From Basidiobolus meristosporus CBS 931.73 (taxonomy: Eukaryota > Fungi > Basidiobolomycota), in NCBI GenBank assembly GCA_002104905.1, contig MCFE01000220.1, forward strand, positions 1 to 64,000: a DNA stretch of 64,000 bases, given 5' to 3'. The notes under the pieces were generated by a model. The model saw nothing but the letters and a program-made list of their open reading frames with translations. It had not been told where the DNA came from and did no database searches. This document shows, piece after piece, positions 1 to 64,000 of this stretch. The position numbers were made by a program, and so were the translations under genes. How positions within the stretch are numbered: position 1 is the stretch's first letter; the number at the start of each line of letters is the position of its first letter.

Positions 1-127
1 AGGGATAGGAGGGAGGGCATGTGGGGGAATCATAGGGAGGATACAGGGGGACTTTGGGTAGGACTCTGGGGAGTACTCTTGGGCAAAAAGTGGGTACTGC
101 ATTTAGTACTCACACATTCCACTCTTT

Positions 128-407
128 GTGCCATTCTCTCTGGAAAAAGAACTCCTCAAAAGATTTACCAGCTTGTTGAAAAACTCTCCTTCCCTTCAAG
201 TCACAAACTTCCTCAAGAAATACTACAGTGAACAAGCAGTCTTGCTACACTCTCCTCTAGACTTTGATATTGAGGATATTTGGGATACAGCAAAGTCCAA
301 GTTTATCTTGTAGGCTTCCTGCATCTCAGATATTCATATGCAAACTTGGCTTCTTTATTTATTATTTAAATAAAGATTTCACCCTTTGGTGATGATCATC
401 CCCCTAA
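128..407 (+). mobile_element. 3' end of a degenerate ORF1-like retroelement (unit 1): ORF C-terminus plus double-hairpin terminus
   Basis: ORF end LKRFTSLLKNSPSLQVTNFL...HSPLDFDIEDIWDTA* is homologous to the decayed frame at ~1650-1810. It is followed by GGCTTCTTTATTT..AAATAAAGATTTCACC..GGTGA..CCCCTAA, which recurs twice downstream. The region is CpG-depleted. Confidence 0.5.
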
Positions 408-419
408 CAACAACTTGCA

Positions 420-1935
420 CTAGTTCAACAGCATCCACTTGGATGGGTTGTAAATGCCTCTGTATATCACTCAAAACAGTACTGTAGGCTCATTCAGAGT
501 CTTTGTGGTATAGAGGCATACCTGACAGATTTGAGACTCTTGGGATTAGATTTGGTATGCAATATGCTAAGTCCTTCCTTAAAAATCCATTACAAGGCTT
601 AGTAAATATCATGAAGTCTCAAAAGTAGCTACAACTTCAGACTCTTTAATTGTGCAAGATATACACAAGCCAGAAGGCTACAAAAAGTTCCTAGCTCACA
701 ATGCTGGTCTTTCTTCTAATTGTCAAGTACTATTTGCCCTTGCAATGGCTGAGAGAAAGGTTTACAACATCTCAAGAACCACTAGGCCCAGCAACAGAGT
801 GGGATTGATTGCAGTAAGTAGTTGCCATGCACATAGTCCTGCAGATGTCTCATTATATATGAAAGAAACATTCATTGCATTTCAAGCTATCAAATGGAGA
901 TATTTTTGGGATCCAAATATCCTAAATGTCAGAAATACTTTCACTACACTCATGCTGACAAATGCTTTGGATTCAAGGTTACTGATGCACTATTTCAATT
1001 TCATAGCCAAAATGCTTTGAAATTAAGACTTTCAACTTTGATACCAGCATTTGGGCCAGATTATTATAGATAAGACTTTAGTGAATGCCATCCCTTCCCA
1101 AGTCTGAAGTGCATCCCATATTGACTCCAATTACTCCCTGTTTTTGCATGTTACAAGGATACTATCTTAATTGTTGAGCTCTGGATATGAACTTCCCATT
1201 ATAGTGCCTGTAAACTTAACTCTAACTCTTCCTGTCAACAAGACTCCCCAAGAATCATCTGCTTGTGCTCACTCTTCCTACTCTGAAGCTGTCAAAAAGT
1301 CTGTTCCTGCTTCCTCAAGATATCCTGCTGCACCTCCCACAACCAAAAGAAAGTTTCCTGCTACTTCTGATTTGCCTCCTGCTACTGACTGGGCTGTCTG
1401 CTACTTTGCCAATGTGGAGTCTATTCCTATTTCTGAGCATAGGATGTATCTCAGGCAATAAGGTTACAATTTGTCAAAGACTGTTAACATGAGATTTATC
1501 AACTATCACACTCTGGAGGTAGTACTTGACAAAAGTATTGCTAAAGAATTCTCTCAAAATGTCTCTGACTGTTTTTCTGGGAACCTACTGACCATGCCTT
1601 TAAAGAGTTTCCTGATTCTCCAGTTTACAAGACCTAGTCACTAGAGAAATCTCTGCTCTCAAGATTCACTTTATTTATCAAAAACTCCCCATCTCCTGCT
1701 GTTACCCACTTCCTATAAGATTATTTTATCTCTCAAGCTTATCACTTCACTCCCCCATGAATCTGAACTCCAGTGTACTCTGGGATACTGCCTTAACTTT
1801 AGCGTAGATTTATTCATATTCAATTTGTGTTTGCTTTGGGAATCTTCTATTCCCAGCTGGCTTCTTTATTTGTAGTTAGACTTGTCTGAAATTAAATAAA
1901 GATTTCACCTACCTTGGTGACTTACCCTCCCCTAA
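420..1935 (+). mobile_element. Degenerate element (unit 2) encoding a gag/LINE ORF1-like protein, ending in the same double-hairpin terminus
   Basis: Broken frame SYSEAVKK...VCYFANVESIPISEHRMYLRQ*GYNLSKTVNMRFINYHTLEVVLD...LSRFTLFIKNSPSPAVTHFL...HSPMNLNSSVLWDTA resembles ORF1 proteins of early-diverging fungal retroelements (from recall, not searched). It has stops and frameshifts; terminus at 1859-1935. The 5' boundary is approximate. Confidence 0.45.
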
Positions 1936-2162
1936 CCCTTTGGCAGCAATATTTGAAACAGCACACTCCCTTTATGATGAATATCAATCCTGATCACATT
2001 CCCTTCATCAATGTTGTTCACAAATCGTTCTTACCTCTCTTGCTCCCCCCTTCCCACTGAACAGCATCTTGAGTACAGAGGAACTACCATGTCTCCTTAT
2101 TCACTTACCTACAAGTTCCCCTCAGCCATGCACTCTTGTATCAAAGCTATAACAGTAGTGCT

Positions 2163-2221
2163 GGCTTCTTTGTTTCAACTGAAATAAAGATTTCACCTGT
2201 TGGTGACTGTCTCCCCCCTAA
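2163..2221 (+). repeat. Third copy of the double-hairpin terminus, abutting the truncated copia integrase
   Basis: TCTTTGTTTCA-AC-TGAAATAAAGA stem, then TCACC-TGTT-GGTGA stem, then CCCCCCTAA. Confidence 0.7.
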
Positions 2222-3644
2222 GATTAGCCCAAAGCTCCTGAATGGCTGCCTGGCTTGTTTCCCATATATGCAGGCTTCACAGTACTCCAAATTTGCTGGG
2301 GGATCAACTTTTACACCAGAAATTAGCTGATCTTTGATCATTTTGCGCAAATAATCAGAATTGATATGCCCAAATCTCCCGTGTCAAAGCATTGGTGTTT
2401 CTTCATTTGAGTTATGTATATTGGCTTCCAGATACAATGGAATATAAGTCAACTTGTAAAGATTCTGATCACTGATACACAAAGCAATATGGGCACCATT
2501 TTGAGCAGTGATCCTGCATCTATAATTGTCAAAACTGAAACTGAGTCCTTCTGCTGTGGCAGGACCTACAGATAGTAGGTCCTTGGCTATGTCTGGTACA
2601 TAAAGTACTTCTCTAAAGGTCAGTGTATGGCTTCCTTGATGGCTTCTTAGGTTTACTTGGCTAGTTCCTTCTCCCACTGCATCAAGTGTTCTATTGTCAC
2701 CCATGAAAACCTTCTTATTTGAATCTTCTTGATATTGGGTAAAAAGTGCTTTTTGGTGTGTAAAGTGTTGAGATGCCCCAGAGTTAATATGCCATGTCTG
2801 AGAATCCTTGTTTGTGGTCATATTTAGTGCAGATATGAATAGTCTATCTTCAGTTGTTGCATCATTTCCATGTTCAGGCTTTTTCTGCTGATTATCTCTC
2901 TTTTCAAAGAACCAGTTTGATTTGTGTCCTTTCCTTTTGAAGTAGTTACAAAACAGGTTGCTACTGCCTTTAAAAGGTCTTGGGTATCTCCTTAGTTGGT
3001 TATCACTGCTTATTAAAGCCTTTTCTTCTTCCTTCTCATTGGCACTTGATTTTCTTAATTCTTCATCTAGGAGCCTTCCATATACATAATTTAAGGTCAA
3101 ATCTTCAGTTCTGGACTCTAGGGCTGATACAAGGCCCTGAAACGTGTCTTTCAGGCTATTCAGGATGGTAAATATCACATCCTCATCAGTAGTTGATATG
3201 CCCACAGATTCCATCACATCTGCCAGCAGGGTAATTCTGTTAATTAGATTTTTCATTTCTTCTCCTAGCTGCATCTTTGTGGTGAAGAATTTTTGTCTCA
3301 GATACATTTTCTTAGCAGCTGAACATGACTGGTAGGTGTCTTCTAATGCCTTCCAGGTATTCTTTGCTGTTTTTGCTCTTGAGCATTGAATTAGCAGTTT
3401 GTCTTTAACATTAAGGCAAATACAGTTATAGGTACTTTGTTCTTTCTTCTGGTACCTTAAGGCTTCTGCTCCCACATTTTCAGGAGGGCATTCTTCTCCC
3501 ATGACAATATCCCAAAGGCCTCTTTCTTGTAGCATTATCTTCATCTTCACCATCCACACTTGGTAGTTAGATCCATCCAACTTTTCAGCAGAGGGAAAAA
3601 TTCCAGTAATAGTGGTAGTAGACATTGCAGAGAGTGACAGCTTG

Positions 3645-3656
3645 GGGCTCATAACC
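3645..3656 (-). promoter_or_regulatory. Primer-binding site GGTTATGAGCCC (copia-type)
   Basis: Immediately after the LTR-terminal CA; matches the GGTTATGRGCCC PBS typical of copia elements. Confidence 0.8.
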
Positions 3657-4005
3657 TGTTATAAGAGTCTTGAAGATATTGGAAGTGATTGGGAGGACAA
3701 GTAGATTATGTGGCTTTCACTTAATTATTTATTGAATGTAAAAGTAGTATTTATACTTTTACATGATCTTGGCATTACAAGCATGTGGGATAGGCTCAAA
3801 AAGATCCCAGGAACATGTGTGCAAAGTTTGGGGCTGTTTGGACAACTTTGAGAATTTTCATGTTCTGGGTACCTGGTACTCTGGTGAATATATTCTAAGT
3901 AAATCCCAACAAGGAATTTGGTCAGTATTCTCTAGGATTTGAAGGCAATTATCTAAGTGACTAAGTTAGGTGAGTATTTAGGTGGAATTAAGAACTTTTA
4001 CAACA
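3657..4005 (-). repeat. 5' LTR of the copia element (349 bp, TGTT...AACA termini)
   Basis: Inverted TGTT/AACA ends, directly followed by the PBS. Its outer part recurs inverted at 63886-64000 and its inner part at ~63480-63560. It contains an 11-bp inverted repeat at 3736-3764. Confidence 0.85.
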
Positions 4006-4750
4006 GCAAAGAACATTGAAAAAAATTGCACCCCAGATTTACATAATAATTGGTCAAAATCTTTCATCATTAAAATAAACAAGTGGCTTTTAATTGGTTC
4101 TCTACCAATTATCTCACTCTCTGATCCCAGACACTCAGTCACCTCCTATGTTTGTGTATATTGATTGGCTGTCACCTCTTTTTCACACTCCTTACTTCCT
4201 GACTCAACCAATGCTCTTACTTTTCATGCATACAAATTGGTTTATTTCTGTTGAAACTTCAGTTGTAGCTCAATTGCCAATTGTACTGATCAATACAAGT
4301 CCCTCACCTAACACTAACATTAAGCCCAACCCCACACTCAACAAGTAACTCCACTAAAATCCACCACTCAATTAGTATTTCTGCTGTAATGCCCTTTTTC
4401 CATAATTTTGGCAGGAACCCTATAGCTTTATGCCATTGTTCATTCACTGGTTCCCATACATCCTGGTCTTCAGCCAGCACTGCAAGGTCTAGCACTTCAT
4501 CTGCCAGCAATAATAATAATAATAAAACCCAGATCCCCAGGCATGTAATTCTAGTGCTCATATCAATTGTCTGGATGGATTTGATTGTGAGCCAGACTAC
4601 CCAGGATGCGTTGGTGGGAGTGGTACATGTTTGCATGGGCAATCCAGAGCCATGGATATGAAATCCTAGCGCCCACATCAAGATGGATCACACTGGGCTG
4701 GCAAAAGCAGAATTAGTGTTTGTGACAGTGAGTATTAGTAAATACCATAT
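4006..4750. mobile_element. Unclassified CpG-depleted TE relic
   Basis: Near-absence of CpG continues beyond the LTR. A possible decayed CCHC knuckle lies on the minus strand near 4390-4425. Confidence 0.3.
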
Positions 4751-5168
4751 GCTTAATGATCACTCTATATTGCACGGGAAGGCGTTTTTGGCTGAACAAG
4801 AGATGTATCGTGTTGATTTAACTTTTCCAATGCATAGCTTTCTTTTTTTTTAATGACAAATTTATTGGAAAACTAATAACAAGCGGCTGAAATGGTTGAT
4901 GGAGACTGTTTATTCACGAATCATCCTCCATCTCGAAAACGCTTCATGGCGTGTATTTTATATCGCAGCCCTCATTAATATGACACGTAATTTGCTGAAT
5001 CACAATATCTTGCTTACGTAACGAAGCATTGAAAGAGTATCTAGGAAAATCGCATCAACGGTTAAATGGATATGTTATTCCGAAAGATAGTTGCATCCGC
5101 AGTACTCTTCGTTCAAGTATAAATATTGACATACAACACCTTTTCGCATTATATAGCAAACCTACATA

Positions 5169-6320
5169 ATGTCAGAAATTTTTGGGCCTGCACCCGAGCC
5201 TTCCACTGAGTTAGGACGCTACCGCATCCTTTCTTCCACCGCTGGTATTCGTGTTTCACCACTACAACTTGGAGCAATGTCCATTGGTGACGCGTGGTCT
5301 GACTTCATGGGCTCCATGGACAAGGCGGCGGCATTCAAAATGCTTGACGCTTACTATGATGCTGGAGGAAACTTCATTGATACCGCCAATAATTACCAGT
5401 CGGAGCAGTCCGAGACTTGGATTGGTGAATGGATGGCCCAGCGCCAAAACCGAGATCAGATTGTAATTGCAACCAAATACACCACTTACTACAAAGCCCA
5501 CGAACTGGGCAAGGGAAAGGCACCAAACCACTGCGGAAACCACAAAAGAAGTTTGCACATGAGTGTCCGTGACTCCATGCGTAAGCTACAGACAGATTGG
5601 ATTGATATTTTGTATGTTCACTGGTGGGATCATACAACTTCGATTGAAGAAGTCATGGACAGTCTCCATATCCTTGTGCAACAAGGCAAGGTCTTGTATC
5701 TTGGTATCTCAGATACCCCAGCATGGATTGTGAGTGCAGCCAACTACTATGCTCGTACCCATGGCAAGACGCCATTCAGTATTTACCAGGGCCGATGGAA
5801 TGTTCTGCGGAGGGACTTCGAGCGTGAGATCATCCCCATGGCACGTCACTTTGGCATGGCTCTAGCTCCTTGGGATGTGCTAGGTGGAGGGAAGTTCCAG
5901 ACTAAAGACGCAATTGCCGAACGTAAGAAGAGAGGAGAAGGCCTCCGAAGCATGTTTGGCGGAGAGCAGAGCGAAGAGGAGGAAAAAATTAGTGCTGCAC
6001 TGGAAAAAGTAGCATCAGAGCATGGTATCAAGTCATTAACTGCCATTGCTATCGCATACGTTATGGCTAAGGCCCCACGGGTTTTCCCGCTGGTTGGTGG
6101 GAGAAAAGTGGAGCATCTTGAGGACAATATCCGAGCATTGAGCATCAAGCTGACCAGTGAGCAGATTGAATTCTTGGAAAGCGTTGTTCCATTTGAGCCA
6201 GGATTTCCAAACAATCTCATTGGACCTGACCCGAAGGTTACTGGCGAATTTACTGGTCCTACCGCAAGCAGTGCCCATTTGGTGATTGAACAGGATGCAA
6301 AGCCTATCGGTCACGCTTAA
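5169..6320 (+). CDS. AAD: Aryl-alcohol dehydrogenase (aldo-keto reductase, AAD14/norsolorinic acid reductase family), intronless
   Basis: [51 protein letters not shown] and [15 protein letters not shown] align closely with yeast Aad proteins. TATAAAT at ~5119. Confidence 0.93.
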
Positions 6321-6614
6321 TTCCGACTTTATTTCACTGGACTGGCAATTATGTCTTGGTGGCTCAAAAATCCATGCAGAATAAAATCATTCTTGTCAGT
6401 TAAGGTTCTTGATCCAGTCAAAACGATTAGATTGACCATATAAGACGCAATCTCGATTGATATGTACAGTCCGGAGCAGGGATCGGAAATGGTCATTGGT
6501 ATTACCGGGTATACGTCACTCGAACGCCAGTCGATTAATTAATTGATTAACACGAATACTACGGAATTATGGCATTCACCAGATAATGATAATTTATTCT
6601 CGAGTGGAGTGTCA

Positions 6615-6800
6615 TTAGCAAGCCCCCATGTCAGGTGTCTCGCCTTGGGTCCACCACTAGGCGCGCCAAAGATGACCATAGTATGTAACTCTCTGAGACT
6701 CGTTGTAACTAGCACCATTTCCAGGAACATTAGTTCCAGTTGGCTTGGTGGGGCAGTAGTGGTAGGGTCAGGACCACCGTCAGTGATGGCAACCCTAATC
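6615..6800 (-). pseudogene. Decayed CBM5/12 (ChtBD3) chitin-binding module with Pro/Thr linker
   Basis: The minus strand reads GGPDPTTTAPP, then (frameshift) GASYNESQRVTYYGHLWRA*WWTQGETPDMGA*, matching the VxYxGxxWxAKWWTQGExP signature with in-frame stops. Confidence 0.55.
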
Positions 6801-7130
6801 TTCAAAATAATCTCTGTGCTACAGCTGTTTCCCAGATGTCCAACTACTTTTCCAATTGCCTCGAATAATTGCAAAATGCCAGATTTCAATGGGCAAATTC
6901 GTGATTGATGATCGAAAACTCATGTTGGAATTAGTTAGTTCAATTTGGTTGCATTTAAGCCTGTTCCATCGAGCTTTCCAATACTGATTACAGATGATTT
7001 GGCAGTAAGTTTATTAATATATAAGATGTGGCATGGCTAATCAAGTGATTTTGCGCTCATCCATATATGTACTATCTAGAAGTACCCTACTTTGCCAAGA
7101 AATCTTCAAACGCATGCCAAAGCAATCTTG

Positions 7131-8108
7131 CTACGTGCTCGTGTTTGAGCACAGCAAGTAACTCAGACTCGAGCCGTACGTTTTGCCACTTTGAATACTC
7201 AATTTCCGGAATCGATTTCTAGGCTGTTCGTAGAATTCGATCTGATGAGCGGTCTGGGAATGCATGGGACCCGAACAGGAATATTGATTGATGGTCGTAG
7301 CATGCGTTGTATCGGGGCGACGGATGATCATCTCCACGTTAGCTCCCGAAAACTTGTGCTTTAAGGGAGCAATCAGGTCGGCAGAAGATATACTTTTGTT
7401 TATGTAACAAGCATCCTTGAATTCTACCGAACTGTAGACCATAGGAGAAGATTCTTCTGAGGCGGTAGGGGTCGAAGGTGGCGACCAGGACTGATATATA
7501 GAGTCATCCACGCTGGAAACTGGAGAATCGAGCTGCTCAGCAGCCATCGAAGTTTGTGGAATATCCAGTGCTGGCTCTTTCTTGTTTAGCAGACAATCGG
7601 CAAAATATTGAAGCTCTTCAGAGTCGATGTTCAGATTGAATTCGGTCAATTTAAGGAATTGAAGCTCCAGCGAATTCAGTTCTGAGGCAGCCAAACCGCC
7701 AACTTTGGCGTATCTGGTGTTGGTATAGAAAATATCGGAGAAAAATTTGGTAGCTATCACGAAAGCGACTATGATGAGCCTGTGGATGTTGTATGGGTCG
7801 ATGACAAGGCCTTGTTCGTTCTTGTCGCGGCATTTGCTCCGTATCCGCTCGAGATAGACTACAACGGCAATTAAACAGTCATTGGTGCTAGGGCAGTACT
7901 TGAGGATTCGCGTAAGGTAGGCGTGAACATCAATGGAAGGAATCTTGCGAGCGTGGAATGGTGTATTGACAGTGCGGCGTGTGTTGGCACCATTGTCAAG
8001 GCAAATGTATAGACTTTCCTCAGTTGAACGGGCGACTTGGCCAAGATATTCGGCGACGAGGGTGATTGTGTCAGTGACAGGGAACTTTACAAAATCGAAA
8101 GAGGGCAT
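7131..8108 (-). CDS. Pho80/PCL-family cyclin
   Basis: FHARKIPSIDVHAYLTRILKYCP and NIHRLIIVAFVIATKFFSDIFYTNTRYAKVGGL..ELNSLELQFL match the Pho80-type cyclin box. ATG taken at MPSFDF. Confidence 0.9.
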   Translation of the reverse strand: MPSFDFVKFPVTDTITLVAEYLGQVARSTEESLYICLDNGANTRRTVNTPFHARKIPSIDVHAYLTRILKYCPSTNDCLIAVVVYLERIRSKCRDKNEQGLVIDPYNIHRLIIVAFVIATKFFSDIFYTNTRYAKVGGLAASELNSLELQFLKLTEFNLNIDSEELQYFADCLLNKKEPALDIPQTSMAAEQLDSPVSSVDDSIYQSWSPPSTPTASEESSPMVYSSVEFKDACYINKSISSADLIAPLKHKFSGANVEMIIRRPDTTHATTINQYSCSGPMHSQTAHQIEFYEQPRNRFRKLSIQSGKTYGSSLSYLLCSNTST

Positions 8109-8926
8109 ATTTACAGAGAATTGGGTTACAAGAGTGATATGTACAGTACACTCGGGCAATTTCTTGGCAAGAAGCGTAACCCAATAAGTGACAGATAATT
8201 GATAGCTACAGAAGTGGAAACCACTTTGGATAAGGCCTAGTATTTATTCATAACTGAACTCAAAATTCAATGCTACTTTAGGACAGATTTTTCCATTGAT
8301 CCAGACGCCTAATCAGGACCCAATCTAGTATCTTGAGCATTAGGGAATTGATAGTATGGCACCATGTACAAGGCTGAATCCAATTATGCAGGGTTGCAAT
8401 CTCAGTCATTTCCTGTAAATTATGGCTATTTTCCATTCCGGCGGTATGAACCCAATTTCAATGATCCCTGAATATAAATAGATAACATTACTTCTATAAA
8501 TAGGAGCTTCTAGAAAGCCAAATGAGTAGTGATTGATGGGTGATTGGAATTCCAAAAATTAATTGACCAAGTTTTGATGAGCGTTTTAATCAAGCAATTT
8601 AGTAAATCAACCTGGATCTTCATGGTATGGGTCATCCAAAGGCTGGGGGTGGTTGGGGTTGTCCGTGTGTGGTACAGTAATTTCGCCTCACTCTTCTTGA
8701 TTATTTAATTGTCAATGTAGCCATAACAAATGTGGGTGAACTTTTTTTTGGTCAGTGCTGTACGAGCTTAAGTTGATGAACTGATTCTTGTGAGCCAATC
8801 AACATATGCTAATGATTATTATTCAAAATACCCTCGTCACGAACCACTTACTTTGTATTATAAAAGAGTGCAAGGCTGTTGACGAAAAACCACCACTCTG
8901 GTGTCTTTTACCTTCATCCAAGAGCA

Positions 8927-10435
8927 ATGGCTACTTCTACCTGGGCTTCCTTCACTTCCGGCGAATCTGGCGCTTATGTCAAGATCACCACCACCGAGCT
9001 TCTCAACAAGTTCATTGATGAGATCTCATCCAATGATGCTTTTGCCAAGGCCTTGAAAGGTCTTGATGTCAGCCCCTTGTTTATGCATCAAATCCAATCC
9101 TCTGAAGATGAGGAGGAGGATTTACAAATCCATGAATGCAATGCCGAGGGCAGTAATGCTTGTCTCTTCAATGACTCCCAGCTAACCACCGTCATTGAGA
9201 AATGCTCGAACCTCGAGGTTTTGTGCATTGGTTATGGCCCTCAAATCATCGTTGCCGGTGACTTGATTAACATCTCAGGCCCTGAAGCTGGCATTGATAC
9301 TTCCAACGGACCAGCCTGCCTGTCCGAGGATGTGTTGAAGAGAGTTTCTGAGCTCTCCAAGTTGGAGATCTTGAACTTGTATGGCTGCGATAATCTTAGC
9401 CAAGATATTGTTGCCCAAATTGGCCGCGGTTGCCCTAACCTCAAGCAACTCTGCATTGATGGTGAAGGTGACGATGAGGACGATGATGGTTTTGAAGACA
9501 TCTCCGATGATGAGGAGGCCGTTGAAGGCGAAGAAGCTGAAGATAAGGTAGCTGAGGAGGAAGTTGTAGAAGAAGAGGAAGAGAGACCTTGGACTGTTGA
9601 AGACTGGAAAGCCTTCCAAAACCTCGAGGTCCTGTCTGCTGACAGCGTTGAGCTTGCCGTCGTTGCTGATCTCCCCAAGCTTACCCATGTTCAGATCTAT
9701 CCATTCGCTGAGCCAGATGTCTTGAAGAAGTTCATTGAAAGTCATGCTGATAGCCTCCGTTACATCAATGTTGCCGAGGAATATGATTACGAAGATGCTG
9801 ATGAAGTTTCAGTGTCCCATGCTCGTATGCCGTCAGAAATTTTCAAGTGCGCCAAGCTCGAGTCCTTCAACACTGATGTCTTTGACTACAAAGAAGCCAG
9901 AGCTGACGGATTCCTCACCAAGGTTATTGAATCATTCCCCAACTTGAAGCACTTGGAAATCGCTGCTGATGTCGAAGTTGCCAGTACCGCTCAAATCGTT
10001 GCTTCCAAACTAACCAACCTCGAGACCCTCGTCTGGGAATCGGAGTCGGTTGGCGATGAAGCAGTTGAAACCATTGTCAAGGCTCTTACCAACCTCCGTA
10101 ACTTGCAACTCTCCTTCAGCGAGAAGTTGAGTGAATCTACTGTTGGCCTTATTGCCGAGGGTTTGAAGAACCTCGAACAAATCAACGTCAACACCATCAC
10201 CCCTGCTGGTTTCGAAGTTTTCAAGAACAACTGCCCTCATTTGTCCGAGATTGGGGTCATCCAAGGTGAGAACCTTACCAAGGAACACCTTGCCAACATC
10301 AACGAGAAGCTTCCTAACTTGCGTAGCGTCTGTGTCGGAGGAGAGATCCCCGAAGAGATGCTTGATGCCCTCATGAATGTTGTTCCTGATGTTGAATATA
10401 ACATTGAAGGATTAGATGAGTCCGATGAGGAATAG
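8927..10435 (+). CDS. Acidic RNI-like leucine-rich-repeat protein, paralog 1
   Basis: Repeated LxxLxL/CPNLKQL/FPNLKHL motifs and D/E tracts; intronless. The start MATSTW aligns with the paralogs' starts. Confidence 0.8.
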   Translation: MATSTWASFTSGESGAYVKITTTELLNKFIDEISSNDAFAKALKGLDVSPLFMHQIQSSEDEEEDLQIHECNAEGSNACLFNDSQLTTVIEKCSNLEVLCIGYGPQIIVAGDLINISGPEAGIDTSNGPACLSEDVLKRVSELSKLEILNLYGCDNLSQDIVAQIGRGCPNLKQLCIDGEGDDEDDDGFEDISDDEEAVEGEEAEDKVAEEEVVEEEEERPWTVEDWKAFQNLEVLSADSVELAVVADLPKLTHVQIYPFAEPDVLKKFIESHADSLRYINVAEEYDYEDADEVSVSHARMPSEIFKCAKLESFNTDVFDYKEARADGFLTKVIESFPNLKHLEIAADVEVASTAQIVASKLTNLETLVWESESVGDEAVETIVKALTNLRNLQLSFSEKLSESTVGLIAEGLKNLEQINVNTITPAGFEVFKNNCPHLSEIGVIQGENLTKEHLANINEKLPNLRSVCVGGEIPEEMLDALMNVVPDVEYNIEGLDESDEE

Positions 10436-10968
10436 ATACTAGAGTAGACCGTTAATAACACATGACATATAGTTAACACTGTAAATTAGTGACATCTAAC
10501 CAGATGCGCAATGACCATTTATTAATTGGGCTATATTAGACCATAATCATAGCATGTACTCCTAATACCAAAATAAACCATCTAAAATGCAAGCTTCATA
10601 AAGATAACTGAGAAAGCAGTGTCGGGTGTTGTTGTTCGTGGATCCTCATCTCTAGCTAGTGTGTGGTAACGGAAATGCTATAATATACGCTAACTTTCAT
10701 GGAAAACACAGGAATTCAACAACATATAGAAGATACTGGAATGATTGTGGATCAACATACGACAAAGCTCAGAGCACAAAATTTTGGCTCCACAAGATAC
10801 TCCATTCGGCCAGCATTAATATTAATACATAGTTGTGAGAGGGCACCCTGTTTCAGGCCAATCAAGCATTCCATTATCTATTGGGTTTTGTGGATCAATC
10901 TCACTACGAGGACAGTATAAATGTACCACTGGCCTGCACGGTGTTGTATCATCATCCTTTAGTGGTTG

Positions 10969-11016
10969 ACGAATTGCCCTACGAATTGCCCTACGAATTG
11001 CCCTACGAATTGCCCT
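10969..11016 (+). repeat. Four tandem copies of the 12-mer ACGAATTGCCCT, ending 11 nt before the ATG at 11028
   Basis: Read directly from the sequence. Confidence 0.95.
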
Positions 11017-11027
11017 AATTTCTAAAG

Positions 11028-12530
11028 ATGTCTACTTCTAACTGGTTCGCTTTTACTTCGAACGAGTCTAGTGCCTATCTCAAGATCACCACTACTGAGC
11101 TTCTCGACAAGTTCATTGATGAGATCTCATCCAATGATGCTTTTGCCAAGGCCTTGAAAGGTCTTGATGTCAGCCCCTTGTTCATCCGTACCGCTGTACC
11201 TGATAGAGAAGAGGCTGAGAGCCATGAATGTAATGCCGAGGGCGGTAACCCATGCCTTTTTACTGACTCCCAACTAACCACCGTCATTGAGAAATGCTCG
11301 AACCTCGAGGTTTTGTGCATTGGTTATGGCCCTCAAATCATCGAAGCCGGTGTCCTATTAAATGTGTCCGGTCCTGAAGCTGGATATCAAACCTCCAACG
11401 GACCAGCCTGCCTGTCCGAGGACGTGTTGAAGAGAGTTTCTGAGCTCTCCAAGTTGGAGATCTTGAACTTGTATGGCTGCGATAATCTCAGTCAAGATGC
11501 TGTTGTGCTCATTGGCCGCGGTTGCCCCAATCTCAAGCAGCTCTGCATTGATGGTGAAGATGATGAGGAGGATGATTTCGAAGATATCCTCAACGAGGAA
11601 GAAGATCAAGATGCTGCAGACAAGGAAGCTGAGGAGGAAATTGTAGAAGAAGAGGAAGAGAGACCTTGGACTGTTGAAGACTGGAAAGCCTTCCAAAACC
11701 TCGAGGTCCTGTCTGCTGACAGCGTCGAGCTTGCCGTCGTTGCTGATCTCCCCAAGCTTACCCATGTTCAGATCTATCCATTCGCTGAGCCAGATGTCTT
11801 GAAGAAGTTCATTGAAAGCCATGCTGATAAGCTCCGTTATACAAACGTTACTGAGGAGTATACCTACACTGATCCTGAAGATCCTGAAACCCCTATTCCC
11901 CACCACAAACTTCCAGTTGAGATTTTGAAATGCTCTAAATTGGAGTCCTTCAACATGAATGTCTATGATTATGCCGAATCTCACAGTGAAGGGTTCTTTA
12001 GAAAGGTTATCGAGTCTTTCCCCAACCTGAAACACTTGGAGCTTACCGATGATAGTGATGTTGCAACCACCGTAGCTTCAGTCACATCCAAATTAACCAA
12101 CTTGGAAACTCTTATCTGGGATTCTGAGGAAATCACCGATGAAACCGTCGGTGCGATCTCCAAAGCCCTCCCTAACCTCAAAAACTTCCTTCTTGCTTTT
12201 GGTGAGGAAGTCAGTGATAATGGCGTTGCTGCCATTGCCGAGAACCTCAAGAGCCTTGAGCAACTCTCCCTTCCCACCATCAGTCCTGCCAGTGTCAACG
12301 TCCTTAAAAACCAATGCCCCAAATTGGTTGAAGTCGGGATCATCCGCAGTGATAGTCTCACTAAGGAGCATGTTGAGGATCTTAAGGTCAGGCTTCCTAA
12401 CCTTCGAGGCATCTGCATTACTGGAGATATCAAGAAGGAGGTGATCGAGTGCTTGATGGCCCAAGTTCCTGAAGTTCAATATCACCTTGAGGGCTTGGAG
12501 GACAACGGAGAAGAAGCTGATGAGGAATAA
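11028..12530 (+). CDS. Acidic RNI-like leucine-rich-repeat protein, paralog 2
   Basis: 500-aa ORF sharing long identical blocks with 8927-10435. Confidence 0.82.
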   Translation: MSTSNWFAFTSNESSAYLKITTTELLDKFIDEISSNDAFAKALKGLDVSPLFIRTAVPDREEAESHECNAEGGNPCLFTDSQLTTVIEKCSNLEVLCIGYGPQIIEAGVLLNVSGPEAGYQTSNGPACLSEDVLKRVSELSKLEILNLYGCDNLSQDAVVLIGRGCPNLKQLCIDGEDDEEDDFEDILNEEEDQDAADKEAEEEIVEEEEERPWTVEDWKAFQNLEVLSADSVELAVVADLPKLTHVQIYPFAEPDVLKKFIESHADKLRYTNVTEEYTYTDPEDPETPIPHHKLPVEILKCSKLESFNMNVYDYAESHSEGFFRKVIESFPNLKHLELTDDSDVATTVASVTSKLTNLETLIWDSEEITDETVGAISKALPNLKNFLLAFGEEVSDNGVAAIAENLKSLEQLSLPTISPASVNVLKNQCPKLVEVGIIRSDSLTKEHVEDLKVRLPNLRGICITGDIKKEVIECLMAQVPEVQYHLEGLEDNGEEADEE

Positions 12531-12805
12531 TCAATTATTATAGAGCAAGAGCAAGAGAGTCTAGAGCCAAGCCTCACCTCTCATACAATCTATCCTTGAA
12601 CGTTTATGTAATTTTAGTGGAAATTACCTGAGATGGCTTAGCGGCTGGATGAGCCATAGTTAGAGGTAATTACATGATGACCCATAGTTAAACTAATGTA
12701 TCTGGCCAGACTTGTTCAAAATAAAGATGTCTTTGTTTACAGCTTTTACTTGACGATACAGATATGACTTATTCACAGTGAAGTTCAAGTGGTAATGATG
12801 GTAGA

Positions 12806-14604
12806 TTAGAGTTTGGAGTTTAACTTGGTGTTGGATAGTTTATCCAGAAGCTGGCGATCTTCCATCGTTAATCGTTTGTGAGGAAGGATGGACGAGCCCT
12901 CTCCTCTACGAGGCACATCCTTCTCGGGAATGCCAGTCTCGCGGGAGATTAACGCCACTACACGAGGTTCACAGAATCGGCCCTGGCATAAGCCCATACC
13001 AGCTCTAGTACGCTTCTTGATGGAGTCTACAGTGTGCGCAGGCAAAGGTCTTCCTATGGCGTCTTTAATTTCCGCCTCAGTGACCCTCTCGCATCTGCAA
13101 ATAATATTTTTGCATGGATCTGGATCGTCAATCACCCCATCAAAGTCCTCACCCTTAGGCACTATGACGGCATTGCGATAGGGATTGAAATTAGGATTCG
13201 GTTCAAGTCCGACCACCACAGATTTGGATGGACAGGTAGCGCAGTTATTTTTACACGAGTCCGCTTCTTCTCCAGTTGTGGAGCATTTGCCCCTCCGTAC
13301 ACGTCCGCGCTGCTGTATACGTTCCCGGAGAACACAGTTGGAGATGATGTCGGTGACGAGTTTGGCTATAGCAGGAGAGCTCGTTAGCCCTGGCGAGTCA
13401 ATTCCAGCCACATTAACGAATCTCTTCACTTTGGACTCCTCAACAATGAAGTCGTACTGGTCCGTCTTCGCGCGATAGCCGGTATATGAGGTCAGGGCTT
13501 TCTTGGCATTAAACCCGGGAACCAAGTGTCTGGCCGCATTCAGTATAAATTGGGCGACCTGTTGGTTGTCCATATCGCGATCCTGGTCAACCACGTTTCC
13601 ACCAGGGGCCGTTGCTTGAATCTCAGCAGAGACGCTTCTCGAGGTAGGGCCCAATAAGAGATTACCATGGTAGGTCGGACTCACCAGAATGCCTTTGCCG
13701 ATGATCTTGTTAGGCAACGGGAATAGGACATGATTTGCTAGATGTCCTTGTGACTTGTCCAAAATGATGTATTCTCCCTTTCGAGGGACGATACGGAAAT
13801 GATCGACCCCCACCATCGCTGCTACTTTGTCGGAATATCTACCCGCGCAGTTGATAACGAATCTAGTACGGAAGCTGTTTCGAAGAGCGGGTGAATGTGG
13901 ATCAGATGGCTGGTTATCTGGCTTCCATTTGCCTGTGGTTCCATATGAGTAGTGGTGATGGTGGTTGTATTGGTTTTGATAAGGAAATAGGCATTTGGGT
14001 CATCTTCCTCGTCTGGCTGATTTTCATAGCCAATCTTGTGAGGTAGTTTTTGTATATCAATTACCTCATGGTTCAAGAGGATTTCTACCCCGTTCTGAAC
14101 TGCATTCTCGGCCAAGGCTATAGTATATTCATAGGGCGAAACAAGTCCTGCGTCAGGACAATACAGAGCGGAGTAAACCTGAGGGTTAATGTTGGGCTCC
14201 ATAGCAAGGACTTCTTCTCGGTTTAATATGAACAGACGATTGACACCGTTAGCTTTGCCGTTAGCATATAGAGCCTCCAGAGCCTTATTATCCTCTTCTG
14301 AGAAGCCAACTACTAAGGAGCCTACCAGCTTGAACCCAAAATTGAGCTCCTTGTTGAGGATGGGGAAGAGTTGATTTCCTTGATGAGAAACGATGGATTT
14401 TAAGGTTCCGTGCTTTTCGTCATAACCACCGTGTATAATACCCGAGTTGGCTTTAGAGGCACCTTGAGAGACATCGTCAGACTTCTCGAGGACTAGTACT
14501 TTGAGACGATACTTGCTCAACTCCCTTGCGATGCAGGAACCTACTGCTCCTGCACCGATAACAACAATGTCATACATTTCCGTGTTGCTGGAGTGTGTTG
14601 ACAT
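12806..14604 (-). CDS. Bacterial-type FAD-dependent oxidoreductase (GlpA/glycerol-3-phosphate oxidase-like) with C-terminal BFD-like [2Fe-2S] domain; split by a 1-nt frameshift
   Basis: YDIVVIGAGAVG FAD motif, SKANSGIIHGG, RFVINCAG (in the shifted frame), PRKGEY, GIDSPGLTSSPAI and CRCERVT..IKKRTRAGMGLCQGRFC. No GT-AG intron explains the frame change at ~13840-13990. Confidence 0.85.
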
Positions 14605-15272
14605 GGATGGATTGAATGGTAAGTGAAAATTGAGAATTTGATAGATACTGATGGAAGAGGAAACATTCAAATGCTCTATTATAAATCCAATGCGGTTTCT
14701 GAAACCCACGACTGCTTTTTTTCCTCGAATTTTCCTCAGATTGAGAGGCACTAAGACCTCTGCCTGATTGGTTCCATGGCCATCAGAATGCAGTTAAATA
14801 CAGGGTATATTAGAAGCACATCGCATTTATTCCCAGATCAAATGGTCTATTCTAGACTTTCAGATGATTGCCATTCTGGTGTAACTTCTCTCCACAACAA
14901 TGCGGATTTTTTGTAAGTACGGTGCTCCAATCACATCCACAACCTACTCCAGATGGACAGTTCTACACCATGAGGCGTACTGGAATTAAATGCTAGCTTT
15001 AAATTGCTGCTTATTCTAAAAATGTGCTTGTGGGAACTGAACGGGCTAGACGAAACTGTCTTATCGATATCTACATCTAGTTTTAAGTTAGCTCGCTCCA
15101 CTTCGCATAAACATCAACTCCAGCCCAGATAGAGGCCGAGATCACTTAGGGTTGGAGTTTATTCAGGTGGGTTATTGTGAATTGATGTGCATATTCTCGA
15201 TCAGAAATATATATATACTCGAATTAAGAAATACATTTAGCACAAGCAAGCGGTAATGGCCATTTTCCCGAT

Positions 15273-16460
15273 TTAGTAGCCACCACTGTTGTAGCCACCA
15301 TTGCGACCGCCAGAGTATCCACCGTCGTGACGCATCATATCCACCATTGATGACCGCCATCGATATCCACCGTTGTGTCCACCAGTATAGCCACCATGTC
15401 TGTTGTATCCAACCCGAATCTTGCCATCCAAGAGATTGCACACACTAGGATTGACGCTGACTCCAACAAGCTGCGCTGCTCCAACAATCACTCGACACTT
15501 CAGTCTCTCGAGACGGAGAAGGTCGATGTCGACACCCAAGCGAAGGCAAACGCCTAGATCGATTTTGGCGCCACACAAGGTGTGGATCTTGGCAATGATG
15601 GTCTCGCACGACTTGGGGTAGCGGGGCTTTCCGGTCGTTGGTGGGTAGGTAGGAGGCTGGCAGCTCTTGCATGGCTTCTCTGGAGTCGGTGGGTAGGATG
15701 GAGGGTTGGGAGGCTGACAGCTCTTGCATGGCTTCTCAGGGGTGGTGGGGGGATAGGCCGGAGGCTGTACAGGAGGCTTGCCAGGCTCACCAGGCTTACC
15801 AGGTTTGCAAGGCTTCTCTGGCTCAGTGGGGGTCTTGGGTGGCTTGGATGGCTTGTCGTGCATGACACTCACCTCGCCATCTCTCTTGATGTGCTTCTTC
15901 CCGTTGCCTCCAAGGGCCAGGCAAACCTTCGCGTCAGCCTTGATCCCCAGGATGTTGGCTGCGGCACAAGCCTCAACACAGGTCATCTTGGATGGGACGC
16001 CGCTGATGAGGGGGACCAGCTTGATGATGACATCGTTCAAGCAGACCTTCGCATCCACCTTGATGCCGAATGCGGCGAGTCGCGCGACCACGCCGTTACA
16101 CGCAGATTTAGCATGTTTGGCAGAGACTGAGGTGGTCTTGGACTTCTTGCCATGTCCAGCAGAGGCCAAGCACACCTTCGCGTCAGCCTTGATTCCCAGA
16201 ATGTTGGCTGCTGCCACGGCTTCTATGCATGTCATCTTGGATGGAACACCGCTGATGTGAGGGATCAGCTTGACAACGGTGTTGTCCAAGCAGACCTTAG
16301 CGTCAGCCTTGACCCCAAAGACAGCGAGCCTTGCCACTACTCCGTCGCAGACGGACTTCGAGTGTTGAGCGCTGATGGGAGTGGCACTCAGATTGATCGG
16401 CTCTTCGGCCATTACAAGCACAGCAGGTAACAAAGCTAAGGCGCTAGCGAAGAGCTTCAT
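15273..16460 (-). CDS. Secreted Cys/Pro/Gly-rich repeat protein, copy A
   Basis: Signal peptide MKLFASALALLPAVLVMA, two Cys-containing repeats, a KR site, a PK/YPP-rich region, a third Cys domain and a GGYN-rich tail. Confidence 0.85.
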   Translation of the reverse strand: MKLFASALALLPAVLVMAEEPINLSATPISAQHSKSVCDGVVARLAVFGVKADAKVCLDNTVVKLIPHISGVPSKMTCIEAVAAANILGIKADAKVCLASAGHGKKSKTTSVSAKHAKSACNGVVARLAAFGIKVDAKVCLNDVIIKLVPLISGVPSKMTCVEACAAANILGIKADAKVCLALGGNGKKHIKRDGEVSVMHDKPSKPPKTPTEPEKPCKPGKPGEPGKPPVQPPAYPPTTPEKPCKSCQPPNPPSYPPTPEKPCKSCQPPTYPPTTGKPRYPKSCETIIAKIHTLCGAKIDLGVCLRLGVDIDLLRLERLKCRVIVGAAQLVGVSVNPSVCNLLDGKIRVGYNRHGGYTGGHNGGYRWRSSMVDMMRHDGGYSGGRNGGYNSGGY

Positions 16461-17116
16461 GGTGTCGACCGATCGAGAAAGAGGGGGCAAAGGAGAGATG
16501 AGTTTGAATTGATGTGCCTGCCGGTGGAAGATCGTATATTTATAGCAAGCATTCTCTTCCGAAGATCAGTAAGTCAGTGACATACTGAGCCAACAACCAG
16601 TTCGGAGTGAGTCGAATATTTGGATACACTACCTGTAGTTGAGCACATAATAACTAAGCACTGCAATGTGAAACTTGACGATATTTCTAGTTTTCCCAAA
16701 ACGAAGAATTGCTGGTAGCATCTGATTATCATTCTTCCTCAGCTAGTGCCATATCAGACCCAAACATTCAGGTATGAGATGATGGTATGTTTGGATTCAC
16801 AAATTCGATCTATTGGTGAACAAAAGGGTTTCCTTAAATTGCATGCACCGCTGATCATTGAATTCATAGATATGCCAGAAGTATTGCTTGGTTCATCTTA
16901 CAAACTAAATGTAACCGGATTCTCAAGCATGCCAAAGTTCCAGTTATTTGCACTTGGGGTTGTGCGTCCAAATATACCTCCCCCGCCCTAGACAGATTAG
17001 AGACTCAACGAACTTTGGAGGAGACTGCTTGCTATAAATATACGATCTCCCGCCAGCAGTCAAACAATTCAAAGTCATCTCTCCTCTACTCCCCTCTTTC
17101 TCGATCGGTCGACACC
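16461..17116. promoter_or_regulatory. Bidirectional promoter spacer 1 (656 bp) with outward-facing TATAAATA at each end
   Basis: GCTTGCTATAAATATACG upstream of both ATGs. The spacer is the near-exact reverse complement of 20738-21393. Confidence 0.7.
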
Positions 17117-18358
17117 ATGAAGCTCTTCGCTAGCGCCTTAGCTTTGTTACCTGCTGTGCTTGTAATGGCCGAAGAGCCGATCAATCTGAGTGCCACTCCC
17201 ATCAGTGCTCAACACTCGAAGTCCGTCTGCGACGGAGTAGTGGCAAGGCTCGCTATCTTTGGAGTCAAGGCTGACGCTAAGGTCTGCTTGGACAACACCG
17301 TTGTCAAGCTGATCCCTCACATCAGCGGTGTTCCATCCAAGATGACATGCATAGAAGCCGTGGCAGCAGCCAACATTCTGGGAATCAAGGCTGACGCGAA
17401 GGTGTGCTTGGCCTCTGCTGGACATGGCAAGAAGTCCAAGACCACCTCAGTCTCTGCCAAACATGCTAAATCCGCGTGTAACGGCGTGGTCGCGCGACTC
17501 GCCGCATTCGGCATCAAGGTGGATGCGAAGGTCTGCTTGAACGATGTCATCATCAAGCTGGTCCCCCTCATCAGCGGTGTCCCATCCAAGATGACCTGTG
17601 TTGAGGCTTGTGCCGCAGCCAACATCCTGGGGATCAAGGCTGACGCGAAGGTCTGCCTGGCCCGTGGAGGCAATGGGAAGAAGCACATCAAGAGAGATGG
17701 CGAGGTGAGTGTCATGCACGACAAGCCATCCAAGCCACCCAAGACCCCCACTGAGCCAGAGAAGCCCTGCAAACCTGGTAAACCTGGTAAACCTGGCAAG
17801 CCCAGCAAACCTCCTGTCCAGCCTCCGGCCTATCCCCCCACCACCCCTGAGAAGCCATGCAAGAGCTGTCAGCCTCCCAACCCTCCATCCTACCCACCGA
17901 CTCCAGAGAAGCCATGCAAGAGCTGCCAGCCTCCTACCTACCCACCAACGACCGGAAAGCCCCGCTACCCCAAGTCGTGCGAGACCATCATTGCCAAGAT
18001 CCACACCTTGTGTGGCGCCAAAATCGATCTAGGCGTTTGCCTTCGCTTGGGTGTCGACATCGACCTTCTCCGTCTCGAGAGACTGAAGTGTCGAGTGATT
18101 GTTGGAGCAGCGCAGCTTGTTGGAGTCAGCGTCAATCCTAGTGTGTGCAATCTCTTGGATGGCAAGATTCGGGTTGGATACAACAGACATGGTGGCTATA
18201 CTGGTGGACACAACGGTGGATATGATGGCGGTCATAATGGTGGATACAATGGCGGTTACAACGGTGGGCATAATGGCAGTTACGATGGGGACCGTAACGG
18301 TGGTTATAATGGTGGTCATGATGGAGGATACAATGGCGGTCGTAACGGTGGCTACTAA
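17117..18358 (+). CDS. Secreted Cys/Pro/Gly-rich repeat protein, copy B
   Basis: Same architecture; longest GGHNGGY tail. Confidence 0.87.
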   Translation: MKLFASALALLPAVLVMAEEPINLSATPISAQHSKSVCDGVVARLAIFGVKADAKVCLDNTVVKLIPHISGVPSKMTCIEAVAAANILGIKADAKVCLASAGHGKKSKTTSVSAKHAKSACNGVVARLAAFGIKVDAKVCLNDVIIKLVPLISGVPSKMTCVEACAAANILGIKADAKVCLARGGNGKKHIKRDGEVSVMHDKPSKPPKTPTEPEKPCKPGKPGKPGKPSKPPVQPPAYPPTTPEKPCKSCQPPNPPSYPPTPEKPCKSCQPPTYPPTTGKPRYPKSCETIIAKIHTLCGAKIDLGVCLRLGVDIDLLRLERLKCRVIVGAAQLVGVSVNPSVCNLLDGKIRVGYNRHGGYTGGHNGGYDGGHNGGYNGGYNGGHNGSYDGDRNGGYNGGHDGGYNGGRNGGY

Positions 18359-19564
18359 ATTCCGTTAAGCATTTGCAGCTTATTGTGATTCTGATATACC
18401 TCTTTGTATTTGTTGATAAGCTCATGCAAATTTATGTGAGGTTTTAAATGTTCATTTGGTAATTAACTCTAAATAAATCCACTTACATGATCAACTCGAT
18501 CCGCATATTGCTGGATGACTAGAGGTGGATTGGCGGCTCAAATAAGTAATGCATCTTCAAATTGCTTCATGGTCGGACTGGAAATTGTGTTGCAAATGCT
18601 GACTAAAGGAGTATTATGATCGGTCTAGCTAATGGTGGATTTTATATAGTATTGTCCCAAAGGTTCCCTCAATCTCCCTTCGCCATAATCAGTAACTTTG
18701 AGTCAGTATATGAGATGCAATACACTACCAATTGCGAATCTGAGTATCCATAGTGAGATGACATTTCGAGTAGAACACTATACAATAAAAAGCGCTTGGA
18801 ATCAATCTACGGTTCCTACTTAGACCATCTTGGGCTTGAAAAGTATTATAATCTATATATTACTTTTATATTTTCATATTGATTTGAGTATTTCCACTGT
18901 ATTGCCTATCGATGATTTGTCTGGAATTAACAATCAGTAAGAATCGTAGTAGAGACTGTATCGGTTGGTGTAATGGTAGCCTCAAGGCCAACTTTAACTG
19001 TGAGATCTGGGATTGTTATATTGGCAACTACTAACTATGGAAAGGTGTAGGTCTTACTGCTTCACTTTTGGAATACTAAAATTCAATTCAGACCAAGCCT
19101 CTAGCTGAACGCACCTGTACATATGTTCTGTTTAGTTCATGGCTCCAACTATTGTCTAATTTAAGTGTATCTTGATAGTATGTATACAGGCCATTAGAAC
19201 ATAACAATATAATCGTGTGTACTTGAGAGATCAAGGCTCTGCCTTAATTCAAATACATCAAGATTGCTAAAATATTTCATTGTGCCTTTCACTTATTGAA
19301 TCCCCAGTTTTCTCCCTATAAACTTCATATGACTAAACAGTTGCCTTAAAAATGCTAATACAAGCAAGCCTCTAATTCGCGATATAATTAATTTCCCCAC
19401 AGCGTTCTTGTCTACACTATAATAACAGTAACATTTGCTGCTCAACCTCCAAGCCATATATGTATTAATATAGACATTCAATACTTTATTAATAAACAAA
19501 TGTTAACAGTTCGCATTAAAGAGTATATTACGCACTGACGAATGATCGCAGATATTATCAATAT

Positions 19565-20737
19565 TTAATAGCCACCACTGTTGTATTCACCATTGCGACG
19601 GCCATTATATCCACCATTATGACCGCCATCATATCTACCGCTGTGTCCACCAGTATAGCCACCATGTCTGTTGTATCCAACCCGAATCTTGCCATCCAAG
19701 AGATTGCACACACTAGGATTGACACTGACTCCAACAAGCTGCGCTGCTCCAACAACCACTCGACACTTCAGTCTCTCGAGGCGGAGAAGGTCGATGTCGA
19801 CACCCAAGCGAAGGCAAACGCCTAGATCGATTTTGGCGCCACACAAGGTGTGGATCTTGGCAATGATGGTCTCGCACGACTTGGGGTAGCGGGGCTTTCC
19901 GGTCGTTGGTGGGTAGGTAGGAGGCTGGCAGCTCTTGCAAGGCTTCTCTGGGGCCGGTGGGTAGGATGGAGGGTTGGGAGGCTGACAGCTCTTGCATGGC
20001 TTCTCAGGGGTGGTGGGGGGATAGGCCGGAGGCTGGACAGGAGGCTTGCTGGGCTTGCCAGGCTTACCAGGTCTACCAGGTTTGCAAGGCTTCTCTGGCT
20101 CAGCGGGGGTCTTGGGTGGCTTGGATGGCTTGTCGTGCATGACACTCACCTCGCCATCTCTCTTGATGTGCTTCTTCCCATTGCCTCCAAGGGCCAGGCA
20201 GACCTTCGCGTCAGCCTTGATCCCCAGGATGTTGGCTGCGGCACAAGCCTCAACACAGGTCATCTTGGATGGGACACCGCTGATGAGGGGGATCAGCTTG
20301 ATGATGACATCGTTCAAGCAGACCTTCGCATCCACCTTGATGCCGAATGCGGCGAGTCGGGCGACCACACCGTTACACGCGGATTTAGCATGTTTGGCAG
20401 AGACTGAGGTGGTCTTGGACTTCTTGCCATGTCCAGCAGAGGCCAAGCACACCTTCGCGTCAGCCTTGATTCCCAGAATGTTGGCTGCTGCCACGGCTTC
20501 TATGCATGTCATCTTGGATGGAACACCGCTGATGTGAGGGATCAGCTTGACAACGGTGTTGTCCAAGCAGACCTTAGCGTCAGCCTTGACTCCAAAGATA
20601 GCGAGCCTTGCCACTACTCCGTCGCAGACGGACTTCGAGTGTTGAGCACTGATGGGAGTGGCACTCAGATTGATCGGCTCTTCGGCCATTACAAGCACAG
20701 CAGGTAACAAAGCTAAGGCGCTAGCGAAGAGCTTCAT
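19565..20737 (-). CDS. Secreted Cys/Pro/Gly-rich repeat protein, copy C
   Basis: Same architecture; ends GEYNSGGY. Confidence 0.87.
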   Translation of the reverse strand: MKLFASALALLPAVLVMAEEPINLSATPISAQHSKSVCDGVVARLAIFGVKADAKVCLDNTVVKLIPHISGVPSKMTCIEAVAAANILGIKADAKVCLASAGHGKKSKTTSVSAKHAKSACNGVVARLAAFGIKVDAKVCLNDVIIKLIPLISGVPSKMTCVEACAAANILGIKADAKVCLALGGNGKKHIKRDGEVSVMHDKPSKPPKTPAEPEKPCKPGRPGKPGKPSKPPVQPPAYPPTTPEKPCKSCQPPNPPSYPPAPEKPCKSCQPPTYPPTTGKPRYPKSCETIIAKIHTLCGAKIDLGVCLRLGVDIDLLRLERLKCRVVVGAAQLVGVSVNPSVCNLLDGKIRVGYNRHGGYTGGHSGRYDGGHNGGYNGRRNGEYNSGGY

Positions 20738-21393
20738 GGTGTCGACCGATCGAGAAAGAGGGGAGTAGAGGAGAGATGACTTTGAATTGTTTGACTGCTG
20801 GCGGGAGATCGTATATTTATAGCAAGCAGTCTCCTCCAAAGTTCGTTGAGTCTCTAATCTATCTAGGGCGGAGGTGGTATATTTGGACGCACAACCCCAA
20901 GTGCAAATAACTGGAACTTTGGCATGCTTGAGAATCCGGTTACATTTAGTTTGTAAGATGAACCAAGCAATACTTCTGACATATCTATGAATTCAATGAT
21001 CAGCGGTGCATGCAATTTAAGGAAGCCCGTTTGTTCACCAATAGATCGAATTTGTGAATCCAAACATACCATCATCTCATACCTGAATGTTTGGGTCTGA
21101 TATGGCACTAACTGAGGAAGAATGATAATCAGATGCTACCAGCAATTCTTCGTTTTGGGAAAACTAGAAATATCGTCAAGTTTCACATTGCAGTGCTTAG
21201 TTATTATGTGCTCAACTACAGGTAGTGTATCCAAATATTCGACTCACTCCGAACTGGTTGTTGGCTCAGTATGTCACTGACTTACTGATCTTCGGAAGAG
21301 AATGCTTGCTATAAATATACGCTCTCCCACCAGTAGTCAAACAATTCATACTCATCTCTCCTCTACTCCCCTCTTTCTCGATCGGTCGACACC
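20738..21393. promoter_or_regulatory. Bidirectional promoter spacer 2 (656 bp), inverted relative to spacers 1 and 3
   Basis: Reverse complement of 16461-17116 across its whole length. Confidence 0.75.
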
Positions 21394-22613
21394 ATGAAGC
21401 TCTTCGCTAGCGCCTTAGCTTTGTTACCTGCTGTGCTTGTAATGGCCGAAGAGCCGATCAATCTGAGTGCCACTCCCATCAGTGCTCACCACTCGAAGTC
21501 CGTCTGCGACGGAGTAGTGGCAAGGCTCGCTATCTTTGGGGTCAAGGCTGACGCTAAGGTCTGCTTGGACAACACCGTTGTCAAGCTGATCCCTCACATC
21601 AGCGGTGTTCCATCCAAGATGACATGCATAGAAGCCGTGGCAGCAGCCAACATTCTGGGAATCAAGGCTGACGCGAAGGTGTGCTTGGCCTCTGCTGGAC
21701 ATGGAAAGAAGCCCAAGACCACCTCAGTCTCTGCCAAACATGCTAAGTCTGCGTGTAACGGTGTGGTCGCGCGACTCGCCGCATTCGGCATCAAGGTGGA
21801 TGCGAAGGTCTGCTTGAACGATGTCATCATCAAGCTGGTCCCCCTCATCAGCGGCGTCCCATCCAAGATGACCTGTGTTGAGGCTTGTGCTGCAGCCAAC
21901 ATCCTGGGGATCAAGGCTGACGCGAAGGTCTGCCTGGCCCTTGGAGGCAATGGGAAGAAGCACATCAAGAGAGATGGCGAGGTGAGTGTCATGCACGACA
22001 AGCCATCCAAGCCACCCAAGACCCCCACTGAGCCAGAGAAGCCTTGTAAACCTGGCAAACCTGGTAAGCCTGCAAGCCCAGCAAGCCTCCTGTCCAGCCT
22101 CCGGCCTATCCCCCCACCACCCCTGAGAAGCCATGCAAGAGCTGTCAGCCTCCTACCTACCCTCCATCCTACCCACCGACCCCTGAGAAGCCATGCAAGA
22201 GCTGCCAGCCTCCTACCTACCCACCAACGACCGGAAAGCCCCGCTACCCCAAGTCGTGCGAGACCATCATTGCCAAGATCCACACCTTGTGTGGCGCCAA
22301 AATCGATCTAGGCGTTTGCCTTCGCTTGGGTGTCGACATCGACCTTCTCCGTCTCGAGAGACTGAAGTGTCGAGTGATTGTTGGAGCAGCGCAGCTTGTT
22401 GGAGTCAGTGTCAATCCTAGTGTGTGCAATCTCTTGGATGGCCAGATTCGGGTTGGATACAACAGACATGGTGGTTATAGTGGTGCACACAACGGTGGAT
22501 ATGTTGGCGGTCACAATGGTGGTTTCAACGGTGTACACAATGGCGGTTACGATGGTAACCGTAACAGTGGCCATTATGGTGGCTACAATAGCGGTCGCAA
22601 TGATGGCTACTAA
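21394..22613 (+). pseudogene. Secreted Cys/Pro/Gly-rich repeat protein, copy D, with a 1-nt deletion (pseudogene or assembly error)
   Basis: CCTGCAAG instead of CCTGGCAAG at ~22070 shifts the frame. The normal C-terminus continues in ORF 22287-22613. Confidence 0.7.
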
Positions 22614-23872
22614 ATCCCGTTGAGCATTTTCTGTTTCTTGTGTGATTCTGATATGCCGTTTGGTATTTGTTTATAAGCTCATGTCTATGCGAGTGAGGTT
22701 CCAAATGTCAATGCAGTAACCTATTGAATAAAAGCCAATTACATGATCAACTTTAATACATTTTGCTGGATTATTGGAGGTGGATTGGTGGCTCAAGTTA
22801 GTACTGTATCTTCAAAATACCTTGTGATTAAACTGGATATTATGGAGCAAATACTGCCTAAAGGAGGACCATGACCGATGTGGTCAATGGGGGATATTAT
22901 ATTTATACAATCTCTCGTGGCGATAACAAGTACCTTCGAGTTGAGGTATTAAATGCAATGCACTACAAATTGGGAAGCTTGGTATGTGTAGTAGGATAAC
23001 GTTCTAGTTAGAGTAACGTACGATACATAATGTATGGAGCTACGCTCCGTCTCTAGACAGGACTATCTCGGCTGTATGTTACATATTTAGGTTCAATTTT
23101 TTTGAAGTAATTCATGCATGTTTCCTAACGATGTTTTGGCTCCAATTGTCGATTAGTGAGAATCATATTGGAGACCATGACGGTGGGCGGAATGCTAGCC
23201 GCAAAGATCACTATTTCGATGGCTACTAAAAGGAAATATGGGTTTTATTGGCTACTTTGAACGACAAAAATGATTTAGGCATTGTTGCTTCAGAATGTGT
23301 ACATGAATCAAGAGATATTGGGTGTCAGTGGCACTTGGCCTGAAGAGGTGTTGACCGGATAGGGAGAAGTCCCAATAAGAGGTACTTCTCGATTGCCGGC
23401 ATTCAATGATGATTGAGTGTCAAACCAAACTAACCAACAAAACAGCCATTCCAACCATCATTGTGGGATATAAATAAATCTTGACGTAAACAAATGAAAT
23501 CTCATAGTGTTTTTATCTAACGCCGAAAAATACATTAATGCCGTATTTTTCAGTGTACCAACTATATTCTCATCTTACTACTAATATACTTGAAATGCAT
23601 AAGCGTATGTCTCTAAAATGGTTGTCTACACTAATGTCGAAGTACTTACGCCATAGGCAGTGTAAGAAGTTCTACTAACTCGACCTTCTCTGCGAAGCTC
23701 TCTTCGCAATAACAACAGCATTTACCACACCATCACCAACTTGTACAGGTGAGCTTTATTCAAAATAGCTATTACATGTAGGCATTCAGCTCTTTGCTAA
23801 TAAGTATATACTAGCAAGACGCAATAAAAGATATGTTACCTACTGCCAAAAAAATACAAATATGAACTATAT

Positions 23873-25000
23873 TTAATAGCCACCACTGTTGTATTCACCA
23901 TTGCGACCACCATTATAGCCGCCGTTACGGTTACTGTCATACCCACTATTATGTCCACTACTGTGTCTATCGGTGTAACCGCTATGTCTGCTGTATCCAA
24001 CCCGAATCTTGCCATCCAGGAGATTGCACACACTGGGATTGACACTGACTCCAACAAGCTGCGCTGCTCCAACAATCACTCGACACTTCAGTCTCTCGAG
24101 ACGGAGAAGGTCGATGTCGACACCCAAGCGAAGGCAAACGCCTAGATCGATTTTGGCGCCACACAAGGTGTGGATCTTGGCAATGATGGTCTCGCACGAC
24201 TTGGGGTAGCGGGGCTTTCCGGTCGTTGGTGGGTAGGTAGGAGGCTGACAGCTCTTGCATGGCTTCTCAGGGGTGGTGGGGGGATAGGCCGGAGGCTGGA
24301 CAGGAGGCTTGCTTGGCTTGCCAGGCTTACCAGGTTTGCCAGGTTTGCAAGGCTTCTCTGGCTCAGTGGGGGTCTTGGGTGGCTTGGATGGCTTGTCGTG
24401 CATGACACTCACCTCGCCATCTCTCTTGATGTGCTTCTTCCCATTGCCTCCAAGGGCCAGGCAAACCTTCGCGTCAGCCTTGATCCCCAGGATGTTGGCT
24501 GCGGCACAAGCCTCAACACAGGTCATCTTGGATGGGACACCGCTGATGAGGGGGATCAGCTTGATGATGACATCGTTCAAGCAGACCTTCGCATCCACCT
24601 TGATGCCGAATGCGGCGAGTCGCGCGACCACACCGTTACACGCGGATTTAGCATGTTTGGCAGAGACTGAGGTGGTCTTGGACTTCTTTCCATGTCCAGC
24701 AGAGGCCAAGCATACCTTCGCGTCAGCCTTGATTCCAAGAATGTTGGCTGCTGCCACGGCTTCTATGCATGTCATCTTGGATGGGACACCGCTGATGTGA
24801 GGGATCAGCTTGACAACGGTATTGTCCAAGCAGACCTTAGCGTCAGCCTTGACTCCAAAGATAGCCAGCCTTGCCACTACTCCGTCGCAGACGGACTTCG
24901 AGTGTTGAGCACTGATGGGAGTGGCACTCAGATTGATCGGCTCTTCGGCCATTACAAGCACAGCAGGTAACAAAGCTAAGGCGCTAGCGAAGAGCTTCAT
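23873..25000 (-). CDS. Secreted Cys/Pro/Gly-rich repeat protein, copy E
   Basis: Same architecture; lacks one KPCKSCQPP module. Confidence 0.87.
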   Translation of the reverse strand: MKLFASALALLPAVLVMAEEPINLSATPISAQHSKSVCDGVVARLAIFGVKADAKVCLDNTVVKLIPHISGVPSKMTCIEAVAAANILGIKADAKVCLASAGHGKKSKTTSVSAKHAKSACNGVVARLAAFGIKVDAKVCLNDVIIKLIPLISGVPSKMTCVEACAAANILGIKADAKVCLALGGNGKKHIKRDGEVSVMHDKPSKPPKTPTEPEKPCKPGKPGKPGKPSKPPVQPPAYPPTTPEKPCKSCQPPTYPPTTGKPRYPKSCETIIAKIHTLCGAKIDLGVCLRLGVDIDLLRLERLKCRVIVGAAQLVGVSVNPSVCNLLDGKIRVGYSRHSGYTDRHSSGHNSGYDSNRNGGYNGGRNGEYNSGGY

Positions 25001-25643
25001 GGTGACGATCAATCGAGAAAGAGGGGAGTAGAGGAGAGATGAGTTTGAATTGTTTGACTGCTGGCGGGAGATTGTGTATTTATAGCAAGCATTCTCCTCC
25101 GAAGATCAATATGCCAGTGACATATTGAGCCAACAACCGGTTCGGAGTGAGACGAATCCTACCGTCGAGAACGACTAACATATCTGTCAGCACTTCGTAC
25201 TACCATGTGAATTATGAGGAGGTTTGTAGCTTCCCTACGAATGGTTGTACCTCAAGGCATTTGATAATCATTCATATAGAGCTGGTGCGAAATCAGACCC
25301 AAACATACAAGCACAAAATGATATTTTGTTTGGGTTCACAAATTTGATTGATAAACAGAAAAGAGAAATGCCCTAAATTACATTTATTGCTGATCATTGA
25401 ATCCGCAGATATGCCTAAAGTAATGTTTGATTCATGCCACAAACCAAATACAACTCAAGCAGCTTCACCTTTGATTGCTGGTACTGGAGTTGTGTACCTA
25501 AATATACCCCCACTCCGGGCAGATTAGAGACTCAACGAACTTTGGAGGAGACTGCTTGCTATAAATATACGATCTCCCGCCAGCAGTCAAACAATTCAAA
25601 GTCATCTCTCCTCTACTCCCCTCTTTCTCGATTGATCGTCACC
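25001..25643. promoter_or_regulatory. Bidirectional promoter spacer 3 (643 bp), same orientation as spacer 1, diverged centre
   Basis: The ends match spacer 1 closely; the middle is only partly alignable. Confidence 0.7.
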
Positions 25644-26792
25644 ATGAAGCTCTTCGCTAGCGCCTTAGCTTTGTTACCTGCTGTGCTTGTAATGGCCGAA
25701 GAGCCGATCAATCTGAGTGCCACTCCCATCAGTACTCAACACTCGAAGTCCGTCTGCGACGGAGTAGTGGCAAGGCTCGCTATCTTTGGAGTCAAGGCTG
25801 ACGCTAAGGTCTGCTTGGACAACACCGTTGTGAAGCTGATCCCTCACATCAGCGGTGTCCCATCCAAGATGACATGCATAGAAGCCGTGGCAGCAGCCAA
25901 CATTCTGGGAATCAAGGCTGACGCGAAGGTGTGCTTGGCCTCTGCTGGACATGGAAAGAAGCCCAAGACCACCACAGTCTCTGCCAAACATGCTAAATCC
26001 GCGTGTAACGGCGTGGTCGCGCGACTCGCCGCATTCGGCATCAAGGTGGATGCGAAGGTCTGCTTGAACGATGTCATCATCAAGCTGATCCCCCTCATCA
26101 GCGGCGTCCCATCCAAGATGACCTGTGTTGAGGCTTGTGCTGCAGCCAACATCCTGGGGATCAAGGCTGACGCGAAGGTCTGCCTGGCCCTTGGAGGCAA
26201 TGGGAAGAAGCACATCAAGAGAGATGGCGAGGTGAGTGTCATGCACGATAAGCCATCCAAGCCACCCAAGACCCCCACTGAGCCAGAGAAGCCTTGCAAA
26301 CCTGGCAAACCTGGTAAGCCTGGCAAGCCCAGCAAGCCTCCTGTACAGCCTCCGGCCTATCCCCCCACCACCCCTGAGAAGCCATGCAAGAGCTGTCAGC
26401 CTCCTACCTACCCACCAACGACCGGAAAGCCCCGCTACCCCAAGTCGTGCGAGACCATCATTGCCAAGATCCACACCTTGTGTGGCGCCAAAATCGATCT
26501 AGGCGTTTGCCTTCGCTTGGGTGTCGACATCGACCTTCTCCGCCTCGAGAGACTGAAGTGTCGAGTGATTGTTGGAGCAGCGCAGCTTGTTGGAGTCAGC
26601 GTCAATCCCAGCGTGTGCAATCTCTTGGATGGCAAGATTCGGGTTGGATACAACAGACATGGTGGCTATACTGGTGGACACACTGGTAGATATAATCGAG
26701 GTCATAATGGTGATTACAATGCTGGGCATGATGGTGGTTACGACGGAGATCGCAATAGTGGCTATAATGGCGGTCATGATGGTGGCTACTAA
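25644..26792 (+). CDS. Secreted Cys/Pro/Gly-rich repeat protein, copy F
   Basis: Same architecture; lacks the same module as E. Confidence 0.87.
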   Translation: MKLFASALALLPAVLVMAEEPINLSATPISTQHSKSVCDGVVARLAIFGVKADAKVCLDNTVVKLIPHISGVPSKMTCIEAVAAANILGIKADAKVCLASAGHGKKPKTTTVSAKHAKSACNGVVARLAAFGIKVDAKVCLNDVIIKLIPLISGVPSKMTCVEACAAANILGIKADAKVCLALGGNGKKHIKRDGEVSVMHDKPSKPPKTPTEPEKPCKPGKPGKPGKPSKPPVQPPAYPPTTPEKPCKSCQPPTYPPTTGKPRYPKSCETIIAKIHTLCGAKIDLGVCLRLGVDIDLLRLERLKCRVIVGAAQLVGVSVNPSVCNLLDGKIRVGYNRHGGYTGGHTGRYNRGHNGDYNAGHDGGYDGDRNSGYNGGHDGGY

Positions 26793-27098
26793 ATTGGGAG
26801 GTGCTTGGCTGCAGTATATATTTTAGTTCAGTCTCTTTGTATTTGTTTATGAGCACTTACAGTAACCTATTTGAATAAAGTTTACCTACCTGTTCCGTTT
26901 CGATAGTGATCTAATCACCAGCTTCCAAGTTTATATTAGAGATGCAGGAAGACCAAACTAATAATTAATAGTCGCCAGCCTGTACACAATAGTAGTAAGG
27001 GGCTTCGTATATTCCAGTGGTTTGCGAATTTAATAGTGATTTATTTATATAATGGCTCAATGGTCAGATTTGCTGATCAGTATGGTTTAGTTTGATAA

Positions 27099-28200
27099 TC
27101 AACCAGATATGAATGCCTGTAAGCCCGAAGCACCACACAATGAGACTACACAGCCAGCAGTAAGTAGTCCTCTGAAAATCATTGACCGCCAGTCCCACAG
27201 ATACCACAATTCATCAGCCCATCTTGAAACGGTGACATTCCAACTATTTACCCTATCGTTGTTTTCGACTATTTCCATCAAGAGAGGCTGCCTACAATAC
27301 GGACACGACTTGTCTCCAGGGCCGGATTCCCACCACACCTTGATACAAAACCGATGGGCCACGTGTTGTGACATTTTACAGAAGTTGTACAACTCGTTAG
27401 GAACATATGCTGGCTCGTCACCGTTGAATAGCATACCCTCAGACTCTGATGTTGGTAAATCTCGTACACCTGCACCATAACATATGCAACAGTCAGCATC
27501 CGTAGCTCCGATGGGTGCCGGTCTTCCAATCAAAGTGACTCTAGACCTGCGACGGCAGATTGTATTTAAAAGAAGCAAATGAATTATCTCATCGCACACA
27601 ACAGCAGAGCATGTCAAAGCGATTAACGATGGTATCATTGAATGGGAAATCCTCCCTTGTCGAATCAAACTGAGTGGTGGCTTCGGAAGTTTTCGTAACT
27701 ACAATACTAGGTTGTGAGTAAGAATGGCCAATAATGATGTATTTACACTTCTGGGCTACCCAGTACACCACAACACTTCCACGGCTTAACTTACTTTGTG
27801 ACGCATCCAGCGTAAGACGCCATAGGCCAACTAGCAACGTGAAGTGGTTATTGTAAATCCCGGTCCAACTTGAAGACACGAGTTTAACCGAGCTCTTACC
27901 GTCAAGTGATAGAAAGTAAAGATGCGTTTTTCATCCTCGTTCAGCAACTGTCGCCTAAAGAAGTACCCATGATGTTGCAAGACAGAAGCTTGGGAAAAGT
28001 ATGAGCGTTAACGGTCAGATTACAAGCAACGCCATGTCTTTTCAGGGGGTAAACCTTTTGCCCAAGAGCTGCAGGCAAGTGCCACAGAAACGATACGTAG
28101 ACTCCAGAGCCAATTATCACGATCTGTTTGTAGCATTATAAAGCAAACTTTGCGAAGGGGAAATCCCAAGAATTTGTCGTACGAATATAACAGACAGGAA
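27099..28200 (-). CDS. Membrane protein with RING-variant (C4HC3-like) domain, multi-exon; 5' end uncertain
   Basis: CCICY...FCKMSQHVAHRFCIKVWW..CPYCRQPL flanked by hydrophobic segments. GT-AG introns at ~27.73-28.02 kb. Confidence 0.6.
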
Positions 28201-28442
28201 AATTCAAGAGGAAGAAGCAATTCACTTGGATTGGATGGCTTAGTTCATATACAAAGCAACACAAGTCACTCTCTGCCCTCGATAGATCTACTGCATTGTG
28301 CTTTTGATCTATTGAATTTACTTAATTCAATCATGTAATAATCATGCCTGCAGGTAAACATTCTTTCATTTTTTTAGCATGCTTTTACGATCAAGAATTT
28401 ACGCAGCAATGATAGCTTAGCTTGAACATTTTAGTTAAATCC

Positions 28443-29864
28443 ATGGCTGCTGTTCGACGCTCAGAGCGTTTATCAAACAAAAAGAGTGCTTGTAAAGTAG
28501 TAGAAGCAAGAGGTCCAGAAGAAAAACCTTCCGGTTTACAAGCAAGGAAACGCAAAGCAAAAACGACAGTAACCAAGCAAGATAAAAGCTCACCAGATAT
28601 ATCGTTAACCTCCGAAACCAAGGTTACGATCCCCAACCCTGCCAATAATTCGGAATCCGTGTTGGAACAGTCGACAACAGCCTGCAAACATAGAAAAGAA
28701 GGTTAGCGCTAGTAGGTTTGTTATAGACCCGAGAGAATCCTAATTTCATAGGAAAGATCATATAGACATGTCAATCAAAACAACGGCCTCCATTACACCA
28801 TTACTCCTACGCAACCAGCAATCCAAAAAATTCGTCGGGGCGCACGTTAGCGCGGCTAAAGGGGTATACAATGCAATTTATAATGCGCACCTGATAGGGT
28901 AATTGCCACACTGATATCTCTTGACTTGTATATTGAACTAAACTGTCTGATCCGGACAGTGGTCAAGCGTTTGCGCTGTTCTTGAAGTCCCAGCGGAAAT
29001 GGACCTCCCCGGACTATACGTCAAAACAGGTGGAAACGTTTCATGCGGCTCTTCAGAACTTCGCATACTCCCCCAGCCAAATATTACCTCATGGAAGCTA
29101 TTTGGTGAATCTTGGAAATCCAGATTCCGAAAAGCGAAAGCTTTCGTATGAAGCATTCCTGGACGATTTGAAAAGGTGTGAGCAGCTCGGTCTGAAGCTG
29201 TATAATTTCCAGTAAGCAAGCGTCCCACGATATATGTGCATCAAGTAGATTTGTAGTAAGTAGATTTGCTCATCCTCGTTAGCCCTGGATCGACAGTGGG
29301 GAAATGCACAAATCAAGAATCCATTCAATACATCGCTGATGGGATCAATCAAGCGCACCAGGAAACCAAATCGGTTGTATGCGTACTTGAGAACATGGTA
29401 AGCATGCGCGGTTAGGCGGTGGGTCCTGAGCTAACACCTTGGAAACGTAGGCTGGCAGCGGGAACGTCATTGGATCCAAGTTTGAGGAGTTGAGATCGAT
29501 CATTGACTTGGTAAGAGATCAGAGTAGAGTTGGCGTTTGTCTGGACACCTGTCATGCGTTTGCTGCCGGGTACGATCTGAGAACAGAAGTGGAGTACAAC
29601 AAGGTCATCGATGAGTTCGATAAAATCGTGGGTCTGAACTATCTACGTGGCCTTCACCTCAACGATTCCAAGACCGAGCTGGGCTCCAAAAAGGACCGCC
29701 ACGAGCTCATCGGCAAAGGACACATTGGCCTAGATGCCTTCAGATTCATCATGAACGATGCTAGACTCGAGGGTATCCCAATGGTTCTAGAGACTCCGTT
29801 CAGTGGGGATGCCGGATACGCCCAAGAAATAGAACTTCTGTATAGCTTAGTCGAGGACAAGTGA
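28443..29864 (+). CDS. APN1: AP endonuclease 1 (endonuclease IV family), multi-exon
   Basis: [65 protein letters not shown] and PMVLETP. Confidence 0.95.
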
Positions 29865-29957
29865 CCTCTTGGTTGGACATGTTGTGCCAGTCTTAATATG
29901 TTGATTTTATTATCCTCAAACATCAATAATATACAAGTCGAATGAAACAACATTAGT

Positions 29958-31436
29958 CTAGTGCTCACAGCCACAATCGCCGTGCTCGTGCTCGTGTTCG
30001 TGATCGTGTGGAACATGATAGTGAACTTCAGGCACTTGATCCATGATCACCTTCAAGATACCTTCTCCGATCTCACCGGTGATGCAGAGATTTTGCAATG
30101 AGGGGAAGCTTTCCAAAAGGTCGATGACATCCTCGGCAGCCACATCGTTGCAATCGAGAACACCGAGTTCATACAGACGAGTGCAATGGGCCTTCAATGC
30201 CTTGAGACCGGTGGGGGTCAACTCTTGAAGAGTCAATTGCTCCAACAATGGGAGATTCTCGGCGATTGATACAACACCGGCATCTGTGACTTGGACACCG
30301 AAAGAAAGATGAAGGTTGCGTAGCTTTTTACATGAGGTGGCAATGGTCTTGACCATGTCATCGGTGATCTCGTCGGATTCCCAGACAAGGGATTCCAAGT
30401 TGGCGAAGTTAGAAGCGAGTGATTGAGCAACCCCTTCTGTTGGCAGATCGAATGCCACCTCGAGGTGCTTGAGGTTGGGGAGCGACTCGGCCAACTTGGT
30501 AAGGAAGCCAGATGAGTGGACCTCGTTATGATCGAACAAGTTCATGTTGAAAGACTCCAACTTGGGGCACAGAAGAATGTCCAAGGGCAATCTCTGGCTA
30601 GGCCCAGACTCGTCGACAGGCTCACATTCTTCAAATACGTTGAGGTAGCGGAGGGTGTCCTTGCGTGACTGGATGAATGTTTTCAAGTCCTCAGAGTCAC
30701 CATAGGGGTTGACTTGTACTCTGGTAAGCTTGGGGAGATCACAGATCAAAGAGAAATCAACGCCATCGGCACAAAGGGTTTCGAGGTTCTGGAATGGTTC
30801 CCAATCTTCCTTAGTCCAGTCCCTGCTTTCAGTCTCCTCACTAGCCTCCTCCTTGTCGTTTTCCTGACCCTCTTCGTCCTCTTCTTCCTCGTCTTCTTCC
30901 TCGTCTTCATCTTCACCATCAATGCAAAGCTCCTTGAGGTTGGGACAACCACGTCCAATAGCTGCTACAGTATCATGGCTAAGGTTGTCACAGCCATACA
31001 GGTTCAACACCTTTAGGCTGCTAAGCTCCGAGATGTGCTCTAATACAGAGTCGCTCAAGAAAGCGGGACCACGGAGTGGCGAGTGGCTGGTCTCTGGGGT
31101 AGACATGTTCAACAAAGCACCCGAGCCGATCAATTCCGGGCCGTAACCAATGCAAAGATACTCCAATCCCTTGCACTTCTCCAGGATCACAGCCAAGTCC
31201 TCATCGGTAAAGACCACGGGCTCTTCCTCCTCCTCAGGCTCTTCATCGTCTTCGCTGGCTAGCTTTTCCTCTAGAGGCTTCTTAAGGAACAAGGGGCTCA
31301 AGTCGAGGCCTCTGACGCTGGAAGAAAAGCTTCCAACCTGAATTTCCTCGATGAACTTGGCCAAAAGTTCCTCAGTATAGATACGAAGGTAGCTACCAGA
31401 GTCGGTATTAGTATAATCAGACCAAGTAATAGACAT
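29958..31436 (-). CDS. Acidic RNI-like LRR protein, paralog 3, with His/Cys-rich C-terminal tail
   Basis: Aligns throughout with 8927-10435 and 11028-12530; ends HVPHDHEHEHEHGDCGCEH. Confidence 0.82.
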   Translation of the reverse strand: MSITWSDYTNTDSGSYLRIYTEELLAKFIEEIQVGSFSSSVRGLDLSPLFLKKPLEEKLASEDDEEPEEEEEPVVFTDEDLAVILEKCKGLEYLCIGYGPELIGSGALLNMSTPETSHSPLRGPAFLSDSVLEHISELSSLKVLNLYGCDNLSHDTVAAIGRGCPNLKELCIDGEDEDEEEDEEEEDEEGQENDKEEASEETESRDWTKEDWEPFQNLETLCADGVDFSLICDLPKLTRVQVNPYGDSEDLKTFIQSRKDTLRYLNVFEECEPVDESGPSQRLPLDILLCPKLESFNMNLFDHNEVHSSGFLTKLAESLPNLKHLEVAFDLPTEGVAQSLASNFANLESLVWESDEITDDMVKTIATSCKKLRNLHLSFGVQVTDAGVVSIAENLPLLEQLTLQELTPTGLKALKAHCTRLYELGVLDCNDVAAEDVIDLLESFPSLQNLCITGEIGEGILKVIMDQVPEVHYHVPHDHEHEHEHGDCGCEH

Positions 31437-31592
31437 GACGATGAACTGAATCCTGAGAGGAGACAACTCGATTTATAAGAGAAAAAATTCTCCAAGCCAA
31501 GCAAATTTCGATTTGCTCAAATGTTTGTTTATCAAATGCATAATAACAGATCGTTTATTTGTTTTCTGAAATGATCAAAAAAGAATCATGCA

Positions 31593-33035
31593 CTATCGAG
31601 TCAGCTCATCTACGCGATTGCGATGGATGGTGAAAGAAGGAGTAACCCAAGCACCACATGAACACTGAGCACCTACACCAAGAACCAAACTTAAAAATGG
31701 TTGCATTCCGAGGAGGGGCTACCTGCTACTTACCTGCCCAGCAGTAGTTTCCGAGTTTACCATCGCACTTGGGGCATAGGATCTTCCCCTCCAATGCCCC
31801 AGAATCAAGTCCGGATATCCACTCCATGGGCTCGATAAAATAAGAAGAACAAGTTGAATGGTTGATGGAAGTTGGATCGGCGCCGATGGCCTAGATAGAA
31901 CGTTAGCTGCTGAATACTCCCCAGGCACATGAGAAACTTACCTGGGAGATGTGAAGTTCCGAGTCTCGTTTGTGATAAGAGAAAGCAGTTTGGCCTTTAC
32001 CCGGAACATGCTCGATGATATGCTCATTAGACACAAGGTTTCTCCTGCAAGGACAATTAACATCAAGCTATACATTTGCTTCGCAAGCTTTGTAGTTACC
32101 GGCATCTCTTGCACCGCAGTTGCTTGACCTTTGGCGTACCAACGGAACTTTTGACCTTCTCCGGATCAGCACCAAGCGTCATTTCCTCAACATATCTCAT
32201 CACTGGTCATCCCACAGGTATTAGATCAACATTGTCTGGCAGCGCACCACGGTGGATTTTATACGTACTGCCCATTTGCTCCGCATCGCTAGCCATCAAG
32301 AAACGGCGGTATGCCGCATTTTTCACATCAACGTCGTAATCGATCTCTTTGTACAGAACAAGTTGGTCGAAGAAACCATGATTGGGGCTGAAATGTCCAA
32401 CGTTCAGTATATTCAAACTCTTTAAACGAACTAAAAAACCCCCACTAACTTCGCCATGAATCGGACCGCTTTGATTTTTTTGAGTGCTTCCAGAGGCTCC
32501 AAATTGAATGTCTTCATCAAATAAGCGCAGACAAATGTAACACTTCTAGATACTCCGGCCACACTACGATGCATGAGCGTTGTCAGCAACCCATAAGTTG
32601 GATTCAAAAGCAACACAACGGAAATACAAGCACCTACCAATGAACCAAAACTTTCCCTCCTTGGTCTAAACAATCTTGGATGTATTGGTTGGTTTCGGGA
32701 AAGTGTTTAATAATATTGCACTCGGCCATGTCTTCGATGTCGACGATTTTGTACTCAAATTTCTAAAACAGAAAATGAACACTGGTTAGCTTGACACACA
32801 TGGCAACGTCAAACGAAAAAAAATCTCTCTGGTGTGGCTTACTTCGGGAAAGGAGGGTGTCATGAAATTGGTTGCTTGCAACACGTGAGTGATGCCGGCA
32901 TTCTGTAAGAATTCCAAGTTTTCAGCAGCTTGAGCGCTTTTGGGAGGGAGTTGAGTCAGCTAAGCCCTAGGGAGAAAGATAGAGGATACAAAACACGTAC
33001 TTTCCAACGAACAAACCGGGAATCACCTCCTGCAT
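31593..33035 (-). CDS. YVH1: Dual-specificity phosphatase YVH1/DUSP12 with C-terminal zinc-binding domain, multi-exon
   Basis: MQEVIPGLFVG, spliced VLVHCVAGVSRS active site, and C-terminal QCSCGAWVTPSFTIHRNRVDE. Confidence 0.88.
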
Positions 33036-33535
33036 GTCTTGCAACTGCACCTGTGGATTCATTATATTATCAAAACTTGGCGAAAATTGCACACTGGCAC
33101 TTGGTTTTGGCAATTTTTTGGACGTATTTTTTTATTTTCTTGACTGCTCTGCAAGTGAATGAATGGCAATTCTATCAAAATCGACATCTGCCGAAAATGA
33201 TTTAATCCGCTTGGGAATACATGATTCCAAAATGAATGGCACCCAAATGCTCTCCTTGATGTGAATGACAGGGACATGGAGGAGATGTATATGCTACGGA
33301 TTTAGCGACAGGGGTAACGTCAATGATGATGGATAGCTACGTTGCTTACGGAAGTGCACTACGAAATAGAAAAAAAACCATTGCATAAGTGAGTTTCTAA
33401 ACGATAGAAACAACAGGAGCCGTTCGTAAAGTCCTAACGAAACGACACATTTAATTTCCAATCCTTCCTGAATAACCCTTGCCCTGATTCGAAAGCCAAT
33501 CAACCTATAAAGCTCACAAGCCCAAGTTTAATAGT

Positions 33536-34197
33536 ATGGAGTGTCTCTTTGGTTTCGTTGGTAAAGACTTTGTTGTCACTGTGAGTGATAACTCCGCTGC
33601 TCGCTCCATCACTGTTATGAAAACGGATGAGGTGAAGAGCAGAGAGCTGAACAAGCACACCCTTATGCTTTATAGTGGTGAGCCAGGTGACACCGTCCAA
33701 TTTGCTGAATACATTCAAAGAAATATTCAACTCTACGGCATCAGAAACGGGGTTGAGCTCTCACCCACCTCCGCTGCGAAATATACCAGACGCGAACTTG
33801 CCAACTCTTTGAGAAGCAGAGTAAGCTCATCTTTCACCACACCCCTTTAAGTGCCTGTTTGTTCTGATGCCGTTGTTTTTTGACCTTTCTGTAGCACCCC
33901 TATCAAGTCAACTTGCTTATTGGTGGATACACCGAGAAGGAGGGTTCCTCTCTTCATTGGATTGATTACTTGGGAGCCCTTGCTGAGGTTCCATTTGCTT
34001 CCCATGGTTATGGTGCTTTCTACCTCATGTCACTCATGGATCGTTTCCACCGCCCCGACATCAATGTCGACGAGGCTAAAGTTCTTGTTCAAAAGTGCAT
34101 AGAGGAACTCAAACGTAGATTCATCGTCAACCTCCCCAACTTCTCCATTCAGATTATTGACAAGGAGGGTATCCGTGATCTTGATGTCGTCTACTAA
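33536..34197 (+). CDS. PRE1: Proteasome subunit beta-4 (PSMB2), one intron
   Basis: AARSITVMK, GEPGDTVQFAEYIQRNIQLY, PYQVNLLIGG and LKRRFIVNLPNF. Confidence 0.95.
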
Positions 34198-34453
34198 TTC
34201 TTCATACCACACTGCGCACACAACCCCTGCTACTCTTGACCGTATTAAATTTACCAAAGGTACTTTCTCTGTTTATTTTTTCTGTCGTGCCTGCTTTTCT
34301 GAACCTACCCGTGTCTTCTATATTGCTACCAAGTATACGGACTAATTAAAAGTTGGCATGTTTTTCATTGGGAAATTGCCTTTACATGATTGAACAACGA
34401 CTGTTTGTGTATGGTATACTGGGATACATGGCTAGAACTACAGTTGGCTATAT

Positions 34454-35925
34454 TTATTGAATAAAGGAGAGGTTGTCTGGTGCTTCGGTTGATAAATTCG
34501 CGTTAGCAATGTATTCGTCGTTCCTATGCAAAGAAGTTAGGGTGGCCCTGGTCTGACTGCTCGCTTGATGGTGCTTACCAGAATTTTGTCAAGTGTCTTT
34601 GTCCTGAATCGCAGAGGATGGTGACGATGGTGTGGCCAGGGCCCAGCTGACGAGCCATGCGAACGGCGGCAACACAGTTAATGGCCGAGGAGCTTCCGAT
34701 AAAGAGACCTAAAGGAAATGGCTGTTGGTCCACGTCTCATGCGGGGGTCTGGTGGAAATTGAAGAATTACCGTCTTTGTTAACAAGATATCTAGACATGG
34801 AGACTGCCTCTTGATCTGTGACGCTGATGGCATCATCCACCCACGAGTCTCCATTGATCATGTTGAAATTTTGAGTCAGCCGATTGATACCAACTCCCTC
34901 CACCACCGTGTCCACTTGGTGTCTTTTGCGGGTGCCCTCTGCCTCTAAATGGGAGTAGAACGTATTGTACTTGACCTTGTTGTAGAGACCGGAGCCTTGA
35001 GGATCCGACAAAACCACAAGCAGATCGGGAATGCGTGGCTTGAGATAGCGCGTGATACCAGCGATCGTACCACCGGTACCAGCACCAGCGATAAACACAT
35101 CTACCTTCCCTCCTGTTTGGCGATAGATTTCGGGTCCAGTGTGATTATAGTGGGCCTCGAAATTTGACAGATTCTCGAATTGGTCGGCAAAGAAACCAGT
35201 TTTCTTGGCATCCGGATCGTCCTTTCCGTATTCCATGGCTCTGCGCTTAGCCAGGTTGACGAAATGGTTCTTGTCCACAATCCCGACGGGCCTGACCTTC
35301 TCCACCTCTGCTCCTAGCCTTTCTAACAACTGATACTTCTCTTGGGCTTGATCATCAGGCATAACGATGTGGCATTTGTATCCCTTGGCTCTCGCGATAG
35401 TGGCCAGGGAAATACCAGTGGAGCCAACGGTTCCCTCGAAGATACACGAATCCGTATGCGGGAAGAGGATGGACTCCGACTCTGCATACTGCAACATGCT
35501 TAGTGCAACTCTATCCTTAGGGCTTCCGGCAGGATTCAAAAACTAATTGAAAAATGTGGGCGATATGCTTAGTCGAGCTTCAAGTGACAAAGTTCACCGG
35601 CATAGGTACCTCTGCTTTGGCCTATCGTTGGGGAGAAGCGAATCGATCCCAAAGGAGAAAATACAGGAGGTAAGTTCATAGTTTTGGCGAGACTCCACTC
35701 TATATTTACCAGAATCTCGCAGCCGGTAGCCTCGGAAAGACTTTTAATTCTCATTAGGGGGGTGTTCCCGATTAAACCCTCAACCCCATCGACAATCTCG
35801 CTCTTCAACTGTTTACTTTTCTTGGGGCCGTTTCGATAGGTCCACAGGTGAGCAGCCAGCCAGGTGGCACCGACACCTAATAGAAATCCCAACACTAGGG
35901 GGGAGGAGTCCGGTCGATTCGACAT
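34454..35925 (-). CDS. Cysteine synthase-like PLP enzyme (MCY1/cys12 type) with N-terminal membrane anchor, multi-exon
   Basis: [54 protein letters not shown] and [13 protein letters not shown]. Confidence 0.9.
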
Positions 35926-36431
35926 GGCAAGATATTCCTACGGTCTGGAAACAAAGTCAACCATGCGCCAGTCAAAAGAAATCGGATATCCTGGCGTGAA
36001 AAAAAATCGCAGCAATTGGAAGAAATTGACGTGATTGATGTGATTCCAGTCCCCAGAGGGACACAAGCAGCACACCACTACAACAGATAGCAACCTAGAA
36101 GAAGGGATGCGATATGGCCAAGTAGGGTAATTCTATCAGATAGTAAGTTGGCTTTCGAGCTCTTCTTGTGCGCGAGCCGAACATATCTAATCATCATATC
36201 AGCAGTGCCTAAAATTCAAAGTCATATTAAATATTTATCTGTGTGTGGCGATGACCAATTTGGTCACTACCGGGCTCTCCAGTAAATATCTCAGGAAAAA
36301 CAAGTCTCATCCAATCAGTTCAGATCTAGAATGTTGCCAACTACGTATGGTTGACCTGTTTCTACCTCGGGAAACTGTGGGGATGCTTCTTTATAACCAA
36401 GTCCAAGTGACTTCCAACCTTTACTGCCAAT

Positions 36432-37519
36432 ATGGACGCTTACGTTACTCTTGTTACCAACGACGCATATTTCTTGGGTGCTAGGGTCTTGGCCCAGTCT
36501 CTCAGAGAGGCCTCCACTTCAAAAAAGATCGTATGCCTGTATACCCCAACAGTCACTCTTCCAGTCCAAAAGGAGATGAGCATCTTCTTTGACGAACTTG
36601 TACTGGTTGACCCGATAGACTCGCAAGACGCCAAGAATTTGAAGGTTCTCGGACGTGGTGAGCTGGGAATCACCTTTACCAAGCTCCATACTTGGCGGTT
36701 GACTCAATATCGCAAAGTTGTGTTCCTGGATGCTGATACCCTACCACTACGTAATGTCGATGAACTTTTCGAGCTAGAGGCTGAGTTCTCCGCTTGTCCA
36801 GACGCGGGTTGGCCAGACTGCTTCAACTCGGGTGTTTTTGTGTGCTCACCTTCCCAAAAAACTTATGATGAACTTATCCAGCTGGCCTCTACGGAGGGCT
36901 CTTTTGATGGTAAGGAGCTATTGGCATTGTTTTTACTGTTATCCAGTACTAAATCCTTCCTGTCACAACACAGGAGGTGACCAGGGCCTGCTGAACGTTT
37001 ATTTCACCAACTGGAGTAGAATGCCCTTTACATACAACGTCACCCCGAACGCATTTTACAGGTATCTTTAGTGTTGCCTTAGTTGATTGGTGCGACAATC
37101 GATGCTTATATTTCACCAAAAGCTACGCCCCAGCATACAGATACTTCAGGAAGAGTATATCCATTGTTCACTTTATTGGTAGCCATAAACCATGGGGGCT
37201 TCGTCGGTTCCAGGATGGAACGCCCATGTTACTTGGCAATGTAAACGAGGAGTACGTAAGTCTTGTCTCCAAATGGTGGGCTACGTTTGATCGCTCTAAG
37301 GAGTATTTACTTGAAAACTCGGTAGGTTGCATGTGCAACTCTTAAGATAACCGATTTACTCAACAATTCATGTTGTACTACCAGATCACCGAAGATAGTA
37401 CGGAACAGGAGCATCTGCCACCACCCCCTAGCCCGGAACCCATTGCTAGTCGCAGTTCCGGCCTATCCACAACCAAGGGCAAATATTTAATGGATTTTGC
37501 CTGGCTTCGCAAATCCTAA
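36432..37519 (+). CDS. GLG: Glycogenin (GT8), multi-exon
   Basis: AYVTLVTND.Y..GA.VL, FTKLHTWRLTQYRKVVFLDAD, AACPD-like ACPDAGWPDCFNSGVFV, DGGDQGLLN and VHFIGSHKPW. Confidence 0.9.
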
Positions 37520-37804
37520 CCAACATTCGGAGAAGCATGCCTGTGATACCCAAAATATAATATAGATTACCCCGCTTCTGTTGCAAACCTTGAGCAGTCA
37601 TGATTAAGTAAATCACTATTTAATATAAAGATACGCATTAGATGTCAACCACCCAAATAACCTGATGAGAAATCTGCCAATCAAATAGCTCTACGTGATC
37701 TTACACGTAATGAGTGGCTAGCCCCGAATCAAATTTGTAGCTTATTATATTTGAAGCTTGAAAGTTCGAGTTTGAACACTACTTTCATTACCGAAGCCGC
37801 GATA

Positions 37805-38500
37805 ATGAACTCGTTAAGAAAAGTTACTCTGTTGCTAACCTTGTTGGTTGCAACCATTCTTCGTTATCACTCCTTTTGCCAAGGCCCAGCCTCTTATCAC
37901 CCACAAGGTCTACTTTGACGTCAAACAAGGTGACCAAGATATTGGCCGCATCACAATCGGCCTCTATGGTGAGGTAGTTCCCAAGACTGCCGAGAACTTC
38001 CGTGCCTTGGCCACTGGCGAGAAAGGCTTCGGCTACAAGGGCTCCAAGTTCCACAGAGTCATCAAGGACTTTATGATCCAGGGTGGTGACTTCACCCGTG
38101 GTGACGGTACTGGTGGCAAGTCTATTTATGGTGCCCGCTTCGAAGATGAGAACTTTACCCTCAAGCATACTGGTCCAGGAGTTCTCAGCATGGCTAACGC
38201 CGGTCGTGATACCAACGGCTCTCAGTTCTTCATCACCACTGTCACCACCTCCTGGCTAGATGGCCGCCACGTTGGTAAGTATTATTTCTGGTCAGTGTCA
38301 TAGATGCGAGCACAGGCTAACCGTTCTACCACCTTGTAGTGTTTGGCAAGGTGCTCAGTGGTATGGATGTTGTCACCAAGATTGAGAACAGCCAAGTCAA
38401 CTACTCCAGCAAGCCATTCACCGATATTGTCATTGCCGAAAGTGGTGAGCTGCCTGTCGAGGCAGCTGATAATGAGCCAGCTGTGAAGGATGAGCTATAA
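37805..38500 (+). CDS. CPR5: Cyclophilin B (ER PPIase) ending KDEL; 1-nt insertion in the signal-peptide region
   Basis: [53 protein letters not shown]; the second exon ends AVKDEL*. There is an extra T at ~37860 relative to the paralogs. Confidence 0.85.
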
Positions 38501-39260
38501 ATCACTGATTCATTGTATATCCTATGCATCCTCCCCCACATTCACATTACGCCAGAGTAAACATATGTGATCGTTGAGTAGAGGTTCAAAAGAATAAACC
38601 ACAGTTTGTTGGATCAAAGACTGCTGATGATTGTGCCTATTGTAATGTATGCTGGGATCAAGCTTGTGACACACTGTGACTGAATCTTTATCTCGTTCCT
38701 ATCAGTCATGCCTGCATCCTATTCATCCAGACCTAGTCACTCGGCAAGGGAATTGGATATAGGCCTGCTTGTGCTCAGTTACTGTAGCATGCAACTACAC
38801 CATACTCTAGCATGCAAGCTTGGATTCGACTTCGATTTCATGAGGAAAGTTGATCAGTTGCTAGCCATGAGCTGCCGGCTGAGGAAGGGATTAACGGGCT
38901 AATTTTCGAGCTAATGCAGCACACTCTACGCCACACTACTATAAGCGTATTCGTCCAGTAGTATCAATTAGGGCTGATTCGGTTCTACTATACCATACCT
39001 TTAGCATGGTAGGCAGTTACATATTGATTGCAATGGGATACAGATATTGGCTTCATCCCACTTGGTCATTGTGGTGATTTCATTCACCCGCAATTGGGGA
39101 AATAGGCATAGCATAAGGTTTAACAGCCCGACCAAAATGCTCACAGTTTTCCACACGTGATGTTCCGCTATTCTCAAATCGTCTTTAGATAGAATTCCCG
39201 ATGGAATAGGGTGGTGGATTTAATCATGAAATACTTCAATGCTCAGGTTTAGTTTCAATA

Positions 39261-39970
39261 ATGAGCCCGTTGAGAAAAGCTGCTCTGTTGCTAACCTTGT
39301 TGGTTGCAACCATTCTCGTTATCACTCCTTTTGCCAAGGCCCAGCCTCTTATCACCCACAAGGTCTACTTTGACGTCAAACAAGGTGACCAAGATATTGG
39401 CCGCATCACAATCGGTCTCTATGGTGAGGTAGTTCCCAAGACTGCCGAGAACTTCCGTGCCTTGGCTACTGGCGAGAAGGGCTTCGGCTACAAGGGCTCC
39501 AAGTTCCACAGAGTCATCAAGGACTTTATGATCCAGGGTGGTGACTTCACTAGTGGTGACGGTCGTGGTGGCAAGTCTATTTATGGTGCCCGCTTCAAAG
39601 ATGAAAACTTTGCCCTCAAGCATACTGGTCCAGGAGTTCTTAGCATGGCTAACATCGGTCGTGATACCAACGGCTCTCAGTTCTTCATCACTACTGTCAC
39701 CACCTCCTGGCTAGATGGCCGCCACGTTGGTAAGTATTATTTCTGGTCAGTGTCATAGATGCGAGCACAGGCTAACCATTTTACCACCTTGTAGTGTTCG
39801 GCAAGGTGCTCAGTGGTATGGATGTTGTCACCAAGATTGAGAACAGCCAAGTCAACTACGCCAGCAAGCCATCCACCGATATTGTCATTGCCGAAAGTGG
39901 TGAGCTACCTGTTGAAGAAATCGATAACGAACTGAATTTCAAGACGACTTTTAAGCCAATTCAGTCCTGA
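39261..39970 (+). CDS. Cyclophilin B paralog, signal peptide but no KDEL
   Basis: Intact signal peptide; exon 2 ends [23 protein letters not shown] is changed to MANIG. Confidence 0.85.
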
Positions 39971-40265
39971 TGCAGTATGATTGGTTACCATATAATATCT
40001 CTCCTCTATTTGTTTTAAATGATATCGCTGTTACAATAAAAGTGTCGTTGGGAGTATTTGTTTGTTTAGATGACATCCTCTTGGTACTCTGATTGGCTTG
40101 TGGTGGAAATACTTAAAATATCTGAGGATGTGTGATATTTTCTTCAGATTGCCGCAGGAATTACTTGCATCGATAATACAAGCATACATTCTCGTTGTCG
40201 TATTGTCCAACGGTTTTAAAGCGGCTTCTCAAAGCACAACTACCTTTACTCCTGGAATTGTATAT

Positions 40266-40587
40266 TATGACAAGAACTACCTAACGTCGGTCATGAGACC
40301 AACGGTCCCCAGTTCTTCATCACCACTGTCACCACCTCCTGGTTAGATGGCCGCCACGTTGGTAAGTATTATTTCTGGTCAGTGTCATAGATGCGAGCAC
40401 AGGCTAACCATTCTACCACCTTGTAGTGTTTGGCAAGGTGCTCAGTGGTATGGATGTTGTCACCAAGATTGAGAACAGCCAAGTCAACTACTCCAGCAAG
40501 CCATTCACCGATATTGTCATTGCCGAAAGTGGTGAGCTGCCTGTCGAGGCAGCTGATAATGAGCCAGCTGTGAAGGATGAGCTATAA
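40266..40587 (+). pseudogene. Chimeric junction fragment: first codons of the RING gene fused to the 3' part of the KDEL cyclophilin
   Basis: ATGACAAGAACTACC (cf. ATGGCAAGACTTACC at 42399) joins CTAACGTCGGTC..., continuing to KDEL*. Confidence 0.8.
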
Positions 40588-41392
40588 ATCACTAATTCAT
40601 TGTCTATCCTATGCATCCTCCCCCACATTCTCATTACGCCAGAGTAAACATATGTGATCGTTGAGTAGAGGTTCAAAAGAATAAACCACAGTTTGTTGGA
40701 TCAAAGACTGCTGATGATTGTGCCTATTGTAATGTATGCTGGGATCAAGCTTGTGACACACTGTGGCTGAATCTTTATCTCGTTCCTATCAGTCATGCCT
40801 GCATCCTATTCATCCAGACCTAGTCACTCGGCAAGGGAATTGGATATAGGCCTGCTTGCGCTCAGTTACTGTAACATGCAACTACACCATACTCTAGCAT
40901 GCAAGCATGGATTCGACTTCGATTTCATGAGGAAAGTTGATCAGTGCTAGCCATGAGCTGCCGGCTGAGGAAGGGATTAACGGGCTAATTTTCGAGCTAA
41001 TGCAGCACACTCTACGCCACACTACTATAAGCGTATTCGTCCAGTAGTATCAATTAGGGCTGATTCGGTTCTACTATACCATACCTTTAGCATGGTAGGC
41101 AGTTACATATTGATTGCAATGGGATACAGATATTGGCTTCATCGCGCTCAGTCATTGTTGGATTGCATTCACTCTGCTTTAAAACACTACTGCCATTACA
41201 TAGCCACAGCCTAACAAATGCCGGAAGATCCTTGATTCTGAGCAATTGGGGGAATGAGCTTATCATAGTCCAACCAAAATTGCTGACTTTGTTACACACG
41301 TGATGTTCCGCTAATCTTTACATAGAATTTCTGGTAGAATATAGTAGTGGAATTAATTATGAATACTGTAAAACGCAGGTTTAGTTTCGATA

Positions 41393-42102
41393 ATGAGCCC
41401 GTTGAGAAAAGCTGCTCTGTTGCTAACCTTGTTGGTTGCAACCATTCTCGTTATCACTCCTTTTGCCAAGGCCCAGCCTCTTATCACCCACAAGGTCTAC
41501 TTTGACGTCAAACAAGGTGACCAAGATATTGGCCGCATCACAATCGGCCTCTATGGTGAGGTAGTTCCCAAGACTGCCGAGAACTTCCGTGCCTTGGCCA
41601 CTGGCGAGAAAGGCTTCGGCTACAAGGGCTCCAAGTTCCACAGAGTCATCAAGGACTTTATGATCCAGGGTGGTGACTTCACTAGTGGTGACGGTACTGG
41701 CGGCAAGTCTATCTATGGGCCAAGTTTCGAAGATGAGAACTTCACGCTCAAGCACGCTGGTCCAGGAGTTCTCAGCATGGCTAACGCCGGTCGTGATACC
41801 AACGGCTCTCAGTTCTTCATCACTACTGTCACCACCTCCTGGCTAGATGGCCGCCATGTTGGTAAGTATTATTTCTGGTCAGTGTCATAGATGCGAGCAC
41901 AGGCTAACCATTCTACCACCTTGTAGTGTTTGGCAAGGTGCTCAGTGGTATGGATGTTGTCACCAAGATTGAGAACAGCCAAGTCAACTACTCCAGCAAG
42001 CCATTCACCGATATTGTTATTGCTGAAAGTGGTGAGCTACCTGTTGAAGAAATCGATAATGAACCAATTTTCAAGATGGTCTTTAAACCAATATGGTTCT
42101 GA
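41393..42102 (+). CDS. Cyclophilin B paralog, signal peptide but no KDEL
   Basis: Exon 2 ends [18 protein letters not shown]. Confidence 0.87.
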
Positions 42103-42398
42103 TGCAGTATGGTAGGTTACCATACAATATCTCTCCTCTATTTGTCTTAAATGATATCACTGTTACAATAAAAGTGTCGTTGGGAGTATTTGTTTGTTTA
42201 GATGACATCCTCTTGGTACTCTGATTGGCTTGTGGTGGAAATACTTAAAATATCTGAGGATGTGTGATATTTTCTTCAGATTGCCGCAGGAATTACTTGC
42301 ATCGATAATACAAGCATACATTCTCGTTGTCGTATTGTCCAACGGTTTTAAAGCGGCTTCTCAAAGCGCAACTACTTTTACTCCTGGAATTGTGTATC

Positions 42399-43959
42399 AT
42401 GGCAAGACTTACCTCCAGACCCATGGAATGTGGCAAAAAGCGGCTAGCACTAGCAATTGAGTCCCCCAAGCGTACCCCAATTGAGGATAAGGATAGCGAT
42501 AGCGACTTCGTTTGTTCTAACGTCTTCCAAAGGCAAAATAGCAAGCAAAAGCTATGCCTTAGCACAAAGCAGTTGGACAAAGGCGGTAATTCTGAAGTAG
42601 CTAAACTACGCGCCGAACTTGAATCACTTAAAGCAGTACTTGTCACCAAAAACGATGATATTGCTATTCTGAACTCGCATATAGATCAAGTCAAGAACAG
42701 TAATTCTAACTCTCTACTGCTCTATTTGCCACCTTAATGCTAACCTTGTTTTGAAAAGCTTTGACTTGTATTATATGCGTAAGCTTATTTAACGAACCAT
42801 ATACTATTGATTGCGGTATATTTTAATTGGGTTACTCTTTCGACAATTCGTTTGCTCATATGCTCTGTCACCACTATTTAGGTCACACCTTCTGTTACGG
42901 TTGTCTACGTCAGTGGTTGGAGTTTCGAAAAGTGTGCCCCACCTGCCGACACGAAGTCAAGAAGGAGCCTATTCAAGCCCTGAGTCTTAGAGATCAAGCT
43001 AGCATTCTAGGTGACAAAGATACTAAGAATGCAGTTACCAAGCCCTCTAACACCACAGATATATGGGATGGTTTATTCTCTTCTGCACCTGCACCTACTC
43101 TTATACAGGATGCCGATGATGCTGTGAAGTACGTAGCCATCTAACACCACAAAGATGCGATTTAGGATAATAACACCATGTATGTTCTAGTCGCTGTGCT
43201 CAATGTGGGTGGGAAATCGTAGAAGGGATCTGCGTAAACTGCGCACAGCATTACTCAGGTGACGAAACCGGAATTATCGATAGCCAAGATGAGTTTGATG
43301 AAGAATCTCCCCAAGCTCACAGACCTTCTCCACCGAGACAAACTAACAGACAAAGAGCAAGGCCTCAACGCCGTAATCCATTCATTCTTGACGAGGCAGA
43401 CGCTGATACACCAGATACTACACCCGGTCATTTCGACAACGAACCTGACAACTACGAGTTTGACTCGTTTATTGTATCAGATTCGAGATCCCCCTCGGTG
43501 TACTCGGATTCCGATGATGACATTGGTTTTGTTCCTAACGGATTGGAGACTAGCCCAGTCTACCGTAGAACTCGCAATGGTAGACCTAGACGACAACTTC
43601 GACCTATTCCAAATCCATTCTCCGAGATTATTCGAAGATACGCACCACATTACGGCGAAAACACTTCACCAATGACCCCAGATGATGTCTTCACCCGAAC
43701 CAACCGAAACCCAACCACACCTTCCACGACAACAACCTCACAATCATGTATTGTTCTCAGTGATTGTGAAGATGATATCGAAGAGGAAGAGATTATTGCA
43801 GGCCAGAGCGACCAGGAAATCACCAGTGAAATAGATGACCTCAGTGATGAAGCAAGCCAAGTTATAGAGGAAAGCCCGCAAATCAGAAGAACTCTACGAT
43901 CTCGCGGACCAAGCACTCGACAACAGCTTACCGCCCTTACACTTAGCGACTCCGAGTAG
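42399..43959 (+). CDS. C3HC4 RING E3 ligase, Psh1-like, multi-exon
   Basis: CIIC..EPYTIDCGHTFCYGCLRQW..CPTCR, a second motif RCAQCGWEIVEGICVNC and an acidic C-terminus. Confidence 0.8.
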
Positions 43960-44187
43960 CCCGCTGAACCCATGCTATTTCAATAATTGTAGATATTTCG
44001 TATATACTTCTCTTACAAAATAAACCCGCAACTCCGTGTCAACACCATAAAACCGAGCACACCTCATATCTGGATTTTATCTATTTGAATTGTAAAGAAT
44101 AAAGCACATACCAACATATGTACACGAAAAAGGCAACTACGCATAGTAGCAGATTACCTCTCCAGCTCAGAGTAGCTATCAGTCACC

Positions 44188-44754
44188 TCAATACACAGTT
44201 TGAGAAAGCGGAATACTCTGGCAGGGAATGTTCGCCTCTGTTGCCTCTTTAAGAGATAAAGCTGTTTCAGCCGTCTTGTCCAACGAAGAAATGGACTCCA
44301 TCTGAAAGTCAGAAGGTCTACGAATGATGTGCACCGCAGTGTTGAAGTTTTGTAACGTCACAAATGAGAAAACTATTCCTTTGCGCGGGTCATCTCTTGA
44401 CGGTGAGCGGACGGGAATTCCTTTACGACGGTGTGTCTTTGGTGGAGTAGTGTTTGTTATAGTGTTGGTCTTCACAACTTTTCGGGTGGTTTTGGTGCGA
44501 GAGGTACTCGTTCTCTTTCCTTTTTTGCTGGTGCTTCTACGTTTTGACATGATATGGGGCTAGGGAGTATACAGGTTATCTACAGGAGCAATTCAAGACA
44601 AACTACCAAATGCTCCGGAAAGGAAACGAATACAGCAGTGGGACAATCTTGAGCGTTAGCTGTCTTTATCAGCATTTTTTCCACCTACGTGGTGTTCTAC
44701 TTTTGCTCGGGACGGAAATGCTGGAGGTTGAGGTCTCTGGTTGGTCATCGACAT
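44188..44754 (-). CDS. Small basic uncharacterised protein; exon structure uncertain
   Basis: K/R/T-rich ORF 44550-44188 (HRRKGIPVRSP) with possible short upstream exons from 44754. Confidence 0.3.
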
Positions 44755-45120
44755 ATTTTCCGGCCCATTATTGGACTGTTCCTGATGGGTTTATCCGATC
44801 CATCTTTTAGAGTCACAACCAGATCTCATTCATGGACAACAATATATTAGTCAATCTGACCATTGCAAACGCCATCATTTGTTGATCGACATTGTTACTG
44901 TTTTAGACCATCGCCTCGAGGACCACCACAATCACCACTGCTAATCGGACGTGCTACTGTATTCTCACATTCGTGGGAAAGTGCCTGCCATCCACTACCC
45001 AAAATCATCCACGTTTCGTACAAAAGTCGATAATTTCGCATAGCTCAAGGAGCATTTATAAACCCATTGGCGAGCACGTACCAATATTCATACACTCGTT
45101 TTCACCAAACACAGCACGAT

Positions 45121-46049
45121 ATGACGAAAGTTGGTGGCCCAGAACTTATCGTTGGTGAAATCAAGGCTCAGCCCGCCCTAAGCAACCAACTAGTCACCAC
45201 CAAACTCATACTCGAAGAGAAACTCGCCATTGTCTACATTCACCGTGCACCGGCCAATGCGTTCAGTTACGAGTTAATCAAAACCATGACCGAAACCTTC
45301 CGAAAGATCGAAGAGATCAAGTCGATCAGAACTGTGATTTTCACCTCAAGCGTAGACCGCTTCTTCTCAGCAGGTGTGGATTTGGAGGAATTTGGTCGAG
45401 GAAAGGAGGAGTGGTTGGACTATTGGAGGACTTTAAGGTCAATGTTTATCACTATCTACGAGTCGCGTTTGAATATTATCTCCGCCATCAACGGGTTTGC
45501 CATTGGCCTTGGCTGTGCATTAGCCTTAGGTAAGTCTGAAGTAGGGTTTCTTTCTTGGTATTCCAAAATATTCTGACCAGGCTTCTATTCGACATAGCCT
45601 CCCAAGATCGGTACATGTTGAACGGCCCAGGCACCATTGGCATCAACCCAGTCAATATCGGGATCCCCGTTCCCATCTGGCTCATGCAGCGCTACGTTGA
45701 GCTGGTGGGTCAGAGGCTGAGCGAAAAGCTGCTTATCATGGGGGTATCTTTAAAGGCACCTGAGGCCAAGGAGATCGGACTAGTAGATGAAGTGTTTGAA
45801 AATGAAGAGGAGATGCTTGCCGCCTGCATCGAACTTGCTCGTGCGAAACACAAGATCAACGAATTGGCCCAGGTTGAGACCAACAGGCTCCTCCGGCATT
45901 CGTTCGTCAAGACGTTTTATGCGGAAGAAGAGGAAGATGTGGAAAGAATGGCATATTTCGTTCAACTACCCGAAATCAAGCAGATCATACAAGACAAGTT
46001 GGAGGAGATGAGGTCTAGGAGGGCCAGCAGGCAAGCCGAGCACAAATAA
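45121..46049 (+). CDS. Enoyl-CoA delta-isomerase / crotonase family, one intron
   Basis: PANAFSYELI, RFFSAGVDLEEF, SAINGFAIGLGCALAL, IGINPVNIGI and AKEIGLVDEV. Confidence 0.88.
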
Positions 46050-46226
46050 ACCAACGTGCATTTAGCAAAGCATCTATGGGGCATTTCGTTTATTCAGGAA
46101 TCTATCAAATGGCATCTGCATAGGAAAAGAACGGTGGGGAAAAAGTGTGTATATGTTGGGTAGGGATAATCGTAGAAGGGTTTAATTGGATTGCTTTGAA
46201 ATAATTAATTTACAAGTAAACTTTCT

Positions 46227-48317
46227 CTATTGTTCGTCTCCCTGTTGGCCGGATTTGTCGAGAGTGAATTCAATGATCGAAACTCCATTCTTGGCCTCCT
46301 TGATGCGTAGCCATCTTCCGAGCTTGTGCTCTTGTCCGATGGCAGCAACGAGGTAAGCCTTGGTGCTTGTCATGGAAATGTCGTGGTTGAACTTCAACGC
46401 ATTGATCACGCCAGGCTAATTGGGAAGACTCGGTGTCAGTAGACCCAAGAGAAAGCAACGACCCTATACACACGTACCATAGCAATAGTGGACAACGGGG
46501 CGAAGCTGCGGAGATCCTTACTCAACTTCCATAGGCGGATCTGGCCATCCCAGGAACCTGGATCCAAGCGCAAAGGTAAGAAACATGGGCCAATCTAAGC
46601 ACAGTATGGATCGCTTACCAGTTGCGAACACATCAGAGTATTTCAGCGAAGCGATGGACGTGATCCAGCGGGGGGTTTGGGAGAGCTCATCGATCCCATG
46701 GGCAACGGGATATGTGAATACGGCCTTCTTCTTGGTGGTACTCCACAAAGAGATTGTGCTGCAATTGATCGTTAATTAGCATTCGCCGCCAACACCACCC
46801 CCGGCTCTGCAAACTAACCCTGAGTCCGATCCAGATAAGAAAGTCTCTTCGTCGATGAGAGAGATGACGTCGATGGATCCTTCAACGAATGAGATCTGGC
46901 TGTTCTTGTCCTTCTTGCTACCTCCACCACGGAACACCAGCTGGGTTTCGTCTATGATCTTCCACAATCTGACAGTTCTGTCACGCCCACCACAGGTAAC
47001 ACAGTTCTCACGTGATAGCGTGTCAATATCAGTGATAGTATCTTGATGTCCAAATCTAACGAGCCAGTTAGTACACAGCCATCTGCATCACTTCGCAGTA
47101 CTTACAAGGTTTCGATGTAAGCCAACTCATCAATATTCCACAGCTTGATGGAGCGATCGTTGGAGCAAGAGTAAAGCTGGTTAGATCCCTTGCGGAAGGC
47201 AAGCCCCTATAGCCAGTGCGTTAATTTATGCATCACACGATTTCGAGATTTGGCAATTCCTACCGAGATGGCATCCTTGTGCTTCTTGAAAACCCCCAGG
47301 TGAGTGTTATCATTGACCGACCAAATGTTGATCAGCTTGTCTTTACCTCCACTGGCCTAAAGAATCAGCCACAGTTAGTTTGCATATGGAGAACAACAGG
47401 AAACCATTGTGCTTACCAAGTATTGTCCGTCAGAGCTGACGGCCAGACAAAGGACGTGATCGGTGTGGCCAGTGAAGCCTTTGACTCCTTTTCTGCCACC
47501 AGGGAAGGTGTGGGCCTTCTTGCCAGTAGCAACATCCCCTAATTATTACTGATCAGAACACTGGGTACAAAGCTTGTCTGAGGTGTGACATATTTACATT
47601 TAATGATAGAGCCGTCTTTAGATCCAGTAAAAACGAACTTCTTGTTTGCGGTGATTGCCACGCTGGTAACGGAGAGTTGATGGCCGCGTTGCTTACGAAT
47701 ATCGCCCTCTTGGACTGGTAGGATGAACTGCGAAAACTGTTAGCCTTACGTTTGTGGGGGCAATAGGCGAGATTCGTTACCTGATCAGCCAAAGCACGAT
47801 GCAATCTACCGCTAGCTTCCAACTAAATTTGCATGAGTATGGTGTCACAAAAAGGCCAAAAAGCAAGCGCGTATCGTACCGCATCTTGTTGGAGACGTTC
47901 AGCGATCAAATCCTTATCTACATCCGCAGCGTCAAATTCATCCTCATTGCCTACTCAAATGGTATGAATGACATGTTTTTGGAAGATAAGAGCAACTACG
48001 GCAAAAGCCGAGAGTATGCAACATATCAAAGTGATAAAGCAGTTTCGTACCCATGTCAGTCCGCAAGTTGTCAATGTATTTTTTGGCGAGTCTCAATCTC
48101 TTTTCAGCAGGGGTCTCCTGGATTTCCTCCTCACTCTCGACCTCGCTTCCTTGCAAGTCCATGTCGTCGATTCCACCAGGACCAAGTTCATCGCCGGAAG
48201 ATTCGTCGGAGGAGGCGTTTTTCGAATTCTTTGGTTTGACCTGATTCTCGGCCGCTTGTTGAGCGGTTCTCTTACGTTTTCCGGAGATTTTTTGGTAACG
48301 AAAAAGGAGTCCACCAT
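46227..48317 (-). CDS. RRP9: U3 snoRNP WD40 protein Rrp9, multi-exon; 1-nt frameshift in a homopolymer near the start
   Basis: MVDSFF..KRKR, ETPAEKRLRLAKKYI, WD repeats, FLSGSDSG, WITSIASL..SDVFATG and VAAIGQEHKLGRW. Confidence 0.92.
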
Positions 48318-49391
48318 AATTAATCTCTATATTATCCACTTTTCTGAACCGGGAGAACTTGGTAAACACGCTTGATAACAGTGTTTTGAAAAACAAAACC
48401 GCACTACCAGTACTGGGTGAAAAAAGGAATGCACTTGGTGCGAAATGCGGAAAAAAAAAAGAAAAATTTCGAAGTTCGTCGCTAGCGGATTTTTTTCAGT
48501 GATCCCTATGTGACAGCGATTTAGGAGAGAAGAAAATCCTCGCATAACTTCGGCCAACTTTCTCACATTAACCACAAACTTAACCGAGATGCCCAGCCGC
48601 CTCAGCGTGATGGTTGATTTCCCTTTTGGTGAAATTGGTACGACGGATGATGCTTGTTTGGGCAGCCGGATTTGTAACTGGCAATATGCATATTTCCCAG
48701 AACTCCTGGATGATTTAATCGAGCTATTGGTGATTCGTTGTTGATATAATGAGCACTGCTAGTTACACAAAAGACTTGGGTCAAAGTATTGCTAACGCCA
48801 GCGTGTTCTAGGTTGATACTTTCCAAATGAGGCATTGGCGACATTATTGGCTTAGACAATCAGCTCACCTCACCCATGCCATCCACGCTCCCATTTGCCG
48901 AACAACTTAATCAACCATCACCAATCCCCGAGCCACCGATTCATCATTGAAAATCCTCGCAAGCGGTTCCTTTGATTGATCGCCTCCACTTGGTGAACCT
49001 TCTCCACGATAGCCAATTCCTCACCTGGCCTATTTTTAGTTGGGCCTTCTTAATTTGTCATATGAAGTGGCCAATAGGGGCGGTGGTTGAGTTTAATATC
49101 TAAATTGCCTGTGAATACTTTTGATTGGCCAGCGCTAATTCGTGAGCAGCCTTATAATTATCATACCAGCTCTCAGGCTTCATTCAGCGTTCGTCTGATT
49201 TAAGCATACAGTCATCAGGGTTCCTTGAGTTGGTTGACAATTTCCTTCGAGAGAACAATTGGTCGAGAACTCAACCTTATCCTCAATCCTCATACGCATC
49301 CTTTATCTTTATCTCACTTCCTGCCAAACCCTCTCGATAGTATCGAGTGTAGATTCCCAACCGTTCCTGTTTATCAGCGAGAGCAAAGGCT

Positions 49392-51710
49392 ATGAGAGTT
49401 CATATTTTGGTTCTAGCAGCGGCAGCAGTAGTTTCACACTCATCCGTTTGGGTGGAGGCCAGCAAGGTTTGCCGAGATGTTCAATGCCTGAAAGGTTTGT
49501 GCTATGTTACGTATATCCTGCTGAAGGCAAGGACTAACCCCTGCCTCTTCGCACAGAGAGCAAAGTGTATTCCCCTCGCCTGGTCAAAAGACAAGAACCC
49601 CCTCCGCCGGAAGCCTCAGGTAGTTTATTTTTACTTTTCTCTTGAATGCAAAGCGGTTCGTAGTGGTATTGTCCTACCTTTTCGTACTAGCCTGTTTTAT
49701 TTGGCCCTTCTGCCAAACCCACTCCACCTCACAAAGCTTATTCAATATCTCAAATTGTCAACGATTCAATTGTAGTGCCCACTTCTGACTCTTTTTCAGA
49801 ACCCACCCCCACAGTATCCCCAGAGCCCACCTCCCCCCCTGCCACCTCAGTAGAAATCTCTGAGACCTTTCGGTCCGCTTCAGAACCAACTTCTCCCCCT
49901 TCTACCTCGAATGCGGTTTCTGAACCATTTCCTCCCACTTCAGAGAATCCTTCAGATTCATTGAATCCTACCTTTGACTCTACCACACCCGAACCTACCT
50001 CTGCTGCTGAATCTCCCAGCGATGCACCTACCTCAATACCCACTTCCCCTTCTGATGTAAACGATACAGGTAATACCTGATATCTTTGAAATATCTGGGT
50101 GCACTGGTGGAAGTTCTTGTGTGGCAATTACTAATTCTTATTAATCAACGTAGGGTCTCCCGCACCAACCTCAGCGCCCTCGCAATCGGAGGGTCTTCCG
50201 CCCACATCCTCTGAGTTTCCTCCAACCTCTGAAGTGCCGCCTCCAGTATCTAGCCCAACAGTTCCCCCAACGTCTGAAGTGCCGCCTCCGACCTCTACTC
50301 CCCCACCAACTTCGGAGGCTCCACCACCAACCTCTGAGGTGCCTCCCCCTACATCTACCCCACCCCCTCAACCTACCTCAGAAAATCCTCTCCCTACATC
50401 CAGCACACCTCCCCCGGAGACTACTCCGACACCTCCACCAACCTCCGATGTACCACCACCAACCTCCGATGTACCGCCACCGACCTCTGATGTACCGCCA
50501 CCAACCTCAGATAGTATTCCTGCTACTTCACCAACCACTCCACCAGTTAACCCAACAACTCCTGGTAGTCTCAGCCCAACCTCCTCTTCAGGATCGGTTG
50601 ACCCTACTCTACCACCAGTAAATCCTGATGATGGTAAGAAAGAGTCTGGGGGCAGCAATACCGGAGCCATTGTTGGCGGAGTGGTGGGCGGTATCGCATT
50701 CATTGCGGCCATAGCCGGCTTTATAGGATATAGATATTATCAGAAGAAGAAGCAGTTTGCTGACATGAACTTCGATTTCGATGATATTGCCATGTCATCC
50801 CCGCCACCAACCACTGGACCCACCGGAGGAGCCCGATTCAACGCAGTCAATTCCACTTCTCCATCGTTCTCTCATAACTCCAGAGATTTCGGAACCGGGG
50901 CAGCAATTGGTGCCGGAGCAGCCGCAGCTGCAGGGGCGATGGTCAGACCACAGGAGTCTCAGCGTCCACCATCTCCAAACGACTACCATTCCAATCCAAG
51001 AACAAGACAGGACTATACCCATTCTCAAGTTAGCTCGCAACCCAGCTTTGTTAGCACTGACGCTTTTATTGCGTCCAACGCTGATCACAACCAGCGTAGC
51101 CGTTATTCTCCAGAGCGCCCATCTAACCAACACCATAACGTTGCCCCCACTCCTTATGAAAGACCTAACCAATACCATGACTCCGAGTATAGCAGCATGC
51201 CAACGCCCAGCCACCAGGATCGTGGTGACTTTGTCGCCCCACTGCCGGCCGTTCGCCCTGACAGTAATAGATTGGCACCTGGCTTAGCAAGGGATAGCAC
51301 GCTCAGAAGCAGCGTTACCTCGTCAAGTGCTGGCCCTGGAATCAACGAGGCGGATCTAGAAGGTAAGCGATGGATTCTCCATATATAGAAGATTCATCCT
51401 AATGGATTGTGACAACACAGAAACGGTGATTGTTGGATTTGACAGAAACCAAGGAAACCGATCCAACACTAGCCTAAGTAATCATAGCGCGGAGTTGAAC
51501 TCCAGCGGGTCTGATCACCCACTCTTTTCCATGACAGCCATTGAGCCCTACATGCCTGAGAGACCGAACGAATTGCTGGTTCAGCCGGACGATGAGTTGA
51601 TCATCACCGAGGAAGTAGGGGACCAGTGGTTCATCGGATACAACCGCACTAGAAATCCCGACGTCAAGGGATACTTCCCGCGTAACTGTGTTGTTGGTGG
51701 ATACTACTGA
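49392..51710 (+). CDS. Mucin-like single-pass membrane protein with C-terminal SH3 domain (Fus1/Mid2-like architecture), multi-exon
   Basis: Signal peptide, P/S/T-rich PPTSEVP repeats, TM segment GAIVGGVVGGIAFIAAIAGFIG, and SH3 (EPYMPERPNEL..DQWFIG..KGYFPRNCV). Confidence 0.82.
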
Positions 51711-52033
51711 TTTCTGAGAAATAACCGCCCGCCAGGCAATGTACTAGTATGAATCATTTATACAACTCACCCACCAGGCTGTGCATCAGTATGATTTATT
51801 TATATATGGAAATGCCTACATCCGCCATAGCACATTCAATCCATGTCATTCTACCTTAATACACCTAGTCTAAATTTTGATTCTAATAATAAAGTCCATT
51901 TGCTCAGTGAGTGTATTGGTCATTTGTTCAGTGAATGTATTGCTCAGATGATATGGGGATATGATACAGGCCGATTTGCATGGAACATTCGGTGGTTGGT
52001 GGTTTTTTTTGACTTACTGATTAGGGTAATTAT

Positions 52034-52675
52034 TTACATCTGCCCATCGGATTCTTCCGAGCATCGAGACATCGTTTCTGAGCCAGAGTCCTTCATCAGG
52101 TCCTTGGAAAAGTAGTACGAATGGTGGTCGTGGATGGCTCGCTCCACAAGAAGCTTGATCTCGTAGGAGCACCCCAGCGTCAGCCCTTCGGTGCGAAGCG
52201 TCGCCTCCCAGTTGGCAAAGCCGGCCTTCATCCTCTTCCAGTCCGACTTGCTGAAGTTGATGTCCGGGTTGGCCTCCTTGTGGTGGTCAATGAGAAAGGC
52301 CTTCCAGCGCTCGCCCACTTTCTTGGGGAGCACCGACCGCTTCATCTGATAGATCCCCTTGCTTGACCAGACCTGGAAGTAGCGTGAGGGGTCGTTGAGG
52401 TTGAACCGAATCATGTGTTCGGTCAGGGACTCGGTGATTGCGCTGAGGAGATAGTATCTCTGGCGTAGGGTGATCGAGTTGGAGTCTAGCTGCTCATACC
52501 AGTAGACCACTTGGTCGAAGCATTTGGTGCTTGGATAGGCTCTGTCGAGGCTCTGGGAAGTGAAGACGATCTGGTTGTAGACATCGTCGTGACGAGAGCT
52601 GGCCTTGAGGAGGGTAAGCTCCAGTTCTTCACGGGACATCCTTGACACCTGGTTCAATATCTGTTGGTTCAGCAT
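52034..52675 (-). CDS. Uncharacterised protein, left arm of a head-to-head inverted pair
   Basis: 213-aa ORF with strong GC3 bias and an upstream TATA; near-identical to 53234-53899. Confidence 0.75.
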   Translation of the reverse strand: MLNQQILNQVSRMSREELELTLLKASSRHDDVYNQIVFTSQSLDRAYPSTKCFDQVVYWYEQLDSNSITLRQRYYLLSAITESLTEHMIRFNLNDPSRYFQVWSSKGIYQMKRSVLPKKVGERWKAFLIDHHKEANPDINFSKSDWKRMKAGFANWEATLRTEGLTLGCSYEIKLLVERAIHDHHSYYFSKDLMKDSGSETMSRCSEESDGQM

Positions 52676-53233
52676 TTCGTAAAGTAGAAGGCATAAGTGA
52701 AGGTGATACGTTGCACATTGATCGGTATTTATAGGTGAGATGACAGATCAGTACCCAAAATAGGAAGAACCCTATTGTCCATGTGTGAAGTCGCTTGCAT
52801 GCACCTCCCTTGAACACTACCGACAAGCTAGCTAAATCGGAGTAACTTGCTATTTCGAACGAATGATTCTAGAAAACGAAGACCAATCAGGACGATGGAG
52901 CGGTTGTAAGTTCAAGCCAAGCATCATTAGGGCGGTGAATCCAAAGCGAAGCATCCAAATAATCACTCTCTGATACCATGCAAGATCTCCGCCGGTTTGG
53001 TTTAATGAAAATCGGACTTTAGATATACCTGTGGGTCAGCTACCCAAGCGGTTGGGGCTAATCTCCTAGGCTAATCTCTAAAATAGATAGAATGAACAAT
53101 GTTCCATAAATGCTCATTATATCAACGAGAGAAAGGAAATGCCCTAATAATGTGGAATTCTCCTTGGTCCATTGTGAGCATTCGTATATATGCCTAGGCG
53201 CTCCCCGTGCCTATCAAATTGTCCAGTAAAAAA

Positions 53234-53899
53234 ATGCTTAATCCGCAGATTATGAACCAGGTGTCAAGGATGTCCCGTGAAGAACTGGAGCTTACCCTCC
53301 TCAAGGCCAGCTCTCGTCACGACGATGTCTACAACCAGATCGTCTTCACTTCCCAGAGCCTCGACAGAGCCTATCCAAGCACCAAATGCTTCGACCAAGT
53401 GGTCTACTGGTATGAGCAGCTAGACTCCAACTCGATCACCCTACGCCAGAGATACTATCTCCTCAGCGCAATCACCGAGTCCCTGACCGAACACATGATT
53501 CGGTTCAACCTCAACGACCCCTCACGCTACTTCCAGGTCTGGTCAAGCAAGGGGATCTATCAGATGAAGCGGTCGGTGCTCCCCAAGAAAGTGGGCGAGC
53601 GCTGGAAGGCCTTTCTCATTGACCACCACAAGGAGGCCAACCCGGACATCAACTTCAGCAAGTCGGACTGGAAGAGGATGAAGGCCGGCTTTGCCAACTG
53701 GGAGGCGACGCTTCGCACCGAAGGGCTGACGCTGGGATGCTCCTACGAGATCAAGCTTCTTGTGGAGCGAGCCATCCACAACCACCATTCGTACTACTTT
53801 TCCAAGGACCTGATGAAGGACTCTGGCTCAGAAACGATGTCTCGATGCTCGGAAGAATCAGAACCGATCTCGGACGGCCAGTCTGACATAGCGATTTAG
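53234..53899 (+). CDS. Uncharacterised protein, right arm of a head-to-head inverted pair
   Basis: Near-identical to 52034-52675 except for the first and last codons. Confidence 0.75.
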   Translation: MLNPQIMNQVSRMSREELELTLLKASSRHDDVYNQIVFTSQSLDRAYPSTKCFDQVVYWYEQLDSNSITLRQRYYLLSAITESLTEHMIRFNLNDPSRYFQVWSSKGIYQMKRSVLPKKVGERWKAFLIDHHKEANPDINFSKSDWKRMKAGFANWEATLRTEGLTLGCSYEIKLLVERAIHNHHSYYFSKDLMKDSGSETMSRCSEESEPISDGQSDIAI

Positions 53900-54399
53900 C
53901 TCGATTTATGAAAGTAAATTTGTCATGGACCTGTAACCTTGATCTCAACCGTAACCGTAACCGTAACCATAACCACCGACCTGTCCGTAACAACCCTTTC
54001 ACACAACGAGTACCTTCCCCATCAATCTACCCTATCCTCCATCGAGGGATTCCCATATTTGGGGAAGAGGACCCATTCCGATCAGTTCTCTAGATGTAAA
54101 CATTCCCAAACCGAGTTCCCTCGAAGTTCCTCAATCACAAAGAGGATTCCTGTTTCGGAGAAACTTGGCGCACGATAGAATTCTCCACCCGTTTAGCTTC
54201 CAGGCGATCGTTATCAGTGAACGACGCCGGTTCCACGATCGAACTTTCCTCGCCCATATGATAAAATCCCCACCGAAATGAGTATTCCTGATATTATGCG
54301 TTTATTGATGTGGTTCAAATAACAACCAATTTGAGGGAATATGGATTAGAGGTGGGTTCATGGGAGGTGAATATGAAATGGGTGCTATGCATAGTTCGT

Positions 54400-55905
54400 T
54401 TAAATGACCAAAATGGATGCGACGAATGCCAGGGCAGAAGAGGCGAGCAATGAGACGCCCACGGAAACACCAGAGCCGGTAGGGTTGGTGAGCTTGTCAC
54501 CATCGGCGAGGCATTGGGTGGCATAGCTCTGGAGTGGAGCTTTGCTATCCTTGCAGGTGGTGTCAGCGTATTTGGTGGAGACGTTGTCGGCGAGATTACG
54601 GAACCACTTGAAGCTGTAGTCCTTGGTGAGTCCGGTGTGCATTGCGTTACCAACATCCTCAAGAGCAGCGTCCTGCATGAGAACACCACTGGACAACCAA
54701 TCCATACCACCGGATTTGCTCTGAAGGAGGTCATAACGGTAGACCTTCTTGTTCTTCAGGAACTTGAGATCGGCATCGGCGGCAAAGCCGTAGTATTTGC
54801 GGAAGCTCTCAATGTCGGTAACACCACTGAAGGACTCATCGACAAGAACATCAGCTTGCTTCAATGCTTCCTGGAAGGGCTTGACATCTTTGAAGGTGAT
54901 GGTAGTGGTGGCTGGGGTTTCGGCACCAGCAGTCTCAGCAAGAATCTTGCCACCAGCATCTTCAACCAGTTGTTTCTTATAATCGGCCACAGAAAGAGTC
55001 CAACTTTGAGTGTTGTTGTTGTATTGAGAAGGGGCAGAATAACTGGCCCAAGCAAACACAGGCTTGGTGTCTTTGGACAGGGCGGATGACTTCTTGGCAA
55101 TGCAGTTGTAATTGTTGTTGATATCGGCGGTGAGCTTATTGGCTTGATCCTCGTAGTTGAAGAAAGTGGAGTAGAATTCGAGCCATTCTACACGATTCAG
55201 GGTTCCAGGATCCTGGGATTCGCTGGTTGAAACAGATTTCGCATTCAATTCTGCGTTGTCAGGGAAACTACCCTGGAAGATGACATCAACGTTGCTTAGT
55301 ATCTGGGTAGTTCCGTTTTTATCTTCGGCATTGATGGACAGGGTCTTCTTGGAATCAAGATTTTGCACAACACATGGGGAAGTGATGGCTTCCTCGTACT
55401 CGACGGCAGCAATTTTGTCGCGAAGACCAAGCATCTAAGGGAATGAAAGCCAGGTTTAGCAAAGCAACCCAAAGGGAACTAGAGAATCCAGAATATCTTA
55501 CGTCAAGATAGGGAACAGCGGTGGTAAGATAGGTGGCAACCGATTTGACAGGAACCTCGACGAACTTATCGCTAGTGGCGTTTACTGCGGCGGGCTTGGC
55601 GGTTCCTCTTTGATAGAGGATGTATCCTTGCTTTTGCGCCAAATTGACCAAGTACTTGTATGACTTGTGATATTCAATGGACCACAAGGCGGAGGAATCC
55701 ACTAAACAAACAAACCGTTAGCCATTGAAACTTTGTAGCGCTACCCGAAAGTCAACTCACCATGAACCTTCTTAGGGAACCAGTCTTGGTCCTTGGAAGC
55801 GTCAACGCTGACAGCAGGGTCAACGATGTTGGCGTCCTGGGCCAGGGCGCATGATACCAATGTAGAAGCAGTGAAGAACAAAACTAATGAGCGAAGAGGG
55901 GCCAT
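54400..55905 (-). CDS. Secreted, probably GPI-anchored periplasmic-binding-protein-like protein (BtuF/CBA1-like), multi-exon
   Basis: Signal peptide; WSIEYHKSYKYLVN, VPVKSVATYLTTAVPYLDMLG, RVEWLEFYSTFFNYE..AN and GGMDW; hydrophobic C-terminus after SGVS. Confidence 0.72.
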
Positions 55906-56483
55906 TGTAAGCTTGAATGATGATGAACAAACTTCGGGAATCCTGGACTTAAATACCTATGCGGTTCCACAACCCGTAAGCCAATGGGTTTCCTGTGATA
56001 CATTGACCTTAAAACCGAGCATATTGGTCGACGGACGCCGACACAATTGAATTAATGAAGATAAACTAATCTCAAGAATAGTGATTCATGGCACTCCCTT
56101 TGGTCCATTATGCTTAACACGATTACCATTATAAGGTTACGAATATACAGTTTCCTTACTGTCTCATATGTACATATATATACATCGTCTATACTTCTAG
56201 CGGTGCTCTCCTAGGATCATCACGGTGGTGGAATTCCACTTGTGTGAGAATCAGACCAGAAAAAAATCCTTCCGGTTCCTTGATTGAAGATCCACTGAGT
56301 ACCGAATTTCCATATCAAGCCTAACGACTGTCGCATCCGGCAATGATGAGATCCAGTTCTGAGCAATGGACTCATCGATTCACGACCATTGCCATGCCCT
56401 ATGTGGAGTGCCACAAATTCATTCCACCATGAGGATGAAGATTTTGCGTTTGTTGTTGTTGTCCAAGTGTTTCTGTATCATCC

Positions 56484-57870
56484 ATGGCTGCAACCCAAGA
56501 ACAAATCCAGCAGTGTCGCCAGGTGTTTGCCAGGGCCCTAAAAAGGGCTGGCCAGAGTGACTGCATGCTGCTATCCGGAGGCTTGGACACCTGCCTTTTG
56601 GCCGAGTATTCACAGGAGTTGGGGGATATGCTTGGCCTGAAAGCTGGTGTCACAGTCAAGGTAACTAAAGCTTAGGCATTTTTTCAAATGCGCGGAGATC
56701 TCAACGAGCGCTTCCTCGATGACAAGCTTGCGACGAGGCAACTGACTACGCGTACGCCGAGAAGATCGCCAAGAAATGTAACTTGAAGTACCATCTCGTC
56801 GAGACGACCTTGGAGCAACTCCTCGAGGAGATGGAGTTCTGTGTAAAGGTGTTCAAGAGTTTCGACCCGATGCAACTGAGGAACAACGTGGTTATCGCTC
56901 GTGCCATGATGGAGGCCAAGCGACTGGGATACGAGTCGGTCTGCACAGGTACGAATGCGCGCAGGACACACGAAGCTCCTCTTTGTTTCCTAACCACCAG
57001 CTTTCTAAGGGGATGGCGCTGATGAGCTATTTGGCGGGTACAGCTTCATGATAAAGATGGAGAGCCCGGACTTCGAGAAGTACAGTGACCACATGGCCAA
57101 TGTGATGAGTTTCTCTGCGGGACCTCTGGCCAAAGAGCTCGGCCTAAAGCTTAGCCAACCATTTTTGGACCCCGAAGTGATTGAATTCTCAAGAACTTTA
57201 AATAGAGTAATATAATGCACCCTAATGCCATCCAATGGCCCTAGAATTCGATTGGATTAATCCTTTCGTCGAGTAGGCGGTCAAAGTGGGCATCCACGAC
57301 GATTTTCAACATGGGAAATTCATCTTACGTCAGGCGTTCCCGGATATGGTCTCAGTCTGGCGAGTGAAGGAGCCCATCGAAGGTAGCCACCAGAGAGTTG
57401 CCCCTATTCCCACCAGATCCTAACCCCGATTGCCTTGCTAGTCGGTTCCGGATCCACCACTCTGCCCCAGTATCTCCAAGAACGCATCGATCCTGAAGAC
57501 CTCGCGCGCCAGCAAAAGGAGATTCTGGAGCAAGATAGAATCAATATCCGTGACGCAGAGCACCTGGCCTATTACAGGTATTTCATTGGTACTGCTCCCG
57601 TTTGGGGTTGTCCTCTCACTCACTCCGATCGCCCCTCAGGATCTTCAAGAGAGTGTTTGGTGACCAGTGCCCTACTCCACGCTTCCAGGACGATCCATGC
57701 ATCCAGTGCGGATATCAGATTGCATCCAAAGACAAGAACTTCTGTTATACTTGTGGCCAATGGTACTATTTCCCCTACTGCCGCTACTATTTCCTCTACT
57801 ACCTAGGCCTTTCCGAATGTACTAACCCTATGAAACCTCCAGGCCAGCCAGATCATCCACCAGTCAGTAG
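56484..57870 (+). CDS. Stand-alone asparagine-synthase C-terminal (PP-loop) domain protein with C-terminal CxxC..CxxC, multi-exon
   Basis: LLSGGLDT, TGDGADELFGGYSF, PFLDPEVIEFS, GKFILRQAF and CIQCG..FCYTCGQWP; no N-terminal glutaminase domain. Confidence 0.75.
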
Positions 57871-58089
57871 CCTACCCATTGTTCCATCCGTTCTGGTTTC
57901 CTTTGTTCCAGATCACATAGTTCGTGTACGATTCATCCATCCAATCATCCCGATTGTTTGGGTAATATCAATAACAATAAAATTCCCAATCATAAACATA
58001 AACATTGTACGAAGTACAAAGGTATCCGCTTTACCTTGTAGAGAAAACGTTCTTTCCCCCCTTCGTTCTCTTATTAGTATTCGATCATT

Positions 58090-60914
58090 ATGGATGGTCT
58101 TCCTTCAACACCAGGTGCTCTCCCCTCCACTCCCGGAATACTTCCTTCCACCCCCGGGCCCATCCCTTCAACTCCCGGACATCTTCCTTCCACCCCCGGT
58201 GCCGAGTACAACTTCCTAGGCTCAACCTTGGAACATGAAAATGAGATGGACCACAGAGAGCTTTCGGAGCGCCCCAAGCGCCGTCCCAATCAGGTCAACG
58301 CCGACAGTGTTCCCAAGGTAGATGACACCGCCGCCGCCGCCTCGCGAGAGGAGTTCGAAAAGTTCCTTGAACAGTAAGCCTCCTTTCACTTCAGCCTCCA
58401 TAAACCCCTTCCCACGTTAACCGTTCGTTCAAAGCTTCACCGAAGAGAACCCCGAAGATGGCCAGGTGTTCAGACCTTACATTGAACAGATTCAACAATT
58501 ACGTACCGAGGAGTTGCACACCATCTACGTTGACTACCAACATATCCTTGAATACAACGACGTGCTGGCCAATGCCGTGGCCCTGCATTACTATAGGTAA
58601 GTGCCATGTTCTCCCCATCGGGTACTCTAGCCTTCGTTGTTGCTTACAATCCCCCGTTTCCTCCGAAAGATTCGAACCTTACCTGCGCAAAGCCATTCAA
58701 AACCTCGTGCGCAAATACATCCCATCCTACCTTTACCTCAATTCCTCCAACGTCCCCACCAGCGGAACATCCGGAAACCAGCGTGAATTCCAGGTGGCCT
58801 TCTACAACTTGCCCGCGGTGAGCCGAGTACGTGAGCTCCGTACCGACAAGATTGGCCAGCTGATGTGTGTGAGCGGTACCGTCACTCGTACCAGTGAGGT
58901 TAGACCGGAACTCGTGTACGGTACCTTCACTTGCGACGACTGTTTCACCTTGGTGCGTGGTGTCCTCCAGCAGTTCAAGTATACGGAGCCCTCCATCTGC
59001 CAGAATCCCACCTGCCAAAACAGAAGTAGCTGGACTCTCAACCTCGACCAATCGAAGTTCATCGATTGGCAAAAGGTTCGAGTCCAAGAAAACGCCAATG
59101 AGATCCCCACCGGAAGCATGCCTAGAAGCGTGGAGGTGATCTTGCGTGGGGAGACGGTGGAGCGTGCTAAAGCCGGTGACAAGGCAGTATTCACCGGATG
59201 CCTCATTGTGGTGCCAGATGTTGGCCAACTCGGCACCACCGGTACCCGAGTGGAAGCTCACCGAGATACCAAGGAATTCGGTAGATCCAAAGAGGGTTTC
59301 GCCAATGAAGGAGTCTCCGGGTTGAAAGCCCTCGGTGTACGTGAGTTGACCTACAAATTGGCCTTCTTGGCCTGTTCCGTGGAATCCGCCGATAACAAAT
59401 CCGGAATTCGTAATGTCAAAGGAGATAGCGAGGATGCCGAAGAAGATCAGTCGGTCCTCTTGAGCCAATTCACCCAAGAAGAGATCAACGATCTGCGTAA
59501 CATGGCCTCCATGAGCAATGTCATCTACAGCAAGCTGGTCAACAGCATCGCCCCGACCGTGTTCGGCCACGAAGAGGTCAAGAAAGGCATTCTGCTGCAG
59601 TTGATGGGCGGTGTTCACAAAACCACCGCCGAGGGGATGAATCTTCGTGGGGACATCAACGTGTGCCTCGTAGGTGATCCCAGTACCAGCAAATCACAGT
59701 TCTTGAAGTACGTTTGCAGCTTCCTCCCCCGCGCTATATTTACTTCTGGTAAGGCTTCTAGTGCGGCCGGTTTGACCGCGTCGGTGACCAAGGACGAGGA
59801 AACCGGTGATTTTACCATCGAGGCTGGTGCGCTCATGCTGGCCGACAATGGTATCTGCGCCATCGACGAGTTCGACAAGATGGACGTTGCCGACCAGGTA
59901 GCTATCCACGAAGCCATGGAACAGCAAACCATTTCCATCGCCAAAGCGGGCATCCACGCCACCCTTAACGCGCGGGCGTCCATTCTGGCCGCTGCCAACC
60001 CGGTCGCCGGTCGATATGACAAGAAGATGACCCTTCGACAGAACATCAACATGTCCCCGCCCATTATGTCCCGTTTCGATCTGTTCTTCGTGATCCTGGA
60101 TGAATGCAACGAGACCACCGATTACAATCTTGCCCGGCATATCGTCAACGTGCACCGGTTCAAGGACGAGGCGTTGGAGCCGGAGTTCTCGACCGCACAG
60201 CTCCAAAGATACATCCGTTTCGCCCGCACCTTGAAGCCTAAGCTGACCCACGAGTCATCCAAACTGTTGTGGCAGAAGTATTGCGACCTTCGTTTGGCTG
60301 ACGCGAGCGGGCTCAGCAATAACTCGTACCGCATCACCGTCAGACAGCTCGAGAGCATGATCCGTTTGTCCGAGGCCTTGGCCAGAGTCCACTGTGACGA
60401 GGAGATCGGTACGAAGTACGTAAGAGAGGCGCATCGTCTGCTGCGTCAATCGATCATTCACGTTGAAACGGACGACACCGTGCTCGAGGATGAATCCGAG
60501 GAGCAGGAGAAGCCCATCTCCTCCATGGACATGATGGAGGAGAGCGAGGAGATGTCCGCCGACCGTACCGACGACTCTTCCCAGATCCCCGAGAAGAAGA
60601 AGATCGCCATCTCTCGTGACCATTTCAACGCCATCCGCAACATGCTTGTCCTTAAGTTGCGCCAGGTGGAGAATGATGACAACGACACCCCCATGACCAG
60701 AGGTCAGCTGATACAATGGTATCTTGAGCAGAAGGAAGACGAGATCGCGACCGAGGCGGAATTGGTCGCCGAGCAGAAGCTGGTCCACCAGGTGATCAAG
60801 AGTCTCATCACCAAGGAGAACGTGTTACTGGAAATCAAACCACCCAACTGGGTCGAGGGACAATCCTCGGAGAACGTCTACATCAGTGTTCATCCCAACT
60901 TCGTTCTCTTCTAA
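58090..60914 (+). CDS. MCM6: DNA replication licensing factor Mcm6
   Basis: GTVTRTSEVRPEL, CQNPTC zinc finger, GDPSTSKSQFL Walker A, IDEFDKM, SRFDL arginine finger and a winged-helix C-terminus. Confidence 0.97.
58099..58200 (+). repeat. Five 21-nt repeats encoding (L/I)PSTPGx at the Mcm6 N-terminus
   Basis: LPSTPGA LPSTPGI LPSTPGP IPSTPGH LPSTPG. Confidence 0.9.
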
Positions 60915-61077
60915 ATCCCCCCGCCTCCTCGACCACTATCGCTTTCCCTGATACATAGATGACTAGCGAACCCCTCCCCCCATTTATTTTCGGAATCATC
61001 CGTGTTGGTTTACATTTCTCTTGTGTATATATTTCAAATAAATCGTAGCTCAACCGAAACCTAACCTAGCGCTCACC

Positions 61078-63253
61078 TCAGAAACCACTTACCATGAACG
61101 TCCATGCACCGGTCTCGTAGTGGTAATCCAAGAACCTCGTCCCCGCCATCGCCTGCAATCTCCTGACGTGACGCCGCACCTTGGCATGCCCTACCTCTCG
61201 GATGGGCATCCCGGTTGCCTGATCGGTGGGCCAGCATCGATTGATGGTGATGATGGCCGAGGTGTTGAGTCCCTTACCGGGAGGTGGCTTGCATTCTTCC
61301 TCGGGAAAGATTGTGCAGACCCTGCTCTCAAAACTCACCACCTCCCCGGGGATACTCGCCACCGACGAAAGCCCTGACAAATCGACCGTTTCCAAGAATC
61401 GTACCTTACCGTATCCCGTACGCCCCACTTCCAACCCCTCCACTCTCTTCAGCTGCGCCGGGGTCATGGTTTTAAGAATGGCCAGTGGTGGCGACATCCA
61501 ATACTCACCTTCCGCCTCCCGCTTGGCCACATCGCTCCCATCCTCGGTAAGTAAATCAGGCGTCGCCGTGGAGACGGGGGATGGATGGGCTGCTGGGGTG
61601 CGCATCGGCCTGCCAGGACCACCAACAGGTGGGCCAGATCCCAGAATCGCACCCCTCCCCTCACTCGAGTCGTCTGCGGAGTTTTCACTTGAAATAGCGC
61701 TCGGCATATCGATGTCAACGCCGGACGAAGGGTCATTCAGCTTCGAGGCGATTTCGCCTGTCTGAATGTCGGTGGAGCCCACCATCCCAGATGTAGGAAC
61801 CACGGTGGACGGGCTAAGGGGAGACTGCGACTTGTAGTGACGGAGTTTGATACGGGTCCTGTCACGTGGCGTGATCCCTCTAGATGGTGATGCAGTGGGA
61901 ACCCGCTTATCTGACCCCCATTTCACTTTCGGTTCAGCGCCGCTCCCTGAGGGGCCCTCGCTAGGCGGGGTCGGATTTCTTGCCGCGGGTCCGTTCAAAG
62001 AAACATCGGAGAAAAGCGGATTATTTCCGTATGGATACCTATCAATGGCTGCCTGTAGAACGGGTTGCTCTTTGCTGGCAACAGGTTCCGGCGGGCTAGT
62101 AGACTGGCTCACATTGGCGGGGTGATCATTCGGAATATTCGCGTTGGCTTGCGGAGTGTATCCGGCGATCGGGGTGGTGGTGTTGGTGATAGGATCGTAG
62201 GTGATCGGAATATCGCTAAACAAGTAAGGTCTGCGCGTATGTGAAGAGTTACCTCCTGGGTTAGACGAAGGTGCGGGCCGCTGTTGCTGGAATGGGCTAG
62301 GGTTGACGAGGTATGTGGGGTTGGCTGTTGAAAGAAGTGAGCTAACAGTCGATAGAATCCCAAACAATCCTTGATTTACCTGACGAGACGGTGGATGCGT
62401 CTGCCATAACCCGAGAAGGGTTGCTGCGCTCGGGGGAAATGTTTGCGACTGAGACCACTGCACTGAACGGGTTATACCCTTCAGGTCGGTGCTGTTGAGG
62501 TCTCCTGCCTTGTTGGTAATCCTGTAGTCGCAGCTCCTCGAACGAGTGCCTCTCGTAAAATGGCATGGCGCTGATGCTTTGGAACCAGGTGTTCCTCCTT
62601 GGCTCAAAGTTGGTCGCCTCGGTTACCATCCTCGGGGCGAACGAGGGGGTAGATGTTCCTTTGGGCCCCCCGTTGAACGTATTCGCGTTACTCAAGACTA
62701 CGTTTCGACCGAAGAGGCCGCCAGGGTTGGCTGACGAGCTCCAGGTAGCAGTCTGGCTTGAGCCTAGATTTGAAAGGTTAATTAACACTTGGGCTAGCAC
62801 GCATACGCCGCGACACACGTCCACTTCACTCTCGTATCGCCAAGGCCGAGCTATCTGCAAGTCAACCGGTATAAGCTGCATAGGGCTCGTTCACAAAGGA
62901 CTGGCTGCTTACTTGAGTTGAAACATCCTGTTGGCACAGGTGGGATGGTTTGGTTGGCGAAGGCCGAGGATGGGTCTCGTGAGTTCCCTGTCCGGTAAAC
63001 AAGCAAAAGAGCAGTTAGTGCACAAGGTGGTAAACCTGGCCAGAAGCTGTTCAACCACTTACCAAAGCAAGATTGCTCGAACGGCTTACCGAAAATAGAG
63101 GAGGGAGCGCTCGAAAACCTAGCGCCTCCGTTCTCCTGCGCTACATACCAGAATGGTTAGTGGGTGACGCGAGGTGCAAAAAGGCCGGAAAGACTCCCGA
63201 AACTAACCTCTACCGAACGCGGAAAAACTACCGGTGGTGGAGTTGCCGAACAT
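61078..63253 (-). CDS. Nup98/Nup116-like nucleoporin: GLEBS plus C-terminal Nucleoporin2 domain, FG-poor, no Nup96 part; multi-exon
   Basis: Starts MFGNSTTGSFSAFG. Contains FQSISAMPFYERHSFEELRLQDY (GLEBS) and YWMSPP..GRTGYGKVRF..KPPPGKGLN..W.F.V, ending SGF*. A 55-nt intron at ~62325-62380 joins the two ORFs. Confidence 0.85.
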
Positions 63254-63479
63254 TCTGGTGGGTTTAGTTGTATATGTGTCAACACTGGTGCTGGTAGAAG
63301 GGATATGGTGACTGTTCTTTGTGTTGTCTGGAATGCAGTGACCACTATCCCACAGTGACTTTTTATAGTACCCAACTTATTTGAAGTGCTCCTGATGGTG
63401 GATCATATTTGTATTAGATGATTGATCCATTTATTGGGCTAGGTCGATCGATTTCCGCAGTCATAGATTGGCCAGTGCA

Positions 63480-63885
63480 ATTAATAATGCAGGGTGATGT
63501 GGCCTCATTGTCTACTCGTTATTACAATCACCTCCAATATCTTTGGAAACTCTCACAACAAGCTACAGGCCCCAAACAGGCCATATCTGCAATGTCTGTC
63601 ATAGATATTCCTGGAACCTTCCCCTCTGCCAAAAAGCTGGATAGACCCAACTATCAGACCTGCAAGGTGAAGATGAAGTTGATGTCACCAGAATGAGGTA
63701 TTTGAGATATTCTCATGGAAGCAGAAAACCCTCCTAGAGATGTAAGAGAAGAAGCTTAAAGGGATCAAACAAAGGAACAAAGTGCTTCTAACTCCATAAA
63801 CTGAATATCAAAGACAAACAGCTAATTCATTGTTAAGCTTGAATACCAAAGAATGCTCAGAAGGGATTAGGAGACACCATCTAAT
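63480..63885 (+). mobile_element. Older degenerate copy of the same copia family (LTR end, PBS remnant, gag 5' end)
   Basis: CAATCACCTCCAATATC..CAACA followed by IPGTFPSAKKLDRPNYQTCKVKMKL, aligning with 3657-3400 on the minus strand; many stops. Confidence 0.85.
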
Positions 63886-64000
63886 TGTTGAAAAATTTGT
63901 ATTTCCACCTAAATATTCACCTAACTTAGTCACTTAGATCATTACCTTCATATCCTAGAGAATACTGACCAAGTTCCTTGTTGGGATTTACTTGGAATAT
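63886..64000 (+). repeat. Start of a copia LTR inserted into the decayed gag
   Basis: TGTTG start; aligns with the reverse complement of ~3888-4005. No polypurine tract precedes it. Confidence 0.8.

Follow-up and report, generated by a model that had tools for sequence, protein, structure and literature searches.

Contig MCFE01000220.1 of Basidiobolus meristosporus CBS 931.73 carries six single-exon paralogues. They form three divergent pairs (A<- ->B, C<- ->D and E<- ->F) that repeat with a period of about 4.27 kb. The inner part of the middle pair is inverted, its two genes are chimeric, and the outer and inner parts of the array differ sharply in age. Very probably the array goes back to an old tandem triplication of a divergent pair whose arms have since evolved in concert, with a re-orientation of the inner part of unit 2 as the latest large event. 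The inverted middle tract is real and, in all likelihood, an ordinary product of homologous recombination; it represents a known type of event, palindrome spacer inversion by NAHR, and brings neither a new mechanism nor evidence of phase variation. The locus is of interest as a compact, well-resolved example of concerted evolution in an array of fungal genes: the coding arms remain similar while the flanks diverge, and one unit has changed orientation, as pairing between palindromic units is possible in either register.

Layout of the array and its spacers

The analysis covers one assembly of one strain, built from PacBio long reads (PMC7466969), and exact-protein look-ups for B, C and E led to MCFE01000220.1 only. 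The array is interior to this 124-kb contig and lies within the window, the 64,000-nucleotide stretch of DNA that was analysed. Start codons and strands confirm the head-to-head order of the pairs given in a preliminary description. The features are as follows.

15273..16460, minus strand: gene A, 395 aa, start codon at 16460; left-type tail ...GGRNGGYNSGGY; 5' end towards the alpha end of spacer 1
16461..17116: spacer 1 (A-B, ATG to ATG), 656 bp; 115-bp inverted arm ends and a unique asymmetric centre, 16576-17001
17117..18358, plus strand: gene B, 413 aa, start codon at 17117; right-type tail ...GGRNGGY; 5' end towards the beta end of spacer 1
18359..19564: tail-to-tail intergenic region f1, the old direct homologue of f2
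19565..20737, minus strand: gene C, 390 aa, start codon at 20737; chimera
20738..21393: spacer 2 (C-D, ATG to ATG), 656 bp; centre, 20853-21278, the reverse complement of the spacer 1 centre
21394..22613, plus strand: gene D, start codon at 21394; chimera
22614..23872: tail-to-tail intergenic region f2
23873..25000, minus strand: gene E, 375 aa, start codon at 25000; left-type tail; 5' end towards the alpha end of spacer 3
25001..25643: spacer 3 (E-F, ATG to ATG), 643 bp; centre, 25108-25536, direct relative to spacer 1, with conserved islands
25644..26792, plus strand: gene F, 382 aa, start codon at 25644; right-type tail; 5' end towards the beta end of spacer 3

Each unit is an imperfect palindrome. 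The inverted arms reach 115 bp upstream of each ATG, leaving unique centres of 426, 426 and 429 bp; within a unit they run to 1160-1269 nt and are 96.2-96.8% identical (3.2-3.8% divergence), the longest perfect run between the C and D arms being 164 nt. Every gene carries a TATA box of its own (TATAAATA) within the inverted arm, about 85 nt ahead of the ATG. The centres do not match their own reverse complements (48-52%). Long, similar inverted arms thus surround a unique, asymmetric spacer, as in palindromes that invert by NAHR, and both spacer orientations occur among the homologous copies, with C-D inverted and E-F direct relative to A-B.

The preliminary claim that the A-B and C-D spacers are reverse complements of each other proved correct. 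The A-B centre agrees with the reverse complement of the C-D centre at 419 of 426 positions (98.4%), against 52%, or background, in direct orientation, and the whole 656-bp spacers differ at 18 positions. The A-B and E-F centres, by comparison, are 65% identical in direct and 48% in inverted orientation. The spacer centres hold conserved islands, and constraint on these could be the source of some of the high A-B/C-D identity; most spacer positions are nevertheless free to vary, since the E-F spacer has diverged.

Two of the reading frames contain small irregularities. In the tail of gene A, 1-nt insertions at about 15362 and 15349 and a 2-nt deletion at about 15332 produce a short out-of-frame stretch. 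The frame of gene D is broken by a 1-nt deletion at 22071/22072, which the public annotation spans with a 23-nt 'intron', and the gene may be a pseudogene or the break a consensus error. For the annotation of the B. meristosporus genome, the chimeric C and D, the doubtful status of D and the orphan nature of the family are all worth recording. Rfam and tRNA scans of 14500-27500 gave no matches. No recombinase is annotated within 10 kb to the left or right; the products of the genes called there have LRR, AP_endonuc_2, DAO or Fer2_BFD domains or belong to no Pfam family.

Chimeric genes and exchange among the copies

Genes C and D each join parts of different ancestry. Gene C has a tail and 3' flank of the left type, as in A and E, joined to a 5' part and promoter end of the beta type, the 5' part including a 483-nt perfect match to gene B. 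Gene D has a tail and flank of the right type, as in B, and a 5' part and promoter end of the alpha type, as in A. Bootstrap trees of the six copies (IQ-TREE), computed from a split alignment, are incongruent in just this way, which identifies C and D as chimeric: alignment columns 1-600 support BCF|ADE at 100% and AD at 98%, while the tail plus flank supports BDF|ACE at 100%, BD at 99% and CE at 100%.

Individual sites agree. The preliminary description had paired A with D and B with C on synonymous variants in the 5' coding sequence, and these are present: G at the GGG/GGA site (A 16314) in A and D, T at the TCT/TCC site (A 16104) in A and D, and C at the GGC/GGT site (A 15999) in A, D and F, with T in B, C and E, so that at this last position F joins A/D and E joins B/C. 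It was also right that the A, C and E proteins end ...YNSGGY, and that B and D share a 3' flank (70-77% over about 400 nt) in which F partly takes part, over only about 40 nt. Its wider conclusions, that in the middle unit the promoter cassette and the greater part of each coding region are reversed between 3' tails conserved in position, and that the exchange points fall within the coding arms, hold as well. The spacer, variant and tree figures are far beyond chance.

This large rearrangement is set against a mosaic of other exchanges, and gene conversion between the copies is pervasive. The four-gamete test is failed by 395 of 703 informative-site pairs, and Rm indicates at least 18 exchange events, a count that recurrent mutation may slightly inflate. 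Conversion from arm to arm within a unit is seen in a 405-nt perfect run between A and B and in a 57-nt deletion and 5'-UTR variants common to E and F. In the history proposed here, frequent conversion, in direct as well as inverted register, would keep the six coding arms evolving in concert, and the 3' tails, 3' flanks and spacer centres would fall outside most conversion tracts.

Origin of the inverted middle unit

The inner parts of units 1 and 2 have been homogenised recently, over the following tract.

15360..18226: unit-1 copy of the recently homogenised tract, matching 19628-22505 in reverse complement
19628..22505: unit-2 copy of the recently homogenised tract, in inverted orientation

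The inverted alignment spans 2996 nt at 96.7% identity including indels and has sharp ends in the tails. Inside the tract there are 0-4 differences per 100 nt (apart from one bin with 16, mostly indel positions), against 30-70 just outside. Between the intergenic regions f1 and f2, identity is 60-77% close to the genes and about 50% in mid-region, whereas the inner 2.8 kb of the two units agrees at about 98%, which makes the triplication old and the inverted tract recent. At the tract ends there are no microhomology junctions and no extra inserted bases, and identity fades into arm homology. The only inverted repeats there are the 1.2-kb coding arms, and the fading occurs at the Gly/Tyr tails with no discrete site or short crossover repeats.

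In the latest large event, the inner 2.8 kb of unit 2, comprising the promoter cassette and both coding regions up to the tails, would have been replaced or flipped, leaving an inner part that is a roughly 98% reverse-complement copy of that of unit 1. As the two arms of each unit are nearly alike, a break in a spacer could use the neighbouring unit as repair template in either register, and a single repair event in inverted register would explain both the difference in orientation and the homogenisation of 2.8 kb, with no need for switching. Such gap repair of unit 2 from its neighbour is the slightly favoured route, with close to an even chance of being the right one. Reciprocal crossing-over of the C arm with the D arm, combined with conversion in direct register, would yield the same product and is a reasonable, if somewhat less probable, candidate. 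Ectopic repair is mostly non-crossover, and in yeast a divergence of 2% already cuts repair about 5-fold (PMC6511840). Other histories fail. A single inversion with the B and C arms as partners, or the A and D arms, would leave the tails and spacer ends in positions other than those observed, and a recent inverted duplication inserted between units is ruled out because C and D have tails and 3' flanks that are anciently homologous, by position, to those of E and B. The preliminary description's choice of homologous recombination over a site-specific recombinase as the agent is likely to be right, and we infer that the outcome is a past rearrangement that has become fixed and has little effect on function, not a switch.

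The same description had seen in the locus a flip-flop or shufflon generating phase variation, and this reading does not stand. It would have the cassettes toggle by homologous recombination during growth, without a recombinase, re-joining promoter side and N-terminal allele with one tail or the other. Inverted arms of about 1.2 kb do flank each spacer, one unit does lie in the opposite orientation, and palindrome spacers toggle recurrently in primates, on evolutionary time scales (PMC8327919). Yet there is no phase to vary. With a TATA box for each gene within the inverted arm, either orientation yields two complete promoter-bearing genes, so that no ON/OFF state and no single expression site exists, and the mature N-terminal parts being exchanged are nearly identical as protein. 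Frequent crossing-over would also homogenise the arms, which are 3.2-3.8% diverged and offer no perfect C/D run beyond 164 nt, unlike the arms of frequently flipping systems, and divergence itself suppresses recombination (PMC6511840). Only one orientation difference is recorded, and A-B and E-F, two of the three units, share an orientation despite 35% spacer divergence. An active flip-flop is accordingly very unlikely. Break repair in a quasi-palindromic tandem array is blind to spacer orientation, so cassettes might in principle be re-oriented often, mitotically or at meiosis, and populations or single mycelia would then be mixtures of orientation states. This too is highly improbable; if true, asymmetric promoter sides would be re-paired with either type of tail on an abundant secreted protein of wall or adhesive function, giving a eukaryotic, recombinase-free analogue of an invertible switch.

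The remaining rivals concern the assembly and the mode of DNA synthesis. Mis-joins classically arise at repeats like these, and the C-D inner segment could have been mis-oriented between its near-identical arms; the leftover single-base indels, in the frame of D and in the tail of A, do point to an imperfect consensus. Against such an artefact, which we regard as improbable, the contig was assembled from PacBio reads (PMC7466969), and a read of at least about 1.5 kb that covers unique f1 or f2 sequence and reaches the asymmetric spacer settles the orientation. The array also lies in the interior of its contig. All six copies have private substitutions (22 in A, 14 in D and 18 in E, for example), which means that they were resolved and not collapsed, and the two inverted tracts, about 2% different and 1.3 kb apart, are unlike missed-adapter palindromes. 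Replication-based template switching between the inverted arms, of the fold-back or FoSTeS type, might likewise have inverted the spacer, and in yeast it is known to cause spacer inversion with arm homogenisation at short repeats (PMC8604942). That process, however, is described for short, close repeats, whereas the fungal arms measure 1.2 kb and the tract 2.8 kb; together with tract ends free of microhomology junctions and inserted bases, this makes it a most doubtful source of the inversion.

Comparable systems and the orphan family

The closest parallels to the array are the palindromes of primate X and Y chromosomes, in which spacer inversion by NAHR is common (PMC8327919): intrachromatid NAHR inverts the spacer and gene conversion runs from arm to arm (PMC8327919, PMC3723533), the FLNA-EMD inversion being an example cited there. 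Both systems have gene-bearing inverted arms homogenised by gene conversion around a unique spacer whose orientation varies among homologous copies, and neither has a site-specific recombinase, although the comparison is between paralogous units of one genome here and between species or individuals in primates. The scale differs, with arms of 1.2 kb and a spacer of 0.43 kb in the fungus against 10 kb to Mb in primate palindromes, as does arm identity (96-97% against over 99%). Unlike those palindromes, the fungal array consists of three palindromic units in tandem, so that one unit may exchange with another in either register.

Bacterial shufflons (R64 Rci/sfx) and invertible promoters (fimS, hin) resemble the array in that inversion re-joins 5' and 3' gene parts. 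The fungal, eukaryotic locus differs from them in having no recombinase gene of the Rci, Hin or FimB/E type within 10 kb on either side and no short, specific crossover repeats at the inspected tract ends. Nor does a single promoter or constant 5' region serve promoter-less 3' segments, or a promoter turn ON and OFF; each gene has its ATG, signal peptide and TATA box, and both states consist of two full genes.

Tandem arrays of divergent gene pairs, such as histone gene repeats, undergo concerted evolution. Like them, the fungal array combines near-identical coding regions with diverged intergenic DNA, has a bidirectional promoter region for each pair and was amplified in tandem; unlike them, it includes one inverted inner cassette, chimeric genes and a lineage-specific orphan family.

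The predicted protein combines a signal peptide with two 4-Cys helical repeats; its other parts are a Pro-rich linker, a C-terminal Cys domain and a Gly/Tyr/Asn tail. Judged by its sequence, the family is a predicted secreted orphan confined to Basidiobolus, the only genus in which word-index searches found relatives. Pfam scans of six proteins (two window copies and four B. ranarum relatives) gave sub-threshold noise only, and neither the ESM Atlas (no usable match) nor a PDB profile search produced a match for the protein. An AlphaFold2 model from a 9-sequence alignment had a mean pLDDT of 35, and none of these approaches assigned the protein to a family or fold. One B. ranarum relative, P0006, bears the UniRef name hydrophobin. 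Hydrophobins were recognised by eight cysteines in the pattern C..CC..C..C..CC..C together with a Pfam hydrophobin match, and the name was rejected: the cysteines stand singly (C-x17-C ... C-x18-C) with no CC pairs, and none of the same six proteins matched a Pfam hydrophobin at E<=1.

In B. ranarum, the loci L003, L006 and L007 likewise hold clustered, amplified copies of the orphan family, as direct tandem arrays. The copies found there have no inverted repeats, lie all on one strand and contain one N-terminal Cys repeat, in contrast to the two in the B. meristosporus array.

Three divergent gene pairs with one inverted spacer

Six single-exon paralogues, A to F, lie on the 123,797-bp contig MCFE01000220.1 (assembly GCA_002104905.1, taken as Basidiobolus meristosporus CBS 931.73), in a record whose coordinates equal those of the window according to exact-protein look-ups. 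The public annotation holds all six, with products of 395, 413, 390, 398, 375 and 382 residues, respectively. Their start codons, fixed by a peptide (MKLFASALALLPAVLVMAEEP) that occurs six times, alternate in strand from A to F, as expected of the three head-to-head pairs (units 1 to 3) recognized in the preliminary description; the YNSGGY ends reported there for A, C and E are present in all three, and another tail type is found in B, D and F.

Start codons (each from peptide MKLFASALALLPAVLVMAEEP) and spacer centres
16460, minus strand: start codon of gene A
17117, plus strand: start codon of gene B
20737, minus strand: start codon of gene C
21394, plus strand: start codon of gene D
25000, minus strand: start codon of gene E
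25644, plus strand: start codon of gene F
16576-17001: centre of spacer 1 (A-B)
20853-21278: centre of spacer 2 (C-D)
25108-25536: centre of spacer 3 (E-F)

The distance from ATG to ATG is 656 bp in A-B and C-D and 643 bp in E-F. Within each unit, self-BLAST aligns the inverted coding halves, or arms, over 1160-1269 nt at 96.2-96.8% identity, and these arms extend 115 bp 5' of each ATG, leaving unique spacer centres of 426, 426 and 429 bp. The A-B centre and the reverse-complemented C-D centre agree at 419 of 426 positions, which upholds the original observation that the two spacers are inverted with respect to each other. Compared directly, the two agree at 52%, the level at which each centre matches itself when reverse-complemented, and the E-F centre matches that of A-B at 65% direct and 48% inverted. 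Three-way alignment of the centres reveals conserved islands with diverged stretches between them, those common to all three including ATCAGACCCAAACAT, TGTTTGG.TTCACAAATT and GCTGATCATTGAAT. The islands are candidate common cis-regulatory elements of a bidirectional promoter.

Chimeric genes and exchange among the arms

The six arms were aligned in gene orientation, from 130 nt 5' of the ATG to 2 kb 3', and trees were built on three partitions. Columns 1-600, which cover the end of the spacer, the 5' UTR and the coding sequence as far as nt 470, split BCF from ADE with 100% bootstrap (A+D, 98%); columns 601-1245 leave the grouping of the arms unresolved; and the tail with its 3' flank separates BDF from ACE, also at 100% (B+D, 99%; C+E, 100%). 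Because these outer splits are opposite, C combines a left-type tail and flank with a right-type 5' part, and D is its mirror, joining a right-type tail and flank to a left-type 5' part. The exchange points in C and D fall after about column 593 but before the Gly/Tyr tail begins, a stretch in which near-identity of the arms precludes finer placement. The proposal that promoter and 5' gene halves had been flipped is borne out, and the three variants quoted for it are present and truly synonymous (Gly GGG/GGA, Ser TCT/TCC, Gly GGC/GGT).

Units 1 and 2 match as reverse complements from about 15360-18226 to 22505-19628. Inside this tract, differences number 0-4 per 100 nt, apart from one bin of 16 that are mostly indel positions, versus 30-70 directly outside it. 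The tail-to-tail intergenic regions B-C (f1) and D-E (f2) are direct homologues, with 60-77% identity close to the genes and about 50% midway between them. Had the array grown in a simple way, one spacer would have been duplicated in the same step as this region, and f1/f2 should then be about as diverged as the most similar pair of spacers; the divergence actually seen is above 23% for f1/f2 but 1.6% for the spacers. This mismatch implies that the triplication is old and that homogenisation of units 1 and 2 over their inner 2.8 kb came much later, in inverted register.

Exchange has not been confined to these two units. The arms contain 38 biallelic informative sites; of the 703 pairs that these form, 395 fail the four-gamete test, for a minimum of 18 exchange events. 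The sites group the copies in every combination, whether in direct register (C+E, D+F, A+E), in inverted register inside one unit (E+F, C+D, A+B) or in inverted register across units (B+C, D+E, C+F, A+F). A perfect match of 405 nt links A and B, and one of 483 nt, extending into the spacer, links B and C; E and F have in common three 5'-UTR variants and the loss of 57 nt, one Pro/Cys repeat.

24100-24200 (E) and 26440-26540 (F): 57-nt deletion, one PEKPCKSCQPP...-type repeat gone

All six arms are thus evolving in concert, and their conversion tracts usually end at the limits of homology, in the spacer centre and the tails.

Origin and present state of the inversion

Since the arms of one unit are almost identical, a lesion in spacer 2, whether break or gap, leaves two ends for which both registers of unit 1 are open to pairing. 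The slightly favoured route is that both ends of such a lesion paired with unit 1 in inverted register and that spacer 1 was copied backwards during repair, which would produce the exact observed tract in a single step. In yeast ectopic repair, non-crossover outcomes are the commoner, with crossovers at 10-15% (PMC6511840). Alternatively, the arms of C and D could have crossed over reciprocally, with an identical product; such classic intrachromatid NAHR is known to invert primate palindrome spacers (PMC8327919), but here units 1 and 2 must in addition have undergone conversion in direct register. A single inversion between other arm pairs (B/C, A/D) predicts other combinations of tail and spacer end and is excluded. 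That the C-D inversion is an assembly artefact seems very unlikely. The genome was sequenced with PacBio (PMC7466969), and long reads would connect the unique flanks with the asymmetric spacer; moreover, the array is interior to its contig, every copy carries private substitutions (A 22, D 14, E 18), and the two tracts, which lie 1.3 kb apart, show a difference of about 2%.

The preliminary description also took the locus for a recombinase-free switch. A historical inversion is supported; the switch reading is not. The promoter motif (TATA box, TATAAATA) lies about 85 nt 5' of each ATG, one per gene and within the arm, both genes of a pair are complete in either orientation, and the protein parts swapped by inversion are almost identical. 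No recombinase gene was found within 10 kb of the locus, and no short crossover sites at it. Systems known for frequent flipping keep their arms essentially identical; here the arms are about 3.5% divergent, the longest perfect C/D run being 164 nt, and units 1 and 3 still share one orientation despite 35% spacer divergence. In yeast, repair is about 5-fold lower at only 2% divergence (PMC6511840). Orientation heterogeneity within a culture, judged from the one assembly examined, is highly improbable. The observation itself is confirmed, as a case of a known kind of event.

Single-base consensus errors in the locus are plausible, and two genes carry small indels.

22071/22072, plus strand: 1-nt deletion in gene D (GG to G within a AAGCCTGG repeat)
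15332-15362, minus strand: two 1-nt insertions and a 2-nt deletion in the gene A tail, relative to B

The former splits D into ORFs 21394-22311 and 22287-22613, bridged in the annotation by a 23-nt 'intron'; D is either a young pseudogene or the site of a PacBio consensus indel. The indels in A are compensating: about 10 codons are read out of frame, as RWRSSMVDMMRH instead of Gly/Tyr repeats, until the original frame resumes. Private substitutions are most numerous in A (22), many within its 5' UTR.

The encoded proteins and neighbouring genes

A signal peptide opens each protein, followed by two repeats of 83 residues with four Cys apiece, where the Basidiobolus ranarum relatives have one such repeat. 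Next come a KR site and a Pro-rich linker that contains PEKPCKSCQPP repeats; the C-terminal Cys domain then precedes a Gly/Tyr/Asn/His tail made up of 12- and 24-nt repeats. Repeat slippage varies the length of linker and Gly/Tyr tail; A is 9 nt shorter (one KPS/GKP unit) and D 3 nt longer. The public annotation gives no Pfam family for the six products, Atlas and PDB searches gave no match to the protein, and the structure model (pLDDT 35) is unusable. 'Hydrophobin', the UniRef name of one B. ranarum relative, finds support neither in a Pfam hit nor in the Cys pattern. Within word-search sensitivity, no relatives were found outside Basidiobolus. The B. ranarum copies form direct tandem arrays without inverted repeats.

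L003 2906-5757, L006 2313-8347, L007 117-2129: B. ranarum family arrays, one strand each

On present data, the head-to-head unit is specific to the B. meristosporus lineage. Certain B. ranarum ORFs consist of the N-terminal Cys repeat alone or the C-terminal Cys domain alone. One relative (P0004) lies 56 nt from a contig end, so a repeat may have broken the assembly there.

12806-14751, minus strand: left neighbour, FAD oxidoreductase of 592 residues with DAO and BFD-like [2Fe-2S] domains
27099-27668, minus strand: right neighbour, ORF of 179-189 residues

The domain architecture of the left neighbour is known mainly from bacteria. Many horizontally acquired genes have been reported in Basidiobolus (PMC7466969). 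The right neighbour has no Pfam family on record, and its Cys pattern (CCICY...CPYCRQPL) resembles a RING-H2 finger.
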